A stretch of DNA of 64,000 nucleotides from a virus (taxonomy: Duplodnaviria > Heunggongvirae > Uroviricota > Caudoviricetes): the IMG/VR virus record IMGVR_UViG_2974578479_000001, positions 1 to 64,000 of that record; one strand, given 5' to 3'. A program made the translations under genes and the position numbers. This document shows, in pieces, positions 1 through 64,000 of this stretch; the first letter of the stretch is position 1; each line of letters opens with the position of its first letter. The notes under the pieces are model-generated. The model saw only the letters and a program-made list of their open reading frames with translations, was not told the DNA's origin and made no database searches.

Positions 1-268
1 TATCTTCTCCTGAAGTCGCATAGTACTTCGCACTTTTTGTTCAATCACCTTTTTTCAAAAATGATAACATGAGGTTCAGGAAAATCTCGAAGGTACGTGA
101 AATCAAATACGAATTCTAAAAAATTTGGAGTACCCTCTAGACTTTTGCTGAGATCTCGAAAGTACAAAAAACATATAAGGAAGTGTGAAAATTTTATTGA
201 ATTGAAAAGTACTAAAGTACTATTTTGTACTGTACAAAAACACAGTACAAAAATAATTGAAATAAACC

Positions 269-297
269 TTGACGTGTTACGGGTGCGATGATATGAT
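269..297 (+). promoter_or_regulatory. sigma70-like promoter (TTGACG-17-TATGAT)
   Basis: -35 ttgacg at 269-274, 17-nt spacer, tatgat at 292-297, read directly. Confidence 0.35.
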
Positions 298-599
298 GTA
301 TCCAAGATGAAGAACACAGTTAGACACCTCTCTCGTTGACGCTGTATGAATCATCTAGTACTGGTAAATTGCCGAACATGTTGCCGCATGTTATTACTGG
401 TACGAAATGGGAATACCTTATTCCCCTCTCTCTTTCTCGCTATTGTTCAGGAAAGATTTAGTACTGAACGTTTGGAAGTAATACTGTACTAATTAGGATA
501 GTACTTTATAATGAGTTCTCATGAAGCACACGCTGGAGAATATATTATAAAGTACTATCCTTTTTTGCATTGTACTATAAGAATAGAAGTACTAATAGA

Positions 600-850
600 G
601 TACCTTTTGATAGATGGATTTGTTTTGAGGATTGTCTGAATTTTGGGTGTACTATCCCTATCTGCTATCTATAGATGGATAGACTTCTGGCAGTGTAGAT
701 GTATAGATGGTTGAACGTCTAGACAGCTATCCTTCTGGATGGCTAAATGTCTAAACGTCTAGATGGTTATCCCTCTAGACGTTTAGACGGCTAAACGCTT
801 TTTTGTCTCGATTTTCCATTAGTTCCCCTTCCGCGTCTAGTTAGTACTAG
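600..850. repeat. iteron-like cluster: repeated TAGATGG, GTCTAGAC and CTAAACG motifs
   Basis: tagatgg/ctggatgg at ~612, 673, 705, 735 and 761; gtctagac palindrome at 717; further copies at 755-798. Confidence 0.5.
749..788. repeat. perfect 15-bp inverted repeat gtctaaacgtctaga / tctagacgtttagac with 10-bp spacer
   Basis: arms 749-763 and 774-788 are exact reverse complements. Confidence 0.8.
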
Positions 851-993
851 GCAGAATCGAAAGGCGTCTTTTCGTGTTGACAGAGCTATATTATCAAACG
901 GTGATCCATTATGCAAGGACTTTTTTCAATAAAAATAAATTTGACAAGTACAAACCGGATGTAGTACTATAATCACAACAAAGAGAAATTTGT

Positions 994-1100
994 AGCCCAC
1001 AGGGTGCCAAGATCCGCCTATTAGAAATTAAATGCGAATGAGAATCATTACCGATTATAGGTATATCTCCGCACCCTCTGGGGTATCCGATTTCTCTCGT
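994..1100. repeat. ~100-bp dispersed repeat, copy 1 (cccacagggtgc ... gcaccctctggggtatccgatttctctcgt)
   Basis: near-identical to 3711-3800; contains inverted arms agggtgc/gcaccct. Confidence 0.7.
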
Positions 1101-1474
1101 CTGAAATAATAATATCAAAGTACGGTATAAGATGCAAGGACTTTTTTCGTTTTTGGTGAAAATAGTTTAGATCGTTGTATACGTATAAAGGAAAGGATTT
1201 AAAAGGCGAACAGGTGGAGCGGGGCGAAGGTATAGCAGTACTATATAAACGCCGTGTAATGGTTCCTATGCGTTATATGGGGGCATGTACACGTATAAAG
1301 GAAAGAAACCCTATAGCAGAACTATTTTTAAAAAGATTGCATAAAGTACTTGCAAAGGTTTACCGGTATGATAATATCTATCTCGTCAACACGACACCGC
1401 TCTTTAACAACTTGCTAGACAATTACTTGATAGTGATTCTTCTCTTTAGAAATAAGGAAAAAGAAAAACAAAAA

Positions 1475-1507
1475 AGTACTTGACGGCAAGAATGGAAAGT
1501 GTAGAAT
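1475..1507 (+). promoter_or_regulatory. early promoter cassette (AGTACTTGAC ... TAGAAT)
   Basis: aaaaagtacttgacgg with tagaat 16 nt downstream. Confidence 0.5.
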
Positions 1508-1690
1508 GTTGGTTATCGAAAGGCGGTAAGGTTCGCCGGATGATAGGAAAGGGTAACAGGGCAAAATAAAGTACTGTTGCAGTGTGAAGCCGAAAGTGCT
1601 CACATAGCCTTATAAAAAGCTTACTAACTGTAAGTGACCTATCTACCGCCTAACGATGTAACAAAAAAAAGTTTCTAAGAAGTTGAAAAA

Positions 1691-1725
1691 AGTACTTGAC
1701 GGATAGAAACGAAACGTAGTAATAT
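1691..1725 (+). promoter_or_regulatory. early promoter cassette (AGTACTTGAC ... TAATAT)
   Basis: aaaaagtacttgacgg, -10 taatat; strong SD plus ATG of 1786 gene downstream. Confidence 0.5.
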
Positions 1726-1785
1726 GTGTTCAAGCCAAACGGCTTACCAAACAAACTAAACTAAACTTTTAAGAGGATTTAAATC

Positions 1786-2448
1786 ATGACTACTACCAAC
1801 AACGCAAAAGCTACCCGTATCACTCTGAACTCTATCGTTTTCGCCAATGCTCCAGTACTGGCAGCGGTTGCCGAAGGTGAACAGCCTCACAGCAAAGAAG
1901 TGATCGCACAGCACAAAACGCAGGTAGCGGAGTTTGTTGCAAATCAGGGTAAAGAACTGGCTGGCTACATTCTCGGCAAAGTTGAAACTCCTGACGTGAT
2001 TCTGGCGATTCTGAAAGAAGCCGCTAAACAGGTTCCAGCAGTACAGAAACAACTGGCAGAAGAAGCCGCGAAAGCCGAAGCCGAAGCCGCAGAACAGCGT
2101 AAAAAAGACGCTGAAGCCGCTGAAGCGAAACGCAAAGCTGATGAAGAAGCACTTCAGGCCGAAAAAGATAAAATGTTGAAAATCCTTACTGATAGCGGTC
2201 TGGATCTGGAAATCGCTCAAACAATGGTCGCCGCTGGCCTGAAAGCAAAAGCACCAGCGAACGCACCGAAAAACAGCTACGAACGTGTAGCGGTAACGGT
2301 GAACGGCAAAGGTTATGATGTTCCAGTACGTGGGAACATGAGCGAAGAACTCAAAGCACTGGTTGCTAAAGACGGCGGGGATCGTGAAGCGTTTATCAAC
2401 AAATACCGCAACGAACCAGCAGCAGCAGAAACCAACACCGCCGAATAA
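1786..2448 (+). CDS. hypothetical protein, Ala/Glu/Lys-rich helical middle (TolA-like low complexity), higher-GC island
   Basis: 220 aa; SD aagagga; two upstream promoters; enterobacterial-like codons (ctg, gcg, ccg), ~48% GC versus ~33% in flanks. Confidence 0.6.
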   Translation: MTTTNNAKATRITLNSIVFANAPVLAAVAEGEQPHSKEVIAQHKTQVAEFVANQGKELAGYILGKVETPDVILAILKEAAKQVPAVQKQLAEEAAKAEAEAAEQRKKDAEAAEAKRKADEEALQAEKDKMLKILTDSGLDLEIAQTMVAAGLKAKAPANAPKNSYERVAVTVNGKGYDVPVRGNMSEELKALVAKDGGDREAFINKYRNEPAAAETNTAE

Positions 2449-2467
2449 TATCACGGCGTAACGCGAA

Positions 2468-2487
2468 AGGGGGCTAACTAGCCCCCT
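2468..2487 (+). other. stem-loop agggggctaactagccccct (no T-tract)
   Basis: inverted repeat directly after the stop of the 1786 gene. Confidence 0.4.
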
Positions 2488-2593
2488 AAGCCGTTCTAAC
2501 AGTACTGTAATGCAATCGGTTATAGTACTGTTAAAACGTCTTAGAAACGATCCTACGGCGTTCTACAATACCTTTTAAGTGAGAGTAAACGCT

Positions 2594-2863
2594 ATGGAAC
2601 TAAAACCCATTACAGAGTTAATTGATCCTAAGACAAGGATCGCCCGAACGATGAACGCCGTTAGCAGTACTAAACAAGTATATAGCGGCTATCTGGCTTT
2701 TGTTGTAGATGGGAAGATCCTACAACGCAGGATCTATGATATGGCTTATAATAGCCTTTATGATTCCTGTATGTATATAGTACACCAGAAAGTTAACTAT
2801 GCCGTTAATGTATCAGCTAAACCAATTAGCGGGGCGTTTAACGTTGAATCCTTAACTGTATAA
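2594..2863 (+). CDS. hypothetical protein (90 aa)
   Basis: ATG preceded by the ttaagtgagag SD motif shared by many genes in this window. Confidence 0.5.
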   Translation: MELKPITELIDPKTRIARTMNAVSSTKQVYSGYLAFVVDGKILQRRIYDMAYNSLYDSCMYIVHQKVNYAVNVSAKPISGAFNVESLTV

Positions 2864-2887
2864 AATTTAGTTTTATTCATAAATATT

Positions 2888-2920
2888 AAAGCCGCATTGA
2901 TTGGCAATGCGGCTTTTTAT
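2888..2920 (+). terminator. rho-independent terminator (12-bp stem aaagccgcattg/caatgcggcttt plus T-tract)
   Basis: perfect 12-bp inverted repeat then ttttt. Confidence 0.7.
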
Positions 2921-2933
2921 TATGGATTAAATT

Positions 2934-3350
2934 ATGAGATACAAAAAACCTGAACCTGTACATATTCAAGGAAAATGCGTTATAGATGGATGTGACAATC
3001 TACAGGCAGTAGTTAAGAAAAACAAATACGGGGCAAGATGTAGCAAACATCTTAGGGAATCATGGCAATCTAATGATCCTGAAATTTTCAAGTATCTAAG
3101 CATTAAAAGATTATATGGATTAGAAAAAGAAGACTATATAAAACTACTTGAATCACAAGATTATAAGTGTTACATTTGTGGAACTCATCAAGATGATAGC
3201 AGTAGAGAAGTATTATATGTTGACCATGATCACAGTACTAATAAAATCCGTGGGTTATTATGTCATCATTGTAATACTGGTATAGGAAATTTTAAAGATG
3301 ATCCTGAACTCTTACAACGTGCTATAGACTATTTGAAAAAGAATTCATAA
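2934..3350 (+). CDS. HNH homing-type endonuclease
   Basis: CYICG...VDHDHSTNKIRGLLCHHCNTGIGNF matches the HNH/Cys-box pattern; very AT-rich; lies between a terminator and a promoter cassette. Confidence 0.8.
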   Translation: MRYKKPEPVHIQGKCVIDGCDNLQAVVKKNKYGARCSKHLRESWQSNDPEIFKYLSIKRLYGLEKEDYIKLLESQDYKCYICGTHQDDSSREVLYVDHDHSTNKIRGLLCHHCNTGIGNFKDDPELLQRAIDYLKKNS

Positions 3351-3383
3351 AGTACTTGCAATAAGTTTTAAGTACTGTAGAAT
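3351..3383 (+). promoter_or_regulatory. early promoter cassette (AGTACTTGCA-N-AGTACTG-TAGAAT)
   Basis: agtacttgca at 3351-3360; tagaat at 3378-3383; followed by tatcgaaac and an SD. Confidence 0.55.
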
Positions 3384-3415
3384 ATCCTATATCGAAACAA
3401 CACGGAGTAAATGAA

Positions 3416-3640
3416 ATGAGATTAAGTAAACTGTTAGCGGAGTTGTCGAAGGTTGCAGAACTTGCGAAAGTACACGGCAACAATGATCCTGATATTTCTT
3501 TTTGGCATGATGAAATTGAAACAATCGAACATTTAGAAGTATCATTCCCGCAAGATCTGGATGATGCCAGAATACCGACTAAAGTACTATCGGAAACTGA
3601 GAAAGGAAACTTTTCATTTAGATTAGTACTACCAGAATAA
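3416..3640 (+). CDS. hypothetical protein (74 aa)
   Basis: ORF with promoter cassette and SD ggagtaaatgaa. Confidence 0.5.
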   Translation: MRLSKLLAELSKVAELAKVHGNNDPDISFWHDEIETIEHLEVSFPQDLDDARIPTKVLSETEKGNFSFRLVLPE

Positions 3641-3653
3641 TCTTTACAAAAAT

Positions 3654-3672
3654 GGGGTTGACAGCCAGCCCC
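3654..3672 (+). promoter_or_regulatory. PeSL-like stem-loop promoter (ggggttgacagccagcccc)
   Basis: TTGACA -35 sits inside the hairpin stem. Confidence 0.5.
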
Positions 3673-3710
3673 AAAAAATGCAATAATACATACAAGCCAG
3701 AGAAATGGCG

Positions 3711-3800
3711 TAACCCACAGGGTGCGGAGATCCGTCCGTAGAAAATTCAGTACTTAATAGATATATCTCGGCACCCTCTAGGGTATCCGATTTCTCTCGT
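3711..3800. repeat. ~100-bp dispersed repeat, copy 2
   Basis: acccacagggtgcggagatccg ... atatctcggcaccctctagggtatccgatttctctcgt, near-identical to 994-1100. Confidence 0.7.
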
Positions 3801-3875
3801 ATGTAAGTATTATGCCAGTACTGAGAACATAAAGCAAGGGGTAAACGAAAATAAAAATTAAAATTCAAATGAAAA

Positions 3876-3908
3876 AGTACTTGCAATAAGTTTTAAGTAC
3901 TGTATACT
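3876..3908 (+). promoter_or_regulatory. early promoter cassette
   Basis: aaattcaaatgaaaaagtacttgcaataagttttaagtactgtatact. Confidence 0.55.
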
Positions 3909-3941
3909 TACCTTATCGAAACAAATGAAAGGATTTAAGAA

Positions 3942-4334
3942 ATGGAACGTAATGAGCAATTTAGATTAGTTCTTGAAGTACTGGAAAACATGCAAGCTTG
4001 TTTAGATGTTAATGATACATATGTGCGTATCAATGGCAAGAGTTTTAATCTTAATCGACATGCGGGGATCTGCTGGCATGTTCTCGCCTATACTCCTAAT
4101 TGTGATTATTCAGGTATTGGATTAGAATATCTTTCCCCGTTGTTTGTTAGTATGGGCTTACATCCTCATTATCCTGTAGAAATGCAGATCGTTAATGAGT
4201 TAGATCAAGCCCGTTGGATTCATTCAAAAGCAACAGATCAATATAATATCTTGGGCGAAGAAGGAAAGATCCGCCGTAAACTTTTAAAGGATTTGATTCA
4301 GTACTATAAAAAAGAGCTTGCAATTGAATCGTAA
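3942..4334 (+). CDS. hypothetical protein (130 aa)
   Basis: ORF with cassette and SD. Confidence 0.55.
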   Translation: MERNEQFRLVLEVLENMQACLDVNDTYVRINGKSFNLNRHAGICWHVLAYTPNCDYSGIGLEYLSPLFVSMGLHPHYPVEMQIVNELDQARWIHSKATDQYNILGEEGKIRRKLLKDLIQYYKKELAIES

Positions 4335-4373
4335 TACTGTATAATCTTTTATATCGAAACGGGAGATATAAAC

Positions 4374-4829
4374 ATGAATAGCAAACAATTTCAAGATGCA
4401 ACAAGAGAAGCCTTTTTGAAGTACTTCCCAAATGGCTACATTGGTATTTCTAAATTGTCAATGGGTGGCGGTTGTGGTATCTTCTGCGGGTTGATTGGTG
4501 ACATTAATGATGTGGGCGGGAAGATCCGCATGAATGACCCAATGACAGTACGGGCATTCATTCATGATAATTTTTCATTCAATGACGAAACAACTGATTT
4601 AGAAAATGTTGTTATCGAATTCGATGGATCTTGGATCTCAGTACTTCCAGACAATCCACACAATTATTGTCAATCTCACAAGGTGCCTAGTCGCAAGATT
4701 AACGCGGAGCCGTCAAAGGCATTAATTAATCTAGATAAGTACTTTAAACGCTTAAAGGATAGTGTAACCGAACAAGCTGGATTGAATCGTATTATTCAGC
4801 AAGAAAAGATCCCCGCAAAATATCTATAA
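4374..4829 (+). CDS. hypothetical protein (151 aa)
   Basis: ORF with SD gggagatataaac. Confidence 0.55.
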   Translation: MNSKQFQDATREAFLKYFPNGYIGISKLSMGGGCGIFCGLIGDINDVGGKIRMNDPMTVRAFIHDNFSFNDETTDLENVVIEFDGSWISVLPDNPHNYCQSHKVPSRKINAEPSKALINLDKYFKRLKDSVTEQAGLNRIIQQEKIPAKYL

Positions 4830-4904
4830 TATATTGTCAAAAGTACTTGCATTAAAGTAGCGAGTACTTTACAATAAGTTATCGTTAAGTGAGAGGATAA
4901 AGAA

Positions 4905-5039
4905 ATGTCAAAGATTGAAGCTTACAGAGCTGGACTGTATATGTTTACAGTACCGCCAGTAATAACCAATGCATGGAAAGAAGTTGATTGGATCAATTTT
5001 ATTGATTCTAATGGTAAATGGATGGTTCCTGTAGTATAA
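4905..5039 (+). CDS. small hypothetical protein (44 aa)
   Basis: promoter cassette at ~4838 and SD ttaagtgagaggataaagaa; below the 60-aa cutoff of the ORF track. Confidence 0.35.
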   Translation: MSKIEAYRAGLYMFTVPPVITNAWKEVDWINFIDSNGKWMVPVV

Positions 5040-5059
5040 TTTTAATTGAGGGTTTTACT

Positions 5060-5464
5060 ATGTTTTTACATGTACGCGGTTTTACTGGTGGCGGTTTCTG
5101 CTTTATGATTGATGATAAAGCGGTATCAGTACAAGAAGCATTGATCCAGAATGGTGGACGTTTCCACAAGGCAACAATAAACGCATTGAACAGAAAGAAC
5201 CTTTTTAATGAGTCAGATTTAAAAGCCTTTGAAGAACTGGCAGAATCATTACATAAAGGTTTAACTCCTTGCTCCATTCGTCAAATCCTGCGTAATGATT
5301 ACGGGATCGACGTGTTAAAAACTGATTACCTTATGTTATCATCTTCTCAGGTTGAAGATCTTAAAACTGTTTATAAGTACGCACGTTATAAGGTTCCTAC
5401 TGGTTACGTATTGAAACATTCGCCAATGTACTACTTTTACAGGTATTTGAGCAACGTAAAATAA
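5060..5464 (+). CDS. hypothetical protein (134 aa)
   Basis: ATG after SD ttgaggg; in frame with track ORF 5018. Confidence 0.5.
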   Translation: MFLHVRGFTGGGFCFMIDDKAVSVQEALIQNGGRFHKATINALNRKNLFNESDLKAFEELAESLHKGLTPCSIRQILRNDYGIDVLKTDYLMLSSSQVEDLKTVYKYARYKVPTGYVLKHSPMYYFYRYLSNVK

Positions 5465-5474
5465 TTTAAAAAAG

Positions 5475-5494
5475 GGGTTGACTACGGTCAGCCC
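5475..5494 (+). promoter_or_regulatory. PeSL-like stem-loop promoter (gggttgac-tacg-gtcagccc)
   Basis: perfect 8-bp stem containing TTGAC; TATAGT downstream. Confidence 0.5.
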
Positions 5495-5516
5495 TTTGTA
5501 GTACTATAGTATCACT

Positions 5517-5545
5517 CCAGCGAAATGGACTAACCCTATAGGGTG
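5517..5545 (+). repeat. conserved leader element CCAGCGAAATGGACTAACCCTATAGGGTG (contains the 12-bp palindrome ACCCTATAGGGT)
   Basis: recurs at 13245, 14246, 15717, 16274 and 18649, and inverted at 9105. Confidence 0.7.
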
Positions 5546-5588
5546 CAGTACTGTACCTATAATAAAAATAATTAAAATTCAAATGAAA

Positions 5589-5621
5589 AAGTACTTGCAT
5601 TAAGTATTGAGTCATGTATAA
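5589..5621 (+). promoter_or_regulatory. early promoter cassette
   Basis: agtacttgca ... tataat, then tatatcgaaag. Confidence 0.55.
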
Positions 5622-5653
5622 TCATTATATCGAAAGCAAACGAGGGTTTAACG

Positions 5654-5830
5654 ATGGATCATTTAATCGCATTACTTAATGCCTTTTGTATTAAACATGG
5701 GTTAGTACCTGCTAGTGCCGATGAAATGCTAATCGAGTATTTGGGTACTGAAAATCCAGATCCTGCAATTGTTTCATGGTTACAAGCTTATATTGTACTG
5801 TGGGACTGTACAAGTGATTTAGGTTTATAA
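5654..5830 (+). CDS. small hypothetical protein (58 aa)
   Basis: cassette-driven; SD cgagggtttaacg. Confidence 0.4.
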   Translation: MDHLIALLNAFCIKHGLVPASADEMLIEYLGTENPDPAIVSWLQAYIVLWDCTSDLGL

Positions 5831-5837
5831 TTAAAAT

Positions 5838-5870
5838 AGTACTTGCAATAATATGTGAGTACTGTATAAT
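5838..5870 (+). promoter_or_regulatory. early promoter cassette
   Basis: agtacttgcaataatatgtgagtactgtataat. Confidence 0.55.
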
Positions 5871-5902
5871 TCTTTATATCGAAAACAAACGAGGATTTTT
5901 AA

Positions 5903-6331
5903 ATGAGAACATGTAAAGAGTGTGGTAATGATTGCAAGTTAGATGTAAATGAAATCGTTAACCATTATAACGAAGATGGGAAGATTGATTTTGATTTAGA
6001 TGCGGATCATGTTGCAATTCCTGAATTAACTGACGCCGAAAGTAATATGCAAAATCCAGTACTACAAACGGCATTCAATTTTTCCGGTGATGTACCTTGC
6101 ATTAACTACGGGTTCAATTCTGGCGGTTATGAAAAATTCCAGTACTTTATTTGTGCTGATGGTGGTTGTTTAGGGATCGGGACTGTAATTAATGAGTTCC
6201 ATAAAGTGAACTTTAATGATCCTGATGATAAGCAATGGTATATCGTAGGGGTTGAAGTTAATTACGAAAATACCGAACTGGTAGACGATCACACAGGGGA
6301 TTATATACCAGCAGCGTACAGCGAAGACTAA
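5903..6331 (+). CDS. hypothetical protein, N-terminal CxxC-x3-C cluster (142 aa)
   Basis: ORF with cassette and SD. Confidence 0.55.
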   Translation: MRTCKECGNDCKLDVNEIVNHYNEDGKIDFDLDADHVAIPELTDAESNMQNPVLQTAFNFSGDVPCINYGFNSGGYEKFQYFICADGGCLGIGTVINEFHKVNFNDPDDKQWYIVGVEVNYENTELVDDHTGDYIPAAYSED

Positions 6332-6342
6332 ACAAAAGCAAC

Positions 6343-6364
6343 GGGGATCTATGATCCCCTTTTG
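6343..6364 (+). terminator. rho-independent terminator (ggggatctatgatcccc plus tttt)
   Basis: hairpin plus T-tract. Confidence 0.65.
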
Positions 6365-6371
6365 AGGTTAT

Positions 6372-6635
6372 ATGAATTTACATTATTGTACCAGAAAATT
6401 AGTTGTTGCTTTTGATTGTAGTTCTGATAAAATACATTGTGTAATATACAGAAAGGGAACACCACGCACAGATCACTGGAAAGTACTGCAATCCTATACA
6501 ATGCAACGTAAAGGGTTTAAGCACCTTGATAGCAGGACACAAAAGGCATGTTTACGGCAAGTACTTAAAGTTATGCGTAATCGTATTACACAGGCGTTAC
6601 ATGTTGCATTAACTACCAAGGATATGATAGAATGA
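6372..6635 (+). CDS. hypothetical protein (87 aa)
   Basis: ORF after the terminator; weak SD. Confidence 0.3.
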   Translation: MNLHYCTRKLVVAFDCSSDKIHCVIYRKGTPRTDHWKVLQSYTMQRKGFKHLDSRTQKACLRQVLKVMRNRITQALHVALTTKDMIE

Positions 6636-6799
6636 AATATGTAATCTATTATGATCGCAGTACTAAAAGCTGGTGGGGGTACTGGATTGATGAAAATGAA
6701 AATCAGTTAGGTGAAGCTGTTTTTGAATATCAAAAAGAAGATTGCCTGATACTCTTAGGAGAAGTCAAGGAAAATCGTCGGAATTTAATTCAAAAATAA
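6632..6799 (+). CDS. small hypothetical protein (55 aa)
   Basis: ATGA overlap with the upstream ORF. Confidence 0.3.
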   Translation: MKYVIYYDRSTKSWWGYWIDENENQLGEAVFEYQKEDCLILLGEVKENRRNLIQK

Positions 6800-6807
6800 A
6801 TGAAAAA

Positions 6808-6841
6808 AGTACTTGCATTCATGTGAGTACTTTTATATAAT
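6808..6841 (+). promoter_or_regulatory. early promoter cassette
   Basis: agtacttgcattcatgtgagtacttttatataat. Confidence 0.5.
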
Positions 6842-6923
6842 ACTTATATCGAAGCGAAATTCGAATTACCCACAGGGTGCGGAAGTATATCTATGAAAAA
6901 AAGAATTAAAATTTAAATGAAAA

Positions 6924-6956
6924 AGTACTTGCATTAGATCGTGGGTATGGTATTAT
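6924..6956 (+). promoter_or_regulatory. early promoter cassette
   Basis: agtacttgcattagatc...tattat; leader cgagaggcggcaatctcttg follows. Confidence 0.5.
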
Positions 6957-7028
6957 AACTACATCGAGAGGCGGCAATCTCTTGATAATAAAATTAATCA
7001 AATAACTTTTAAGAGAGAGAGAAAGAAA

Positions 7029-7337
7029 ATGTCTAAAGCAAACGCGATAGTATCAATGATCCCTGCAATCCTTCCAATCGGTACTGTAGTAGTTCACAAT
7101 TACGGTGAGTTCACTCATGGTACTATTGTATCTCATGTTGCTGGTGATATGTATGAAGTATTCTTTCCTGTTGAGAACTGCCCACAAACTGCAAAGTACT
7201 TGACAGATGTTAATTCTCGTGTACGTAAAATTCGCTTAAATGCTGGTTTCTTTATCAGCCGCTTTAACTCACTTGCAGCAGTTAAGATCGCACAGAAGAA
7301 GTATAAAAAATCTGGTCTAAAACTGGAAAGCATTTAA
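7029..7337 (+). CDS. hypothetical protein, paralog of the 13449 gene (GT(V/I)VVHNY..F.HGTI motif)
   Basis: 102 aa; leader identical to that of the 13449 gene. Confidence 0.6.
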   Translation: MSKANAIVSMIPAILPIGTVVVHNYGEFTHGTIVSHVAGDMYEVFFPVENCPQTAKYLTDVNSRVRKIRLNAGFFISRFNSLAAVKIAQKKYKKSGLKLESI

Positions 7338-7356
7338 TTGTAAAATCATTCACAAA

Positions 7357-7390
7357 AGTACTTTACTTATATCGTAGAGTACTTTATAAT
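7357..7390 (+). promoter_or_regulatory. early promoter cassette variant
   Basis: aaagtactttact...gagtactttataat. Confidence 0.45.
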
Positions 7391-7417
7391 GAAGTTACTA
7401 AGTAAGAGGAAGCAAAT

Positions 7418-7486
7418 ATGAAACGCTGGCATGAAGTACTGTTGTTTGTTTTGTTTATTCTAGTAACTTGTGTAAATTTTAATTGA
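7418..7486 (+). CDS. tiny hydrophobic peptide (22 aa)
   Basis: strong SD taagtaagaggaagc; below the track cutoff. Confidence 0.3.
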   Translation: MKRWHEVLLFVLFILVTCVNFN

Positions 7487-7496
7487 GAGGTTCAAA

Positions 7497-7736
7497 ATGT
7501 CTTTATATAAAGTAGTAGTGAACTGTATTAGTGTTGGTATGGCTGGATCTCATACTCTGTTAGTATCTGGCGACTTCCCGCATATTAACGAGGCAAGAAT
7601 AGGGATCAATGAGTGGGTGGCTAATGAGTACGCCGGACGCTTAGATGTTAACGTAACATTTTTGAATCATTCAGATCAAATTTATGTTACTGATTTGAAA
7701 TCATCAGATTATGATAAAGTTATTATAATGCGTTAA
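7497..7736 (+). CDS. hypothetical protein (79 aa)
   Basis: SD ttaattgagagg. Confidence 0.5.
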   Translation: MSLYKVVVNCISVGMAGSHTLLVSGDFPHINEARIGINEWVANEYAGRLDVNVTFLNHSDQIYVTDLKSSDYDKVIIMR

Positions 7737-7749
7737 CTATATTATCAAA

Positions 7750-7783
7750 AGTACTTGCAAATAGAAAGCGAGTACTTTATAAT
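7750..7783 (+). promoter_or_regulatory. early promoter cassette (identical copies at 8379 and 8672)
   Basis: atcaaaagtacttgcaaatagaaagcgagtactttataatg. Confidence 0.6.
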
Positions 7784-7812
7784 GAAGTTACTTTAAGTAA
7801 GAGGATATTGAA

Positions 7813-8061
7813 ATGGAAAATGAAAACATCTTTACAGTTTATGCTTCTGATGCAATAACTCATATTCATCTCATTGATGAAATTGTAAAAAATACGGATG
7901 TAAAAGTATTAGCAGGTAATCCTGATGGATTATACTTTGATAATCCAATGCCGTCTATTACTTACAGTACCAAATTGAGTTATGAAGATTTTAAGAAAGT
8001 ACTGGACAAATCAACCTCATTAGAGTATCATCTTTGTATAGAAGAAGATTGGTATTGTTAA
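7813..8061 (+). CDS. hypothetical protein (82 aa)
   Basis: cassette plus SD taagtaagagga. Confidence 0.5.
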   Translation: MENENIFTVYASDAITHIHLIDEIVKNTDVKVLAGNPDGLYFDNPMPSITYSTKLSYEDFKKVLDKSTSLEYHLCIEEDWYC

Positions 8062-8086
8062 TTAACTTTTAAGTGAGATATAATTA

Positions 8087-8365
8087 ATGAAAGCATACGA
8101 ACATAAGACCATGACAGTTGCGGATCTTATTGCTAAACTGGAAAGTACTTATCCGAACAAAAACGCCGTTATCGTTGCGGATCTATGGGACGAAGACGAT
8201 ATTCGTGAAGTAGCACAGGATATTAATATTCAGCTCGACCGCGAAGAATGTCGAGTAGTAGCGGCTTATCTGGATGATACCGCAGATAAGACAAATGGTT
8301 ATAATGATGATAACATTAAGTTAGCCATTTATCAAGTTATTAATTTGGGGCTTATTAATCCTTAA
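8087..8365 (+). CDS. hypothetical protein (92 aa), acidic
   Basis: SD ttaagtgagatat. Confidence 0.5.
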   Translation: MKAYEHKTMTVADLIAKLESTYPNKNAVIVADLWDEDDIREVAQDINIQLDREECRVVAAYLDDTADKTNGYNDDNIKLAIYQVINLGLINP

Positions 8366-8378
8366 CTATATTATCAAA

Positions 8379-8411
8379 AGTACTTGCAAATAGAAAGCGA
8401 GTACTTTATAA
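8379..8411 (+). promoter_or_regulatory. early promoter cassette (duplicate of 7750)
   Basis: ~52-bp identity with 7735-7790. Confidence 0.6.
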
Positions 8412-8455
8412 TGAAGTTATTGAATCGGTACTTATTAACTAAGAGGAAGTATATC

Positions 8456-8659
8456 ATGGCTCAAAAAGATCGTCGTTACTCAATCGCAGCGGAGTTTACT
8501 GGTCACATCTCAGGTAAGAAGCGTCAAGTACTGCGTTTCTGTGGGGCGTGGGTATCGGATCATGCGACACGTCACGAAGCCGAACAAGAGATCGTGAAGT
8601 GGAAAGCCAGCGGTGAAGTGCCAGCGGTTCAATCACAGCGTGTGCTGGTGGAAGCGTAA
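8456..8659 (+). CDS. hypothetical protein (67 aa), high-GC island
   Basis: ATG after SD aagaggaag; ~52% GC; enterobacterial-like codons. Confidence 0.5.
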   Translation: MAQKDRRYSIAAEFTGHISGKKRQVLRFCGAWVSDHATRHEAEQEIVKWKASGEVPAVQSQRVLVEA

Positions 8660-8671
8660 CACATTATCAAA

Positions 8672-8705
8672 AGTACTTGCAAACAGAAAGCGAGTACTTT
8701 ATAAT
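8672..8705 (+). promoter_or_regulatory. early promoter cassette (third copy)
   Basis: aagtacttgcaaacagaaagcgagtactttataat. Confidence 0.6.
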
Positions 8706-8735
8706 GGTTACACTATTAAGCGAGAGGATAACAAA

Positions 8736-9035
8736 ATGAAATTTACAGTACAAGTCGAAGGGGTTGATCTAGTATCAGTCGTCGCAGCATTACAAGAAGC
8801 CGCTAGACTTATCGAAGATGGGAATACTTCTGGATTTGATCGCAATGAAGATGGGAATTTTTATTTTGTAGAAGGCGATCAGCACTTGTTTAGTACTGGT
8901 GAATCATGTACAATGCATACAGCCGTTTGTGAAATGGTGGAGCGTTTACATCAAGGCAATCATTATGATAATGATGAAGAACGCCAAGCTGATATTGATG
9001 TGATGAATAAATTACAAAAAGTAACAGGACGCTAA
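8736..9035 (+). CDS. hypothetical protein (99 aa)
   Basis: SD agcgagaggataac; in frame with track ORF 8613. Confidence 0.5.
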   Translation: MKFTVQVEGVDLVSVVAALQEAARLIEDGNTSGFDRNEDGNFYFVEGDQHLFSTGESCTMHTAVCEMVERLHQGNHYDNDEERQADIDVMNKLQKVTGR

Positions 9036-9104
9036 ACAACAAGTACTGGTGAAATATCCAGTACTGTTTTTATATACAGCTTATTCTTTAATAGATACAT
9101 TTTC

Positions 9105-9133
9105 GCACCCTGTGGGTCAAAGACATTTCGCTG
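9105..9133 (-). repeat. inverted-orientation copy of the conserved leader element (gcaccctgtgggt ... catttcgctg)
   Basis: its reverse complement reads cagcgaaatg...acccacagggtgc. Confidence 0.55.
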
Positions 9134-9201
9134 TCTATGAAGTAATAATACAGTACTTTGGTAATGGTGTCAAGGATTAAATTAAAATTAAAACGAAAAA
9201 A

Positions 9202-9234
9202 AGCACTTGTAATTATCATGAAGTACTGTATAAT
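9202..9234 (+). promoter_or_regulatory. early promoter cassette variant (AGCACTTGTA)
   Basis: aagcacttgtaattatcatgaagtactgtataat, then tatatcgaaac. Confidence 0.5.
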
Positions 9235-9261
9235 CTTTTATATCGAAACGGGAGAATTGAA

Positions 9262-9564
9262 ATGAGATTTATCAAATACAGTTTGATAGGGTATTTTGGT
9301 ATGGCATTACTTTGTACTGTACTTGTTATATGCATTACCGTATTAGATTATTTCGATGGTGATTTTTACGTTAAGTATATCTATGGTGGTTCACATTTCC
9401 GTTATGTAATTGAATTTGCATTACCTGCGATATTTAAAAGTAGCTTTTGGGGCGTACCGTGTGCTATACTGATAGCATGGAAAGTTGATCGTATCAAGGC
9501 GAATGATATGAATAACCATAGTATTAAAGAGCATTTTGGTATTGACTACCCTAAGAAGGATTGA
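9262..9564 (+). CDS. hypothetical membrane protein (100 aa)
   Basis: hydrophobic segments; cassette. Confidence 0.5.
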   Translation: MRFIKYSLIGYFGMALLCTVLVICITVLDYFDGDFYVKYIYGGSHFRYVIEFALPAIFKSSFWGVPCAILIAWKVDRIKANDMNNHSIKEHFGIDYPKKD

Positions 9565-9568
9565 TATA

Positions 9569-9814
9569 ATGAGTACCACATTGAAAGCACTGGTGTCATT
9601 ATTATTCTCAGTACTGTTAACATTCTTATTGTTAACGGAGGCAAGAGATGGTATTGTATGGCGGTTAACAATGTTAGCATATGAAATTGAAGATACTTGG
9701 TATTCTTTCTTGACATATGGTAGCAATGGAGTGTATGCTATATTTCTAGCTGGTATACTTTACATTTTATTTTGTTTAATGTTTGCTATGATGGGAGATA
9801 GTCATGAGAGTTGA
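9569..9814 (+). CDS. hypothetical membrane protein (81 aa)
   Basis: two or three hydrophobic helices. Confidence 0.45.
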   Translation: MSTTLKALVSLLFSVLLTFLLLTEARDGIVWRLTMLAYEIEDTWYSFLTYGSNGVYAIFLAGILYILFCLMFAMMGDSHES

Positions 9815-9959
9815 GCCAATCAGTAGAATTATTAAGTTAGCAAGTAGTACTGTCAAGAATGAATATCCAAAAAATATTGTTGACAGTACTAGCAGTACGG
9901 TGGTACATTTAGGTCAAGCAACAACGGGTTGCTATGATAAACGTGGTTTAATAAAATGA
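9804..9959 (+). CDS. small hypothetical protein (51 aa)
   Basis: short ORF overlapping the upstream gene by 11 nt. Confidence 0.25.
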   Translation: MRVEPISRIIKLASSTVKNEYPKNIVDSTSSTVVHLGQATTGCYDKRGLIK

Positions 9960-9968
9960 GGATTGAAA

Positions 9969-10826
9969 ATGGGTAAGCATATTTTTTGGGGTTGTTTAGG
10001 TCTGATTGGTTTACTCGCCATTGGTGCGTTGTTGGGTTCGTTCTATACGGTAGACCAACAGGATCGCGGTGTAGTACTGACTAACGGTAAAATTACAGAA
10101 ATTGCCGAGCCTGGTCTGAACTGGAAAAAGCCATTCGTTACATCGGTGATTGAAATTCCGGTAACTGGTCAGAACAAAAGTTATCCGAACCTTAAAGCGT
10201 ACAGCCGCGATCAGCAGCCAGCAGATATGTCGGTTTCCGTATCGTTCGCCGTTCCAGCGGGTAAAGTGGGGGATCTGTATAGTACTTTCGGGACTATCGA
10301 AAACCTTACAGCACGTGTAATTGACCGTCAAGTACCGCAAGCAGTTGAAAACGTATTTGGTCAGTTTAACGCGATTACCGCCGTACAGGATCGTAATAAG
10401 TTAGTTACTAACTTAAACATTGCAATTAAAAAGGCGATGGAAAACTATCCGGTAATTATTGAATCGGTACAGGTTGAAAACTTATCATTCAGCCCTGCAT
10501 ATGAAAAATCAATTGAAGAACGTATGCAAGCCGAGATCGCAGTAACTAAACGTGAGCAGGACTTTGCACAGGCTAAGATCTCAGCGTCAATCACGGTTGC
10601 CAACGCACAGGCCGAAGCTGATAGCCAGCTTGCTAAGGCAACAGCAGCAGCGAAAGCGACACGCCTACAGGGTGAAGCTGATGCAGCAGCAATTAAGGCG
10701 AAGTCTGACGCACTTAGCAATAATCCGCAACTCGTACAGTTGGCAGCAGTTGACAAGTGGGATGGCGTACTACCTACACAAATGGTTCCAGGTTCTACCG
10801 TTCCATTCGTGAATCTCAACAAGTAA
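9969..10826 (+). CDS. SPFH/band-7 (prohibitin/HflC-like) membrane protein
   Basis: N-terminal TM then SPFH-like core; SD tgagga; higher GC. Confidence 0.8.
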   Translation: MGKHIFWGCLGLIGLLAIGALLGSFYTVDQQDRGVVLTNGKITEIAEPGLNWKKPFVTSVIEIPVTGQNKSYPNLKAYSRDQQPADMSVSVSFAVPAGKVGDLYSTFGTIENLTARVIDRQVPQAVENVFGQFNAITAVQDRNKLVTNLNIAIKKAMENYPVIIESVQVENLSFSPAYEKSIEERMQAEIAVTKREQDFAQAKISASITVANAQAEADSQLAKATAAAKATRLQGEADAAAIKAKSDALSNNPQLVQLAAVDKWDGVLPTQMVPGSTVPFVNLNK

Positions 10827-10839
10827 TTGTATCACAAAA

Positions 10840-10866
10840 AGCCTCGCAAAGTCGAGGCTTTTTTAT
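10840..10866 (+). terminator. rho-independent terminator (agcctcg-caaagt-cgaggct plus tttttt)
   Basis: hairpin plus T-tract. Confidence 0.75.
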
Positions 10867-10895
10867 TATGAACACAATTAAAATTCAAATGTAAA

Positions 10896-10930
10896 AGTAC
10901 TTGTATTATATGGCTGATGCTGTTATAGTA
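10896..10930 (+). promoter_or_regulatory. early promoter cassette variant
   Basis: aaaagtacttgtattata...tatagt, then tatatcgaag. Confidence 0.5.
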
Positions 10931-10958
10931 CTTATATCGAAGCACAGGAGATAATCAA

Positions 10959-11138
10959 ATGGAAGAACTATTGAAGTACTGGAAACGGTTTAGTAATGTA
11001 CCAGTTAATAACAATGACGAGATAGAAGAAAGTTTCTTGCATTTTGATATTGGTACTGATAGAATAGATGTGTGGCAATGGTTCGAAGCACAACATTCTG
11101 ATTTTAATGTATCAAAACTTTTAAGTGGAGAAGTATAA
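10959..11138 (+). CDS. small hypothetical protein (59 aa)
   Basis: SD cacaggagataatc; TAATG overlap with the next gene. Confidence 0.4.
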   Translation: MEELLKYWKRFSNVPVNNNDEIEESFLHFDIGTDRIDVWQWFEAQHSDFNVSKLLSGEV

Positions 11139-11563
11139 TGAAAGTACTTTATATTAGTCAAGCCCCACAAGAAGTACAAAAAGCTTTTGGGCATGTACGG
11201 GCGTTGTTTCCTGATGTAAGTCAAGTACTTTATGATCAGGATTGTCGCTGGTGCTATGAAGGGGAAAACAATTACTTCCCTGATTTCGACACAAAAGAAG
11301 TTGATACAAATATACTTGAATCCGGTGCTGATTCACAGTATAATATTGAAGTACCAGTACTTTACAAGATGTTTAAAGAAGTGCTGGTGGCTAAGTGTGA
11401 AGTACCAGATAAGCCAACGGTAACACTTACACAGATCGACCATGATTTGTGGGAAGTAAATGTAGGCGTGGCTGCACATACATGGGAAACTTTAGAATCT
11501 GGTTTAGCAGAATTTAAAGATTCGATTAATGAATATCAATTAAAAATTCCACGTTCTATGTAA
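11138..11563 (+). CDS. hypothetical protein (141 aa)
   Basis: translationally coupled ORF. Confidence 0.5.
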   Translation: MKVLYISQAPQEVQKAFGHVRALFPDVSQVLYDQDCRWCYEGENNYFPDFDTKEVDTNILESGADSQYNIEVPVLYKMFKEVLVAKCEVPDKPTVTLTQIDHDLWEVNVGVAAHTWETLESGLAEFKDSINEYQLKIPRSM

Positions 11564-11574
11564 TTATTACCAAA

Positions 11575-11609
11575 AGTACTTGACAGAAGTTATCGAGTAC
11601 TTTATAATA
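11575..11609 (+). promoter_or_regulatory. early promoter cassette
   Basis: agtacttgacagaagttatcgagtactttataat. Confidence 0.55.
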
Positions 11610-11639
11610 ATCACATCAACCACACAAGAGGCACTAAAA

Positions 11640-11960
11640 ATGGAAAAGACAGTATATTGCGGCACAAGAACATTGGCACGTGAAGCAGCAAAAGAACTCA
11701 ACGGCAAATTTAAAGATATGGGCAAAGATGCTCCATATGGTGAACGTTGGGTAGTACTGATTGAAGTTCCAGACGTTCAAGAAGAAGTACATACTCAATT
11801 CGTTGATACTCTGCCAGAAGATGCAGTACGTGTACTGAATCAACCAACAGGCTTTAAAGGTGAACAGACGTTGAAGACTTCCAATAACAAGCCTGTACGG
11901 GTGTTGTGGCGTCGTTCTAAAGTTACTATGCGACTAGCCGCACATCTGGCGAAAGCTTAA
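11640..11960 (+). CDS. hypothetical protein (106 aa)
   Basis: SD acaagaggcac. Confidence 0.5.
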   Translation: MEKTVYCGTRTLAREAAKELNGKFKDMGKDAPYGERWVVLIEVPDVQEEVHTQFVDTLPEDAVRVLNQPTGFKGEQTLKTSNNKPVRVLWRRSKVTMRLAAHLAKA

Positions 11961-11972
11961 CAGTAACCGATT

Positions 11973-11997
11973 GGGGGCGTTATATGCCCCCTTAATT
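11973..11997 (+). terminator. terminator-like hairpin gggggc-gttatat-gccccc
   Basis: 6-bp GC stem; weak T-tract. Confidence 0.45.
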
Positions 11998-12012
11998 AAG
12001 TGAGTACACTAC

Positions 12013-12255
12013 ATGAAAAAGGTTCAAGTAGATAGTACACAATTACGAATACATTTCAAGGCACAAACAAAAGTACTTGACAAAGCTATTCGTGTTGTGA
12101 AAGAATACAACACTGGTAAAGTAAGGCCAAGACGATTAGGGTGTGGATTGTTTTCAGTACTGGATGTTTCCCGTAACGAGCGAATCGTTATTAAAGATAA
12201 CACACTGAATCTAATGACGCATGAACAATATAATAAATTCGTTGAACGCCGTTGA
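12013..12255 (+). CDS. hypothetical protein (80 aa)
   Basis: SD ttaagtgagtac. Confidence 0.5.
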   Translation: MKKVQVDSTQLRIHFKAQTKVLDKAIRVVKEYNTGKVRPRRLGCGLFSVLDVSRNERIVIKDNTLNLMTHEQYNKFVERR

Positions 12256-12307
12256 CATAATCCCCTAAATACGTATATAATAACTTATACGATTAGGGGA
12301 TTTTATT

Positions 12308-12775
12308 ATGCCTGGAAAATTCAGATCCAAGAGTGGTGCTACACTAGCAGGACACTCTGATAAATGGAGCGATGAGAATCGTTCAGCAAGTAGCCATGAA
12401 GCGGGGCAAGGCAGTAAAGGCAGTCGCAATCAAGGTACTGGCATTCAAGGAAAAGTTAACGCAATGCCATCACAGGGAATAGATACTTCCCGCATGGATA
12501 AATCAGAAAAGCTAAAGTACTTTAATTCATTAGGGTTACTACAGCCAGAACAAAAGCAAGAACTTTCTATAAAAACATGGCCTGATACTTTACGTAAAGT
12601 ATTCAAAGACGAGCCAGTATATATCAAAGACATTACCGCCGCTTTAAAATCAGTACCGCAAGCAAACTACCCGCAAGCAGTACAAGCAGGATTCAACGCC
12701 ACACAAGAGACAATGAATCAAACCGATGATGTTTATGACATATACGCCGCTATCATGCAAGCCATTCAGGGTTAA
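12308..12775 (+). CDS. hypothetical protein, disordered Ser/Gly/Gln-rich N-terminus (155 aa)
   Basis: ORF after hairpin aatcccctaa...ttaggggatt. Confidence 0.5.
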   Translation: MPGKFRSKSGATLAGHSDKWSDENRSASSHEAGQGSKGSRNQGTGIQGKVNAMPSQGIDTSRMDKSEKLKYFNSLGLLQPEQKQELSIKTWPDTLRKVFKDEPVYIKDITAALKSVPQANYPQAVQAGFNATQETMNQTDDVYDIYAAIMQAIQG

Positions 12776-12780
12776 AAAAA

Positions 12781-12800
12781 GGGTTGACTTAGGTCAGCCC
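12781..12800 (+). promoter_or_regulatory. PeSL-like stem-loop promoter (gggttgacttaggtcagccc)
   Basis: TTGACT inside the stem. Confidence 0.5.
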
Positions 12801-12841
12801 TTTTGCTATTGTATCAGTACTTAAACAAAAGGAACAAAATC

Positions 12842-13192
12842 ATGAGAAAACTTCTTTTAGCTACATTACTCTTTGCTGGTGCTGTAAACGCACAAACTTA
12901 TGTTTGCAACACTTACACAGTATATCAGGGTGTTGGGAATGGTCAGTACAATAAAATTGATAACAGTACGCCATCATTCAGTACTATCATCGAAACATCA
13001 CGCGATGTAATTAAAGTGTATGTTAAAGGTGAAGAAAGTACTTATACCGAATTCTGGAAAGATTACAATGATTATCGTAATGATACCGGATTGATTAAAC
13101 AGTCTGGTAATGAATTCGAAATCAAAACAGCGATTGAAGATCCTACAGGAACCGCATACATTCCAGTAAAAATAGAATACCATTGCAAATAA
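12842..13192 (+). CDS. secreted/periplasmic hypothetical protein (signal peptide MRKLLLATLLFAGAVNA)
   Basis: classical signal peptide with AxA cleavage motif. Confidence 0.55.
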   Translation: MRKLLLATLLFAGAVNAQTYVCNTYTVYQGVGNGQYNKIDNSTPSFSTIIETSRDVIKVYVKGEESTYTEFWKDYNDYRNDTGLIKQSGNEFEIKTAIEDPTGTAYIPVKIEYHCK

Positions 13193-13202
13193 TTAAAATA
13201 AA

Positions 13203-13221
13203 GACTTGACTCGTTCAGGTC
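13203..13221 (+). promoter_or_regulatory. PeSL-like stem-loop promoter
   Basis: gacttgactcgttcaggtc plus T-tract; TATACT downstream. Confidence 0.45.
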
Positions 13222-13448
13222 TTTTTTTGTATACTATATTCAATCCAGCGAAATGGACTAACCCTATAGGGTACATAAATGTATCTATTAGATATAGTAC
13301 TGGATGTTTGTACAGTACTAAAAGAATTTAAAAATAAGATGAAAAAGTCCTTGCATTAAAATACAGATTTGCTATTATAACTACATCGAGAGGCGGCAAT
13401 CTCTTGGTAAACAAACTTTAAAACATTTTAATTGAGAGAGAAATAAAC

Positions 13449-13781
13449 ATGGCTAACTTCAACGCACAGAACAAAGTAGACCGTACTCCTGCTCACACTT
13501 TAGAAGTAGGTACAATCGTAGTACACAACTACACTACATTCTGTCATGGTACTATTACTGGCTATGCTCCAGATGGTGCTTACCATGTTTATTTCCCTAC
13601 TGATATGGCACCTAACATGCCTAAGTATCAAGCTAACACAGTAGAAGCCACGCAAAACCGTACCCGTACATTGACGGCTGGATCTGGTTTCTTTGTAAGC
13701 AAACACAAGTCATTCGCGTCTATTCGTGAACTGCAACGCAAGTACCGCCAGAAAGGTGCTGCACTGGAAATGTTAGCATAA
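13449..13781 (+). CDS. hypothetical protein, paralog of the 7029 gene
   Basis: GTIVVHNYTTFCHGTI versus GTVVVHNYGEFTHGTI; identical leader. Confidence 0.6.
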   Translation: MANFNAQNKVDRTPAHTLEVGTIVVHNYTTFCHGTITGYAPDGAYHVYFPTDMAPNMPKYQANTVEATQNRTRTLTAGSGFFVSKHKSFASIRELQRKYRQKGAALEMLA

Positions 13782-13792
13782 CAAATTAAAAA

Positions 13793-13814
13793 GGGGTTGA
13801 CAATGTTCAGCCCC
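13793..13814 (+). promoter_or_regulatory. PeSL-like stem-loop promoter (ggggttgacaatgttcagcccc)
   Basis: TTGACA-17-TATAGT. Confidence 0.5.
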
Positions 13815-13853
13815 TTTGTTATAGTATCAGTACTTAAACGAGAGGATAACAAT

Positions 13854-14075
13854 ATGTTTACTGCATTAGAATCTTTGGTTAGAGAAGAAGTTTCGGAAGA
13901 AGAAGTAAAAGCAGGTTTAAAACTGCGTGATCTTTGCATCCAGAATGATCTGGATATTCCCGAAGTACTAATGACGTTGCATTACTTCAATGGTATTGAA
14001 CCAAAATTAATCATTGACAAAGTATCAGCGTTAAACACGCCGTTAATTGAAAATGCAATGCATGTACTGCATTAA
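13854..14075 (+). CDS. hypothetical protein (73 aa)
   Basis: SD cgagaggataac. Confidence 0.45.
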   Translation: MFTALESLVREEVSEEEVKAGLKLRDLCIQNDLDIPEVLMTLHYFNGIEPKLIIDKVSALNTPLIENAMHVLH

Positions 14076-14197
14076 TGAAAACTATTATTAATGCAATCAT
14101 TCTATCATTTATAATGATACTAGTACAACGTCAAACATCCTTCCCACTGCTTTGTATTATAGCAGTACTGACAGGATTGTTAATTTATAAATGGTAA
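14075..14197 (+). CDS. small membrane peptide (40 aa)
   Basis: TAATG coupling; hydrophobic. Confidence 0.3.
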   Translation: MKTIINAIILSFIMILVQRQTSFPLLCIIAVLTGLLIYKW

Positions 14198-14203
14198 AAA
14201 TAA

Positions 14204-14224
14204 AGGCTTGACACGTTCAAGCCT
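14204..14224 (+). promoter_or_regulatory. PeSL-like stem-loop promoter (aggcttgacacgttcaagcct)
   Basis: TTGACA-17-TATAGT. Confidence 0.5.
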
Positions 14225-14361
14225 TTTTGTTATAGTACTATCACTCCAGCGAAATGGACTAACCCTATAGGGTGTAGTACTGTATCTATAATAAAATAAT
14301 TAAAATTTAAATGAAAAAAGTACTTGCATTAAGTTTTAAGTACTGTATAATGTTTTACATA

Positions 14362-14383
14362 GGGTAAGCAATACCGCTTACCC
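14362..14383 (+). promoter_or_regulatory. 5' leader hairpin gggtaagc-AATACC-gcttaccc upstream of SD ttaagtgagag
   Basis: same loop with compensatory stem changes at 19083-19102. Confidence 0.5.
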
Positions 14384-14404
14384 ATATTAAGTGAGAGAAT
14401 CAAA

Positions 14405-14986
14405 ATGAAATTTACTGAACTGAATGCTGAACAACAAGCTAGAGCAATTGAAGTACATCGTGATATTAATTTGGATGATAATAGTATCTGGTGCGACTTC
14501 ATTCAAGAGCGTTTTCATTCAGAACTAAATGAGTTTGGTTTTGAAGAAGTCGAATCACGTTATAGTGGTTTTTGTTCACAAGGTGACGGGGCAAGCTTTA
14601 CCGCTGATAACGTTGATATTGAAAAGTTCTTGCGTAAAACGAAACGCTGGACACACTATCGTTCATTACATGAATTCATTCGCATTAATGATATTACATG
14701 TATAGTTGTACGTGATAACGGTTCGCGTTATGTTCACTACAACACAACCGAAGCCACGTTAAGCGGTAACTGGTATATAGATCTTAGCCCAAAACAAGAA
14801 TCATTGTATACTGAATTAGAAAAAGAGATCGATGATTTTATAACGGAGAAAGGTCAAGAATATTATTCAGAACTTGACAAGCATTATTATCATCTATTGG
14901 AAGATGAACAAGTCAAGGAAACAATAATAGCTAATGAAATGGAATTTGAAGAAGATCCACGCGAAAGCTGCGTAACTTATATCTAA
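14405..14986 (+). CDS. hypothetical protein (193 aa)
   Basis: cassette plus hairpin leader. Confidence 0.55.
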   Translation: MKFTELNAEQQARAIEVHRDINLDDNSIWCDFIQERFHSELNEFGFEEVESRYSGFCSQGDGASFTADNVDIEKFLRKTKRWTHYRSLHEFIRINDITCIVVRDNGSRYVHYNTTEATLSGNWYIDLSPKQESLYTELEKEIDDFITEKGQEYYSELDKHYYHLLEDEQVKETIIANEMEFEEDPRESCVTYI

Positions 14987-14997
14987 ATTCAAAATAG

Positions 14998-15018
14998 GGA
15001 TTGACAAGTTCAATCCCT
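14998..15018 (+). promoter_or_regulatory. PeSL-like stem-loop promoter (gggattgacaagttcaatccc)
   Basis: TTGACA inside the stem. Confidence 0.5.
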
Positions 15019-15051
15019 TTTGATACTCTATCAGTACTGAAACGGAGTTAT

Positions 15052-15174
15052 ATGAAAAAGAAATATATAGTTCTGTACAGTACTTTAAACGAAGCTTACA
15101 TTCAAGGCCAAAAAATGGAACGCATTGTTCAAGTACTGATTGTTATTTTATTCATTTTGTACTGGATACTGTAA
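15052..15174 (+). CDS. small membrane peptide (40 aa)
   Basis: SD aacggagttat; hydrophobic C-terminus. Confidence 0.3.
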   Translation: MKKKYIVLYSTLNEAYIQGQKMERIVQVLIVILFILYWIL

Positions 15175-15324
15175 TGAGAATAATCAAGTACTACAATGGT
15201 GTAAGTATTAAAATGATTGATACCGATCATTTTGTAGTACAGAAAGGCCGTATAAAAATTACTTGCAAACGTGCCGTAATTGCATTATACTATTTCTATC
15301 AACTAATCATTAAGTGAGAAGAAA

Positions 15325-15660
15325 ATGAGAAAACCAAACGTAGAATTACTTTGCGATTCACATCATGGCGTTTACATTCCGCAAATTATGATCCATCGTC
15401 TTAAAGACAATGGTTGGCGTAATATTCCACTTAATGCCGTGGAAGTACTTTCGCATCCAGATAATGAAGATTATTGGGATACATGGAATCAAGTACTTGA
15501 CAATGCTGAATGGCATGATGAATACACTACACAAGTCTTTAAGCTACATCATGATGGTGACTTGTGGGCGTATTGTGAAGCGTCAATGTCGCCTACAGAG
15601 TATCATAACATGTTCGGTGAATATCCTGAATGGTTCAATGAAGAACTCGAAGAAGCTTAA
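15325..15660 (+). CDS. hypothetical protein (111 aa)
   Basis: SD ttaagtgagaagaaa. Confidence 0.5.
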   Translation: MRKPNVELLCDSHHGVYIPQIMIHRLKDNGWRNIPLNAVEVLSHPDNEDYWDTWNQVLDNAEWHDEYTTQVFKLHHDGDLWAYCEASMSPTEYHNMFGEYPEWFNEELEEA

Positions 15661-15674
15661 AAGAATTACAAAAA

Positions 15675-15696
15675 GTACTTGACTACGGTCAGGTAC
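15675..15696 (+). promoter_or_regulatory. PeSL-like stem-loop promoter (gtacttgac-tacg-gtcaggtac)
   Basis: perfect 9-bp stem; TTGACT-17-TATAGT. Confidence 0.5.
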
Positions 15697-15873
15697 TTTG
15701 TTATAGTTATATTACTCCAGCGAAATGGACTAACCCTATAGGGTGCAGTACTGTACCTATAATAAAAATAATTAAAATTCAAATGAAAAAGTCCTTGCAT
15801 TAGAATATCAGTACTGTATAATCTTTTACATAGACAGGAGATAGTCTCTTGTCAAAGCAAAGGAATTACAATC

Positions 15874-16221
15874 ATGATTAGCATCCAATCTACTCTTAAT
15901 GACCTGATCGCACATCGTGAACGCCTGTTGAATGAATCCATCAAACATGCGTCAACTATTGGTTATGTGTATATTAGACCATTTAACTTAGGCTTGCTGG
16001 TGGAACAATTACCCGAAGGTGTACAAGTCGGGCCAGCGATGGGCGATGAACTCCCTACTATCTTCTCTGAACGTATGGCTAATGCCAATCTTTCTCTTGT
16101 AAAGAGTATTGCAAAAGAGCCAGAAGTCAAATTTGTTTCTATCCAAAAATATATTTCAGATTCACTTGAAAGTACTGAAAACACTATCAAGATGATTCAA
16201 TCATTACAACCAGAAATTTAA
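15874..16221 (+). CDS. hypothetical protein (115 aa)
   Basis: leader hairpin gacaggaga-tag-tctcttgtc. Confidence 0.5.
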   Translation: MISIQSTLNDLIAHRERLLNESIKHASTIGYVYIRPFNLGLLVEQLPEGVQVGPAMGDELPTIFSERMANANLSLVKSIAKEPEVKFVSIQKYISDSLESTENTIKMIQSLQPEI

Positions 16222-16230
16222 TTAAAAATA

Positions 16231-16251
16231 GGGGTTGACGAGAGTCAGCCC
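16231..16251 (+). promoter_or_regulatory. PeSL-like stem-loop promoter (ggggttgacgagagtcagccc)
   Basis: TTGACG-18-TATAAT. Confidence 0.5.
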
Positions 16252-16438
16252 TTTTTGCTATAATAATTCCAATGAAGCGAAATTCACTAACCCTATAGGG
16301 TGCGGAAGTGTATCTATATCTTTTAGTACTGTATATCTGTACAGCAAAAATAAATTAAAAATAAGATGAAAAACAGCTTGCAATGTAATGCTGGTGGATG
16401 TATTATATCTATATCGAAACAGCAACGGGGTACAAGAA

Positions 16439-16678
16439 ATGGCTAATAAAGAATTTGAATTTAAAGTTAGAAAATGGTCAGATACTAATGCTAGACCGTT
16501 TGATGTAGTACTGTTGGACTATCTCAAAAACAATCAGCATTATCAACCTAACGTTGAATTCAGTACTGAAGCCTTAGCCAATCAACATTTGGTTTCGTTG
16601 CAAAATTCAGTACTTAACAATCCTGATAGTGTTAACTTTATTCGTGATCATTGGCCTGTTGATGGTGGCATCGAATAA
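16439..16678 (+). CDS. hypothetical protein (79 aa)
   Basis: tatatcgaaac leader; SD. Confidence 0.45.
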   Translation: MANKEFEFKVRKWSDTNARPFDVVLLDYLKNNQHYQPNVEFSTEALANQHLVSLQNSVLNNPDSVNFIRDHWPVDGGIE

Positions 16679-16761
16679 AAATTTAAACGTAAAAAGTACT
16701 TGACTACATCAGTTGAGTACTTTAAAATAGAATCTTAATCAACGCAATAGGAAACGAAATC

Positions 16762-17655
16762 ATGAAAATGTACAAAGGTATCGCAGGTAAAGCAATCAAA
16801 GAAAACCGTCCACTGCTAAGATCAGAACTGGAACTGGTTGTTCCTTCTATCTTTTCAAGTACTGGACACGAATCACGTTCAGCACGGTTCGCACCTGTTG
16901 CAACAATTGACGTTGTTGACCGCTTAGCAAAGGAAGGTTATCAACCATTCTTTGCGATTCAGTCAAATGTACGTGACGAATCTAAACGTGAATTTACTAA
17001 ACATATGCTGCGTTTCCGTCAGCATGATGGCAAAACATCCGGCGAATCTAATGAGATCATTCTCGTTAACGCCAACGATGGCACAAGTGCCTATCAATTG
17101 ATGGCTGGTCAATTCCGTTTCGTTTGTGCTAATGGTCTAGTTATGGGCAATATGAAGCATAACACAAAGATCTATCACAAAGGTAACAACATCATGGATG
17201 ACGTTATCGAGGGCGTTTACACTGTAGTAAAAGACTTTGATAACATCGAACGTTACAAACATGAAATGCAACGTATCCAGCTTAATGATGTTGAGCGTAA
17301 GACATTCGCCACCGCTGGCTACCTCATGAAAGAAGGTTTGCCAGAAAGTGGTTCACTGGATGACGCTGTTTATAACCCATTACAGTTGTTATCACGCAAT
17401 GGCCTGAACAGCCTTGACCAGTACGATAACAGCTTATACAGTACTTTTAACACTGTACAGCAGCACTTAATTAACGGCGGTCAACGCTCATTCATGGAAG
17501 ATCGTAACGGTCGCACCCGCCGCCGTTCAAGCCGTGGAGTTACTAATATCAATAAGAACATTGACATTAATAGTAACTTATGGCAACTCGCTACTGCACT
17601 GGTAGAAAAGAATACTAAGGTTGTGCATGATATTGTTGACGCACAATTATCATAA
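16762..17655 (+). CDS. hypothetical protein (297 aa), possibly of the phage/plasmid DUF932 type; higher GC
   Basis: long ORF with SD aggaaacg; family assignment from memory only. Confidence 0.55.
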   Translation: MKMYKGIAGKAIKENRPLLRSELELVVPSIFSSTGHESRSARFAPVATIDVVDRLAKEGYQPFFAIQSNVRDESKREFTKHMLRFRQHDGKTSGESNEIILVNANDGTSAYQLMAGQFRFVCANGLVMGNMKHNTKIYHKGNNIMDDVIEGVYTVVKDFDNIERYKHEMQRIQLNDVERKTFATAGYLMKEGLPESGSLDDAVYNPLQLLSRNGLNSLDQYDNSLYSTFNTVQQHLINGGQRSFMEDRNGRTRRRSSRGVTNINKNIDINSNLWQLATALVEKNTKVVHDIVDAQLS

Positions 17656-17679
17656 TAATTAAGTACTAAAATCATGTAA

Positions 17680-17701
17680 GGGGTTGACACTTGTCAGCCC
17701 C
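17680..17701 (+). promoter_or_regulatory. PeSL-like stem-loop promoter (ggggttgacacttgtcagcccc)
   Basis: near-identical copy at 18098-18119. Confidence 0.55.
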
Positions 17702-17743
17702 TTTTGCTATACTTCTTTTACACCAACCGGAAAGGAAAAACAA

Positions 17744-18091
17744 ATGTTAGATGTATATGTAAGATCAGATTTAGTTTCAAATGGTCGCAATGAGTTCGGT
17801 ACTGAACAAGAAAAAACAGAGTACTATATCATTGCTGAATCATCAAGCGGTCAACGTATTAGATTAGATAGTGTATCAATTGTTAATAGAGAATACACTG
17901 ATTCACAATGTACTGAGTACTTAGAACGTATCGTTACTAAAATTAATAATCATTTAGCTGGTGGCGGAAAATTAAATCTAGATTACTGGTACGAAATTGA
18001 TCCTTGCTATGGTTCACAACGTTACATTGATTTAGATAGTACTGGTTACTTCTATAAGCGTGAGAAACGCGAAGATTCTTATAAAAATTAA
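17744..18091 (+). CDS. hypothetical protein (115 aa)
   Basis: SD ggaaaggaaaaac. Confidence 0.5.
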   Translation: MLDVYVRSDLVSNGRNEFGTEQEKTEYYIIAESSSGQRIRLDSVSIVNREYTDSQCTEYLERIVTKINNHLAGGGKLNLDYWYEIDPCYGSQRYIDLDSTGYFYKREKREDSYKN

Positions 18092-18097
18092 TACTAA

Positions 18098-18119
18098 GGG
18101 GTTGACAATAGTCAGCCCC
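18098..18119 (+). promoter_or_regulatory. PeSL-like stem-loop promoter (ggggttgacaatagtcagcccc)
   Basis: TTGACA-18-TATACT. Confidence 0.55.
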
Positions 18120-18158
18120 TTTTGATATACTTCTTTTACACCAACAAAGGAAAGTATT

Positions 18159-18356
18159 ATGACTAGACAAGAAATAATTAAAGCGGCTAACAAAGTACTG
18201 TCATACAACCATCTCGAAATGATGGAAGCTATGGAAAGAGTACTAGGCACGTTTGGCGAAGATAATAAAGATGAATTCGCCGCTGTCTATGATGAAGTAC
18301 AGGATATTTTATATCCTCATGGTACTGGTGAAGATGCAGTATACTGCGAAAATTAA
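18159..18356 (+). CDS. hypothetical protein (65 aa)
   Basis: SD aaaggaaag. Confidence 0.45.
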   Translation: MTRQEIIKAANKVLSYNHLEMMEAMERVLGTFGEDNKDEFAAVYDEVQDILYPHGTGEDAVYCEN

Positions 18357-18359
18357 TAT

Positions 18360-18388
18360 TTGACAACCGCTGTCAGTACTGATATACT
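18360..18388 (+). promoter_or_regulatory. sigma70-like promoter TTGACA-17-TATACT overlapping hairpin tgtcagtactga...tactgacag
   Basis: read directly. Confidence 0.5.
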
Positions 18389-18417
18389 GACAGCATATTA
18401 AACGAGAGGATACAATC

Positions 18418-18597
18418 ATGGTACAAGTAGATATGACTGAATTGCGTAAACGCTGGTATGATCTGGCACGTGCGGGTACTGCGATCACTGGTGATAACAG
18501 AACGCTATTCAATACACTGGATGGCTGGCAGCGTCAAGAACTAAAGAATGCATATGTTCAGGGCATGACTGATGAAGTTCAGACATGGGATGAATAA
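18418..18597 (+). CDS. small hypothetical protein (59 aa), high GC
   Basis: SD cgagaggatac; missed by the 60-aa cutoff; the minus-strand ORFs listed here are shadows. Confidence 0.45.
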   Translation: MVQVDMTELRKRWYDLARAGTAITGDNRTLFNTLDGWQRQELKNAYVQGMTDEVQTWDE

Positions 18598-18784
18598 TTA
18601 AAAAGAAAGGCTTGACTTCGGTTGAGCCTTTTGTTATAGTACTATCAATGCAGCGAAATGCACTAACCCTATAGGGTGCCAAGATCCGCCCGTAAAATAT
18701 ATTAAAATTCAAATGAAAAAGTACTTGACTTATATCTACTGAAATTGTATTATGTATCTATTGAAAGCAAACGAGGGCAATACC

Positions 18785-19057
18785 ATGAGAGTTACTACAC
18801 TGATTAAGAAGCTGTTCGGTAAAGATTCAATCTCTGACTACATGGAAGTACTGGATGATGATGAAAAGAAATCAGTACTTGAGTACTACTCTATTCAAAT
18901 GGATGAAGATGCAAGCGAACCAGATTACTTTGTTAAGTACTGGCAGGATGGATTATATACTGTCAAAGATATTAATGGTAATGTTATCGTGCATACATAT
19001 AATGTGCGACTGCTAAAAGAAAAGTTAAAAGTACTTGCAAACAAGTCTAAGGTTTAG
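18785..19057 (+). CDS. hypothetical protein (90 aa)
   Basis: SD acgagggcaatacc. Confidence 0.45.
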   Translation: MRVTTLIKKLFGKDSISDYMEVLDDDEKKSVLEYYSIQMDEDASEPDYFVKYWQDGLYTVKDINGNVIVHTYNVRLLKEKLKVLANKSKV

Positions 19058-19082
19058 TATTATATATTCATCGGGAGGCAAT

Positions 19083-19102
19083 ACCGCTTCCCTTCTTAAT
19101 CA
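19083..19102 (+). promoter_or_regulatory. 5' leader hairpin gggaggc-AATACC-gcttccc (covaries with 14362-14383)
   Basis: identical loop; compensatory stem changes. Confidence 0.5.
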
Positions 19103-19113
19103 GGAGCTTCACC

Positions 19114-19515
19114 ATGAACTTCACTACTAACTCTTTCAATGATGTACTGGTACTGGCTAAAACCTTCGGCGTTGCTGCACTGGATTATGCAGTACAGAAC
19201 AACACTATTAACATTGCATTCCCTGCACTGGTCAGAGAATGTAAGAGATGGGCAACTCGTCAAATCATTGAATTGCAGAATGTCAATGATGGCAATGTAG
19301 AGTACAGTATTGATGCTGTATTCAAGGCAGAGTTAGTACTGGATCAGTACGATACTAACCTGAATGACATTACTGTTGTTCGTACAGGGTTCGGTGCTTA
19401 CACTAAGCCAGTGCGTCAGGCAATGCAGGACGGCGACATTAACGCGGATACATTAGAGTATATCCTTAATGATGTACGCCAGCGTAATGAAGCACGTAAG
19501 GTGCTCGGCCTCTAA
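19114..19515 (+). CDS. hypothetical protein (133 aa), higher GC
   Basis: SD aggagcttcacc. Confidence 0.5.
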   Translation: MNFTTNSFNDVLVLAKTFGVAALDYAVQNNTINIAFPALVRECKRWATRQIIELQNVNDGNVEYSIDAVFKAELVLDQYDTNLNDITVVRTGFGAYTKPVRQAMQDGDINADTLEYILNDVRQRNEARKVLGL

Positions 19516-19584
19516 CAAAGTACTTGACAATACATCAAGCCACTGGCATACTGTCGGTGGCTTTGTCTATTAGGAGATACCAAC

Positions 19585-19791
19585 ATGTTTAATGTAGTAG
19601 GTTGTTTAGGCGTTACCATCGGTCAGGCTGATAGCATTGATACAGCCATCACTCTAGTACAGTCACAGATAACAGTGAGCGATAAGAAGCGTACAGCTAT
19701 GCGTAACGCACTGCAACGCCTCAAGGTAGGCCAGCAGTATCAGATAGACTACGGCGGCACTGGCTGCACCGTACAGCGTGTAGAAGGGTAA
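19585..19791 (+). CDS. hypothetical protein (68 aa)
   Basis: promoter aaagtacttgaca at ~19520; SD ttaggagatacc. Confidence 0.45.
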   Translation: MFNVVGCLGVTIGQADSIDTAITLVQSQITVSDKKRTAMRNALQRLKVGQQYQIDYGGTGCTVQRVEG

Positions 19792-20007
19792 GCAGTACTA
19801 TGTTATACCCATTTTTATATTAATTCAAAAAATATCTTATACAAAATAAAAGTACTTGACTTTTAAAATGTATAAGGTATTGGTTAACTTTTCTGTATAT
19901 AACGTTGAAGGACTATGCAAATTTTTTTGCTTACTAAAGGCCAGTAATGCTTAGCACCCCTATAATCGGGGTATAGGTATTACTGGCTATACTATTTGGA
20001 GTAAATT

Positions 20008-20577
20008 ATGGAATATGAAAAGATAAAAGAAATGTTTTTAAAAGTTTGGCCTATACTAATTCCACTCATGCCCCCATTAAATCAGTACAGTACTCCTATT
20101 GATAATGAATACTTCGCGGAGTACATAACCTTCTCCCCGAATCATATCTTCAGGATATACGGTAATGGTGGTACTAAGTTATCTGACATACTATTTGAAA
20201 TCAGTTACAATACTGAAACGAAATACTTCAGTACTTTTACTGAGGACACTATACGTATTGCACACTGGAAGAAAGATTTACCTCGTTTCTACGCCCTTCA
20301 TGATCCAGATAACTCTAAGGAGAATGGTCAGGGATATACTTTCATCCAGTACCCATGTGATACTGATTATTTCTTTCAGAGGATGACAGTACAAAATACG
20401 TTAGAATATGAAGAATATGAATTATGGGATACTGAAGTAATGGTTATGCAAGAAGTACTCTCTGATCATCCTGCATTAAGTATAGGTTTAGTACTACGTG
20501 ATGAGTATCTTACACCTGATGATGTAATTAAGATAGGCGTAGAGTTCTTTGAAAAGATGTGGGAAAATAAAAAATGA
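20008..20577 (+). CDS. paralog-array member 1 (motif DYFFQRMTVQ)
   Basis: 189 aa; SD atttggagtaaatt. Confidence 0.55.
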   Translation: MEYEKIKEMFLKVWPILIPLMPPLNQYSTPIDNEYFAEYITFSPNHIFRIYGNGGTKLSDILFEISYNTETKYFSTFTEDTIRIAHWKKDLPRFYALHDPDNSKENGQGYTFIQYPCDTDYFFQRMTVQNTLEYEEYELWDTEVMVMQEVLSDHPALSIGLVLRDEYLTPDDVIKIGVEFFEKMWENKK

Positions 20578-21233
20578 TTAAACTTATACAATTCGTTAAT
20601 GTATGTAAGTCATTAATAGAATGGCATAGTTTACGGACTTCCAACACATCCATTGTTATGAATGATGATAGAATACAATTAAGTACTGGTAATGAGTATC
20701 GTGTACTGTCAGGTGAATCTGGAGCTATTGCAACTAGGTTAGAATTTTATCTATCAGAATATAGACAGGATGTTACATTAGTCCGATTATCGAGACATAT
20801 GGATTTACACATAAAATTAAGAGATGATTATTATTTCTTAATGAATGAAGATAATCTTTTACAATTTGGCATACTCAAAGAAACTACTGGAGTATTGAGA
20901 AAGCTTGCTGAGTACCTTCCATTTCTCGATAAAGATACACCGTACAACCATGATACCTTAGAAGCTTTAGAGTTTCAGTACTTGACTAAGTACAGTATTA
21001 ATGAAGTACAAGCAATGATTGTTTATCATTTACTTCGAGAGTACAGGAAAGATTACCCAGCACATACATTAACTTCAAAGTACACTCCATCGTTAGCAAT
21101 TAATTTTAAAGTACTTGAGGAATGCACAGTACAAGAGTTGCTAGAGATGAACAATCATATACGGAATAAAATAGATGAACTTCAACTTCAAGTACTATCC
21201 AAAATTGAAAGAAATATTAAAACTAATGTCTAA
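20574..21233 (+). CDS. paralog-array member 2
   Basis: ATGA coupling; 219 aa; EALEFQYLT. Confidence 0.5.
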   Translation: MIKLIQFVNVCKSLIEWHSLRTSNTSIVMNDDRIQLSTGNEYRVLSGESGAIATRLEFYLSEYRQDVTLVRLSRHMDLHIKLRDDYYFLMNEDNLLQFGILKETTGVLRKLAEYLPFLDKDTPYNHDTLEALEFQYLTKYSINEVQAMIVYHLLREYRKDYPAHTLTSKYTPSLAINFKVLEECTVQELLEMNNHIRNKIDELQLQVLSKIERNIKTNV

Positions 21234-21774
21234 GTTCAATACTAACATTACGGATGATATAGAGTATCGTGATGATATATTATCAGTAAGATTGGTGAGA
21301 GTACGTGATGATCGTATGACATTTGATATACATGCAATTGGTTTTGATTATAATTATCCAGTACTTATCATGACGTGGTGTTATAATAACGATGTAGATA
21401 TTTTTTCTAGATTTTTCTACAGTACAGATACATTTATAAGTGCAGTTTATAGTACTACTAATATGAGCAAGTTCCATTATGAAGTTAATGAAAGTATTCA
21501 TGTAAAGAAGGTATGCAAGTTGGATTATCCTTTACGGGAAGAACAAGTGTTTCAGGAGTTGACTAGATTTAATTTACCGTCCGAAGAATCAATTACGACA
21601 TTCATGGATACATCTTATGAAGTACTGAATGGTAGTACTAAGTTTAGTTCTTTCTCTTTTCATCCACATAGTTTAGATGCAAAAAATGAAACAGAGATGG
21701 ATAATATGGTACAATCTATATTGGAAAGGTTAGAGAAGTTGTATCTTGAAAATGACGCAATTTTAAAAGACTAA
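21229..21774 (+). CDS. paralog-array member 3 (EQVFQELT)
   Basis: ATGtcTAA coupling with the upstream gene. Confidence 0.5.
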   Translation, partial: SKFNTNITDDIEYRDDILSVRLVRVRDDRMTFDIHAIGFDYNYPVLIMTWCYNNDVDIFSRFFYSTDTFISAVYSTTNMSKFHYEVNESIHVKKVCKLDYPLREEQVFQELTRFNLPSEESITTFMDTSYEVLNGSTKFSSFSFHPHSLDAKNETEMDNMVQSILERLEKLYLENDAILKD

Positions 21775-21893
21775 ATAAATGTTATCTTAAAAATTGTTGT
21801 ATAAAAAATAGTCAAAAAAATTTCCGCTTCTAATGATTGCTGTCAAGATAAAATGGCGGGGTCGAGGGGGCGTCGGGAGCGTGGGAAGTAATT

Positions 21894-22490
21894 ATGGAAT
21901 CGATGATAGTACTAAAAGATTTTTACGAAAAGTTTGCTGCACCGATAGCTGATGCTGGATTATTGAGTACTGCAAAGAACACCAAGACCTTAGAATGGGG
22001 AGGTCGAGTTAAGGGGTTAAGATATACATTTACCAGTACTGATTCTTATACAAGTGTTAAGTTAGTAGATGAAACTGATTATACCTTTGCATTAGATGCA
22101 GTATGTTATCGTGAACAAAACGGTGCTATCAATGCAACTCGTACATTTTTCACGAGTCCTACATGGACAGAGATATACACTGGTACAGGATTTAGTACTA
22201 CAAAAATTAATGTATGTCACCGAGATGAAAGTGAATTTCGTCGGGACATGAACTATCCGATATTAGAAGAAGAATACTTTCAGAATAGTACTAGGATTGA
22301 ATTAGAAGAAGAATCTTTCTATCAGTACTTCATGGGATTTGAACCAGCAGCTATAGAGTTATGTTTAAAATTCTCCCACGTTGATAATGGTGTAGAGTTA
22401 GCGAGGACAGTGCTAAATGATACTACTTTAATTAATAACATATTAATGCAATTGAATATTCTTATCATGACATATAAGAGACAAAAATGA
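21894..22490 (+). CDS. paralog-array member 4 (EEYFQNST)
   Basis: 198 aa; SD gggaagtaattatg. Confidence 0.5.
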   Translation: MESMIVLKDFYEKFAAPIADAGLLSTAKNTKTLEWGGRVKGLRYTFTSTDSYTSVKLVDETDYTFALDAVCYREQNGAINATRTFFTSPTWTEIYTGTGFSTTKINVCHRDESEFRRDMNYPILEEEYFQNSTRIELEEESFYQYFMGFEPAAIELCLKFSHVDNGVELARTVLNDTTLINNILMQLNILIMTYKRQK

Positions 22491-22999
22491 GTGAGAAGAT
22501 TTATAAACAGGCTAGAAAGTACTGTGATAAGTTTTTAAGATTACACAAAGTACTTTCTGGCGTACATGAGAAAATTAAAAAGAATTCGTGGAGAAATTCA
22601 CCCTTTAGTACTAATCGGTACATGGTAAATCTAGACAATAATAAGACGGGAATTATAATGAAAATGGCTAGGGGAAAATATAATTCTTATGAAGTACATT
22701 ATCATCTAGCACCATATACACACAGAGATTCACAGCGTAGAAATAATTTTTATGTTATTACGGATCATACTAAATTTATACATTGTAGTACTAAAACAGT
22801 TCAAGACTTACGTGATGTATCAGTTTATGATGAATGTTTAGCATTTCAATTAAGTACTGTATATACGGACAGTGAATTATTTGATTATTATTGTTGTTCG
22901 ATGTTACATACTGCGGGTTTTCGTGGAGCGTGTAGGACTAATGTTCATCATAGTACATGGAAAGCTTTATATCTACAAGCTTTAAGTATTGGTGGCTGA
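22487..22999 (+). CDS. paralog-array member 5 (CLAFQLST)
   Basis: ATGA coupling. Confidence 0.5.
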   Translation: MSEKIYKQARKYCDKFLRLHKVLSGVHEKIKKNSWRNSPFSTNRYMVNLDNNKTGIIMKMARGKYNSYEVHYHLAPYTHRDSQRRNNFYVITDHTKFIHCSTKTVQDLRDVSVYDECLAFQLSTVYTDSELFDYYCCSMLHTAGFRGACRTNVHHSTWKALYLQALSIGG

Positions 23000-23000
23000 T

Positions 23001-23588
23001 ATGCAAGAGTATAAAATTTTGACAGATATTGCTTCTGAACTATATAAGATTCGGAACAAAACAATAGAATATTCTGTATCTGATGGAATAGCTGCATCTT
23101 TATGGCCTGAGAGGAAGCCATTCACATCGTACACATTTAAAGTAAGTGGTCCATTAGAGACATATACATCTAAGTACTATAAATTTGTATTAAGCAGTAT
23201 GCACCATTCAGAAAACGCAGTTGCTTTTGCGGAGTTATGTACACTTGAGGTTTGTTTTGATACGGCTTGGTATATTAATAGTATCGATCATCACAGGGGT
23301 AGAATATCATTAAACAATGTTAACATGGATGTTTTATCCATATGTCATGATAGTACTGACAATTCTGCTATGATAGTACTTAGAGATGAAGTAATTACAG
23401 AAGAATGGTTATTTCAATTAATGACTAAGTTTGATATTCCATTTTATGAAGACGTATTAGTACTGAACAGTATAAGGACGGATTTATTTAAATTTCCATA
23501 TAATGTTAGTTTTTGTATAAGGTATTCAAAAGAACATTTACAGAATTTTTTGTTTAAGATTAAGGATTTTTTACATGACCAGAGCTGA
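23001..23588 (+). CDS. paralog-array member 6 (EEWLFQLMT)
   Basis: start uncertain (22989 or 23001). Confidence 0.5.
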   Translation: MQEYKILTDIASELYKIRNKTIEYSVSDGIAASLWPERKPFTSYTFKVSGPLETYTSKYYKFVLSSMHHSENAVAFAELCTLEVCFDTAWYINSIDHHRGRISLNNVNMDVLSICHDSTDNSAMIVLRDEVITEEWLFQLMTKFDIPFYEDVLVLNSIRTDLFKFPYNVSFCIRYSKEHLQNFLFKIKDFLHDQS

Positions 23589-24144
23589 ATTAATTCAGAG
23601 TAGTACTATGTATCGTCTTCTTGGTGCTTATAAAATCTTCAAAGAGAAGGAAAAAAAGTACAAGGGGAAGTTATATAATTTTACTTTATATGATTACAAC
23701 GATAGTGGTTATGATTTAGAATGTTCGCATCATGGATTATATATTTGGCCTAATGGTGAAGACAGAGATGATAATCAAATCTTTAGTATTGAATACTTGA
23801 AAGATGACCAATGGTGGGTTCAATCATTATTGAATGACTATGAGTTTTCTATTACTCCACGCGAGGCAGTTGAAATCAATGTTGGTGATCATTTAGACCT
23901 TGACAAAAGCAACCTATATGTGTATAATCATCAGGATGAAGAAGAATTATTTGAGGAATATCCAGAAGAATGGTTTTTTCAACAACTGACCGTACAGGAC
24001 ATAATTCCTTTTGAACAATTTAAAGAAGAAGTTAAGTTCTGTAAGAAAATACTTTCTCACGGTATAGATGAGTATGATAGAATCTTTATCTTTAATTTAG
24101 AGAAATTTAATATCAATCTGTTAGAAGGGTTTAAGGAAATATGA
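23575..24144 (+). CDS. paralog-array member 7 (EEWFFQQLTVQ)
   Basis: overlapping start. Confidence 0.5.
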   Translation: MTRAELIQSSTMYRLLGAYKIFKEKEKKYKGKLYNFTLYDYNDSGYDLECSHHGLYIWPNGEDRDDNQIFSIEYLKDDQWWVQSLLNDYEFSITPREAVEINVGDHLDLDKSNLYVYNHQDEEELFEEYPEEWFFQQLTVQDIIPFEQFKEEVKFCKKILSHGIDEYDRIFIFNLEKFNINLLEGFKEI

Positions 24145-24569
24145 TAGTTTTCCATGCTAGTACTGTTCAGATTACAAACTTTTACATTCCTTACGGTGGA
24201 TTACATTTAGGTGGTATGCACAGTGCTTTGGAATGTGCCTTACGGAAGGTCTATACAGGCCGTGAAGCTGGTATTGATGTGGATACGGTGTACATTCACC
24301 GTTGTTTTCTTAAAGCACTGAAGCCGTTTGAGGCTGATGATATGGGAAGTGATGCATCATGGAAGCGATTAAATCAGACATTAATAGCTACTGCTACAGA
24401 TTTCGATTGTATTAAATATACGAACAAGTACGAGGTTGACGTTGTTCCATCCTATTGTTTATTTGATGCGAGTTTAGTTGAAATCCTTGATTGTAGTACT
24501 ATGCATATGGATATGGCAGAAGATATATTACATGGGACATACACAGATGACTACCGGTACGAGTACTAA
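24141..24569 (+). CDS. array ORF (142 aa), motif not evident
   Basis: ATGA coupling. Confidence 0.45.
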   Translation: MIVFHASTVQITNFYIPYGGLHLGGMHSALECALRKVYTGREAGIDVDTVYIHRCFLKALKPFEADDMGSDASWKRLNQTLIATATDFDCIKYTNKYEVDVVPSYCLFDASLVEILDCSTMHMDMAEDILHGTYTDDYRYEY

Positions 24570-25122
24570 AGAAGTACTTTTAGATAAAGAGTTTCGAATT
24601 TCAATGAAGATGTTTGATTTCATGAAGAAGATAAATTTAATATTCATGAATGATTATAAAAATGAATTAGAAACTTCACACAGTATTAGTGTTGGTGATG
24701 ATACAAGTTATACGCTAAAAATGATCAAAGATAAGGCATTTTACATTACCAGAACACGCTCAGAATTTTATTCACAAATATTATTACATGTTGAATATGA
24801 ATCGTATTATACTGGAAGAAACTATTTTGGAGCAGGAAGAACGTACTTACATTTTTCACCACTATTGAATAGTGATTGTATAGTACAAGATAGTGCTTAT
24901 ATTTTGAAGTACCCATATGATTTTGATGAGGCGGCACATTTTCAGGCAATGACACAAAATCATATAACTATTGAAGAAAATTACATGTACGCATCTGAAT
25001 TAATGAAAGCAGTACATTCAGATTCATTTATTTGGGCTGAAATAGTTACTTCTGAAATTGAAGAAGATGAGTACGAGTATTTTGAGAAATTGATAAAATA
25101 TTTCAGGGATTCGATATGCTAA
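24547..25122 (+). CDS. paralog-array member (AAHFQAMTQN)
   Basis: start uncertain. Confidence 0.45.
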   Translation: MTTGTSTKEVLLDKEFRISMKMFDFMKKINLIFMNDYKNELETSHSISVGDDTSYTLKMIKDKAFYITRTRSEFYSQILLHVEYESYYTGRNYFGAGRTYLHFSPLLNSDCIVQDSAYILKYPYDFDEAAHFQAMTQNHITIEENYMYASELMKAVHSDSFIWAEIVTSEIEEDEYEYFEKLIKYFRDSIC

Positions 25123-25562
25123 ACATAATTGAAAACATTGATCCAATTAATTACATCATTCAGGATGTATTAAATAACATCAATGGATTAGAGTTAACTC
25201 CACGTAATAATTTTTATATTGGTGAAGGATACTCACTTGACATACAAGAAGTTCGTAAGAATTCGTATAAGTTAAAAGTACGAACAAATAATTTACAAGA
25301 TTTATGTAATATTGCGTTTGATAAGAAGAATCTTATTATTCGTTACAGTCCTGAGTTTTTCTTTGTACAAGAAGGTGCAGCGTTAAGCACGAACTTGTTT
25401 GAGGGACTGTTTAGTTTAGAGGAACTACCTAATGCGTTCAGGAATAATAGTACTGTATTCGGATTAGGTGTAGAATTTGATCATGCTACAATGATGGAAA
25501 CCATTGAACTGTGCCGTAGAATTCGTGATGATTTCTTGCGGAAAATTGCTACGCAAAAATAA
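25116..25562 (+). CDS. paralog-array member (PEFFFVQEGA)
   Basis: overlapping start. Confidence 0.5.
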   Translation: MLNIIENIDPINYIIQDVLNNINGLELTPRNNFYIGEGYSLDIQEVRKNSYKLKVRTNNLQDLCNIAFDKKNLIIRYSPEFFFVQEGAALSTNLFEGLFSLEELPNAFRNNSTVFGLGVEFDHATMMETIELCRRIRDDFLRKIATQK

Positions 25563-25642
25563 AAGACACTCATGGATGAGTTATAAATACTTTTAGAGCA
25601 CTAAAAGATGTGCTAAAAATACAAGTTCAAGGGAGTGAACAC

Positions 25643-26122
25643 ATGAATAATCTTATTCAAAAAGACAGCGGGCCGATTGATGATGTGATCACTCAAGACG
25701 CTTTTGAAGTACATGGACTAATGTTTAATATTAAAGATATTGTGCAATGTCTGTTTTTGTGCAGTGCAACTATGCATGAATTTTTTAATAACCCAATGTG
25801 TAATTGTTTTGCTGTTACTATTAACAGTAATGATAAATGGGTTATGGCTACACCCATGACAATGAATACTGAATTCAATGAATGTGTAATGCGTAACAAC
25901 AAAGAAAAAACTCCACAATCTGAAGTAGAAAAACTACGTAACACGTATACTAAACCTGATGAGAAACACATACTTATGTTTTTATCGAAGGGATATGTTA
26001 TGGATAATTTTACTGTACAAGAGAGTTATCATGATTTTCTCTTTACAGAAGGTGAACCACATGTTATGATTACTGCGGAAGACATTGAGAGTCTAACATT
26101 AAAAAATCCTTACTTGGAGTAA
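25643..26122 (+). CDS. paralog-array member (DNFTVQESY)
   Basis: SD gggagtga. Confidence 0.5.
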   Translation: MNNLIQKDSGPIDDVITQDAFEVHGLMFNIKDIVQCLFLCSATMHEFFNNPMCNCFAVTINSNDKWVMATPMTMNTEFNECVMRNNKEKTPQSEVEKLRNTYTKPDEKHILMFLSKGYVMDNFTVQESYHDFLFTEGEPHVMITAEDIESLTLKNPYLE

Positions 26123-26125
26123 AAA

Positions 26126-26293
26126 ATGGCGAAGTCAAAGAAGAAAGTACAAGAAGCACCTGATGTTCAAAATTTTGTTGCTAAACATATGAATACTTTC
26201 AACAAAGCAAAAACTTTTGTAGATCAAAAGAAAGAATTTAAAAATGGTAAAACCAAACACAAAGGACGTGGCTATGAAGGCACGTCCTTTTAG
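26126..26293 (+). CDS. small basic Lys-rich protein (55 aa)
   Basis: SD ttggagtaaaaa. Confidence 0.4.
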   Translation: MAKSKKKVQEAPDVQNFVAKHMNTFNKAKTFVDQKKEFKNGKTKHKGRGYEGTSF

Positions 26294-26311
26294 CATTTCA
26301 GGGGTATACTA

Positions 26312-27181
26312 ATGTTAGATTTTAAAAAGCATTCAGTACAAGAAATATTAGATTACGCACGTGAACAAAATCGTAATACTGATACAAGAAGTTTTGTACT
26401 TGGGTATGATAACGAATGTAATGTAATGTTATTATCAAAATGGCAAGATATTGGTGATTGTAGAGCTAAGGTTTATCCTAAAGGATTTTCTGTACAGCGT
26501 GAACAGAAATATATCTTCTATTATAGTAAGTATAATAATTTTACAACTTATAGTTTTGAAAATGTTTCTTTCAGTACTAAGTACAATAAGAAAACCAAGA
26601 CTGAAGAAATTAAAACTAAGATGTACAAATTAAGTAACAAGACTGTTGATATACAAACTGACAGTCAAACTTATACAACTACGTATGAAGATTTACGTAT
26701 TAAAGAACGATTATTCAGAAATGGGTGTAGTACAATTGATGTAGATTTTCCTATAGTACTTTATCAGAACGGTGTTGTTAGTAGTAGGACTTTTGGTGGT
26801 ACTCACATATATGAAAAATATAATAGTAAAGGCGTTTGTACTTTATGTAACTTTAGCTTTTACTATAAGGGAAATCATGCAACTGTTCAAATGTATTATG
26901 ATAAAAAGAAAGGTGCAACATTTTGGATGAATTCTGGTACTGGTAAAACACATTTATATGTAAGAGATAATATAAGAATTCCAGAAATTAAAGAAGCAGG
27001 TATTGAGTACTTGTTTAATGATTTGAATATGTGGAATATAGATTTACTTATGTTCGGTGCAGAAAATTTTGAATGTATCGAGTTCGCCAAAAAACATCTT
27101 ATTCAATTACTCGACAAACATAAAAACCGTTTTGGTACAGCATTGGAAAAAATAAGGATACAGAGTGAAAAGAAAGATTAA
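26312..27181 (+). CDS. hypothetical protein (289 aa)
   Basis: SD caggggtatact. Confidence 0.5.
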   Translation: MLDFKKHSVQEILDYAREQNRNTDTRSFVLGYDNECNVMLLSKWQDIGDCRAKVYPKGFSVQREQKYIFYYSKYNNFTTYSFENVSFSTKYNKKTKTEEIKTKMYKLSNKTVDIQTDSQTYTTTYEDLRIKERLFRNGCSTIDVDFPIVLYQNGVVSSRTFGGTHIYEKYNSKGVCTLCNFSFYYKGNHATVQMYYDKKKGATFWMNSGTGKTHLYVRDNIRIPEIKEAGIEYLFNDLNMWNIDLLMFGAENFECIEFAKKHLIQLLDKHKNRFGTALEKIRIQSEKKD

Positions 27182-27488
27182 ATTCAAAGATGGTGCTCCA
27201 AAATACATATGGCTCGGTAATCGAGGATTTCCTAACAAACATGAAGTACTGACATGGCATGATGAATCGATAATCCGAGTTAGTGATGCTCCTAGTTATC
27301 GTGGTGCATTGGAGAGAATTTATACCTTTAGTAAGCTTACTAACAATGAAACAGAAACTGCAAAATACGAATTCGCATTATGTCATTACTTAGATGATGA
27401 AGATGAGGACACGTTTTATCTTTTATTACAACCATTCAGTGAGTGGCATAAAATGATTGATATGGACAATAAAGATGAAACAACATAA
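27165..27488 (+). CDS. hypothetical protein (107 aa)
   Basis: overlapping start. Confidence 0.45.
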   Translation: MKRKIKFKDGAPKYIWLGNRGFPNKHEVLTWHDESIIRVSDAPSYRGALERIYTFSKLTNNETETAKYEFALCHYLDDEDEDTFYLLLQPFSEWHKMIDMDNKDETT

Positions 27489-27532
27489 TTTTTTTTGGTA
27501 TAATATACGCACCTAAACATGAGGTATAAACA

Positions 27533-27928
27533 ATGAACAAAACGCATTCAACATCACTAAAAGCTATTACTGGTGTAATACTAATTAACAAAGACGGTGA
27601 AGATCATTTGTACTGCATTGATGATATGCAGCATACAAAGCACTTTACTATTGGTCAAATTTTCAATGCAGTACGAGTACTGTATGGTAAAGAAGTACAT
27701 GAGTACGGTAAATTATGGCCTCACTATAAAGTTGATGAGGTAGTTTCGAATGATTGGAAAGCAATTCAGTCAGCAATGGAAAGTTGCACATCAGATTATG
27801 ATTTCCTAGTTGAAGCATGTAAACAGCTTAACGAGGAAGTACCTGAGATTGTACCACGAGATAAAGTACAACAACGTTTAGAAATGTATAAAGAGACAGT
27901 AATTAAGATTGCATCTCAAGCACAATAA
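27533..27928 (+). CDS. hypothetical protein (131 aa)
   Basis: SD catgaggtataaaca. Confidence 0.5.
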   Translation: MNKTHSTSLKAITGVILINKDGEDHLYCIDDMQHTKHFTIGQIFNAVRVLYGKEVHEYGKLWPHYKVDEVVSNDWKAIQSAMESCTSDYDFLVEACKQLNEEVPEIVPRDKVQQRLEMYKETVIKIASQAQ

Positions 27929-27949
27929 TTTATTATAAAGGAATATAAT

Positions 27950-28300
27950 ATGTCAAATGGAAGCGACAACAAATTCAATATGTTCGATGGTCTAGATGTA
28001 GAAAAAACTCGTAAAGTTCTTCACGATGAAGACCATGAAACAAGTACTGGTGAAGTATCTGAAGTACCTGATGAAATTGTAAGTATTACAATGAAGACAG
28101 ATACTCGTAAGAAATATGCAGCAGCAGTTGTTGCACGTTCGCAGGAAGAATATGACACATATGTTATTGGTCATTATTTCGAAACACTAATTCATCCAGA
28201 AACTAAGCAAGAGTACCAAGTTAAAGTTACTGTACTTAAACCTGAAGTTAATCCAATGGAATTAATGCGTCCTGCATACGCTTACAGTACTAATCACTAA
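27950..28300 (+). CDS. hypothetical protein (116 aa)
   Basis: SD aaaggaatataat. Confidence 0.5.
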   Translation: MSNGSDNKFNMFDGLDVEKTRKVLHDEDHETSTGEVSEVPDEIVSITMKTDTRKKYAAAVVARSQEEYDTYVIGHYFETLIHPETKQEYQVKVTVLKPEVNPMELMRPAYAYSTNH

Positions 28301-28309
28301 TAATAAAAA

Positions 28310-28330
28310 AGGGGCTATATGCCCCTTTTC
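28310..28330 (+). terminator. rho-independent terminator (aggggctatatgcccct plus tttt)
   Basis: hairpin plus T-tract. Confidence 0.7.
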
Positions 28331-28345
28331 GCATAGGAAAAATAA

Positions 28346-28681
28346 ATGAGTACAGGTCAAATTGTTACGTTAGCTTATATGCTGGTAGGTATTGTAGTAA
28401 GTTTATACATTGTATTATCGTATATTCGTGGTGTATTTGAGTACATAAAACAGTTATATACGGCTAGGTATGTAAAACCAAGGGAAATTAAAATACAATT
28501 CGGCAATAGTTTACATAGTACAAATTATGAACATTGGACAATTGTAATAGGAATTTCATTTCTACTAACTATTATGCATATTTTTTGTGCATTATTTATA
28601 TGGCCTGTATTCTCTGTGTGGTTGATTAGTTATACGATACGTGTGGCACGAGAAAAGAACTTTGGTTCTGGAGATTATTAA
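28346..28681 (+). CDS. hypothetical membrane protein (111 aa)
   Basis: two or three TM helices. Confidence 0.5.
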   Translation: MSTGQIVTLAYMLVGIVVSLYIVLSYIRGVFEYIKQLYTARYVKPREIKIQFGNSLHSTNYEHWTIVIGISFLLTIMHIFCALFIWPVFSVWLISYTIRVAREKNFGSGDY

Positions 28682-29454
28682 TGTTATCAATTAAAGATTT
28701 AATAACATGTCAACGTACTTGGGATGATAAAATAAGAACAATCGCAAACATGATTGATCCTAAGTTACTATCCATTTTATCATATGAAGACATATTCAAT
28801 GACAAGTACAAGGATGATACTCTACAAGAAAAATATACAGAAATAGTTTATCCATTAATTGTAGAGTATAAAAAAGAATTTAAAGAATTAAGAGACAAAT
28901 ATCTATTGGATTATATTAATGATATGGGTAATGTACTTGATTCATTGGGCTATTATGTGGATTCAGGTGAAGAAGCAGGTAATGTACTTGATTCAATTAC
29001 TAATGATTTCATTCCATGTGTTGAAATTGAACATGTATGGAATTATGTATACAATGAACTTCAGATAGATATTCATCGACCGTTTTGGGTAAGAAGTGGA
29101 TACAGTTTAGTTGGTAATAATGAATATGTATCAGTAGAGAGTAATAGTTCTCCATCAAAATTCATTGAATACAATAGAAATAAATTTAATAGAAGTTATG
29201 GTGAAAAGCGAATAGATATATTTAAAAGATCGGTACGTCAGGCTGATGAACTATTTGATTATGATATTCATATTCAACCTCTTTCTAAATTCGAAGATGA
29301 TAAATTACCTAACAATTATAATGATGCAGTACGTAGGCATTTAATTTTACGTCATGCATTAGAAAATCAAAATTTAATAGAAGACAATGCACATTACATA
29401 TCAAAGATTACAGAAGAAGGTGAAGTGCAGTTCTTGGTAACGGGATATTTTTAA
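28681..29454 (+). CDS. hypothetical protein (257 aa)
   Basis: TAATG coupling. Confidence 0.5.
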   Translation: MLSIKDLITCQRTWDDKIRTIANMIDPKLLSILSYEDIFNDKYKDDTLQEKYTEIVYPLIVEYKKEFKELRDKYLLDYINDMGNVLDSLGYYVDSGEEAGNVLDSITNDFIPCVEIEHVWNYVYNELQIDIHRPFWVRSGYSLVGNNEYVSVESNSSPSKFIEYNRNKFNRSYGEKRIDIFKRSVRQADELFDYDIHIQPLSKFEDDKLPNNYNDAVRRHLILRHALENQNLIEDNAHYISKITEEGEVQFLVTGYF

Positions 29455-30239
29455 TGTTTTTAAAATTCTTTTTAACACTCAATAATTCAACAGGTAGATT
29501 GGTTGGTGGAAATTCAGGAAAAAATAAATTACTAGTTAGTACTCATAACGATCACAAAAAGGAACGGCATGAGACTATAACATTTAACAATGTACTAGAT
29601 TCATTCATGCGTTCCATTGATAATCCTACTCGTTTCGACTTCGGTCTTAATCAGACTAGAGAAATATTAATCAACATTTCTGATGAAGCAATGTTCCAAT
29701 TAGAAACATTATCTGTACCAGAAAATTGTTATTGTACCTATAATTTAAATACTAAGTTAATTGGATTTGGTAACAATATGGCTGAAGCAGAAGAAGCGAC
29801 ACAGGAAGATAATTTTGGATGGGGATACAAATCTAAAAGTTCTAATAATGATTTATTCTTTAATTATTTTGTTGAGATGCCAACAGTACTACCTTATAAA
29901 TTTACTGTACCTGATGTATTTTATGAGCAAGTACTTCAAGAACTGAAACCATATATTGTTAATGAAAAACTTCATATATTCAAAGGATTCAGTGATTTTG
30001 TACTAAAGAGCAGTAAAGAAATAACTGAGTATTTTGATAATTATTATACTGAAGTTTATGATGAATCTAAGATACGTTCATTATCACCATTTAAGAAGTC
30101 CGAGATGCGTAAAGTGATTGAATGGTTCATGGAGGATGATATTGACATTGTAGCCAATAAAGAATCCTTAGCTATTGAGTATGGTACTATAGGTATTTTG
30201 TGTAGAAAAATAATGAATGTTTCGGGTGAAACGTTCTAA
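29454..30239 (+). CDS. hypothetical protein (261 aa)
   Basis: coupled. Confidence 0.5.
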   Translation: MFLKFFLTLNNSTGRLVGGNSGKNKLLVSTHNDHKKERHETITFNNVLDSFMRSIDNPTRFDFGLNQTREILINISDEAMFQLETLSVPENCYCTYNLNTKLIGFGNNMAEAEEATQEDNFGWGYKSKSSNNDLFFNYFVEMPTVLPYKFTVPDVFYEQVLQELKPYIVNEKLHIFKGFSDFVLKSSKEITEYFDNYYTEVYDESKIRSLSPFKKSEMRKVIEWFMEDDIDIVANKESLAIEYGTIGILCRKIMNVSGETF

Positions 30240-30259
30240 AAAAATGTGTTATAATATAT

Positions 30260-30287
30260 AGGACAGCAAGATAAGCTGTCCTTTTTT
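30260..30287 (+). terminator. rho-independent terminator (ggacagc-aagataa-gctgtcc plus tttttt)
   Basis: hairpin plus T-tract. Confidence 0.75.
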
Positions 30288-30289
30288 AA

Positions 30290-30935
30290 TTGAGAAAAAC
30301 TCTGAATGGCCTTGTTAAACAAGGAAGTTTTAACCCTGATCCTATCGAAAAGTAGATGGCAGATGAGTAGATCATTCAGTACGAACAGCAAAAGAAACCC
30401 GTTAGAAGTACGTGCAGTCAATCAAATGCGACATAAGACACTGAGATCACGGCAATGCGGCTGTATAAAGCATGACAGTACTACATAAGTTCATGCCTAG
30501 ATAGACATATAGGATCGCACCTACCTAATGTATAAGGGAGTCAAAAAAATGCGATTGATTTATTACAATATAGATCCGTCCAGAATTTGACAAGTACTGA
30601 AGCTGTTCATGTAGCTTTTGTACTAAGTGTAGTAAGACTACGACCGTTGTATAGAACCGCGATAGGGAGAAACCGGACAACCCGCTTCCGCTCAATTAAG
30701 AAATTCGTGACATGAAATTGCTATGACTATCATCGTCAGTTTTATTCTTCCCTCCCGATGGGGGGATGAAAATGCATCAACAAATCTCGTCAGTACTATT
30801 AAGTAAGTAACTATAAAATGTAAATTCAGAATGAACGTAGTGCTAACGAAGTTCAGAATGAATTTACTGGAACATCGCAAGATGTTCCTTGTATAATGAG
30901 AATCAGCAAAGTACTGATTCTATGTAAAGTGAGAT
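30290..30935 (+). other. ~650-bp ORF-free, hairpin-rich region (candidate ncRNA or decayed locus)
   Basis: no ORF above 60 aa with an SD; hairpins at ~30745 and 30815-30905; promoter TTGTATAAT at ~30890. Confidence 0.35.
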
Positions 30936-30939
30936 GTAA

Positions 30940-31467
30940 ATGAAAGTTGTATACAAATGCAAAAATACGGACACAGTACTTGATTCCGTAGATATGAGTA
31001 CGTTTAATGGTTATATTATTCAAGTGGAGAAAGGAAACAAAATCAGCAATATTACAGAGGTTTATAAGAATGTAGTACTTGCTAAGATTAGTTTACGTCC
31101 CTCCAAAACACCACTCATACACAAAGTTGAATACAATGGTCATATAGAATACCGTTACAATAACAACAATGTTAGTAGTGTTTATTATGAATTTAATGAT
31201 AAAAAATATGGAGAGTACTTAAAATTTGATTTGAATGGAATACTTTTGGATAGGATTTTCTATTACGAAGGAAAGGATGTAACTTCAGATATAATTCAAT
31301 TTCTTGGTTACACTGATGATTTATCTTCATTTAAGAATTATGAATTTAAAGAAGATGAACTGTTTAACATCATGATGAAGTACGGTTTTTATTTTAGATT
31401 TCGCAATGAATCGGAACGGGATAGTTCTGAATTTGACCGTATCACAGAGTACTGTCAACACATATAA
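30940..31467 (+). CDS. hypothetical protein (175 aa)
   Basis: SD aagtgagatgtaa. Confidence 0.5.
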   Translation: MKVVYKCKNTDTVLDSVDMSTFNGYIIQVEKGNKISNITEVYKNVVLAKISLRPSKTPLIHKVEYNGHIEYRYNNNNVSSVYYEFNDKKYGEYLKFDLNGILLDRIFYYEGKDVTSDIIQFLGYTDDLSSFKNYEFKEDELFNIMMKYGFYFRFRNESERDSSEFDRITEYCQHI

Positions 31468-31475
31468 GGAAATAT

Positions 31476-32015
31476 ATGGAAGATAATGAAAAACAACAAT
31501 CAGTACATTTTAGTTCTGCATCTAATACATGGGATACTCCTGATGAATTTTATCAGAAACTAAATGCTGTTTGGAATTTCACATTAGATCCTGCTGCAAT
31601 GGCAGAAACAGCTAAATGTGAAAAGTACTATACACCTGAAACTGATGGATTAGCTCACTCATGGAGTGGTGAAACTGTTTGGTGTAATCCCCCTTATGGT
31701 CGTGAAATAAAGAAATGGTTTAAAAAGTTCGATGAAGAATTCAAAGAAAATGGAACTACTATTATTGCATTACCACCAGCAAGAACAGATACTTTGTACT
31801 TTCACAAGTACGTACAAGAATCAGCAACAGCAATATGCTTTGTAAAAGGCCGATTAAAATTTGACAATAGAAATCTTCCTTCATGGACAGAAGACGGTTC
31901 TCATAAAAAATCTGGTGCACCTTTTCCTAGTATGCTTGTTATATATGATAATGATTTAACAGACGATAAAATTAAAGTACTACAAGAATTAGGTTTCGTA
32001 GTGCGTCCTTGGTAA
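31476..32015 (+). CDS. dam: phage-type DNA N6-adenine methyltransferase (Dam; T1/P1-prophage type)
   Basis: W.TP..F...N..W.FTLDPAA...AKC..Y ... CNPPYG ... RTDT.YFH ... KGRLKF all present. Confidence 0.85.
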   Translation: MEDNEKQQSVHFSSASNTWDTPDEFYQKLNAVWNFTLDPAAMAETAKCEKYYTPETDGLAHSWSGETVWCNPPYGREIKKWFKKFDEEFKENGTTIIALPPARTDTLYFHKYVQESATAICFVKGRLKFDNRNLPSWTEDGSHKKSGAPFPSMLVIYDNDLTDDKIKVLQELGFVVRPW

Positions 32016-32021
32016 TTACTT

Positions 32022-32573
32022 ATGAATAAAACTTGTATAATGATGTATGGGAGAATGAATCCAGTACATTTAGGTCATGGCTTATTATTTGATGTATGTT
32101 TAAGTACCATGAATCAAATACCAAATTCTGAAATACGAATTTACATGAGCACTACTGTAGATAGTATAAGTAATCCTATTCCTCATTGTTTTAAAATGAA
32201 TATGGTTCAAGATTACTTTCCAAGTATTTTTCCTTATATGCAACAGGCACAAGAAGGAACATTATTTGGTACATTAGAAAAGATAGATACTGAGTTTGAT
32301 AATTTAGTACTAGTATGTGGTGAAGATAGATATGAACATTTTAATAATGTACTTCACAAATATAATGGTACTTTATATGAATTTGATGAATTATCTGTTC
32401 GCACTTATGGTGGTCCTCGTGAGTATAATAAGTACAGTGCTACAAATTTGAGACAGGCTATACGAGATAATAATTACAAGGAATTTTGTACCTTCTTGCC
32501 TAATAGGGGTGAAGCTATGAATGAGAAGTACTACGAAATTATTTCTCATTTTATGGGAGTAAACAACTATTGA
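32022..32573 (+). CDS. HxGH nucleotidyltransferase, NMNAT/cytidylyltransferase-like
   Basis: GRMNPVHLGH matches the GRFQPxHxGH NMNAT signature; 183 aa. Confidence 0.55.
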   Translation: MNKTCIMMYGRMNPVHLGHGLLFDVCLSTMNQIPNSEIRIYMSTTVDSISNPIPHCFKMNMVQDYFPSIFPYMQQAQEGTLFGTLEKIDTEFDNLVLVCGEDRYEHFNNVLHKYNGTLYEFDELSVRTYGGPREYNKYSATNLRQAIRDNNYKEFCTFLPNRGEAMNEKYYEIISHFMGVNNY

Positions 32574-32854
32574 TGCTTTATAAATTGAATCAAATGTTTT
32601 GGGATGAGAATGAAAGTACTGGTTATAGGCATGTTAGTGTTGAATATAATGGTCGTGTACTAATGGCTGTAACCGCCCACAACGTGTCAAAGGTGTGGTC
32701 ATCTAGGATTATTCCAATGGGATTTTCATTTGAACTGGATGAGGTAGAAGCGTTTTCAGGACTATTTGAAGTACTTCCTTCGTTGATGAAATTCATGTGT
32801 ACTGAATCATTAAGTTCAGAAGAAATGCAGAATTTTCTCTTGACAATCCAGTAA
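32570..32854 (+). CDS. hypothetical protein (94 aa)
   Basis: ATGA coupling. Confidence 0.45.
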   Translation: MMLYKLNQMFWDENESTGYRHVSVEYNGRVLMAVTAHNVSKVWSSRIIPMGFSFELDEVEAFSGLFEVLPSLMKFMCTESLSSEEMQNFLLTIQ

Positions 32855-32900
32855 AAGTATTATACAATCTATGAACAACAAAAATTAAGAAGGTAAATGA

Positions 32901-33482
32901 ATGAGCAGTTTAATGACCAAAACTTTTGCTAAGTACTTGCGTTTAGGAATCACACCTAGACCAGTTCGTGGTAATTGGAAAGATGGCGATTACATGTATA
33001 GCATCTATCATGGTGATGTTCAGTACGCCATTGATGATACTGGAGACTATGAGATTGACCACGATGTTGATTATATCTTAGATTGTTTACAATCTAGAGC
33101 AACAATTATTGATCGTAATCACAAATTGATTAGTGAAATCTATGAGCATCTAATGGGTGTACTAGACACTGATATTTGGGTACGAGTTGGTGTAGGTATG
33201 CAGCTTAATGTTGTTTTTGGTTCAGTGGATGGAGAAATTGCTACGTTCATGATGGACTTTGAAGATATGGAAGCATTCAATAAGTTAGTTGAAGAAATCA
33301 AAGCTCAAATCTTGGAAGAAACAAATAAAGAACCGATAGTTGAACAATCAGACTATTTTACTTTAATCTTACATAACCGTGTGGATATTAAATTGTTCAA
33401 AGGTTACTATAACCCAAAAGTTCGTATCCATTTTATGGATGAGTTCGAAGATGATGACGGAGATGATGATGAAGAAGACTGA
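32901..33482 (+). CDS. hypothetical protein with acidic C-terminal tail (193 aa)
   Basis: SD aagaaggtaaatga. Confidence 0.5.
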   Translation: MSSLMTKTFAKYLRLGITPRPVRGNWKDGDYMYSIYHGDVQYAIDDTGDYEIDHDVDYILDCLQSRATIIDRNHKLISEIYEHLMGVLDTDIWVRVGVGMQLNVVFGSVDGEIATFMMDFEDMEAFNKLVEEIKAQILEETNKEPIVEQSDYFTLILHNRVDIKLFKGYYNPKVRIHFMDEFEDDDGDDDEED

Positions 33483-34167
33483 TTACACAAAATTACGTAC
33501 TAAGATCCTTGGAATTATTGAGGGTCTAACGATGTTTGATAGTAAGTACTTTAACGTTCGCCGTGCCTTAGTGTATGCAGAACATGTACATTGCAATCAA
33601 CGCCGAGATGGTACTCCTGAATTTTCACATCAACTTGAAATGCTTTCTCTAGCATTGAGTTTGCATAACTCTCTATTGAAACCATATGAAGTTTATATGG
33701 CTATTATCATTCATGATACAATTGAGGATTATCCACATACTCAACCAGAACTGGCTCAGATGTTTCCTGATGTAGTTAATTATAGTCGAATCTTATCTAA
33801 ATTTAATGATTCAGATTTAAGCACGTACTATAATTATTTTGCACAAATTGCAGCATGTGAAGTGTGTTCTGTTGTAAAATTGATTGACCGTATTCATAAT
33901 CTTAGTACTGCACCTGGTGTATTCAGCACTGCAAAGATTGGAGAGTACTGTGACGAGGTAGATATGTATTTCCTTAGTATGATGCATATTGCAAAAAGTA
34001 ATTTCAATCAACGAGAAGTATATGAAGTACTTAAATTTATTCTTCAAAATGAAGTCCGTACTATTCGTGCATTTTTACGTTTAGCGGAAGCAAAGGAAGA
34101 AGAAGAACGTAAGACAGTCAGTGCATCTGAATTAGTCCAACGTCTAAAAAGGAATGAACGAAAATGA
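33469..34167 (+). CDS. RelA/SpoT-family HD hydrolase (small alarmone hydrolase, Mesh1-like)
   Basis: H..H......G.P...H, IIHDTIED, VVKLIDRIHNL match the SpoT (p)ppGpp-hydrolase HD motifs; start is one of three ATGs at 33463-33469. Confidence 0.7.
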   Translation: MKKTDYTKLRTKILGIIEGLTMFDSKYFNVRRALVYAEHVHCNQRRDGTPEFSHQLEMLSLALSLHNSLLKPYEVYMAIIIHDTIEDYPHTQPELAQMFPDVVNYSRILSKFNDSDLSTYYNYFAQIAACEVCSVVKLIDRIHNLSTAPGVFSTAKIGEYCDEVDMYFLSMMHIAKSNFNQREVYEVLKFILQNEVRTIRAFLRLAEAKEEEERKTVSASELVQRLKRNERK

Positions 34168-35219
34168 GTTTTGAAAAACAACGTAATATTATTACACGTA
34201 CACTAGGCGAAGATAATATTCGCCTTTTAACTACCACTAAAGCTATTTTAGCAGGTGGTGCAATAACTTCTATCTTTAGTGGGAAAGACATTAATGATTT
34301 TGACATTTACTTTCGTAGAATAGAAGATTTAATTACATTTATTCGTAATGCTTATTGTGATGAAGATAATCTATCTGATGAAGAATTTGTAGATTTAGCA
34401 CCATTTTCATTAATATGTACAAGCTATACTAATCGTAGTATTACTTTTAATGTTGATGAATTAAAGATTCAATTAATTCATTTTGATTATTTTGATTCTA
34501 TTCAGAAAATTTTTGATAGTTATGATTTCCATCATAACATGGGAGCATATGATTTCAGTACTTCAGAGTTTGTTCTGGATGAGCATTTCTTAACAGATAT
34601 TGCAGAACGTAGACTTACTTTTAATGCAGGTACTAAGTACCCAATTATGAGTACTTTGCGTGTTTCCAAATATGTTGATCGTGGATATAAGATTTCTAAG
34701 AAGGAAATGTTCAAGATTGCACTAGCAGTTGCTAAACTAAACATTGAATCATGGGAAGAATTAGAAGATCAGCTAAGTGGTTTTTATGGAATTGATGTTC
34801 GTAAAATGTTTGATAAGACGCAAGAATTTAGTATTGATACTGCTATTGAAATGCTAGATTTAGTTGAAGAATTACCAGAGCAAAGTACTGATATTCATCC
34901 TACATTGAAAGATCTTCTATTTAATATTGAAGGTTCTCCGATTAAAGATCAACGTATCTTTTTCAAACAAGTACAAGATAACGGGATAAATTTTGTGTCT
35001 TTACATAGTGGAACTGAAACATTTGGTACAGATCAAATAACCGCATGTGATGGGATGGCAGTATATTGTACTTTTGAAGAAGCGAACAGTACATATTTCT
35101 TCAGAAAAAATTTCCATATTGCTATTTTGCAATTAGTGGAAGGTGAAGTTGAAATGAAGGGTGATAGTCTAGTACTTACTGGTGCAGTAAAACTTTTGGG
35201 AACAAAGGAGCCAACTTAA
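34164..35219 (+). CDS. nucleotidyltransferase, CCA-adding/poly(A)-polymerase-like head motif
   Basis: LAGGAITSIFSGKDINDFDIYF is GGAx(n)DxD as in class II tRNA nucleotidyltransferases; 351 aa. Confidence 0.45.
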   Translation: MSFEKQRNIITRTLGEDNIRLLTTTKAILAGGAITSIFSGKDINDFDIYFRRIEDLITFIRNAYCDEDNLSDEEFVDLAPFSLICTSYTNRSITFNVDELKIQLIHFDYFDSIQKIFDSYDFHHNMGAYDFSTSEFVLDEHFLTDIAERRLTFNAGTKYPIMSTLRVSKYVDRGYKISKKEMFKIALAVAKLNIESWEELEDQLSGFYGIDVRKMFDKTQEFSIDTAIEMLDLVEELPEQSTDIHPTLKDLLFNIEGSPIKDQRIFFKQVQDNGINFVSLHSGTETFGTDQITACDGMAVYCTFEEANSTYFFRKNFHIAILQLVEGEVEMKGDSLVLTGAVKLLGTKEPT

Positions 35220-35427
35220 TGTGGTACTTAGAAGTTTGTCAAGATAATTCAGAAACATCGTATGAAACGGTGTTTACTGGATTATATAATACAAAGAAAG
35301 AAGCAGAGGATGAAGGAGCTACTTGGTTTAGGGGTTTAAAGATTATTAAATTCGTACCAATTAGGTCTGAAACCAAAACAGTTTAAGGGAGTAATGTAGC
35401 AAGTTTATTCACAAGGAGTGTGGAGCG

Positions 35428-36159
35428 ATGGTAGATCGTATTAAATTTGCAACTGAAATGGCGAACGAGTTGAACATGGCTAATTTTCAGTCTTTAACAT
35501 CCGTAATGGCAGAATACGCAACTGCTGGTGCGGTAGATGGTGTTCAATGTGGTCAAGCTAATATGTTAGCTGATGTATATAGTACTTTAAGTAGTACACA
35601 ATATTCAGTAAAAACATATAAGGATGACTTTGTTTCGTTATATATGAACGGTGTAGTTCAAGAAGAACGTAGATATACTGATCCAATTATTGAACGTAGA
35701 GTAGCGGGTGTTTCTGATCCTAATGGAGAACCGCATATTGTACTTCAGGAAGTACTTCAAGATATTCGTGAGAATGAAGAAAAGAGTAAAGACTTTTACA
35801 GTGTGCAAAACACTGAGACTGTATTACTTGGATATAGTGAAGATGATCAATATTTCTATTTTAGATTGACCGAAATGCCATATGAATATGAACCTCCTGC
35901 TATAGTAGATGTAAAATACTTTACGGATCGTAGCAAGAACTTTAATAAACATGTTGGTAACCGTACATCAATTGTTGGTTTCAATGAAGATGGTATTCAG
36001 ATTTATGAATGGGTACATCCTAATAACCAAACATACACGAGATGTTTGAAGAAGCGTTATTGTTTAGAAGATGCTGATTCATTCTATTTCAAAATAGAAA
36101 AACAATCATATTCACGTCCTGATAATTCAGTACTAATGGGTATGGTTCATATTTGCTAA
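35428..36159 (+). CDS. hypothetical protein (243 aa)
   Basis: SD cacaaggagtgtggagcg. Confidence 0.5.
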   Translation: MVDRIKFATEMANELNMANFQSLTSVMAEYATAGAVDGVQCGQANMLADVYSTLSSTQYSVKTYKDDFVSLYMNGVVQEERRYTDPIIERRVAGVSDPNGEPHIVLQEVLQDIRENEEKSKDFYSVQNTETVLLGYSEDDQYFYFRLTEMPYEYEPPAIVDVKYFTDRSKNFNKHVGNRTSIVGFNEDGIQIYEWVHPNNQTYTRCLKKRYCLEDADSFYFKIEKQSYSRPDNSVLMGMVHIC

Positions 36160-36163
36160 CTAA

Positions 36164-36195
36164 AATGCCCTGATAGTATCGGGGCATTATTTTAT
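36164..36195 (+). terminator. terminator-like hairpin aatgccc...ggggcatt plus T-rich tail
   Basis: inverted repeat plus tattttat. Confidence 0.5.
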
Positions 36196-36206
36196 CTGGA
36201 ATATTC

Positions 36207-36500
36207 ATGATAGATTTAAACAAAACGGATTATGTAACTATACTAATAGAGGCAGCTAAAATTCTGGATGGAACTTTAGTACAAAAACCTACTGGTGAAG
36301 TAATTTATACATTAGAAACTGAAAAACCCAATAAAACATATACTTATAATGATTGGGGTAGATATGAAAAAGAATACGGAATGGTTTACTTGAAGCATGA
36401 AAATGGTGTATACTATTCTTATCCAAAGAATAAAATGTTAAAAGTTACGATTTACAAGTACGATTTACAAAAATATATTGACGAAACGTGCGAATATTGA
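36207..36500 (+). CDS. hypothetical protein (97 aa)
   Basis: ORF. Confidence 0.45.
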   Translation: MIDLNKTDYVTILIEAAKILDGTLVQKPTGEVIYTLETEKPNKTYTYNDWGRYEKEYGMVYLKHENGVYYSYPKNKMLKVTIYKYDLQKYIDETCEY

Positions 36501-36561
36501 TTGACATGGGCTGTCAATCGGTGATATGATGTGCATCTACTTAATTACGAGAGATAAAGAA

Positions 36562-37722
36562 ATGACTAATAAAACCAGTACAGAAATCATGTTTGATGAT
36601 CTGATGACCTTGACTGCAAAAAACGATGCGTTTATGTGGAAAGACTTCACCTCTGTAGGTGGTGGTACTTTTCGTATCTTCTCTTATCGTCTTGCGAGTT
36701 ATTCTGACTTTTTAGAGCGAAATGCTTTAGAATGTCGTGGCAGTATGTTCCTAATTAATGAAGATTGTACATATAATCGTGTTGCATCTCGGACTCCACA
36801 AAAGTTCTTTAATGCATATGAAAATCCGTTCACTATGTATGATAAAAGTATTCTTAGTAATGAGATTGCGATTGTTATGGATAAGCTTGACGGTTCTATT
36901 ATTAGTACTTTCATGGATGTAGATTATATTGTCCGTACTAAATCACATGCATCTTTAAATTCTGATCATGCTTTAAACAGTACTGCATTGCTTCATAAAG
37001 ATAAAGAATTTTACGAAGAAGTATATCAGGCAGAAATTTGCGGATATACGGTTAATATGGAGTATACATCTCCAGAGTTTCGTATTGTTCTTCCATATCA
37101 AGAAGATGGTTTAACAGTATTAAATTTACGTCATCGCCATGATGGAACGTTGTTAATCGGTAAAGAATTGGAAGCTACATTCCCATTACTTTATGCCAGT
37201 TCTGTATTTGCGAAGTACGGTGAAATTGACAGTACTTTTCCAATGCGTGAAACATTGTATGAAAGTATTGAAGCAGTTCGCTCTATGACTGACATTGAGG
37301 GATATGTATTGATCCTTAAAGATGGTCGTATGTGCAAGATTAAAACTGATTGGTACAGTGCATTACATTTTACTAAGGATAGTATTAATGTTGATTCTCG
37401 TCTGTACGAAGCAGTAATTAATGGTGGTTCTGACGATTTAAAACAAATGTTCGGTACTGATTTGTACAGTATGAAAAAGATTGAAAAAATGGAACAGCTT
37501 GTTTTTTCTTGCTATAATAAGCTAGTACATGATGTTGAAACGTTTGTAGAAGCGAACAAACACATGGAACGAAAAGACTATGCTTTAAAAGTTCAGGCAG
37601 AATTACCAAATGAGCTTGGAAAACCAGGTCTAGCATTTAGTCTTTATAATTCTAAGCCCGTAGATTATAAAGGTACGATGTTAAAATACATGAAGGAAGT
37701 CCTTAAAGATTTCGAAGTTTAA
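36562..37722 (+). CDS. rnlA: RNA ligase 1 (T4 RnlA/gp63-like tRNA repair ligase)
   Basis: TFRIFSYRLASYSDF..ALECRG, KFFN..ENPFTM, active-site K in MDKLDGSI, IEGYVLILKDGRMCKIKTDWY align with T4 Rnl1 as recalled. Confidence 0.9.
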   Translation: MTNKTSTEIMFDDLMTLTAKNDAFMWKDFTSVGGGTFRIFSYRLASYSDFLERNALECRGSMFLINEDCTYNRVASRTPQKFFNAYENPFTMYDKSILSNEIAIVMDKLDGSIISTFMDVDYIVRTKSHASLNSDHALNSTALLHKDKEFYEEVYQAEICGYTVNMEYTSPEFRIVLPYQEDGLTVLNLRHRHDGTLLIGKELEATFPLLYASSVFAKYGEIDSTFPMRETLYESIEAVRSMTDIEGYVLILKDGRMCKIKTDWYSALHFTKDSINVDSRLYEAVINGGSDDLKQMFGTDLYSMKKIEKMEQLVFSCYNKLVHDVETFVEANKHMERKDYALKVQAELPNELGKPGLAFSLYNSKPVDYKGTMLKYMKEVLKDFEV

Positions 37723-37750
37723 GGACGTAATAGCCTAACAAGGAGTAGTG

Positions 37751-37987
37751 ATGGCTAAACCGAAGTATAATTCAAAGAAGGGCGATGTACGAACTCCTGA
37801 AGAACATAGAAAAATATTAGAAGAAATTGACGCTTTGCAAAGTGAACGCTCAAGGAAAGGAGTTGTGAAAAGTGCAAAGCGTCTTAAAAATACTTTTGGT
37901 GTTAGTAGTACTATGTATAAGAAGGAACGTAAGCCAAAAAACAAAAAACCAAAGATTTATGATTTAGGAAGATATGCACGTGAATAA
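37751..37987 (+). CDS. small basic Lys/Arg-rich protein (78 aa)
   Basis: SD acaaggagtag. Confidence 0.5.
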   Translation: MAKPKYNSKKGDVRTPEEHRKILEEIDALQSERSRKGVVKSAKRLKNTFGVSSTMYKKERKPKNKKPKIYDLGRYARE

Positions 37988-38204
37988 TCCTCGTAGAATT
38001 GATCTTACAAAGGTTATGTACCATGAACGTGAATTTTATCTTATTCCATCTAGCGTCCTAACCGTTTATGATAAAATCGAAATGGTAAGATACGTTAAAG
38101 CAATTGGTGATACAGCCTTTATTGTCGATAACGAAATGTACTTCGATGAGGGAGCATTTTTCAACTTGACGATGAAGTACTGTGACAAATACGTATTCAT
38201 CTAA
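37974..38204 (+). CDS. hypothetical protein (76 aa)
   Basis: overlapping start. Confidence 0.45.
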   Translation: MHVNNPRRIDLTKVMYHEREFYLIPSSVLTVYDKIEMVRYVKAIGDTAFIVDNEMYFDEGAFFNLTMKYCDKYVFI

Positions 38205-38216
38205 AAGGAGATTTCC

Positions 38217-38441
38217 ATGAAAGTAGAAGTAGAACATAGTATTATTCAAGACATGTCGGTAATTAAATTTTTATCTTTAAAAGATTATCACCGAGCACTT
38301 GACTTTTTAGATACGAATGGGTTATCATGGACACCTCTTAAATATAGTTCTCGCTTAGACACCGCTAGTATACGTGTCAGTGAGGGCGTATTAAACATCA
38401 TTACAAATAAATTTGGAATAGGAAAATCATGCCAACATTAA
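38217..38441 (+). CDS. hypothetical protein (74 aa)
   Basis: SD aaaggagatttcc. Confidence 0.45.
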   Translation: MKVEVEHSIIQDMSVIKFLSLKDYHRALDFLDTNGLSWTPLKYSSRLDTASIRVSEGVLNIITNKFGIGKSCQH

Positions 38442-39355
38442 CAGTAACAGTAGGACTTCCAGGATGTGGTAAAACCACTTGGGCGAACGAGCAAGTACGT
38501 ACCGCACGGTCTAAGACTGTGAACGTAAATCTTGATGACCTTCGCCAAACAATGGCTGGTTCCCATAGTAACTACAAGTTCCGTAAAGACAACGAACAGT
38601 ACGTGCAAGACGCACAGTACAGTGCAGCGGAACATGCAGCAGCTAATAACTGGAACATCATTGTATCCGACACGAACTTGAATCCTACAGTTCGTGGAAA
38701 GTGGAAAGAATTTGCCAAAAAGCATAATTACACTTATAAAGAACAAAGCTTCTTAGAAGAATTCAAGAAAGATAAAACTTTCTCTCATGATTTCTTTGCA
38801 GTTAAAGGTTTTGTTAAACAGTGTAAAGACCGCAACCTTATGCGTGAGAAATCTGTACCAGAAGATGTAATTGATGGTATGGCTGAAAAGTACTTCTATA
38901 GTGCAATGAAGGTTCAGACACCAACTTTACAAGATTTGGAAGAAGCGATCATTGTAGATATTGATGGTACTCTTGCACATATGGACGGTAAACGTGGCCC
39001 ATACGAAGAAAATAAAGTACTTGTAGATTCACCAGATCCTGAAGTAATTTTGTCAGTACTGGCAGAAAAGAACTTTCTCGGTCGTACAGTGATCATCATG
39101 AGTGGTCGTCATGAAACCTGTAAAGAAGATACTGAAGCATGGTTGGATAAGTATGCTATTCCATACGATCATATCTTCATGCGTGGTGCTGAAGATAGCC
39201 GCTCGGACGACATTGTGAAGTACGAACTTTACATGGAAAATGTACACAACAAATTCAAAGTTGTTAAAGTCTTTGATGATCGCGATCAGGTGGTCGTAAT
39301 GTGGCGGCGTTTGTTGGGTCTTAAAGTTTATCAGGTTGGTTTTGGTAACTTCTAA
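38429..39355 (+). CDS. pseT: polynucleotide 5'-kinase/3'-phosphatase (T4 PseT-like)
   Basis: P-loop GLPGCGKTTWA; phosphatase DIDGTLAHMDGKRGPY; C-terminal DDRDQVVVMWRRLLGLKVYQVGFGNF as in T4 Pnk. Confidence 0.9.
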   Translation: MPTLTVTVGLPGCGKTTWANEQVRTARSKTVNVNLDDLRQTMAGSHSNYKFRKDNEQYVQDAQYSAAEHAAANNWNIIVSDTNLNPTVRGKWKEFAKKHNYTYKEQSFLEEFKKDKTFSHDFFAVKGFVKQCKDRNLMREKSVPEDVIDGMAEKYFYSAMKVQTPTLQDLEEAIIVDIDGTLAHMDGKRGPYEENKVLVDSPDPEVILSVLAEKNFLGRTVIIMSGRHETCKEDTEAWLDKYAIPYDHIFMRGAEDSRSDDIVKYELYMENVHNKFKVVKVFDDRDQVVVMWRRLLGLKVYQVGFGNF

Positions 39356-39360
39356 TATAA

Positions 39361-39386
39361 AGGGGATAGAAATATCCCCTATTTTA
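39361..39386 (+). terminator. rho-independent terminator (aggggatagaaatatcccct plus atttt)
   Basis: hairpin plus T-tract. Confidence 0.65.
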
Positions 39387-39409
39387 ATTAAGATAAAGGA
39401 GATTGTACT

Positions 39410-39607
39410 ATGTCAGTTAGTGTTATATATAGAATTAAAAAACTAAATCATGTATATGATTATGATATTATTATCCATGAAGATAATTATTATTTTGAAA
39501 AAGGTTCTACCCTTGTTCATGGTGGTGGTATTAGAGAAGTACTTGAACTAAAATATCCAACTGATCAGTTCAGAATTAATGTAGAAATTGCAATCCATAA
39601 GGATTAA
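39410..39607 (+). CDS. hypothetical protein (65 aa)
   Basis: SD aaaggagattgtac. Confidence 0.45.
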   Translation: MSVSVIYRIKKLNHVYDYDIIIHEDNYYFEKGSTLVHGGGIREVLELKYPTDQFRINVEIAIHKD

Positions 39608-39609
39608 TT

Positions 39610-39981
39610 ATGAATAAGCATTTGTTCAATAGAGTACTTAAAAAAATAAAGGTTTATTCTGAAGAAATTAAAATTAATTCAGCATTTGATCCTTTTGAAT
39701 ATGGGGAAACTGATATTTCTGATGAGTTTTGGGGTGAGGTTTATAATATTAATAAATTATATGCTTATATCACTTTATTGAACGATTTAGATGATGAATC
39801 ATGTATTGACATTTATAGTACTTATAATATAGCTACAGATTCGTATGTATCATTGAATGAAATTAATTCTAAAGATTTGGCAATAGATATTAGTAATATT
39901 ATTAAGTATCTCGATGAACATTCAGAACATTTTGATGAAGATGGGTGGAGAGGAAGAATGGGATGGGGATGGAAAAAGTAG
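39610..39981 (+). CDS. acidic protein with C-terminal GWRGRMGWGW motif
   Basis: shares the C-terminal GWRxRxGW ending with the 40781 gene. Confidence 0.5.
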   Translation: MNKHLFNRVLKKIKVYSEEIKINSAFDPFEYGETDISDEFWGEVYNINKLYAYITLLNDLDDESCIDIYSTYNIATDSYVSLNEINSKDLAIDISNIIKYLDEHSEHFDEDGWRGRMGWGWKK

Positions 39982-40172
39982 TATATCTATTTTATTACAC
40001 CAGCTATGAAATAGTAGATCATGATGAAGATGGTGCAGTATATTCAAATGAACGTAACGATTTAGGAGCGTTCTACGATTTTCAAACAGGATTAGAGTAC
40101 TATCAACATATGTACCCTAGTAAACAAATACAATATCAAACTATCCAGATAATGGATTCAATTGAGGAATAA
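39969..40172 (+). CDS. hypothetical protein (67 aa)
   Basis: SD ggagaggaag; track ORF uses a GTG start at 39945. Confidence 0.4.
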   Translation: MEKVVYLFYYTSYEIVDHDEDGAVYSNERNDLGAFYDFQTGLEYYQHMYPSKQIQYQTIQIMDSIEE

Positions 40173-40174
40173 TT

Positions 40175-40342
40175 ATGGGCTTTATTGCTTTTCTAATTTG
40201 GCTTTTTCTGATGGTGATTACCTTCATTAAAGCACGTGACTTCGGTCGTTCTAAGCTACTATGGGTTATTATTGGTTTAGTACTATCACCAATTCTAGCA
40301 CTTATCGGTCTACTAATTTTGGGGAAATCTGATGACAATTGA
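40175..40342 (+). CDS. small membrane protein (55 aa, 2 TM)
   Basis: SD gaggaataatt; hydrophobic. Confidence 0.4.
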   Translation: MGFIAFLIWLFLMVITFIKARDFGRSKLLWVIIGLVLSPILALIGLLILGKSDDN

Positions 40343-40733
40343 AATTAAACTAAACGATAAAACATATGAACTTCCAACTGATATTGATATTATGGATGAA
40401 CCAGATGATGAACGTGTCATTAAACTAAGCCTTACTCGTGAAGGTATGACTGAAGGTATCTGGATCGTTATTCATGAAAAAGACCTAGAAGATTATCAGA
40501 ATAATGTAGTAGATGAAGAATATACCCGCGTATGCTCTCTATCTAATCATGCAGTTTGTGGTATTCCTTGGGGTGCATATGTTCCTTATAAACTTCAGGG
40601 TGGTGATCGACCGATTGCAGTATTTGAAGATATTATCAATACTGAAACTGATGAAGTCTTTTTCCCTGCTAAAGTACTAGCAGCTTACAAAGAAGCAAAT
40701 CCAGAATCTGAAGAAGATTCAGAAGAAGAATAA
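40332..40733 (+). CDS. hypothetical protein with acidic tail (133 aa)
   Basis: overlap start. Confidence 0.5.
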   Translation: MTIEIKLNDKTYELPTDIDIMDEPDDERVIKLSLTREGMTEGIWIVIHEKDLEDYQNNVVDEEYTRVCSLSNHAVCGIPWGAYVPYKLQGGDRPIAVFEDIINTETDEVFFPAKVLAAYKEANPESEEDSEEE

Positions 40734-40744
40734 AGTAACATTCT

Positions 40745-40767
40745 AGCCGGAGAGATCCGGCTTTTTC
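40745..40767 (+). terminator. rho-independent terminator (agccggagagatccggct plus ttttt)
   Basis: hairpin plus T-tract. Confidence 0.75.
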
Positions 40768-40780
40768 TATAGGTATAGAT

Positions 40781-41134
40781 ATGAGCGAAAGACAATTTGG
40801 TGGATACCAACGAGAACTAGAACTTCATGGTAGAATCGACAATTCAGATTCACGTGAATCATTTTATAGCAACTTAATGGTAATTTATGAACTAGTAGTA
40901 GATTTTGATGATGATTATTGGGAAGATGATGAAGATGCAGATCCCAATGACATGTTCAGAAATTACACATCATTAACTCCTGAAGTACTAGAACATATTC
41001 GTACTGGAATTAAAATCGATGGCGAAAGTGCTAGTGGTGAAATTGATTTCATGTTTGATATGTTAGAAGGGGGTGACATGAATGATTCATTCGGAACAGA
41101 AGGTTGGCGTCATCGTTTGGGATGGGATGAATGA
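40781..41134 (+). CDS. acidic protein with C-terminal GWRHRLGW motif (paralog of the 39610 gene)
   Basis: shared C-terminal motif. Confidence 0.5.
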   Translation: MSERQFGGYQRELELHGRIDNSDSRESFYSNLMVIYELVVDFDDDYWEDDEDADPNDMFRNYTSLTPEVLEHIRTGIKIDGESASGEIDFMFDMLEGGDMNDSFGTEGWRHRLGWDE

Positions 41135-41340
41135 CAGTACTTTCTATTATATGCATCGTATATTGTATCGGTGCTCTATTAACATTTATAGTCGGTGGCT
41201 ATGTATCAGGTTCATTTAAAGATGGAATATTTGGTATAATTTTCGCTGCCGCTTTTGCATTCTTTTGGTTCTATACTATTCCTGCAATGTTCTATGAAGA
41301 ATATGGTAGAGAACAAAGGAAGAAACGGAGAAAGAAATGA
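41131..41340 (+). CDS. small membrane protein (69 aa, 2 TM, basic tail)
   Basis: ATGA coupling. Confidence 0.5.
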   Translation: MTVLSIICIVYCIGALLTFIVGGYVSGSFKDGIFGIIFAAAFAFFWFYTIPAMFYEEYGREQRKKRRKK

Positions 41341-41579
41341 AAAAATTATTAGCAGTATTAGTATTGGCATTTACCATAACTGGTTGTGATGGTAGTGCGG
41401 AAGACCGCACAGGAAATTATACATTACCATCTGGATTACAAGACTGTCAAATATATCGTCTTGCAGCAGATGGTATTGGGAAAACTTTATATGTAGTACG
41501 TTGTCCTAATTCAAACACATCAACTACCTTTAGTTCTGGAAAAAATGACTCCACTACTGTCTCAAATATTGGAGGTTAA
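41337..41579 (+). CDS. lipoprotein (signal peptide plus lipobox ITGC)
   Basis: MKKLLAVLVLAFTITGC. Confidence 0.55.
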   Translation: MKKLLAVLVLAFTITGCDGSAEDRTGNYTLPSGLQDCQIYRLAADGIGKTLYVVRCPNSNTSTTFSSGKNDSTTVSNIGG

Positions 41580-41580
41580 T

Positions 41581-41937
41581 ATGTCTAAAGTTTATGTAGC
41601 ACTTGATGGTACTGAATTTAGTACAAAGGAAGCAGTATTAGAATACCAAAAGCTATCTGAATTAGCAGGTATTGAATATACTGAAAAACGTAAAGAATTT
41701 TTAATTCTTCGAAATCTATCATTAAATGCATTGGATGCAGTACTTCAGTTTCAAGAAGAATGTCCACATGAATATGTAACTCTTAAAGCATGTTCAGATA
41801 CTGGAAATTATGATCGTTCTCAAGATTCATATTGGTATGAAATACGCTGTAAATGTTGTGAAAAATATTGGACAGAAGATCAGTCAGATTCTCAATATAG
41901 AGGTTCTAGTGATTCTAAAGTTGAAAGGATACGATAA
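41581..41937 (+). CDS. Cys-rich hypothetical protein (118 aa)
   Basis: SD attggaggttaat. Confidence 0.5.
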   Translation: MSKVYVALDGTEFSTKEAVLEYQKLSELAGIEYTEKRKEFLILRNLSLNALDAVLQFQEECPHEYVTLKACSDTGNYDRSQDSYWYEIRCKCCEKYWTEDQSDSQYRGSSDSKVERIR

Positions 41938-42188
41938 TGATTGTAGCAATGCATATTAAAAGTGAATCGTGTGATCACTATTTGGAATTATTTGTTGATA
42001 AAACAGTAGAGCAAATAAAAGAAGAATTATATGACAATATGGAAATGTATGAACCAGTATGTGATTATGCAGTAACCTTTGATGATAGTACTACAAAATC
42101 TGAAAGAAAAGAAGTAAATGATATGCTATCAGATTGGTATGATGATTCATGGAATCGGAATGAAGATGACGGTGATGAAGATGAATAA
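41937..42188 (+). CDS. acidic hypothetical protein (83 aa)
   Basis: ATGA coupling. Confidence 0.45.
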   Translation: MIVAMHIKSESCDHYLELFVDKTVEQIKEELYDNMEMYEPVCDYAVTFDDSTTKSERKEVNDMLSDWYDDSWNRNEDDGDEDE

Positions 42189-42435
42189 AGAAAAGGTAGG
42201 AATAGAATTCACTCTACTTAATAGTTGGGAAGGGTGGGATGAACATGGTGTAGCTGATTTATATTTTTATGATGTAAAGCTAAAGCCAGAAGTATTTGGT
42301 GAAGATTTTCTTAAACAATACGAAGGTAAGAAAATGGATTTAGGTATGTACCTTTCTATTTCAGTTATTGAAGTATATGTGGAAGGAGAAGATGAACCAG
42401 TACTAATTAAAGACGTGAAGTTGAGTCTAATCTGA
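42181..42435 (+). CDS. hypothetical protein (84 aa)
   Basis: in-frame ATG overlapping the upstream stop. Confidence 0.45.
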   Translation: MNKEKVGIEFTLLNSWEGWDEHGVADLYFYDVKLKPEVFGEDFLKQYEGKKMDLGMYLSISVIEVYVEGEDEPVLIKDVKLSLI

Positions 42436-42468
42436 GTCGTAGACTCAGTTTTAATTGAGGAAATAATA

Positions 42469-43065
42469 ATGAACAAAGAACAAATTGAACAAGAGATTTC
42501 TGATTTAACAAACCGTAATACTGAAATTCGTACAATTATCAATCCATATGAAACTGAATTAAGTTCTAATTGGAAACGTATTGAACGTTTAAATGATCGT
42601 TTAAGTGCTATTGTTTCCTCTCAGTTGGAAACGGAAGAAGAACAAATCCCTTACTTCTTACAGGCAGAAAATGGCATGGAACACTACCGTAAGAGTCAAC
42701 AATTTTTTGATTCTATGGGTTTCATGAGTAGCGGTTATTACCCTGAAACAAATCAAAAATGTTTGCAAATTGTCTTGTATAAAGACCGTTGTCGTGATAC
42801 AATGATGAAAGATTCAATCAAAAAAGTACTTCCATTTATTTTACCTGCTCAAGATGATACAGTAGGTGAGGTAAAACGGTTTGGTTTATTTGAACATACT
42901 CTTTCAGAAGGTGGATCTTATAATGTTCGTTATGTTGTAAGTACTGGTGAATGGCAATTAACCATAATGCGTTGGAGTCGGTTTAGTGTAGTATATTATA
43001 ATACTGATTTAGATGCATTTATTGAATATTGTTCACAGAATCATTATTATACGGAAGAATATTAA
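42469..43065 (+). CDS. hypothetical protein (198 aa)
   Basis: SD attgaggaaataata; hairpin gagtcgtagactc upstream. Confidence 0.5.
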   Translation: MNKEQIEQEISDLTNRNTEIRTIINPYETELSSNWKRIERLNDRLSAIVSSQLETEEEQIPYFLQAENGMEHYRKSQQFFDSMGFMSSGYYPETNQKCLQIVLYKDRCRDTMMKDSIKKVLPFILPAQDDTVGEVKRFGLFEHTLSEGGSYNVRYVVSTGEWQLTIMRWSRFSVVYYNTDLDAFIEYCSQNHYYTEEY

Positions 43066-43066
43066 T

Positions 43067-43318
43067 ATGATATTATTTGCTATTCTATATTCAATGGGTT
43101 TTATTTTTACTATTTTGTATTATATTGTTTATAACATAAATTGTGTCGAGAATGGAGAAGTTTCATTCAGTGATATTATTTTTTGTTCAGTACTATCATC
43201 AGTTGGTTGGTTGTTAGTTCCAATGATTGGATTGGCTGAATTAATTGAAAAAAATTATGGTGAAGGTATTAGTAAATTTTTTAATACTCCACTATTTAAA
43301 TCTAAGGATGTAACATGA
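43067..43318 (+). CDS. small membrane protein (83 aa)
   Basis: hydrophobic. Confidence 0.45.
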   Translation: MILFAILYSMGFIFTILYYIVYNINCVENGEVSFSDIIFCSVLSSVGWLLVPMIGLAELIEKNYGEGISKFFNTPLFKSKDVT

Positions 43319-44094
43319 GTCATGTAAAAGTTCTGGATATTCCAGATGAAAAAAATGTTTACATCATTGGTGATATTCACGGTAATTTTGATTTATTTCA
43401 AAAAACGCTGCACGAAATAGGAATCACCGATGATGATGTACTAATTAGCGTTGGTGACCTAGTTGATAGAGGTCGCAATAATGCAAAAATGTTATTTGAG
43501 TTTTTGAATAAAGAAAATAGACATATGGTACTTGGAAATCACGAAGATATGATGATGCGTGGGCGTACTAGTAGAGAATGGTATTTCAACTGGTTGCAAA
43601 ACGGTGGACAAACAACACTAGATGAAATTGGTGCACCAGGTATCGACCATTTCTGTACTTTATTAGAAGATGTTCCACATTTAATTGAAGTAAACCATCG
43701 TGGATATAAATTAGGTATTGCACATGCGGGAATACCACATTATCCAAGTATTAATGATTGGGAAACTATTAAACAATGGACTGAAGATAATGGTGAATAT
43801 CGTTATCAACTTCTATGGGATCGTGATGCAATTCAAATGGCAAGATATGATTTTGAACTTTCTGAAAAAGAAAAATTAGAACGTATCGTGGCTGGGGTTG
43901 ATTATGTAATTCATGGTCATACTGGTGTTCCACACAAATTTGCTTTTGGTAATCGTGTGTGGATTGATACTCAATTCCGTAGTGGTCAATTTACTATTGC
44001 AACAATGGACGATGATCATCTGATGAAGTACTATACTATAGTTCCAGATGAATGGGGTTCAGATGTTGGTTATGAAATAAGGGAAACAAAATAA
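43315..44094 (+). CDS. PPP-family Ser/Thr phosphatase or ApaH-like metallophosphoesterase
   Basis: GDIHGNFDLF, GDLVDRG, GNHEDMM motifs. Confidence 0.75.
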   Translation: MSHVKVLDIPDEKNVYIIGDIHGNFDLFQKTLHEIGITDDDVLISVGDLVDRGRNNAKMLFEFLNKENRHMVLGNHEDMMMRGRTSREWYFNWLQNGGQTTLDEIGAPGIDHFCTLLEDVPHLIEVNHRGYKLGIAHAGIPHYPSINDWETIKQWTEDNGEYRYQLLWDRDAIQMARYDFELSEKEKLERIVAGVDYVIHGHTGVPHKFAFGNRVWIDTQFRSGQFTIATMDDDHLMKYYTIVPDEWGSDVGYEIRETK

Positions 44095-44576
44095 TGCGTT
44101 TATACAGTATCACAAATATGTATACCGATGGAATTCATGCAGGTATTCAAACACAGCATAGTACAGTAAGACTATTTGTAAAATATGACAAATCTAGAGG
44201 TGATTATTTCCCACAAGAAGATATGTTATATGATTGGGCATATGATCATGAAACTACTGTAGTACTAAATGGTGGTATGCATGATTCACTTATGGAAGTA
44301 CTAAATCAATTGCAAGAATGGGAACGCCATAATGCAAATGAAGTACTACCATTTGCTCCATTTTTTGAACCAGGTATTAATAATGCATTAACTAGTATCA
44401 GTATTATTATGCCACAAGATGCAATTGATTTTATGTCTGAAATTCGTGCAAAGAAACCACGAAATGATATTATGACTCCAGAGTATACAGAGTTGTATCA
44501 TAATATTCATGTAGCTTACGGGCGTCATGCATTTAAACTATTTGAACTAGTTGCATTCCTACCACTTGCAAAATAA
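44094..44576 (+). CDS. hypothetical protein (160 aa)
   Basis: coupled ORF. Confidence 0.5.
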   Translation: MRLYSITNMYTDGIHAGIQTQHSTVRLFVKYDKSRGDYFPQEDMLYDWAYDHETTVVLNGGMHDSLMEVLNQLQEWERHNANEVLPFAPFFEPGINNALTSISIIMPQDAIDFMSEIRAKKPRNDIMTPEYTELYHNIHVAYGRHAFKLFELVAFLPLAK

Positions 44577-44586
44577 GGTAAATCAA

Positions 44587-45819
44587 ATGAGTACTAAAAT
44601 TCCTGAGAAGTTTTATGTTTCTCGTGTATATCGTAGTGCAGAAGAAATTCTAGGTTTCATGGTTGTGGCTGATAATGAAAGTACTAAAACTTTCCAGAAA
44701 GCCAAAGAAAGGGCTGATGGATGGACACGACATAATAAGAATCCGTTGGATGCTATCTATGTAGACAACAAACCACGTTCTGGTTTCCGTTTAGTTACAA
44801 ATGTAAGTCGTTATAGTACTTCCAATGTGGTATGGCGTATTATGCACCCTGAAGGTTTTGAATTTGAAATCACTTCTGATAACATGTGTGATCTTTTAGA
44901 AACTAATACTATTGTTGAAGGTGAATTTCAAGATGAATTATTCTTCACACACAATCGTAAATTAGTTAATCAGAAGACTAAACTCTTTGCTGAAATGATT
45001 CGCCAAGAAGAAAAGAAAAAAGCCACAATTGAGAAAGTTAAAGAACTGGAACCTGGATGTTTAATTAGTGTACCAAATCAGTACAGTTATCGTAATCCAC
45101 CACCGCCACCAGATAAGTATGTGTATTGTGGTAAGTTCCATTCTATTACAGTTAATCGTAATAAGCCTATGGTTCTTGGTGCAAAAAGCTCACTACGTTA
45201 TGTGGTTCGTGAAGTTAGTACTGGTAATTATTACTGTCTATCTAAAATTTCTGATGCATTTACCCCACTTGAACATTATGCAGATATTGATCGTGAAAAA
45301 GTCATTAAGGAATTTAATGAACAAATCCGCAGTGATAAAGTTCAAATTGTACGTTATTATCAATCTGGTTATGTTGAGAATGCAATTGAACCTTTGTTAA
45401 TTAATGATAAGCCATTTACAAAAGATAAATTAAAAATGGAATTCATTAAACAACCTATGAAAGATATTTCAGTAATTGATGATACAAAAATCTATGTTTA
45501 TAATGAACAACGAGTTTTTGGATTCGGACTTATGAATAATGGTGGTCATTGGTATGTTAGCACAGATAAAAATGCGTACAGTAATCATAGCATGGTAGCT
45601 TCTAAACTATTAGTATATCCAATTTCGTCTATTAATGAACAAAATGTTCCACAAATCTCAGTGGATTTATCTGAACATAAAGGAATTGATCATTATAGTA
45701 GTAGTGGTAATGTATTTGGTGTACGTGATCGTTATGGTCGTAGTGGTAGTAAACCAGAACTACGTCACGTTGATATTCCAGAAAACATTGAAGTAGGATA
45801 TTACACACTAGGGGAATAA
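44587..45819 (+). CDS. hypothetical protein (410 aa)
   Basis: SD aaggtaaatcaa. Confidence 0.5.
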   Translation: MSTKIPEKFYVSRVYRSAEEILGFMVVADNESTKTFQKAKERADGWTRHNKNPLDAIYVDNKPRSGFRLVTNVSRYSTSNVVWRIMHPEGFEFEITSDNMCDLLETNTIVEGEFQDELFFTHNRKLVNQKTKLFAEMIRQEEKKKATIEKVKELEPGCLISVPNQYSYRNPPPPPDKYVYCGKFHSITVNRNKPMVLGAKSSLRYVVREVSTGNYYCLSKISDAFTPLEHYADIDREKVIKEFNEQIRSDKVQIVRYYQSGYVENAIEPLLINDKPFTKDKLKMEFIKQPMKDISVIDDTKIYVYNEQRVFGFGLMNNGGHWYVSTDKNAYSNHSMVASKLLVYPISSINEQNVPQISVDLSEHKGIDHYSSSGNVFGVRDRYGRSGSKPELRHVDIPENIEVGYYTLGE

Positions 45820-45846
45820 TATTCCCCACCGTTATAAGGAAATAAC

Positions 45847-47262
45847 ATGTCAGTACTTGATATTATTTTAAAAATTAAAAAAACAGCCAGTACTAATTCG
45901 AAGAAAGATATTCTTAAAGAAAATATTGATAATGAAGATTTAAAGCGTGTAATTAAACTCGCCCTTGAACCTTCTATTGTTAGTGGTATTAAGAAAATTC
46001 CAGAACCAATTAGTACTGACAAAAATCTTACTCTTTCTGAAGCTCTAACCTCATTAGATGCACTTTACACTCGTACTGTAACTGGTAATGCAGCCCGTCA
46101 ATTTCTTGGTGAACTATTAGGTTCAGTAAATGAATTTGATGCAGACATTATTCGCCGCGTAGTACTAAAGAATTTAGATTGTGGTATTCAAGAAAAAAAT
46201 GCTAATGATGTATTTGGTAAACAATTTATCAAAGATGAACCTTATATGAGGTGTTCATTAGTAGATGAAAAAACTGTTAAGAATATTACATCTTTCAAAA
46301 CTCATGGATATGCAGTTATTGAAACAAAAATGGATGGTCAATATCTTAACAGTACTATTGTAAATGATTCATTATTGTGTACCTCACGTAATGGTAAAAT
46401 TTATGATTTTCTTGGCATGAAAGATGAAGATATGATTCGTCTAGCAAAAAATGTTCAAGCATTGGATTCCCGATTCAGTTCTGGTGTAGTGTTTAATGGT
46501 GAATGTTTAATCATGGGTGATGATGGTAAAGTAGTTAACCGTGAAACTGGTAATGGTATTATTCAGAAAGCTGGTAAGGATACAATGTCCGATTCAGAAG
46601 CAATGCGTGTAGTATTTGTATTGTGGGATGTTATACCATATGATGCATTTTGTAATGGTATTTGGGAAGTTGAAAGACAAGAACGCCGTGAACTATTAGA
46701 GAAAGCGATTAGTACGTTGGAATCAGAATTTGTTCGTTTAGTACATTATCGTAAAGTAAAAGATATTGGAGAAGCTTTTGATTTTAATACTGAAATGATT
46801 GATGCTGGTGAAGAAGGTTCAGTACTAAAATGTGAAAGTGGAATCTGGAAATCTCACACCTCACCAAAACAATTGAAAATGAAATTGAAAATGCAATTTG
46901 ATTTACGTATTATTGGTTTCAATGAAGGTGAAGGTAAACGTAAAGGAATGCTTGGTGCAATTCTTTTAGAATCTGAAGATGGAGTTATCACCGTTGGATG
47001 TGGTACGGGAATCAAAGAAAAAGATAACGAGTGGACATTCCAAAGTATTTGGGATAAACGTGATGAGTTGATGGGAAAAATCGTAATGGTTGAAAGCACC
47101 TCATTAACAAAAGATAAGCGTACTGGTAAAATGAGTATCTTCCTACCTTCTTTCCAAGAATTCCGATTCGATAAAGATGTAGCTGATACATATGAACGTA
47201 TTCTTGAAATTCGTGAATCTGCTGTACATGTTCTTCGTGAAAAATTGGCAAGGTTAGAATGA
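45847..47262 (+). CDS. 30: ATP-dependent DNA ligase (T4 gp30-like)
   Basis: N-terminus and TGNAA, KMDG (adenylation Lys), DGE motifs align with T4 DNA ligase as recalled. Confidence 0.85.
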   Translation: MSVLDIILKIKKTASTNSKKDILKENIDNEDLKRVIKLALEPSIVSGIKKIPEPISTDKNLTLSEALTSLDALYTRTVTGNAARQFLGELLGSVNEFDADIIRRVVLKNLDCGIQEKNANDVFGKQFIKDEPYMRCSLVDEKTVKNITSFKTHGYAVIETKMDGQYLNSTIVNDSLLCTSRNGKIYDFLGMKDEDMIRLAKNVQALDSRFSSGVVFNGECLIMGDDGKVVNRETGNGIIQKAGKDTMSDSEAMRVVFVLWDVIPYDAFCNGIWEVERQERRELLEKAISTLESEFVRLVHYRKVKDIGEAFDFNTEMIDAGEEGSVLKCESGIWKSHTSPKQLKMKLKMQFDLRIIGFNEGEGKRKGMLGAILLESEDGVITVGCGTGIKEKDNEWTFQSIWDKRDELMGKIVMVESTSLTKDKRTGKMSIFLPSFQEFRFDKDVADTYERILEIRESAVHVLREKLARLE

Positions 47263-47636
47263 TAATTTACACTAAAAGTACTTATATGGAGCCTAGACAG
47301 GCTCTATATTTTGTTCCATATTTGGATAAACATAGTTCATTACATGGTATTATTGATACAAAATTAATTTTTCAAAGTGATTTTATATCAATCATAGATA
47401 TTGATAAAAACGCACACAAAGTAATGAAAAATAGGTACGAACCACTTGACAGCATGTGGAATTCTGGTACACTATTATCTCGAATCCGAGATGAAATTCA
47501 AATAGGTTCAGAGACTGAAGGGGCGGCATATTCTTATAGTCGTAAATTCAAGTACAGTAATAAATTTGATATTTCATTGTGCGAAAACTTTGAAGAATAT
47601 ATAAAGGCTCTCTATGAAATTCACAGAAATTTCTGA
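47259..47636 (+). CDS. hypothetical protein (125 aa)
   Basis: ATGA coupling. Confidence 0.45.
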   Translation: MIIYTKSTYMEPRQALYFVPYLDKHSSLHGIIDTKLIFQSDFISIIDIDKNAHKVMKNRYEPLDSMWNSGTLLSRIRDEIQIGSETEGAAYSYSRKFKYSNKFDISLCENFEEYIKALYEIHRNF

Positions 47637-48417
47637 TATTCACGGCGAAATTGATTTTATTAAAGAATTACCAGATCAAAAAGATACTATTCTTTTGATT
47701 CCTGGTGATATTCATGAAGTAAAAACATACTCTGCGTATCGTTCTATTGTAGAAGTACTTGTTAATAAGTACAAAGATGTTGTTATGGTTCCAGGAAACC
47801 ACGAATATTACCGTAGTAACATAACTAAAGTACATCGTAAATTAAAAGAACTTGATGATGAGTTTAGTAATTTTCATTTCCTACAAGATGACTTTCGGGT
47901 ATTCGAAGATGGAACTGATAAAGTACTTGTTCTTGGTGGTACATTGTGGACTGATTTTGATGGTGGGAATCCGTTAAGTAAGATTATGGCAAAATCGATG
48001 ATGAATGATTATCGCTATATTCGTCATGGGACTCCTGAATATTATTGGGGTCGTAAATTGATTCCTGATGACGTTGAATTTTTCCATTTCAAAACCAAAC
48101 AATTTATCAAAAATTGTGTTGACAAACACCGTGGAATGTGCGATAATCTAAAAATAGTGGTGATGACCCACCATGCACCAAGTTTTCAAAGTGTTGATTC
48201 ACGATATGCGAATGACAGTTCGAACGGGTTTTATTGTTCTAACATGGATTACTATGTTGGTGATATTAATGCCAACGTTTGGGTACATGGTCATGTACAT
48301 TCATCTCATGATTATATGATTGGTGATACCCGTATTATTTGTAATCCACGTGGTTATGGAAATGTTCACACAAATGAAAATAAAAAATTTGACAGTACTC
48401 TAACATTTGAGGTATAA
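47614..48417 (+). CDS. calcineurin-like metallophosphoesterase
   Basis: ISDIHGE, GDIHE, GNHEYY motifs. Confidence 0.7.
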   Translation: MKFTEISDIHGEIDFIKELPDQKDTILLIPGDIHEVKTYSAYRSIVEVLVNKYKDVVMVPGNHEYYRSNITKVHRKLKELDDEFSNFHFLQDDFRVFEDGTDKVLVLGGTLWTDFDGGNPLSKIMAKSMMNDYRYIRHGTPEYYWGRKLIPDDVEFFHFKTKQFIKNCVDKHRGMCDNLKIVVMTHHAPSFQSVDSRYANDSSNGFYCSNMDYYVGDINANVWVHGHVHSSHDYMIGDTRIICNPRGYGNVHTNENKKFDSTLTFEV

Positions 48418-48419
48418 TC

Positions 48420-48845
48420 ATGGGTAGTTCAGATTCGTTAATCAAACTAATGTCAATGGTTGCTAATAAAACACAAGTAACTATTAACGATCAAGCCATG
48501 TCATTTAGTGAAATGACCATCAAGAGAACATCTGATGGTGGAACTGTTGTTATGATTGATGGTGTTCCGGCTATCGGTGATGATGTAGTCATTAACATTG
48601 AAGTAAATGGTGATGTTGAATCTATTATGTTAGGTTCAGGTACAATTACTTGTGCCAATGTTACCAATGGTATTAAAACAGTTTCAGGGGATGTATTCTG
48701 TGAGAATGTTCATGGGAATATTACCAGTACATCAGGGGATGTACAATGTGATGATGTAGCTGGGAACGTAAGTACTGTTTCTGGTGATGTAGATTGTGAC
48801 GATATTGGCGGGAACGCAAGTACAATATCTGGCGACATTAACTAA
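48420..48845 (+). CDS. repeat protein with tandem SGDVxC(D/E)(D/N)VxGNxST units (DUF2807/GIN-like beta-helix?)
   Basis: four or more ~13-aa repeats read in the C-terminal half. Confidence 0.5.
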   Translation: MGSSDSLIKLMSMVANKTQVTINDQAMSFSEMTIKRTSDGGTVVMIDGVPAIGDDVVINIEVNGDVESIMLGSGTITCANVTNGIKTVSGDVFCENVHGNITSTSGDVQCDDVAGNVSTVSGDVDCDDIGGNASTISGDIN

Positions 48846-48857
48846 TAAGGATAAATT

Positions 48858-49517
48858 ATGACTACTAATACTATTTCTATTCCATACGTACTAGAGCGTT
48901 CTAGTGAAGGTGAACGTTCTTATGATCTAGCATCTCGTATGATGCAAGATCGCATCATCATGATTGACCATCAATTTGATGAAGCAATGGCACACGTTGT
49001 TAAAATGCAGTTAATGTATCTTGATGCACGTAGTAGTCAACCAATTTCTATCTACATTTCAAGTCCTGGTGGTTCAGTACATGACGGTCTTGGTATTCGT
49101 GATGTAATTGGTAACTGTCGTTCACCTATCAAAACTATTGTTATGGGATATGCTGCAAGTATGGGATGCTATCTACAATCAGTTTGTGGTACTAAAGGCC
49201 AACGTCTTGCTGGACAAAACGCTTTTATCATGGCACACCAAGTATCCAGTGGTACTAAAGGTCTAGTAACTGATCAAGAAATTGCATTGAATCATACTAA
49301 ATCTTTGAACAAACTACTAACTTCACAAATTGCTGAAGCATGTGGTGTCTCTCATGAACAATTCCTAAAAGATTGTGATCGTGATTTGTGGCTAAATGCA
49401 GAAGAAGCTCTTAACTATGGTGAGTTCGGATTCATCGATGGTATTTTGGTTGGTGAACGTAATGAAAAAGGTCAATACAAAGTTAAACGCCGTAATGACG
49501 TGATTGATTGGGTATAA
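48858..49517 (+). CDS. clpP: ClpP-like serine protease
   Basis: ERSYDLASRMMQDRII, ISSPGGSV, GYAASMG (catalytic Ser), IMAHQVSSG (His) are ClpP signatures. Confidence 0.75.
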   Translation: MTTNTISIPYVLERSSEGERSYDLASRMMQDRIIMIDHQFDEAMAHVVKMQLMYLDARSSQPISIYISSPGGSVHDGLGIRDVIGNCRSPIKTIVMGYAASMGCYLQSVCGTKGQRLAGQNAFIMAHQVSSGTKGLVTDQEIALNHTKSLNKLLTSQIAEACGVSHEQFLKDCDRDLWLNAEEALNYGEFGFIDGILVGERNEKGQYKVKRRNDVIDWV

Positions 49518-49520
49518 CGA

Positions 49521-49808
49521 ATGTCTAAAAAACTAATTCGTGGGGGAGAAGTCCCCCAATCTGCTGAAGTATTAAGTACTTCAGAATTTATGGATGTTGC
49601 ACTGGAACAAATTTCCAGTACTGCATTATCAGTAAAGGGTTCCAACGAAGCTGAACCAGTTCTAACAGCTATGTCAGATATTTTGGATTTAATGTGTTCG
49701 TTCTTAAAAGCAAAGAATATTGAACCAAACGCATTATTTGAACATGCAGAAGTACTAAGGGAAACAGAAGGAACTTTCGAAAAGAAAGTAGCAGTAACTA
49801 AGGAGTAA
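49521..49808 (+). CDS. hypothetical protein (95 aa)
   Basis: coupled to clpP. Confidence 0.45.
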   Translation: MSKKLIRGGEVPQSAEVLSTSEFMDVALEQISSTALSVKGSNEAEPVLTAMSDILDLMCSFLKAKNIEPNALFEHAEVLRETEGTFEKKVAVTKE

Positions 49809-49812
49809 TACA

Positions 49813-50259
49813 ATGGCTAATAACGATCAATACAAAACAGGGTATGATTTCTTTCAGAAAAGTACTGAACTTCTATCCCCTGAACAGTTGAAACAAATGC
49901 ACCCTCTATTTCGTCGTGGGTATCGTACTGCACAAGAAGATTTGATGAAGAAATCAAATAAAACATTCCCAACAGTACTTAGTGATATTCCACGTAGACC
50001 TGTAACATTTGTTCCTGACGTGAAAGATATTCTCGCGGCTACTCGTCGCCCTCGTATGAATAAACTACATCTTCCACAAATGGAACCAATTTTGAATCTA
50101 TTAGTATCATCTGTAGAACGTGAAAAAGATAAAATTACACGTTATGCTGATGTTGTTCGTCTAGTTGATGAGAAATTTAATATTATTTTACAGTACGGTT
50201 ATGATAGTGGTGTTCTAAATGAGCATGATTTAAAGCAGTATAACTACGACCCAAAGTAA
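49813..50259 (+). CDS. hypothetical protein (148 aa)
   Basis: SD aaggagtaataca. Confidence 0.5.
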   Translation: MANNDQYKTGYDFFQKSTELLSPEQLKQMHPLFRRGYRTAQEDLMKKSNKTFPTVLSDIPRRPVTFVPDVKDILAATRRPRMNKLHLPQMEPILNLLVSSVEREKDKITRYADVVRLVDEKFNIILQYGYDSGVLNEHDLKQYNYDPK

Positions 50260-50265
50260 TTAAAA

Positions 50266-50295
50266 AGGCCACTTAACTGTGGCCTTAAATATTTT
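50266..50295 (+). terminator. terminator-like hairpin aggccacttaactgtggcct
   Basis: perfect 7-bp stem; weak T-tract. Confidence 0.45.
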
Positions 50296-50306
50296 AAGGA
50301 TTATTT

Positions 50307-50858
50307 GTGAGATTACAACCTTATACACCAGAACAAACAGATCAACTACTAGCAGATATTAAATTTATTGCAACACATGCAGTAATTGTAAATGTTGAAG
50401 CAGTGGAAATTCTAGAAAAGAAATATGCAGAGTACTTAGAGCATTTTCGATGGACACTTTTTAAGTGGAAACCATTAGATAAAAAAGGATTTGTAGAATC
50501 ATTGTATATCTATAAATCTTATATTATTGAAAACAAACCATCTGATGGATATTCACGAAGTACTTTTCAAGAACACTTTTTGAATGAACCAAGTAAATTT
50601 TATCGTGGTGAAACATTTCATTTTCGTTTATATCAACACCAATTAGAAAAATATGGTGTACCATTAATTACAGATGATGAAAATAAAATAATTAAGATTG
50701 CATCAGAATTAACTGATTTCATGTTCGATTATGACTTTCATAAAAAATACTCAGTACTTGTAAATTATGCACATCGTCCGTTTGAATTTGATGAAGTAGA
50801 TATTGGTTGGATTGAAAGAGTAAAGCGTTATAAGAAATTAGTGGAGTATAATCTATGA
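50307..50858 (+). CDS. hypothetical protein (183 aa)
   Basis: SD ttaaggattatttg. Confidence 0.5.
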   Translation: MRLQPYTPEQTDQLLADIKFIATHAVIVNVEAVEILEKKYAEYLEHFRWTLFKWKPLDKKGFVESLYIYKSYIIENKPSDGYSRSTFQEHFLNEPSKFYRGETFHFRLYQHQLEKYGVPLITDDENKIIKIASELTDFMFDYDFHKKYSVLVNYAHRPFEFDEVDIGWIERVKRYKKLVEYNL

Positions 50859-51382
50859 ATTACCAATTATCAGAAGAACAAAGTCGTGATGTTATATTGC
50901 AGTTAGAAAATTATATTCCCATAATTAATAAACTAAATGAAGTTGCATATAATTTCATGATGAATTATTATAAAACCTATGTTACTAATGGTCAATATTT
51001 TTTTGGATATATGTCGGAAGATAAGTTTTTCAAAAAGTTAGGTTCAAGAAGTGAATTTTTTGCTGTATATATTGAAGATGAAAATATTCATAGAGTGAGA
51101 GCAAGTACTCTTTTTATGGGATTTAATAATAAATTTTTGCGTAAACATGGAATTATTATTGAACCAGTTGATGCAGAAGTTATTTTTGAATCAGTTGCCT
51201 GTCCACGTCAAGATGCTTCTATTATTAATAAAGTACGAACTTTACAACATTTCCTTTCTGAATATGCAAATGTTCCGTTCAAGTTAGGTACAGAAGAATT
51301 AGAATTATATGAAAGAATTAAAACTGTAAATGCGAAACGTATAAAAGTACTTTCAGATGTTGGAGTAGAATATGATTTATAA
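50855..51382 (+). CDS. hypothetical protein (175 aa)
   Basis: ATGA coupling. Confidence 0.5.
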   Translation: MNYQLSEEQSRDVILQLENYIPIINKLNEVAYNFMMNYYKTYVTNGQYFFGYMSEDKFFKKLGSRSEFFAVYIEDENIHRVRASTLFMGFNNKFLRKHGIIIEPVDAEVIFESVACPRQDASIINKVRTLQHFLSEYANVPFKLGTEELELYERIKTVNAKRIKVLSDVGVEYDL

Positions 51383-51866
51383 AAAATTATCACCAAGAGA
51401 AACATCTATTTGGATTAAAAACATTAATAAAGTTATAGACTTAAATGAACAGCTAATGATAATGGTTCGTGCTCGTTATAATTTTATGGATGCTGAATAT
51501 CAAGAAAAGTACTATTCAGGTTGGAAACGATTCTTTTATGAAAGTCGTTGTCATATTGTTTTTGGTAATATATACCAACATGGATCTTGGTTCTTTAAAC
51601 TAAACAAGATGACTCCTTGGACTCGTGCTGAATTGAATATGGATTATCATACTGATAACTATTATGAAAATTGGAAGCGTAAGCTAAAAATGACAAAAGA
51701 ACGTTGGACTAAATATGCAGAACAACCATTCCAAGTTGAAGAAAAGGATGTAATCTTTTATCAGGAAATGGTGGAATTTCACCAAAAAACAATTAAAATT
51801 GCCGAAAAGCTAGGGATAGAATATGAAACATACAACTTGGATGAAGATCGCAAAGATAGTTGCTGA
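51372..51866 (+). CDS. hypothetical protein (164 aa)
   Basis: overlap start. Confidence 0.5.
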   Translation: MIYKKLSPRETSIWIKNINKVIDLNEQLMIMVRARYNFMDAEYQEKYYSGWKRFFYESRCHIVFGNIYQHGSWFFKLNKMTPWTRAELNMDYHTDNYYENWKRKLKMTKERWTKYAEQPFQVEEKDVIFYQEMVEFHQKTIKIAEKLGIEYETYNLDEDRKDSC

Positions 51867-52293
51867 TGAAAGTAAATGTATTTCTCAACATGTTGGTGCG
51901 GTTATTGTAAAAAATGACCGTATTGTAAGTACTGGATATAATGGAACACCATCTAAGCAACAAAACTGTTGTGATGCAAATTCTCATTTAGTCAATGACG
52001 GGTTTCAAGATTGGGTATCCGATGATGCCCGACATGAGCACCACTCATGGAGCCAGCTTCACGAGCTACATGCAGAGCACAATGCTCTTTTGTATGCAAA
52101 TCCACTTGACAGAGATGGAGCAACGTTGTATTGTACTCTACAGCCTTGCTTTGTGTGTTCATTGCTCATTGCGGGATCGGGAATTAAACATGTGATTTAT
52201 GAGACTGAATATCATCGTACACCAGTAGAAGCACTTGACGTTTTGAAAAATGCTGGTATAATTGTTGAAAGACTTTCGGACATTGAGGAATAA
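51823..52293 (+). CDS. cd: dCMP deaminase (T4 Cd-like)
   Basis: ESKC..VGAVI.KN.RI.STGYNG, HAE.NA, PC..C zinc motifs; N-terminus aligns with T4 cd. Confidence 0.85.
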   Translation: MKHTTWMKIAKIVADESKCISQHVGAVIVKNDRIVSTGYNGTPSKQQNCCDANSHLVNDGFQDWVSDDARHEHHSWSQLHELHAEHNALLYANPLDRDGATLYCTLQPCFVCSLLIAGSGIKHVIYETEYHRTPVEALDVLKNAGIIVERLSDIEE

Positions 52294-52296
52294 AAA

Positions 52297-52569
52297 ATGA
52301 AATTGATTATCTTTTTTGCTATTGCCCTTATCGTATTTGCTATTTTAGCAATGATCATAAAGTCCACATTAGATAGCAAAGATGTGTCTTATGGTAAAAA
52401 GAAAAACACTCGTAACTTTAAGGTTCGCTTTGATGCGGCGGCGGAAAAGTACTATATTGTGAACGAGCTTCAAACTCATGACGAACCAGTTGTTAATTGG
52501 TTAGGTAAACGTGTAATGTACAAAGAAAAGCCAAAAGCAGAATTTGTAACTGAAAAATTGAATGCATAA
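52297..52569 (+). CDS. small membrane-anchored protein (90 aa)
   Basis: N-terminal TM. Confidence 0.45.
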   Translation: MKLIIFFAIALIVFAILAMIIKSTLDSKDVSYGKKKNTRNFKVRFDAAAEKYYIVNELQTHDEPVVNWLGKRVMYKEKPKAEFVTEKLNA

Positions 52570-52571
52570 AA

Positions 52572-52600
52572 AAAGGAGCCTATGGCTCCTTTTTTGTTTT
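52572..52600. terminator. bidirectional terminator (ggagcctatggctcc flanked by A- and T-tracts)
   Basis: sits between convergent genes. Confidence 0.75.
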
Positions 52601-52615
52601 TAAGTAATCGTAAAA

Positions 52616-53521
52616 TTAAGCAGTTACTGTTACGACACACGTATCGGTTTTAGAACCGTCAGTTGTTGTCACAGTAATAGTACTTGTACCAACTGCTACA
52701 GCAGTAATTAAACCACTTGAGCTAACAGTTGCTGTTGCTGGAGTACCAGAAACATAAGTTACTGCCTTATTACTTGCAGTAGATGGGGCAATAGTTGCAG
52801 TTAGTTGTTGGGTTGTAGTTCCAGCTAGGCTTAGAGATACAGTTTTTGGTGCTAGGGTAACTCCGGTTACAGCAGTTGTCACAGTTACTACACAAGTATC
52901 GGTTTTAGAACCGTCAGATGTTGTAGCAGTGATTGTTGCAGAACCGTTAGCTACAGCAGTAACCAAGCCAGTACTTGAAACCGTAGCCTTTGTTGCATCA
53001 TCAGAAGACCATGCAATAGATTTATCGGTTGCATCAGATGGTGCTACCGAAGCATCTAGTTGAGAAGTAGCCCCAACTTTTAGTGCAAGTGTATCAGGAG
53101 TTACAGTTACTCCAGTTACAGCCACAGGGTCTTGACCCTGACCTTGATAGTTAGTTAAGAATACTGCACTACCATCTTGTAGAACAACTTTGTTTAGAAG
53201 TAAGCGAACTGCGAAACCTACAACATCACCAGCAGCATCTTTAATGCTAATGCAGAAAGTACCATTAGCTAAGTTGTCAGCTATATCAGAATTAGAATCC
53301 GCTGGATCTAAATCTACACCGGTTTTATCTACACCAGTAATTTTTACGAAAGGATAAACGGTTGCACCGTCAGCAGAAAGCAAATCAAACATATTGATTG
53401 AACGTTGCTTACTGATGCGTACATTTGTTAATTTAGTACCATCGGCTAGAACAGCAGCATCAACGTTGATGCCATCTACACCGAATGGTGACTTATTACG
53501 ACCAGCAATTGGTTTTCCCAT
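52616..53521 (-). CDS. Ig-like (BIG2) domain protein, candidate virion decoration/adhesion protein
   Basis: two C-terminal BIG2-like repeats (VTGVT..P.T..L..G.T.QL.A...P..A....V.Y.S......ATV...G..TAV..G..TIT); SD aggaga; T4-late-like TATAAATG ~30 nt upstream on the minus strand. Confidence 0.7.
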   Translation of the reverse strand: MGKPIAGRNKSPFGVDGINVDAAVLADGTKLTNVRISKQRSINMFDLLSADGATVYPFVKITGVDKTGVDLDPADSNSDIADNLANGTFCISIKDAAGDVVGFAVRLLLNKVVLQDGSAVFLTNYQGQGQDPVAVTGVTVTPDTLALKVGATSQLDASVAPSDATDKSIAWSSDDATKATVSSTGLVTAVANGSATITATTSDGSKTDTCVVTVTTAVTGVTLAPKTVSLSLAGTTTQQLTATIAPSTASNKAVTYVSGTPATATVSSSGLITAVAVGTSTITVTTTDGSKTDTCVVTVTA

Positions 53522-53597
53522 AATTAATCTCCTAGAGAATCATTTATATAATAATATTTATCCAGCCAAGGACTAATATATATTTATTAGGATTTCC

Positions 53598-53626
53598 TTG
53601 ACATAAATGTGAAGATTTGATATACT
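53598..53626 (+). promoter_or_regulatory. sigma70-like promoter TTGACA-17-TATACT for natV
   Basis: read directly. Confidence 0.55.
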
Positions 53627-53712
53627 CTTTTGGTCTTAGAGACAATTAAATCTGAAGTATTTACTGAAAAAAAGTTGAAACATCAGAAAAAAATCTGTTA
53701 TAATATAAACAT

Positions 53713-53756
53713 CAAAGCGATGTAGCTTTGGCAACAATGACTAAGGGAGTCTTAGA
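53713..53756 (+). promoter_or_regulatory. conserved leader: hairpin caaagc-gatgta-gctttg plus ACTAAGGGAGTCTTAGA SD box (shared with nadV)
   Basis: a second copy at 55402-55444 has compensatory stem changes. Confidence 0.55.
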
Positions 53757-53757
53757 A

Positions 53758-54825
53758 ATGAAAAATGAAAAAGTATATGTATATATTGGTCGCTTCCAAA
53801 TGGCACATAAAGGCCATGAGGAAACAATTAAACATGCACTAGAAAATGCAGACCGTTTGGTAATTCTTGTTGGTTCGTCTGACCTTGCACGTGATCCTAA
53901 AAATCCGTTCAGTTTCACAGAACGTCAACAGGTACTGGATGCTATGAGTACTCGTTTAGCACAAGAAGAATGGGCTAAAGGGCGTTCGGTTAAGATTAAC
54001 ATCTTACCAATCCACGATTACGTTTATAACAACAGCAAATGGTTAAAAGAAGTACATGAACAGGTTAAATCTGTAACTGTCAGTTCTGATATTACTATTA
54101 CTGGTTGTCAGAAAGAAGCTGACGAAAGTACTTTCTATTTGAACTTCTTTCCACAATGGAAACAGGATTTCATTGAAGAACTTAAAGTTGATGAAGCAAC
54201 TATCAACAGTACTGAGATTCGTAATCAATTCTTCAGTACTAAACAAGTTCCAACGATTCTTCCAGAAGAAACTCAAGAGTTCCTAGAGAAGTTCATGCAC
54301 ACTAAACCAATGGTGTTTGATAATTTGATTGGTGAATTTAACTTCATTAATCGTTATCGTTCTGAAATGATCGAAAAGTTACCATTTAAAACTATCCCAT
54401 TTATTACTGGTGATGCTTTGGTAATTTGTGCTGGTCATGTTCTATTGGTTAAACGCCGCACATTCCCAGGAAAAGGTCTATATGCACTTCCTGGTGGATT
54501 CTTCGATTCTGAACAAGATGGTGATCAAGTAGATGCCGCGATTCGTGAATTAAAAGAAGAAACCAAAATTGATGTTCCAGTAAAAGTACTTTATGGTTCT
54601 ATCCGTGAAAGTATGGAATTTGGTGATAAAAACCGTTCTCTACGCTGGCGTATCATTACTAAGTGTGCGTACATCCAACTTCAGGACAATACTTTACCAA
54701 AAGTAAAAGGTGCTGATGATGCTGAAAAAGCATTCTGGATGCCACTTGGTGATTTGGTTAACAACCGTGATAAATTCTTTGAAGACCATTTGAGTATCAT
54801 TGATACTTTCTTAGGTATTCTGTAA
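53758..54825 (+). CDS. natV: bifunctional NMN adenylyltransferase / Nudix hydrolase (NatV-like)
   Basis: IGRFQMAHKGH (HxGH NMNAT) at the N-terminus; Nudix box GGFFDSEQDGDQVDAAIRELKEETKI at the C-terminus. Confidence 0.8.
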   Translation: MKNEKVYVYIGRFQMAHKGHEETIKHALENADRLVILVGSSDLARDPKNPFSFTERQQVLDAMSTRLAQEEWAKGRSVKINILPIHDYVYNNSKWLKEVHEQVKSVTVSSDITITGCQKEADESTFYLNFFPQWKQDFIEELKVDEATINSTEIRNQFFSTKQVPTILPEETQEFLEKFMHTKPMVFDNLIGEFNFINRYRSEMIEKLPFKTIPFITGDALVICAGHVLLVKRRTFPGKGLYALPGGFFDSEQDGDQVDAAIRELKEETKIDVPVKVLYGSIRESMEFGDKNRSLRWRIITKCAYIQLQDNTLPKVKGADDAEKAFWMPLGDLVNNRDKFFEDHLSIIDTFLGIL

Positions 54826-54833
54826 GAAATATT

Positions 54834-54856
54834 GGAGTACTTCGGTACTCCATTTT
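54834..54856 (+). terminator. terminator (ggagtacttcggtactcc plus atttt)
   Basis: hairpin plus T-tract. Confidence 0.6.
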
Positions 54857-54868
54857 AAGTGAGGTCTA

Positions 54869-55390
54869 ATGCTTTACTGTCAACCGAATAGTTTTTATGA
54901 TGAAATGATGTATGTATCAGAAAATAATGAGAGATTTTTAAAGAAACTCGCATTGACAGAATACAAAATACCTGATACAGTACTAAATCTTGAACCTATT
55001 GGATACCTAATAAAAATAGTTCTTACTGAACCAGATTTTTATGGCAATGATAAAATTATTGCATTACGAACTTTTGGTGTTAATGATTCATTAACAATGA
55101 CACCAAATTGTACTTATATGAGTGTTTATTATGCAATGATTGCAGAAGGTTCATTACTTATATCTAAACCAACCACTTCATATGTTTATATGAATGATGA
55201 AGGTGAAACGATATATAAGACTTCTGATGAGTATGGTGATGAATATCATTATCGAATAGAAGATATTGCAAAAAGTAAAAGTAATGATATATATGCATTA
55301 GATGCTTATGTATATTATAGCTCTAGATTATTTCGTCCAGATAATATCATGGCGAAAATACCAACATTTTTATTAAAAAACATGGCATAA
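54869..55390 (+). CDS. hypothetical protein (173 aa)
   Basis: SD taagtgaggtctaatg. Confidence 0.5.
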   Translation: MLYCQPNSFYDEMMYVSENNERFLKKLALTEYKIPDTVLNLEPIGYLIKIVLTEPDFYGNDKIIALRTFGVNDSLTMTPNCTYMSVYYAMIAEGSLLISKPTTSYVYMNDEGETIYKTSDEYGDEYHYRIEDIAKSKSNDIYALDAYVYYSSRLFRPDNIMAKIPTFLLKNMA

Positions 55391-55401
55391 GCCATCAACC
55401 T

Positions 55402-55444
55402 GAAAGCGTTGTAGCTTTCACACCTATACTAAGGGAGTCTTAGA
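55402..55444 (+). promoter_or_regulatory. conserved leader, second copy: hairpin gaaagc-gttgta-gctttc plus ACTAAGGGAGTCTTAGA
   Basis: matches the natV leader. Confidence 0.55.
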
Positions 55445-55445
55445 T

Positions 55446-56924
55446 ATGAAAAACTTAAATGTAAACTTTATTCTTAATGTTGATTCTTACAAAACTGGTC
55501 ACGGTTTTATGATGAAAGATGGCGTTGTAGCTCTCGAATCAAACATCATTGCCCGTAAACCATCCAAATTCACTACACATGTTGTGATGATGGGTATTCA
55601 GTACTACCTTCAAGAGTACTTGGATATTGTTATCACTGTAGATGACATTGACGAAGCAGAACATGAAACAAACCAACGTGGTGATGATTTTGATCGCGGC
55701 TTTTGGGAGCATATTGTAGAAGTGCATGGTGGTAAAATTCCATTGCATATTCGTGCTATTCCAGAAGGTACATTGGTTCCTGTTGGTTGTCCTTTAGTAC
55801 GTTCTTTCAGTACTGATGAACGTGTAGCAGTTATTGCAAGCTACATTGAAACTCAGTTACAACGTGCAATTTGGTTCCCAACAACTGTTGCAAGTAATGC
55901 TCGTAGCATTAAAGAATTTTTAGCAGATACTATGGAACGTCATGCTGGTCATCGTTTTGTAGATTATCATCTTCATAACTTCGGGGATCGTGGTGCATCA
56001 AGTTTCGAATCAGCAATTCTTGCTGGTATGTCCCATTCAACGGTATTCAGTGGTTCTGATTGTTTATCTGCTAACCGTTACATCAAACATTACTATAATA
56101 CTGACAAAGCATATTTGACCAGTGTTACTGCAAGTGAACATAGTGCAACTTGTTCTAACTCTGATGCAGACAAACGTGATGACTTCAATATGGCAGTCAA
56201 AATGGTTCGTTTGTGGGAGAAGAAAGTTGACAAGTACATTGCAAATGGTTCTGTTGGTGTACCACCAATTGTTTCAGTAGTAATCGATACTTACGATGCG
56301 TACCGTTTCGTTCGTGATTATATCGGTACTCGGTTAAAAGCGACAATTGAAGAAATCGGGAAACGTTGCCCTGGTGCTAAACTTGTTATGCGTCCAGATA
56401 GTGGCGACCCAACAACTATGCCAATCGAAATCATCGAACTATTGATGGAAAAATTTGGTAGTACTGTAAATGCACAGGGATTCAAAGTACTTCCAGCATT
56501 TATCGGTGTTATCCAAGGTGATGGCATCAATGAAACCAGTATTCGTCAGATTGTTTCTAATCTAGATGACAAAAAACTTTCTATTGAAAACCTTGTTTTC
56601 GGTATGGGTGGTAAACTTGTTCATCCTGAAGCTGGTCGTGATACTTATTCTTTCGCAATGAAAGGATCTGCACAGCAACTTGAAGATGGTACTTGGGAAG
56701 ATTTATTCAAAGACCCAATTACCGATGTTGGTAAACGTTCTCTCCGTGGTCGTGTAACGACTTATGAATGCACCAATACTCACAAAATCATTGCTGAGCG
56801 AATTGAATTACAAGAAGTCAATCCATTCTTGAAAGATATGATGGTTGATATGTACATTGACGGTGTTATCATGAATCTTAGTACTTTTGATGAAGTACGG
56901 GAACGTGCTAATAAAGGTCTATAA
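55446..56924 (+). CDS. nadV: nicotinamide phosphoribosyltransferase (NadV/NAMPT-like)
   Basis: N-terminal NVDSYKTGH motif; 492 aa, typical of NAMPT. Confidence 0.8.
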   Translation: MKNLNVNFILNVDSYKTGHGFMMKDGVVALESNIIARKPSKFTTHVVMMGIQYYLQEYLDIVITVDDIDEAEHETNQRGDDFDRGFWEHIVEVHGGKIPLHIRAIPEGTLVPVGCPLVRSFSTDERVAVIASYIETQLQRAIWFPTTVASNARSIKEFLADTMERHAGHRFVDYHLHNFGDRGASSFESAILAGMSHSTVFSGSDCLSANRYIKHYYNTDKAYLTSVTASEHSATCSNSDADKRDDFNMAVKMVRLWEKKVDKYIANGSVGVPPIVSVVIDTYDAYRFVRDYIGTRLKATIEEIGKRCPGAKLVMRPDSGDPTTMPIEIIELLMEKFGSTVNAQGFKVLPAFIGVIQGDGINETSIRQIVSNLDDKKLSIENLVFGMGGKLVHPEAGRDTYSFAMKGSAQQLEDGTWEDLFKDPITDVGKRSLRGRVTTYECTNTHKIIAERIELQEVNPFLKDMMVDMYIDGVIMNLSTFDEVRERANKGL

Positions 56925-56930
56925 TATTTT

Positions 56931-56955
56931 GGGGGCTTTTGCCCCCTTCTTTTTA
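56931..56955 (+). terminator. rho-independent terminator (gggggcttttgccccc plus T-tract)
   Basis: hairpin plus T-tract. Confidence 0.75.
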
Positions 56956-57016
56956 AGTTAAATAGAGTTATTAAAAGACAAATATAATCAATTTTATAAT
57001 TGAAAATGAGAAAAAT

Positions 57017-57217
57017 ATGAATATTTTTATGGCAGTACTAAGCATTTTCTGCTATATCTTTATAGGTTATCTGGCCTATCATGATCACAGAGAAAAGTTT
57101 AAAGAAGAACCAAATAAGAAAGTTAAGAAAGTACTTTATGCTACAACAGCGATAACATTATATGTTTTAATCGGATTCTTTTTAGCAGTACTTTTGTACT
57201 TGATTTTAACCATGTAA
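57017..57217 (+). CDS. small membrane protein (66 aa)
   Basis: two hydrophobic helices. Confidence 0.45.
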   Translation: MNIFMAVLSIFCYIFIGYLAYHDHREKFKEEPNKKVKKVLYATTAITLYVLIGFFLAVLLYLILTM

Positions 57218-57226
57218 GGGAGTATA

Positions 57227-57673
57227 ATGGCTGGAAAAGGATTTGTGGGTCTATCACTGGATATTGACCAAGCTAAAGAAATTCAAAGAATATTTAAAAT
57301 TGCTGGTGTAGATTGCTTGACACCATCAAAATTTCATGTTACTGTTATGTACGATGAAGACGAGCCGGAAATTGATGTTCTTCCGAATGACAAAAAATAT
57401 TCTGCAACTATTACTGGCGTTGAACGTCTTGGTAAAGTAGGTTCAAAATATGAAGCTATTGCACTAATATTGGAATCATTTGACATTAGTCAACGGCATA
57501 AAGAACTAAAAAACGCTGGATTTAAACATAAATTTCCAGATTTTAAATGTCATATGAGTGTACTTTATCAACCATCAGATACCGATTTGGATTTGATTGA
57601 ATTGATATATAAACTTGGGGTATTACCAGAAGAATTGACATTTGGTAATGAACATTTAGGTAATACAAAATAA
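57227..57673 (+). CDS. hypothetical protein (148 aa)
   Basis: SD taagggagtataatg. Confidence 0.5.
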   Translation: MAGKGFVGLSLDIDQAKEIQRIFKIAGVDCLTPSKFHVTVMYDEDEPEIDVLPNDKKYSATITGVERLGKVGSKYEAIALILESFDISQRHKELKNAGFKHKFPDFKCHMSVLYQPSDTDLDLIELIYKLGVLPEELTFGNEHLGNTK

Positions 57674-57683
57674 GTAGGTTGTT

Positions 57684-57899
57684 ATGAAAAACGACTTGAG
57701 CGATAATGAAAAACGACTGTACAGCGGGGCATGGGTAGATGAACATTCTTGTGCAAATAATAAAGTGACATGTATACGTTGCTTTGGTAGTTACATTATA
57801 CGTGAATCCCCACGCTCAGTACCAGGAACTGATGGATATTATATTAAAGAGCCACAGTGTCCTCATTGTAAATGTCGTTTATATTTTTCACATCTATAG
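57684..57899 (+). CDS. zinc-ribbon mini-protein (CxxC-x29-CxxC)
   Basis: CIRC...CPHC; 71 aa; immediately upstream of the sirtuin gene. Confidence 0.5.
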   Translation: MKNDLSDNEKRLYSGAWVDEHSCANNKVTCIRCFGSYIIRESPRSVPGTDGYYIKEPQCPHCKCRLYFSHL

Positions 57900-57907
57900 G
57901 AATACAA

Positions 57908-58699
57908 ATGGAACTCGAAAGCTTTCTTTTAAATCGTGGACAACCACGCCTAGTATTTGCAACTGGTGCTGGATTATCAAAAGAATCTGGTATTAATACT
58001 TTCCGTGACGCTGACGATGAAGGCTTGTGGGATCAGTACAATGTGGATGAGATTTGTAATATTGCAACTTTCCATATTAATTATCAAAAAGTACATCATT
58101 TTTATAATATGCTTCGTGTAAATTTAGCAAATGTTGAACCAAATATTGGTCACCATATAATTGCTGAATACCAACAACTATATGGTCATGACCGTGTATT
58201 ACATATTACTGCTAATGTTGATGATTTGGCAGAACGTGCTGGTGGTACAGCTATGCATGTTCATGGTAAACTGACTGAAGTGGTAGAACCATATAGTACC
58301 AATAGTGAGGATTATGAAGTACTGACCGTTGGTTATGAGAATTTCACACCAACACCAGGAATTATTTCTAAACCAAATATTGTAATGTTTGGAGAAGGTT
58401 ACTGGTTCACCGATGGTGTACGTAAACCAATTTATGATGATCTATATCGAGTACTTGATAATTTAACGTCACAAGATACCGTTATTATTATTGGATCATC
58501 TGATACTGTAATTCCTTGGTCTGTGTATGTTGGTTTAGCTACACCTGCTGAGACACTTAATGTGAATCCAGAAGCCCATGAAAAAGATGATTACTTTACT
58601 TATAATATGTACCAACCAATAAGTAATTCAGTAACAATGATCGATCAGTACGTTCATTCCCGTATGGATCGTCCTGATTATAGCAATGAAGAATACTAA
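57908..58699 (+). CDS. SIR2-family (sirtuin-like) NAD-dependent enzyme lacking the zinc-ribbon cysteines
   Basis: GAGLSKESGINTFRDADDEGLW; TANVDDLAERAGG; catalytic H in MHVHGKL; VMFGE; no CxxC...CxxC between the HG and FGE motifs. Confidence 0.75.
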   Translation: MELESFLLNRGQPRLVFATGAGLSKESGINTFRDADDEGLWDQYNVDEICNIATFHINYQKVHHFYNMLRVNLANVEPNIGHHIIAEYQQLYGHDRVLHITANVDDLAERAGGTAMHVHGKLTEVVEPYSTNSEDYEVLTVGYENFTPTPGIISKPNIVMFGEGYWFTDGVRKPIYDDLYRVLDNLTSQDTVIIIGSSDTVIPWSVYVGLATPAETLNVNPEAHEKDDYFTYNMYQPISNSVTMIDQYVHSRMDRPDYSNEEY

Positions 58700-58708
58700 G
58701 GTTATTTT

Positions 58709-59617
58709 ATGATAGGTTATGAAGAAATTGAATTTGGTACACGCTCAGATCGTTTTGACTGTGTATTCGTGTGGATTTACGCACGTAATTGCACCCCGTA
58801 TACTGGCTACCCTTATAATGACATTCCAAATGTTAGTCTAGTACTAACAGAATTGCGGTATGACGGTTTATTTGGAGCAGTGGGTGGAGCAGTAGAAGCA
58901 GATGATTTGAATCTAGAAGTTGCAGTACATCGTGAAGCAATGGAAGAAATTGCATATGATTTGCCTATTGAACGTTTAGAACCTCTGGCAACATATAAAA
59001 ATAAAATGAGTGGTTCTCATATTCATAGTTTCTCATTAGAAGTAACTTATGAAGAACTGCTTGAAATACGTAAGAACGCATACAACGGCGAGCATTTTAA
59101 TGCTGAGAATGCAGGTATTAATTTACTTCATATTTGTCGGTACTTAAAAGGTGGAAAAGTCGAATGTGGTTGGAATACAATTCTTGAACAGAATTTTGTT
59201 AGTACTTCTAAATTAGAACTAATGAAACTTGCTCGTACTAAAAATCTTGTCATTAATTATGTTGATGACAGTAAAGCACATACGGGTTCTTACAAGATGT
59301 TTATTGATGATCTTCGTGATGTTGAACAGTACTATCCAAATGAAGAATTTGTTGTGGTACGTACATATCAAGAAGCTGTTCAATATGTCAAAGAACATGG
59401 TATGCCATCTTTTGTGTCATTTGATCATGATTTGGGTGATACTGTTAACAAAGATGAAGAAACAGGATATACATTTGCTAAGTACTTAGTGGATTATATG
59501 ATGGATAATCGGATTGCAGTACCTTTCGAATATCATGTTCATAGTGCAAATCCAGTTGGTGCCATGAATATTATGTCCTATTTGGAAAACGCATTTAAAT
59601 TTATTCGGAGTTTATAA
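58709..59617 (+). CDS. Nudix hydrolase with uncharacterised C-terminal domain (FDHDLGD motif)
   Basis: Nudix-box core GGAVEADDLNLEVAVHREAMEEIAYDL; C-terminal ~150 aa unassigned. Confidence 0.6.
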   Translation: MIGYEEIEFGTRSDRFDCVFVWIYARNCTPYTGYPYNDIPNVSLVLTELRYDGLFGAVGGAVEADDLNLEVAVHREAMEEIAYDLPIERLEPLATYKNKMSGSHIHSFSLEVTYEELLEIRKNAYNGEHFNAENAGINLLHICRYLKGGKVECGWNTILEQNFVSTSKLELMKLARTKNLVINYVDDSKAHTGSYKMFIDDLRDVEQYYPNEEFVVVRTYQEAVQYVKEHGMPSFVSFDHDLGDTVNKDEETGYTFAKYLVDYMMDNRIAVPFEYHVHSANPVGAMNIMSYLENAFKFIRSL

Positions 59618-59919
59618 TGAAACGCATGTTTTGGTCAGCATTGTTAGCTGCATTTATAGTTTGGGTAATTTCTTGGGCGGTAACTTCAGGTAAAAGTACT
59701 GAACACCAAAACGTATATTATAATACTGGACAAATTGTTGCATTGGGTCAGTGTAAAGGTGGAGAATGTTCATACCAATATAAAGATAATACTGGCTCAT
59801 TGCAATATGCAACATCATCAAAACCAGTTAGTTTAGGCCAACTGGTATATCAAGAATGTTGGTACGAGGAAGCAAAAGGAGATCGCTGCTACGTCGAGTA
59901 CCAACCTAGCAAAAATTAA
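59617..59919 (+). CDS. secreted or membrane-anchored Cys-rich small protein (100 aa)
   Basis: N-terminal hydrophobic signal; TAATG coupling. Confidence 0.5.
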   Translation: MKRMFWSALLAAFIVWVISWAVTSGKSTEHQNVYYNTGQIVALGQCKGGECSYQYKDNTGSLQYATSSKPVSLGQLVYQECWYEEAKGDRCYVEYQPSKN

Positions 59920-59991
59920 TGGTATTTTAGAGTATTAAATACTATTAGTTAATACAAAGTGTTATGCACACAAACTATAAAAAGGATGTTT

Positions 59992-61446
59992 ATGAAACGA
60001 TATGTTCTTGACACAAACGTGATTCTTAGTGACCCACATGCAATTCTTGCATTTGAAGGTTCACATGTTATTCTTCCATTCACAGTACTAGAAGAATTAG
60101 ATTCCATTAAGAGTCGCAAAGTTGATATTAGTAGAGATGCACGTGTTGCGGTTCGCAATATTAGTGCTATTCTTGAAGGTGCAACTCATGAAGAAATTGC
60201 CACCACTGGTGTTCCAATTTCACGTACTCACACCAATATTCACGAGGATACCCGTCTTTTTGTTCTAACCATTGAAGAACTTGATGCAATTAAAACATTA
60301 ACTGGAACTACTTCAGATGATGTTGAATATGCAAAAAATGAAACTCTACGTAATAGCACTGTACCAGATGATAAAATTATTCTAGTTGCAAAACTAAGTA
60401 ATTCTGTACTAGTAACTCGTGATATTAATATGCGAATTAAAGCACTTGCATATGGTGTTGAAGTTCAAGATTATCGTCATGATGTAACAATCGAAGATTC
60501 TGATTTGATTCATACTGGTCACCATGAAGTTGAAGGTTCTATTTGGGATCGCCTTGGTACTGTTTATTCTGAACAACATGGCACCAAACTATTACACTTC
60601 GTACCAAAGGATCAAGTTGATTTCCTACCACCAAATATTTGTGTAGGCGATTTCGTTTATGACGAAGCTGATGTACTTTTTGTTTATGAAGGTGAAGGTG
60701 CACGTTTGGATGAGAATGATGAACCAATTGATGATGAGCAATATGTTGCCTTTATTGATGTTGGACAATCTTCTGCACTAAATCGTAAAGTTTGGCATAT
60801 CAAAGCTAAAAATATCCAACAAGCTATGGCAATTAACAGTATTATGGATAGTGATGTTCATATTACAGTACTATTAGGTTCAGCAGGTACTGGTAAGACT
60901 CTAATTACAATGGCATGTGCGTTAGATCTAGTAATGGAACTAAAGCATAAAAACAAACGTTATGAACGTATTATTTTCTCCAAAACCCAAGATTCCCAAT
61001 TCGAAGATATTGGTTTCTTACCAGGTACTGAAATGGAAAAAGTAATGCCATTCTGTGGTGCGGCAGTTGACGCATTGGAATATCTACACAAAGATGATGC
61101 AAATCCTCAAGGATCAATCGATGAGATTTTAAAACGTAATAAGTTCCAATTCAAAGCATTGAACTTCGTTCGTGGACGTAGTTTCATTAATACAATTCTT
61201 ATTGTAGATGAATTCCAAAATATTACTCCTGCACAAGCAAAAACCATTTTGACTCGTGCTGGTGAGAACTGTAAAGTAATCATTATGGGTAACTTATCTC
61301 AGATTGACAATAAGTTTGTAAGTCCAACTAATAGTGGATTAACTTATGTTACTGAGAAGTTCAAAGATTGGGAAGGTTGTAGAATCATTGAACTAGAAGG
61401 TGTTGTTCGTTCACCACTAGCTGCTTTTGCAGAAGAAAATCTATAA
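59992..61446 (+). CDS. phoH: PIN-domain plus PhoH-like ATPase
   Basis: N-terminal PIN (VLDTNVIL...EELD); Walker A LLGSAGTGKT; IVDEFQN Walker B. Confidence 0.8.
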   Translation: MKRYVLDTNVILSDPHAILAFEGSHVILPFTVLEELDSIKSRKVDISRDARVAVRNISAILEGATHEEIATTGVPISRTHTNIHEDTRLFVLTIEELDAIKTLTGTTSDDVEYAKNETLRNSTVPDDKIILVAKLSNSVLVTRDINMRIKALAYGVEVQDYRHDVTIEDSDLIHTGHHEVEGSIWDRLGTVYSEQHGTKLLHFVPKDQVDFLPPNICVGDFVYDEADVLFVYEGEGARLDENDEPIDDEQYVAFIDVGQSSALNRKVWHIKAKNIQQAMAINSIMDSDVHITVLLGSAGTGKTLITMACALDLVMELKHKNKRYERIIFSKTQDSQFEDIGFLPGTEMEKVMPFCGAAVDALEYLHKDDANPQGSIDEILKRNKFQFKALNFVRGRSFINTILIVDEFQNITPAQAKTILTRAGENCKVIIMGNLSQIDNKFVSPTNSGLTYVTEKFKDWEGCRIIELEGVVRSPLAAFAEENL

Positions 61447-61452
61447 TATTGT

Positions 61453-61480
61453 TGGGGATACTTATGTATCCCCGTTTTAT
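61453..61480 (+). terminator. terminator (ggggatacttatgtatcccc plus gtttt)
   Basis: hairpin plus T-tract. Confidence 0.6.
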
Positions 61481-61493
61481 TAAGGAAGAATAT

Positions 61494-61928
61494 ATGGAAA
61501 TATATCTATCAGGAATAGTATTGAAATTAAATGAACCAAATCATAATGGTAGAATTTATTCACAGAAAGAAGTTTCAAAAAATATTAGTAATTTGCAAAC
61601 TGATATATTAAGCGGGTCATTGCTTTCTGAAATTGATCCACTTGAGAGAACTACAACTATTAATTTAGATAATGTTGGTGGTTTAGTTGCACGATTAGAA
61701 ATTGTAAATGATAACTTAGAAAGTACTGTTCAAATATTACCAACGGTTAGAGGCCAGCAGCTTATTAGAATGTTGGAAGGTAATGGTGAAGTATTTTTAA
61801 GTTCTCGCGGTACTGGTCAAATTGATAGTGATGGAAATGTTACTAATTATGAATTAATTACAGTTGATATTTTACCATTCCACCTATGCGACGACCCCGA
61901 TAAAATTTGCAAAGTGATAGTGAAATAA
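61494..61928 (+). CDS. hypothetical protein (144 aa)
   Basis: SD ttaaggaagaatat. Confidence 0.5.
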   Translation: MEIYLSGIVLKLNEPNHNGRIYSQKEVSKNISNLQTDILSGSLLSEIDPLERTTTINLDNVGGLVARLEIVNDNLESTVQILPTVRGQQLIRMLEGNGEVFLSSRGTGQIDSDGNVTNYELITVDILPFHLCDDPDKICKVIVK

Positions 61929-61958
61929 TTGAAACAGCAGTGAAAATTGTGGTATAAT
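61929..61958 (+). promoter_or_regulatory. sigma70-like promoter with extended -10 (TTGAAA-18-TGgTATAAT)
   Basis: read directly. Confidence 0.55.
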
Positions 61959-61988
61959 GTACCCATAACAAAAGAGAAGGAAACGAAG

Positions 61989-62243
61989 ATGGCTAAGCAA
62001 AACGATAAAGATGTAAAAAGTACCCGCAAAGAACTTATGTACAAAAACGAGCAGCTTGAGAATCTATTAGAGCTACGCCGCAAGGGTATTCTAACCCGTC
62101 AGCAGTTCCGTCTATTGACCTTTGATAAAGGTCTACAGGGCAGCACCAAGGGTTCTCCACTAATCGAAGTGTTCGAGTTGGAGAAACAAGGAAAGGGTAA
62201 ACCAGTCCTTGTCCAAAAAGTTCGTCAATGGACTCGCACTTAA
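61989..62243 (+). CDS. small basic protein (84 aa), enterobacterial-like codons
   Basis: SD agaaggaaacgaag. Confidence 0.5.
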   Translation: MAKQNDKDVKSTRKELMYKNEQLENLLELRRKGILTRQQFRLLTFDKGLQGSTKGSPLIEVFELEKQGKGKPVLVQKVRQWTRT

Positions 62244-62331
62244 TTTCTGGCCTGTTTTGATATAAACAACATAAATAAGTTTACAATAATAAAAATATTT
62301 TTGACTCCATGTTGTTTATATTACATTCTTT

Positions 62332-62357
62332 TAAGGCCACGCAATGTGGCCTTTTTT
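62332..62357 (+). terminator. rho-independent terminator (aaggccacgcaatgtggcctt plus tttttt)
   Basis: hairpin plus T-tract. Confidence 0.8.
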
Positions 62358-62371
62358 ATTGGAAAAATAAA

Positions 62372-63097
62372 ATGATTAACAAAGAAGAAGTAAGTAAAGC
62401 AGCAAGAGAAATTGTTCATCACATTATTCTAGATAATATCTATGGATATTTCGAAGAATTAGGTACACCAAATATTGTTGTGTACGGTTCATTCATCGAA
62501 ATGACTTCTGGTTTTGATGTGAAGCCAAATGATATTGATGTTACGATTGTACTTGATGGGGAGTTACCTGAACCACGTCATAAATCATTCTATTTAAACT
62601 TTGTTGAACTACCCATTAATGTAGAGTATATGAGTCGTGAATCATTTCAAAAAGAATTGCATTCATTTCAACCAAAATACTTTATGTGCACAGCTACTCC
62701 TGAACTAAGTGAAGAAATTGATTCTGTATGGAAGAATAAAGAAATTCACGAAGTACGTTCTGGTATAAGTTCAGTAACTTCCAAAGCCTTTGATAAAGGT
62801 CGTAAAAAACTACTAGTTGAAGATGACTATGATGAAGTACTAGGATTAAAAAATATCTATCATGCGTTTAAGTTTCCAATTTATGCTAAATGGTATTTCT
62901 ATCCAGAATTGGCTGAACGTGATTATATTACAGACATTCAGTACTTGAATGAGATTCATAAAGGAATTTATGAGGCTTACAATAATAGTACTGGCACATT
63001 AGAAGAACGTTGTGCGGCGGTTGTACAATTTGCTAAACCACATCATTTATCATTGATGACTGGCTTCCGCATACTATTTCCTAAAAAGGTAGAATAA
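62372..63097 (+). CDS. minimal nucleotidyltransferase (pol-beta superfamily, GS-x10-DxD)
   Basis: VVYGSFIEMTSGFDVKPNDIDVTIV; 241 aa. Confidence 0.6.
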   Translation: MINKEEVSKAAREIVHHIILDNIYGYFEELGTPNIVVYGSFIEMTSGFDVKPNDIDVTIVLDGELPEPRHKSFYLNFVELPINVEYMSRESFQKELHSFQPKYFMCTATPELSEEIDSVWKNKEIHEVRSGISSVTSKAFDKGRKKLLVEDDYDEVLGLKNIYHAFKFPIYAKWYFYPELAERDYITDIQYLNEIHKGIYEAYNNSTGTLEERCAAVVQFAKPHHLSLMTGFRILFPKKVE

Positions 63098-63309
63098 TGA
63101 TAGTGTTTATAATTATTGGAATGGTTTTATTATTTCTATTTGGCCTCGCTGCTATTATTGGAAGTGTTATTATTCCAATGTATGTATGTGCATGGACAGG
63201 AAAAGTATCAAAGGGTGAGATTGCAATCAGTATTATAATGTTTGTAATTGGTGCATTTTCATGGTACTATGTGTTTTCTCATATGAGTCTCAACATAGGT
63301 ATTAGTTAA
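63097..63309 (+). CDS. small membrane protein (70 aa, 2 TM)
   Basis: hydrophobic; ATGA coupling. Confidence 0.5.
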   Translation: MIVFIIIGMVLLFLFGLAAIIGSVIIPMYVCAWTGKVSKGEIAISIIMFVIGAFSWYYVFSHMSLNIGIS

Positions 63310-63446
63310 TGGGTGAAATTATTTTTGCATTAATTGAATGTTTAGTTGAATTAATGTGTATGGGTGCAGCAGGATTTTGGATTGTTATGTGTATTTTAGC
63401 AATTGCTGCTGTTGCTGGTTTTGGTTATTGGGCATATATTTGTTAA
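63309..63446 (+). CDS. small membrane peptide (45 aa)
   Basis: TAATG coupling; hydrophobic. Confidence 0.35.
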   Translation: MGEIIFALIECLVELMCMGAAGFWIVMCILAIAAVAGFGYWAYIC

Positions 63447-63522
63447 GGAATTAAAATGATATTACTTATAAAAGGGCGAATGACTTTCCGATTATGAATT
63501 TTTAATCATAATAAGGAGGACA

Positions 63523-64000
63523 TATGTTCTTTAAGCAAAAATTTAAAATCTGCTATGATAATGGCAATTTCGTAGAAGTTGATGATTTATTAGGATATAT
63601 TGGTTACACTTACGGTGCAGCCGAAGCATTCTACCAAAGAATGAAATTCACTGTTAAAATTGATAAAAGTAGCTTCTGGTCATATTCTCATTCAAGTATG
63701 AATGATTTGGTTGAAACATTTTACTTATTCACTGAAAACAATATCATGATTTCTCCTGAATTGTTTAAAGGTGAGTACTTAAAATATCGTAATCTAGAAA
63801 CTCAAATTTGGCACAGAAATCGTTTATATTCAATGAAACAATGGCGTCATTTCAATTATCGTCGCAGTCATACGACTACCTATGATCGTCGTATGGAAAC
63901 TATCGCAGAACGCCGAGCTATTGCTGGTGTTGTGAAAGAAGAAGGTGAACCAGAATTTCGTGGTCGCCGCCGTTGTATTCCTAATCCGTGGGATGATATA
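63523..64000 (+). CDS. hypothetical protein, 3'-truncated by the window edge
   Basis: SD taaggaggacatatg; ORF runs off the end. Confidence 0.5.

Follow-up and report, generated by a model that had tools for sequence, protein, structure and literature searches.

A shared two-hairpin leader upstream of natV and nadV in Serratia phage BF, a candidate translational operator

The window analysed here, a stretch of 64,000 nucleotides, comes from the 357-kb genome of the Rak2-like jumbo Serratia phage BF (KY630187), whose bases 1-64000 it matches at 100% identity and with the same coordinates. A preliminary description had grouped natV, nadV, a sirtuin gene and a second Nudix gene into one NAD+ metabolism island. 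All four genes are annotated in KY630187, so the gene content is already known, and profile searches of the four proteins recovered the NAMPT, NMNAT/Nudix, SIR2 and Nudix domains that had been proposed, NCBIfam and PHROGs agreeing with the Pfam calls for the natV, nadV, sirtuin and Nudix-cREC genes (Table 1). NadV scored 419 bits against NCBIfam NF006629 (cutoff 405), and direct reading of the NatV translation revealed the motifs AHKGH, NSTEIR and RELKEE. The assignment of the pair to the salvage route of phage KVP40 was thus confirmed by its NMNAT-Nudix and NAMPT domains, the route now being named NARP2 (bioRxiv 10.1101/2024.02.11.579819). For natV, the TTG start at 53728 given by a mechanical list of open reading frames was rejected and corrected to the ATG at 53758. 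The preliminary description had overlooked the conserved orphan gene BF_0107, the 2H gene BF_0110 and the terminators after natV and nadV.

Table 1. Features of the natV-PhoH region of phage BF (positions in the window)
Feature	Position	Strand	Description
Promoter P1	53598..53626	+	sigma-70-like, TTGACA-N17-TATACT with TG
Promoter P2	53675..53704	+	TTGAAAC-N-TGnTATAAT
natV leader hairpin 1	53713..53730	+	CAAAGC-GATGTA-GCTTTG
natV Shine-Dalgarno box	53740..53756	+	ACTAAGGGAGTCTTAGA; hairpin CTAAG-GGAGT-CTTAG, GGAG in loop
natV (BF_0106)	53758..54825	+	bifunctional NMN adenylyltransferase and Nudix ADP-ribose pyrophosphatase; Pfam CTP_transf_like, NUDIX
Intrinsic terminator after natV	54833..54852	+	TGGAGTAC-TTCG-GTACTCCA then TTTT
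BF_0107	54869..55390	+	conserved orphan between natV and nadV; phrog_25832
nadV leader hairpin 1	55402..55419	+	GAAAGC-GTTGTA-GCTTTC; intercistronic
nadV Shine-Dalgarno box	55428..55444	+	17-mer identical to natV box, folds to same hairpin
nadV (BF_0108)	55446..56924	+	nicotinamide phosphoribosyltransferase; Pfam NAMPT_N, NAPRTase
Strong intrinsic terminator after nadV	56931..56946	+	GGGGGC-TTTT-GCCCCC then TTCTTTTT
Promoter-like site opening BF_0109 to BF_0114 unit	56971..57000	+	TTAAAA-N18-TATAAT; consensus match only
BF_0110	57227..57673	+	2H phosphoesterase, Acb1 family; motifs HxT (FHVTV), HxS (CHMSV)
BF_0111	57684..57899	+	small phage zinc-binding protein; PF23903
BF_0112	57908..58699	+	sirtuin, distinct phage clade; Pfam SIR2
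BF_0113	58709..59617	+	Nudt16/X29-like Nudix (residues ~19-180) fused to cREC (residues ~195-294)
BF_0115	59992..61446	+	PIN and PhoH (PhoH2-like); PIN endoRNase of the published neighbourhood (PMC9503650)

In the sirtuin BF_0112, the zinc-ligand cysteines are all absent, which bears out its earlier reading as zinc-ribbon-less; TANVD replaces TQNID, and an additional GYWFTDGVRK insert is present. BF_0113 had been recognized correctly as a second Nudix protein (Nudt16-like), but incompletely, since it also has a C-terminal cREC domain (Pfam Nudt16-like/NUDIX and cREC_REC). The CBB ortholog of BF_0110 (76% identity) is contained in CBB virions, as found by mass spectrometry. Iyer et al. 2022 name the sirtuin of phage BF (AQW88637.1) with its 2H, Nudix-cREC and PIN neighbours, and predict for this neighbourhood the role of an NAD+-using RNA-repair cluster (PMC9503650, section 3.7.3). 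The 2H protein is now classed with Acb1 in Pfam; this makes an anti-CBASS role conceivable, a reading absent from PMC9503650.

Upstream of natV, the CTTGACA and -10 element of P1 are kept in Yen9-04, GAP32 and CBB, and P2 fits the "divergent RpoD-like" TGAAACG promoter class described for CBB and GAP32 (PMC5259590). The terminator after natV retains its stem in relatives, with a varying loop. As terminators and a promoter separate the sirtuin cluster from natV and nadV, we see no sign of one integrated unit, and the locus is best explained as a patchwork of distinct transcription units rather than a single machine. natV alone would form the first unit and BF_0107-nadV the second, the two jointly encoding the known NARP2 route, while BF_0109 to BF_0114, followed by the PIN-PhoH gene, would form a third, matching the published sirtuin/2H/Nudix-cREC/PIN neighbourhood.

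The preliminary description had regarded a sirtuin beside NAD+ synthesis genes as unusual and as pointing to a single make-and-use unit. This view was not supported, because the cluster had already been published as a predicted RNA-repair neighbourhood, a reading that assigns the sirtuin, together with 2H, cREC and PIN, to the repair of RNA ends and not to NAD+ salvage (PMC9503650), and because it lies behind a strong terminator with its own promoter-like site and, according to a covariance model run over the BF genome, without the leader described below. Relatives moreover have one to five extra unrelated genes inserted between nadV and the sirtuin unit, and sirtuin homologs occur in ~1000 phage records (997 for the clade, mostly T5-like or rV5-like) versus 472 with a NatV homolog. 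It is therefore quite unlikely that the two salvage enzymes form one island with the sirtuin and the Nudix protein, making NAD+ for the sirtuin or jointly manipulating host ADP-ribosylation or NADase immunity, even though Eneladusvirus, Mimasvirus and Asteriusvirus share the syntenic gene order natV, nadV, sirtuin, Nudix, PhoH and every product touches NAD+ or ADP-ribose chemistry.

Both natV and nadV are preceded by a leader of ~50 nt, composed of hairpin 1, an A-rich spacer of 7-14 nt and a weak 5-bp hairpin showing the GGAGU Shine-Dalgarno sequence in its loop, 7-9 nt upstream of the AUG. The covarying hairpin and the identical Shine-Dalgarno box noted in the preliminary description were confirmed; the folding of the 17-nt box into a hairpin of its own had been overlooked. 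The identical two hairpins were obtained from RNAalifold and from single-sequence folds. Hairpin 1 conserves a G-W-W-G-U-A hexaloop (G-A/U-U/A-G-U-A) on at least 12 covarying stems (CAAAGC, CAAGGT, CAAGGC, GAAAGC, GGAAGC, GTAGC, GACAGC, GCCGCT, GAAAGGC, GAAAAGT, AGAGAGT and AGAGAAC). Across 22 distinct leaders, 95.7% of the cells pair and two-sided changes affect four of the six hairpin-1 pairs, giving a covariation score of 0.281 versus 0.123 in shuffles, none of the 500 reaching 0.281; slid controls did not exceed 0.096. The likeness of the two leaders does not stem from duplication of the coding sequence, as it does not extend past the first three codons, which spell MKN in each gene; in GAP32, the natV and nadV N-termini differ (MKNEK versus MNTII).

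Some members of the family deviate. The Shine-Dalgarno stem is flipped in natV of a RaK2-size genome (CTTAG-GGAGTA-CTAAG), and in EJP2 the Shine-Dalgarno hairpin has a 4-nt loop (CTAAG-AGGA-CTTAG) and the hairpin-1 loops read GCGAAG and GCGGA. The nadV leaders of EJP2 and two uncultured relatives (L029, L031) retain hairpin 1 and have lost the Shine-Dalgarno hairpin, which indicates that the two hairpins are not strictly interdependent. Both elements are also inverted repeats in DNA, and bacteria usually control their NAD+ regulons through DNA, as would suit operators bound by a dimeric NadR-, NrtR- or NiaR-type transcription factor. Such a role is nevertheless extremely improbable: the half-sites of hairpin 1 vary freely around a conserved, non-palindromic centre, where a DNA operator would show the opposite pattern, the Shine-Dalgarno palindrome has a loop of 5, 4 or 6 nt, and the sites lie ~10-55 nt downstream of a promoter or within an operon.

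The element is highly specific. ACTAAGGGAGTCTTAGA occurs at exactly two sites in the window, with no further site at up to three mismatches (chance expectation 0.13). Over the entire BF genome, the covariance model scored the two leaders at 69.1 and 67.9 bits and the next best hit at 22.6 bits, so that only 2 of ~550 genes carry the element, and the rest of the BF genome shows no enrichment of hairpins with the hairpin-1 loop. In IMG/VR the box has 15 exact matches, every one of them lying 0-2 nt upstream of a natV or nadV ATG, and the complete genomes of GAP32, CBB and Yen9-04 have two exact matches each. Between genera, the box is identical at 17 of 17 positions, compared with only 57-66% identity at the four-fold degenerate sites of nadV. 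This conservation across genera points to the co-regulation proposed in the preliminary description, and the leader, a new and apparently undescribed part, probably co-regulates the translation of natV and nadV.

A matched ribosome-binding cassette working without any trans-acting factor, in which an equal, fixed initiation rate would keep NMN from accumulating, seems hardly likely. The Shine-Dalgarno sequence, its spacing and the first three codons are indeed the same in both BF genes, and a hairpin as weak as this (5 bp, three of them A-U) should tune initiation and not block it. However, equal initiation is achievable by many sequences, which leaves unexplained the identity of the box across genera. 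The cassette model also fails to account for the hairpin-1 loop kept on changing stems and for the retention of hairpin 1 in relatives whose nadV lacks the Shine-Dalgarno hairpin.

An exclusive tie to two genes that serve one metabolic pathway is a classic riboswitch signature. A small riboswitch here would take NAD+, NMN, nicotinamide, ADP-ribose or PRPP as its ligand and directly control access to the Shine-Dalgarno sequence; the guanidine-II/mini-ykkC riboswitch, with its two short hairpins, conserved loops and variable linker, offers a precedent for the architecture. The leader nevertheless matches no Rfam family at E up to 10, NAD+ riboswitch families included; it has no conserved internal loop, junction or pseudoknot, its two loops are non-complementary by inspection, its linker varies in length and sequence, and some nadV leaders do without the second hairpin. 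Nor does the motif accompany natV and nadV into the unrelated NARP2 phages PVA23, KP27 and DLP_6, loci with ~40% NatV identity, or bacteria. A riboswitch is thus distinctly improbable.

We tentatively read the leader as a translational operator for a putative RNA-binding factor, a reading that we hold possible rather than probable. A precedent is the T4/RB69 gp43 operator, a conserved-loop hairpin adjoining the Shine-Dalgarno sequence (PMC3014915). We infer action on translation through a bound protein: the hairpin-1 loop would be recognised by a trans-acting factor, most likely a phage product, which would stabilise or open the Shine-Dalgarno hairpin and so set the translation of both enzymes together. 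In the known NARP2 route, NadV converts nicotinamide and PRPP into NMN, which NatV adenylates to NAD+, while the Nudix domain of NatV can split ADP-ribose to yield AMP and ribose-5-phosphate. The route regenerates NAD+ lost to host NADase defences. NARP2 uses PRPP and overproduces NAD+, and the KVP40 operon is toxic in E. coli (10.1101/2024.02.11.579819). The operator would plausibly serve to keep the two enzymes in balance and to restrain a pathway that drains PRPP and is potentially toxic. [quoted passage not shown] The deviating hairpin-1 loops of EJP2 and the loss of the Shine-Dalgarno hairpin from some nadV leaders speak against an operator, as does the use of the element in two contexts, close to a 5' end ahead of natV but between cistrons ahead of nadV, which also fits a processing site.

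Hairpin 1 might instead cap the natV and nadV messages against 5'-end-dependent decay, or the leader might be an endoribonuclease target, for example for a RegB-like enzyme that would cut the unpaired GGA of the Shine-Dalgarno loop and switch the pathway off. The start site predicted for P2 would place natV hairpin 1, which begins ~8 nt past the -10 element, a few nt from the 5' end, and the nadV hairpin lies 11 nt past the BF_0107 stop codon, where a cut would release a hairpin-capped message. RegB alone cleaves GGAG with the GGA unpaired and the fourth G constrained, and the 5-nt GGAGU loop fits this S1-independent substrate (PMC3014915). We consider processing or stabilisation unlikely, because simple stabilisation would not depend on the sequence of the loop, which is nevertheless better conserved than any other part; for a RegB-like cut, the 3' context UCUUAGA is at odds with the RegB/S1 consensus RAYARAA (PMC3014915), and 2 of ~550 genes contrast with a broad RegB regulon. 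Neither a RegA nor a RegB homolog was detected, a weak negative that counts against the operator and against a RegB-like cut alike.

Compared with known systems, the sirtuin neighbourhood of PMC9503650 is the BF locus itself, with no difference in content, and its function remains a prediction. The salvage genes resemble the NARP2 of KVP40 in domain make-up (NAMPT_N with NAPRTase; NMNAT with Nudix), in their proximity and in their occurrence in a large myovirus (10.1101/2024.02.11.579819). They differ in that BF NatV is ~34-37% identical to the proteins of the KVP40 group, a conserved orphan gene lies between natV and nadV, and both genes bear a lineage-specific leader that is absent from the KVP40-like phage PVA23. 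NAD+ riboswitches of class I (nadA motif) and class II (pnuC motif) are likewise cis elements in the 5' leaders of NAD+ supply genes, class II occluding the Shine-Dalgarno sequence; the BF leader, without a covariance-model match to them at E up to 10, has a different, much simpler architecture and is confined to one phage lineage. Like T4 RegB sites, the BF box is a Shine-Dalgarno GGAG with the GGA unpaired (PMC3014915), but its 3' context mismatches GGAGRAYARAA and each genome holds two sites only. Parallels in organization are also offered by the T4/RB69 gp43 operator and the RegA regulon, with a conserved-loop hairpin by the Shine-Dalgarno sequence and several genes controlled via their initiation regions (PMC3014915). 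Unlike the unstructured RegA sites, the BF leader is structured, and unlike the gp43 operator, it has another loop sequence, places the Shine-Dalgarno sequence itself in a hairpin loop and precedes two genes of one metabolic pathway instead of the regulator's own gene.

Comparison of the 6-kb stretch with the genome of Serratia phage BF (KY630187; 357,154 bp), a Rak2-like jumbo myovirus of the genus Eneladusvirus, revealed 100% identity with equal coordinates. The existing annotation of this record already describes BF_0106 (NatV) as a bifunctional NMN adenylyltransferase/ADP-ribose pyrophosphatase, BF_0108 (NadV) as a nicotinamide phosphoribosyltransferase, BF_0112 as Sir2-like and BF_0113 as a nudix hydrolase, and the gene order of the locus recurs in Yersinia phage fHe-Yen9-04, Cronobacter phage GAP32, Pectobacterium phage CBB, Xanthomonas phage XbC2 and Escherichia phage EJP2. 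The CBB genome paper had already pointed out these NAD+ genes, alongside PnuC and a second adenylyltransferase (PMC5259590). As the genes are annotated and the sirtuin cluster has been discussed in print for phage BF itself, the gene content of the locus adds nothing new. The RNA leader shared by natV and nadV is apparently previously undescribed; we found no paper describing it.

Features of the NAD+ locus of phage BF (window numbering)
Feature	Position	Description
Leader hairpin 1, natV	53713-53730	upstream of the box
natV (BF_0106)	53758-54825	cytidylyltransferase-like NMNAT domain and Nudix domain (Pfam)
Terminator after natV	54833-54852	UUCG loop; stem kept, loop varies in relatives
BF_0107	54869-55390	conserved orphan gene between natV and nadV
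Leader hairpin 1, nadV	55402-55419	upstream of the box
nadV (BF_0108)	55446-56924	NAMPT_N and NAPRTase (Pfam E 2.5e-12 and 2.6e-32)
Terminator after nadV	56931-56946	strong, GC-rich
Promoter-like site	56971-57000	opens tightly packed BF_0109 to BF_0114 unit (2H, sirtuin, Nudix-cREC)
BF_0110	57227-57673	2H phosphoesterase; Pfam Acb1 PF23474, 56.4 bits vs cutoff 27
Sirtuin (BF_0112)	57908-58699	aligns with E. coli CobB 1s5p, E 1e-22
Nudix-cREC (BF_0113)	58709-59617	Nudt16/X29-like Nudix, REAMEE box intact, fused to cREC (E 1e-24)
BF_0115	59992-61446	PIN and PhoH fusion, resembles PhoH2 RNA helicase/RNase

HMM searches on the four proteins named in the preliminary description recovered the expected NAMPT, NMNAT, Nudix and SIR2 domains, and its reading of NatV and NadV as a two-step salvage route of the KVP40 type was borne out by Pfam and NCBIfam; at the level of the proteins this interpretation holds, but it was known before. 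NatV aligned end to end with the PRK05379 models (NCBI bifunctional NMNAT/Nudix) at 294 bits, under the equivalog cutoffs, and its translation contains AHKGH, NSTEIR and RELKEE, corresponding to the HxGH, SxTxxR and Nudix-box motifs. Its start codon is the ATG at 53758; the TTG at 53728, taken from a mechanical ORF list, was rejected because the reading frame would cross the leader. NadV scored above the curated NCBIfam NF006629 cutoff (419 bits versus 405). With these domains the pair corresponds to NARP2, the NadV-NatV salvage pathway, and is predicted to make NAD+ from nicotinamide and to provide rescue from defence systems that deplete NAD+. The KVP40 genes of this pathway were shown to overcome Thoeris and DSR2; NARP2 uses up PRPP and makes NAD+ in excess, and the KVP40 operon proved too toxic to clone in E. 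coli (10.1101/2024.02.11.579819). Outside the window, BF carries a NadR-like adenylyltransferase and PnuC pair (KY630187 264156-265998; segment L021 556-2398), an arrangement now called NARP3 (PMC13464706), and therefore has two NAD+ rebuilding routes. It also encodes an ADP-ribosylglycohydrolase and a macro-domain protein (KY630187 259440-260369, segment L020, and 109304-109804, segment L017, respectively).

Two promoter-like sites were identified upstream of natV. All relatives conserve the proximal site (TTGAAAC ... TGnTATAAT), which conforms to the TGAAACG class described as "divergent RpoD-like" in CBB and GAP32 (PMC5259590). In the relatives, the natV terminator keeps a constant stem (GGAGTAC/GTACTCC) with the loops TTCG, ACTATATA or TGAAAG; in EJP2, natV abuts the next gene without this hairpin. 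Between nadV and the unit of the BF_0109-BF_0114 type, relatives contain one to five additional genes. Given these terminators, promoter-like sites and extra genes, the "island" is a juxtaposition of at least three units and not one operon. The suggestion that the sirtuin is functionally coupled with NAD+ salvage thus receives no support from the anatomy of the locus, the genes lying in separate units that are further parted in relatives.

The sirtuin retains the Rossmann NAD+-binding motifs GAGLS and TFRD and the catalytic histidine (HVHG), TQNID is changed to TANVD throughout its clade, and BF_0112 has an extra insert after FGE. No zinc-module cysteine was found in the small-domain segment of any of the six clade members checked, whose whole proteins contain one or two cysteines; the term "zinc-ribbon-less" is hence accurate in the sense of absent zinc ligands. 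The second Nudix protein was also rightly recognized, except that its fusion to cREC, a domain defined in a 2021 jumbo-phage survey by Iyer et al. (PMC7824862), had been missed, as had BF_0107, BF_0110 and BF_0115 in an otherwise valid list of four genes. BF_0110 carries two HxT/S motifs, FHVTV and CHMSV, and matches solved Acb1 structures (PDB 9q2g, E 2.7e-4). These features place it in the Acb1 (anti-CBASS) family and predict cleavage of cyclic oligonucleotides, an RNA end or ADPr>p being an equally possible substrate (PMC9503650). Purified virions yielded 7 peptides (60% coverage) of its CBB ortholog, CBB_118 (76% identical), so BF_0110 may be packaged and delivered with the DNA. BF_0115, conserved in every relative, follows the sirtuin unit after a gap of 72 nt.

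Sirtuin, 2H, Nudix, cREC and PIN genes are thus co-located at 57227-61446 (Pfam), with no macro domain adjacent, the macro-domain gene BF_0194 lying about 50 kb away. Iyer et al. named this very locus as a sirtuin/2H/Nudix/cREC/PIN neighbourhood and predicted that it encodes a system for RNA repair that uses NAD+, with the sirtuin in a KptA-like role (PMC9503650, section 3.7.3); KptA/Tpt1-like, NAD+-dependent removal of RNA 2'-phosphates by the sirtuin is accordingly a prediction from the literature. Since the locus is in print and 997 phage records, most of them T5-like and rV5-like phages, contain homologs of the sirtuin, compared with 472 for NatV, a sirtuin near NAD+ synthesis genes is neither unusual, as had been proposed, nor undescribed.

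The leader is a real RNA element, both structured and conserved, that is confined to the NARP2 genes in Rak2-like jumbo phages. Its 17-nt Shine-Dalgarno element (the box), ACTAAGGGAGTCTTAGA, occurs twice in the window, each time 1 nt ahead of the ATG of natV or nadV, and no further site was found in the window at up to 3 mismatches (0.13 expected). The preliminary description had noted a covarying hairpin 1 and this identical box, and both stand; it had missed that the box itself folds into a hairpin, CTAAG-GGAGT-CTTAG, with the Shine-Dalgarno sequence in the loop. The same two-hairpin structure was obtained from single-sequence folds and from RNAalifold. The hairpin-1 loop is constant as G-A/U-U/A-G-U-A (GAUGUA, GUUGUA, GAAGUA, GUAGUA; once GUGUA) among relatives drawn from GenBank, IMG/VR and metagenomes, and the stem takes at least 12 different sequences, from CAAAGC/GCTTTG to GCCGCT/GGCGGT and AGAGAGT/GCTCTCT. 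Across 22 distinct leaders, 95.7% of cells pair, with two-sided changes in four of the six hairpin-1 pairs; none of 500 shuffles reached the covariation score, and slid controls collapsed. Stems free to vary around a conserved, non-palindromic centre, together with a loop of changing length, point to an RNA element, and a DNA operator was rejected.

The loop and first stem base (53719-53725 and 55408-55414) read AUG-UAG, UUG-UAG or GUG-UAG in most leaders, a start codon directly followed by a stop; this is probably a coincidence, because GAAGUAG and GUAGUAG variants exist too. There is also a resemblance between the loop and a portion of the SELEX consensus of T4 RegA, UUGUUAUGUAA.

The Shine-Dalgarno hairpin varies little. 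The box is identical at 17/17 positions between BF and GAP32, CBB, XbC2 and a 345,809-bp IMG/VR genome, against only 57-66% at four-fold degenerate sites of nadV. The departures are a 4-nt loop in EJP2 (CTAAG-AGGA-CTTAG), CTAAG-GAGTA-CTTAG in two uncultured relatives, a flipped natV hairpin in the 345,809-bp genome (CTTAG-GGAGTA-CTAAG), and loss of the hairpin ahead of nadV in the uncultured relatives L029 and L031, where the hairpin-1 loop is retained. That the leaders are merely matched, passive ribosome-binding cassettes appears doubtful to us. The exposed GGAGU of the predicted loop bears on another alternative, an element for RNA processing or stability, which would include the RegB-like cutting raised initially. 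The unpaired GGA within GGAG needed by RegB/S1 is present, but the 3' context, GGAGUCUUAGA, does not fit the consensus GGAGRAYARAA, and tblastn, here a weak test, found no RegB or RegA homolog (E up to 10). We regard this alternative as unlikely.

The specificity of the leader was assessed with a covariance model built from 15 leaders and scanned against both strands of the whole 357-kb BF genome. The two BF leaders scored 69.1 and 67.9 bits, and the next best site 22.6 bits. The latter (E 0.02; segment L018 27686-27727, KY630187 ~141586-141627) lies ahead of BF_0229 in the structural region and ends in ACTAAGGGATTAGAAATG, resembling the Shine-Dalgarno hairpin without a proper hairpin 1; it is probably generic. 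A general phage motif was rejected, given only two covariance-model sites in 357 kb; hairpins defined by the loop number 24 versus 15.5 in shuffles, the others being weak and inside genes. In 2.9 million IMG/VR contigs, each of the 15 exact box matches is followed within 0-2 nt by the ATG of natV or nadV, and the complete genomes of GAP32, CBB and fHe-Yen9-04 hold two copies each.

The leader is present wherever NatV is at least ~60% identical to that of BF and is thus lineage-specific. It was absent from KVP40-like PVA23, KP27, DLP_6 and metagenomic loci with ~40% NatV identity, from the region before the NadR-like/PnuC pair of BF, and, but for three chance matches, from 185,579 bacterial and archaeal genomes; of the two NAD+ rebuilding routes of BF, only NARP2 carries it. 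In the unrelated Stenotrophomonas phage DLP_6 (segment L040 3960-3994 and 5160-5185), natV and nadV both have the Shine-Dalgarno context GAAGGAGTTTC, which is able to fold so that GGAGU lies in a loop. A third nearby gene carries GAAGGAGTTTC as well, so this looks like a generic strong ribosome-binding site and not a travelling leader. A recent local duplication including coding sequence was dismissed, since the similarity stops at codon 3. The stem identities are gene-specific (C...G for natV, G...C for nadV) and orthologously conserved across Eneladusvirus and Mimasvirus, indicating that the two copies are old.

Association with these genes would favour a minimal riboswitch, which we nevertheless consider improbable: the architecture is simple, the linker variable, the distribution lineage-restricted, and cmscan of 53400-59700 with the Rfam models, including NAD+ riboswitches, gave only three chance snoRNA-like matches elsewhere in the stretch (E up to 10). 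It is likewise a long shot that the leader is a new ligand-responsive switch by which a jumbo phage turns its PRPP-costly NAD+ rebuilding enzymes on only when host immunity has depleted NAD+; such a switch could be a minimal riboswitch or the operator of a new regulator sensing NAD+, ADP-ribose or nicotinamide. If true, it would be the first regulatory sensor known for any counter-defence pathway of a phage.

NARP2 is a broad-spectrum but costly counter-defence, and its control by phages is not addressed in the literature we found. Restricted to exactly its two genes, the leader offers a concrete, easily mutated handle of 50 nt on this control and could yield a new RNA-protein or RNA-ligand pair, making a small experimental follow-up worthwhile. 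Our tentative preference is for a translational operator, bound by a putative factor, that co-regulates the two enzymes of this costly pathway. The 5-bp stem would have to open before the Shine-Dalgarno sequence in its 5-nt loop could pair with 16S rRNA, and the second hairpin would therefore be expected to lower initiation. The best conserved part is the hairpin-1 loop, which outlasts the loss of the nadV Shine-Dalgarno hairpin in L029 and L031 and looks like a recognition determinant. By inspection, this loop has no conserved complementarity with the box, spacer or early coding region that would allow loop-loop kissing or a pseudoknot.

BF_0107 is unlikely as the cognate regulator, as the 345,809-bp genome keeps both leaders but has, at the position of BF_0107, a 341-aa ORF that is unrelated and endonuclease-like (segment L015 1349-2374). 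This ORF contains zinc-ribbon-like pairs of CxxC, the endonuclease-like segment is C-terminal, and the whole resembles a homing-endonuclease-type insertion between natV and nadV.

As expected of a translational operator, the leader is a structured element whose conserved loop accompanies a ribosome-binding site that it adjoins or overlaps. The nearest known parallel is the gp43 operator of T4/RB69, whose hairpin likewise has a conserved loop beside the Shine-Dalgarno sequence (PMC3014915).
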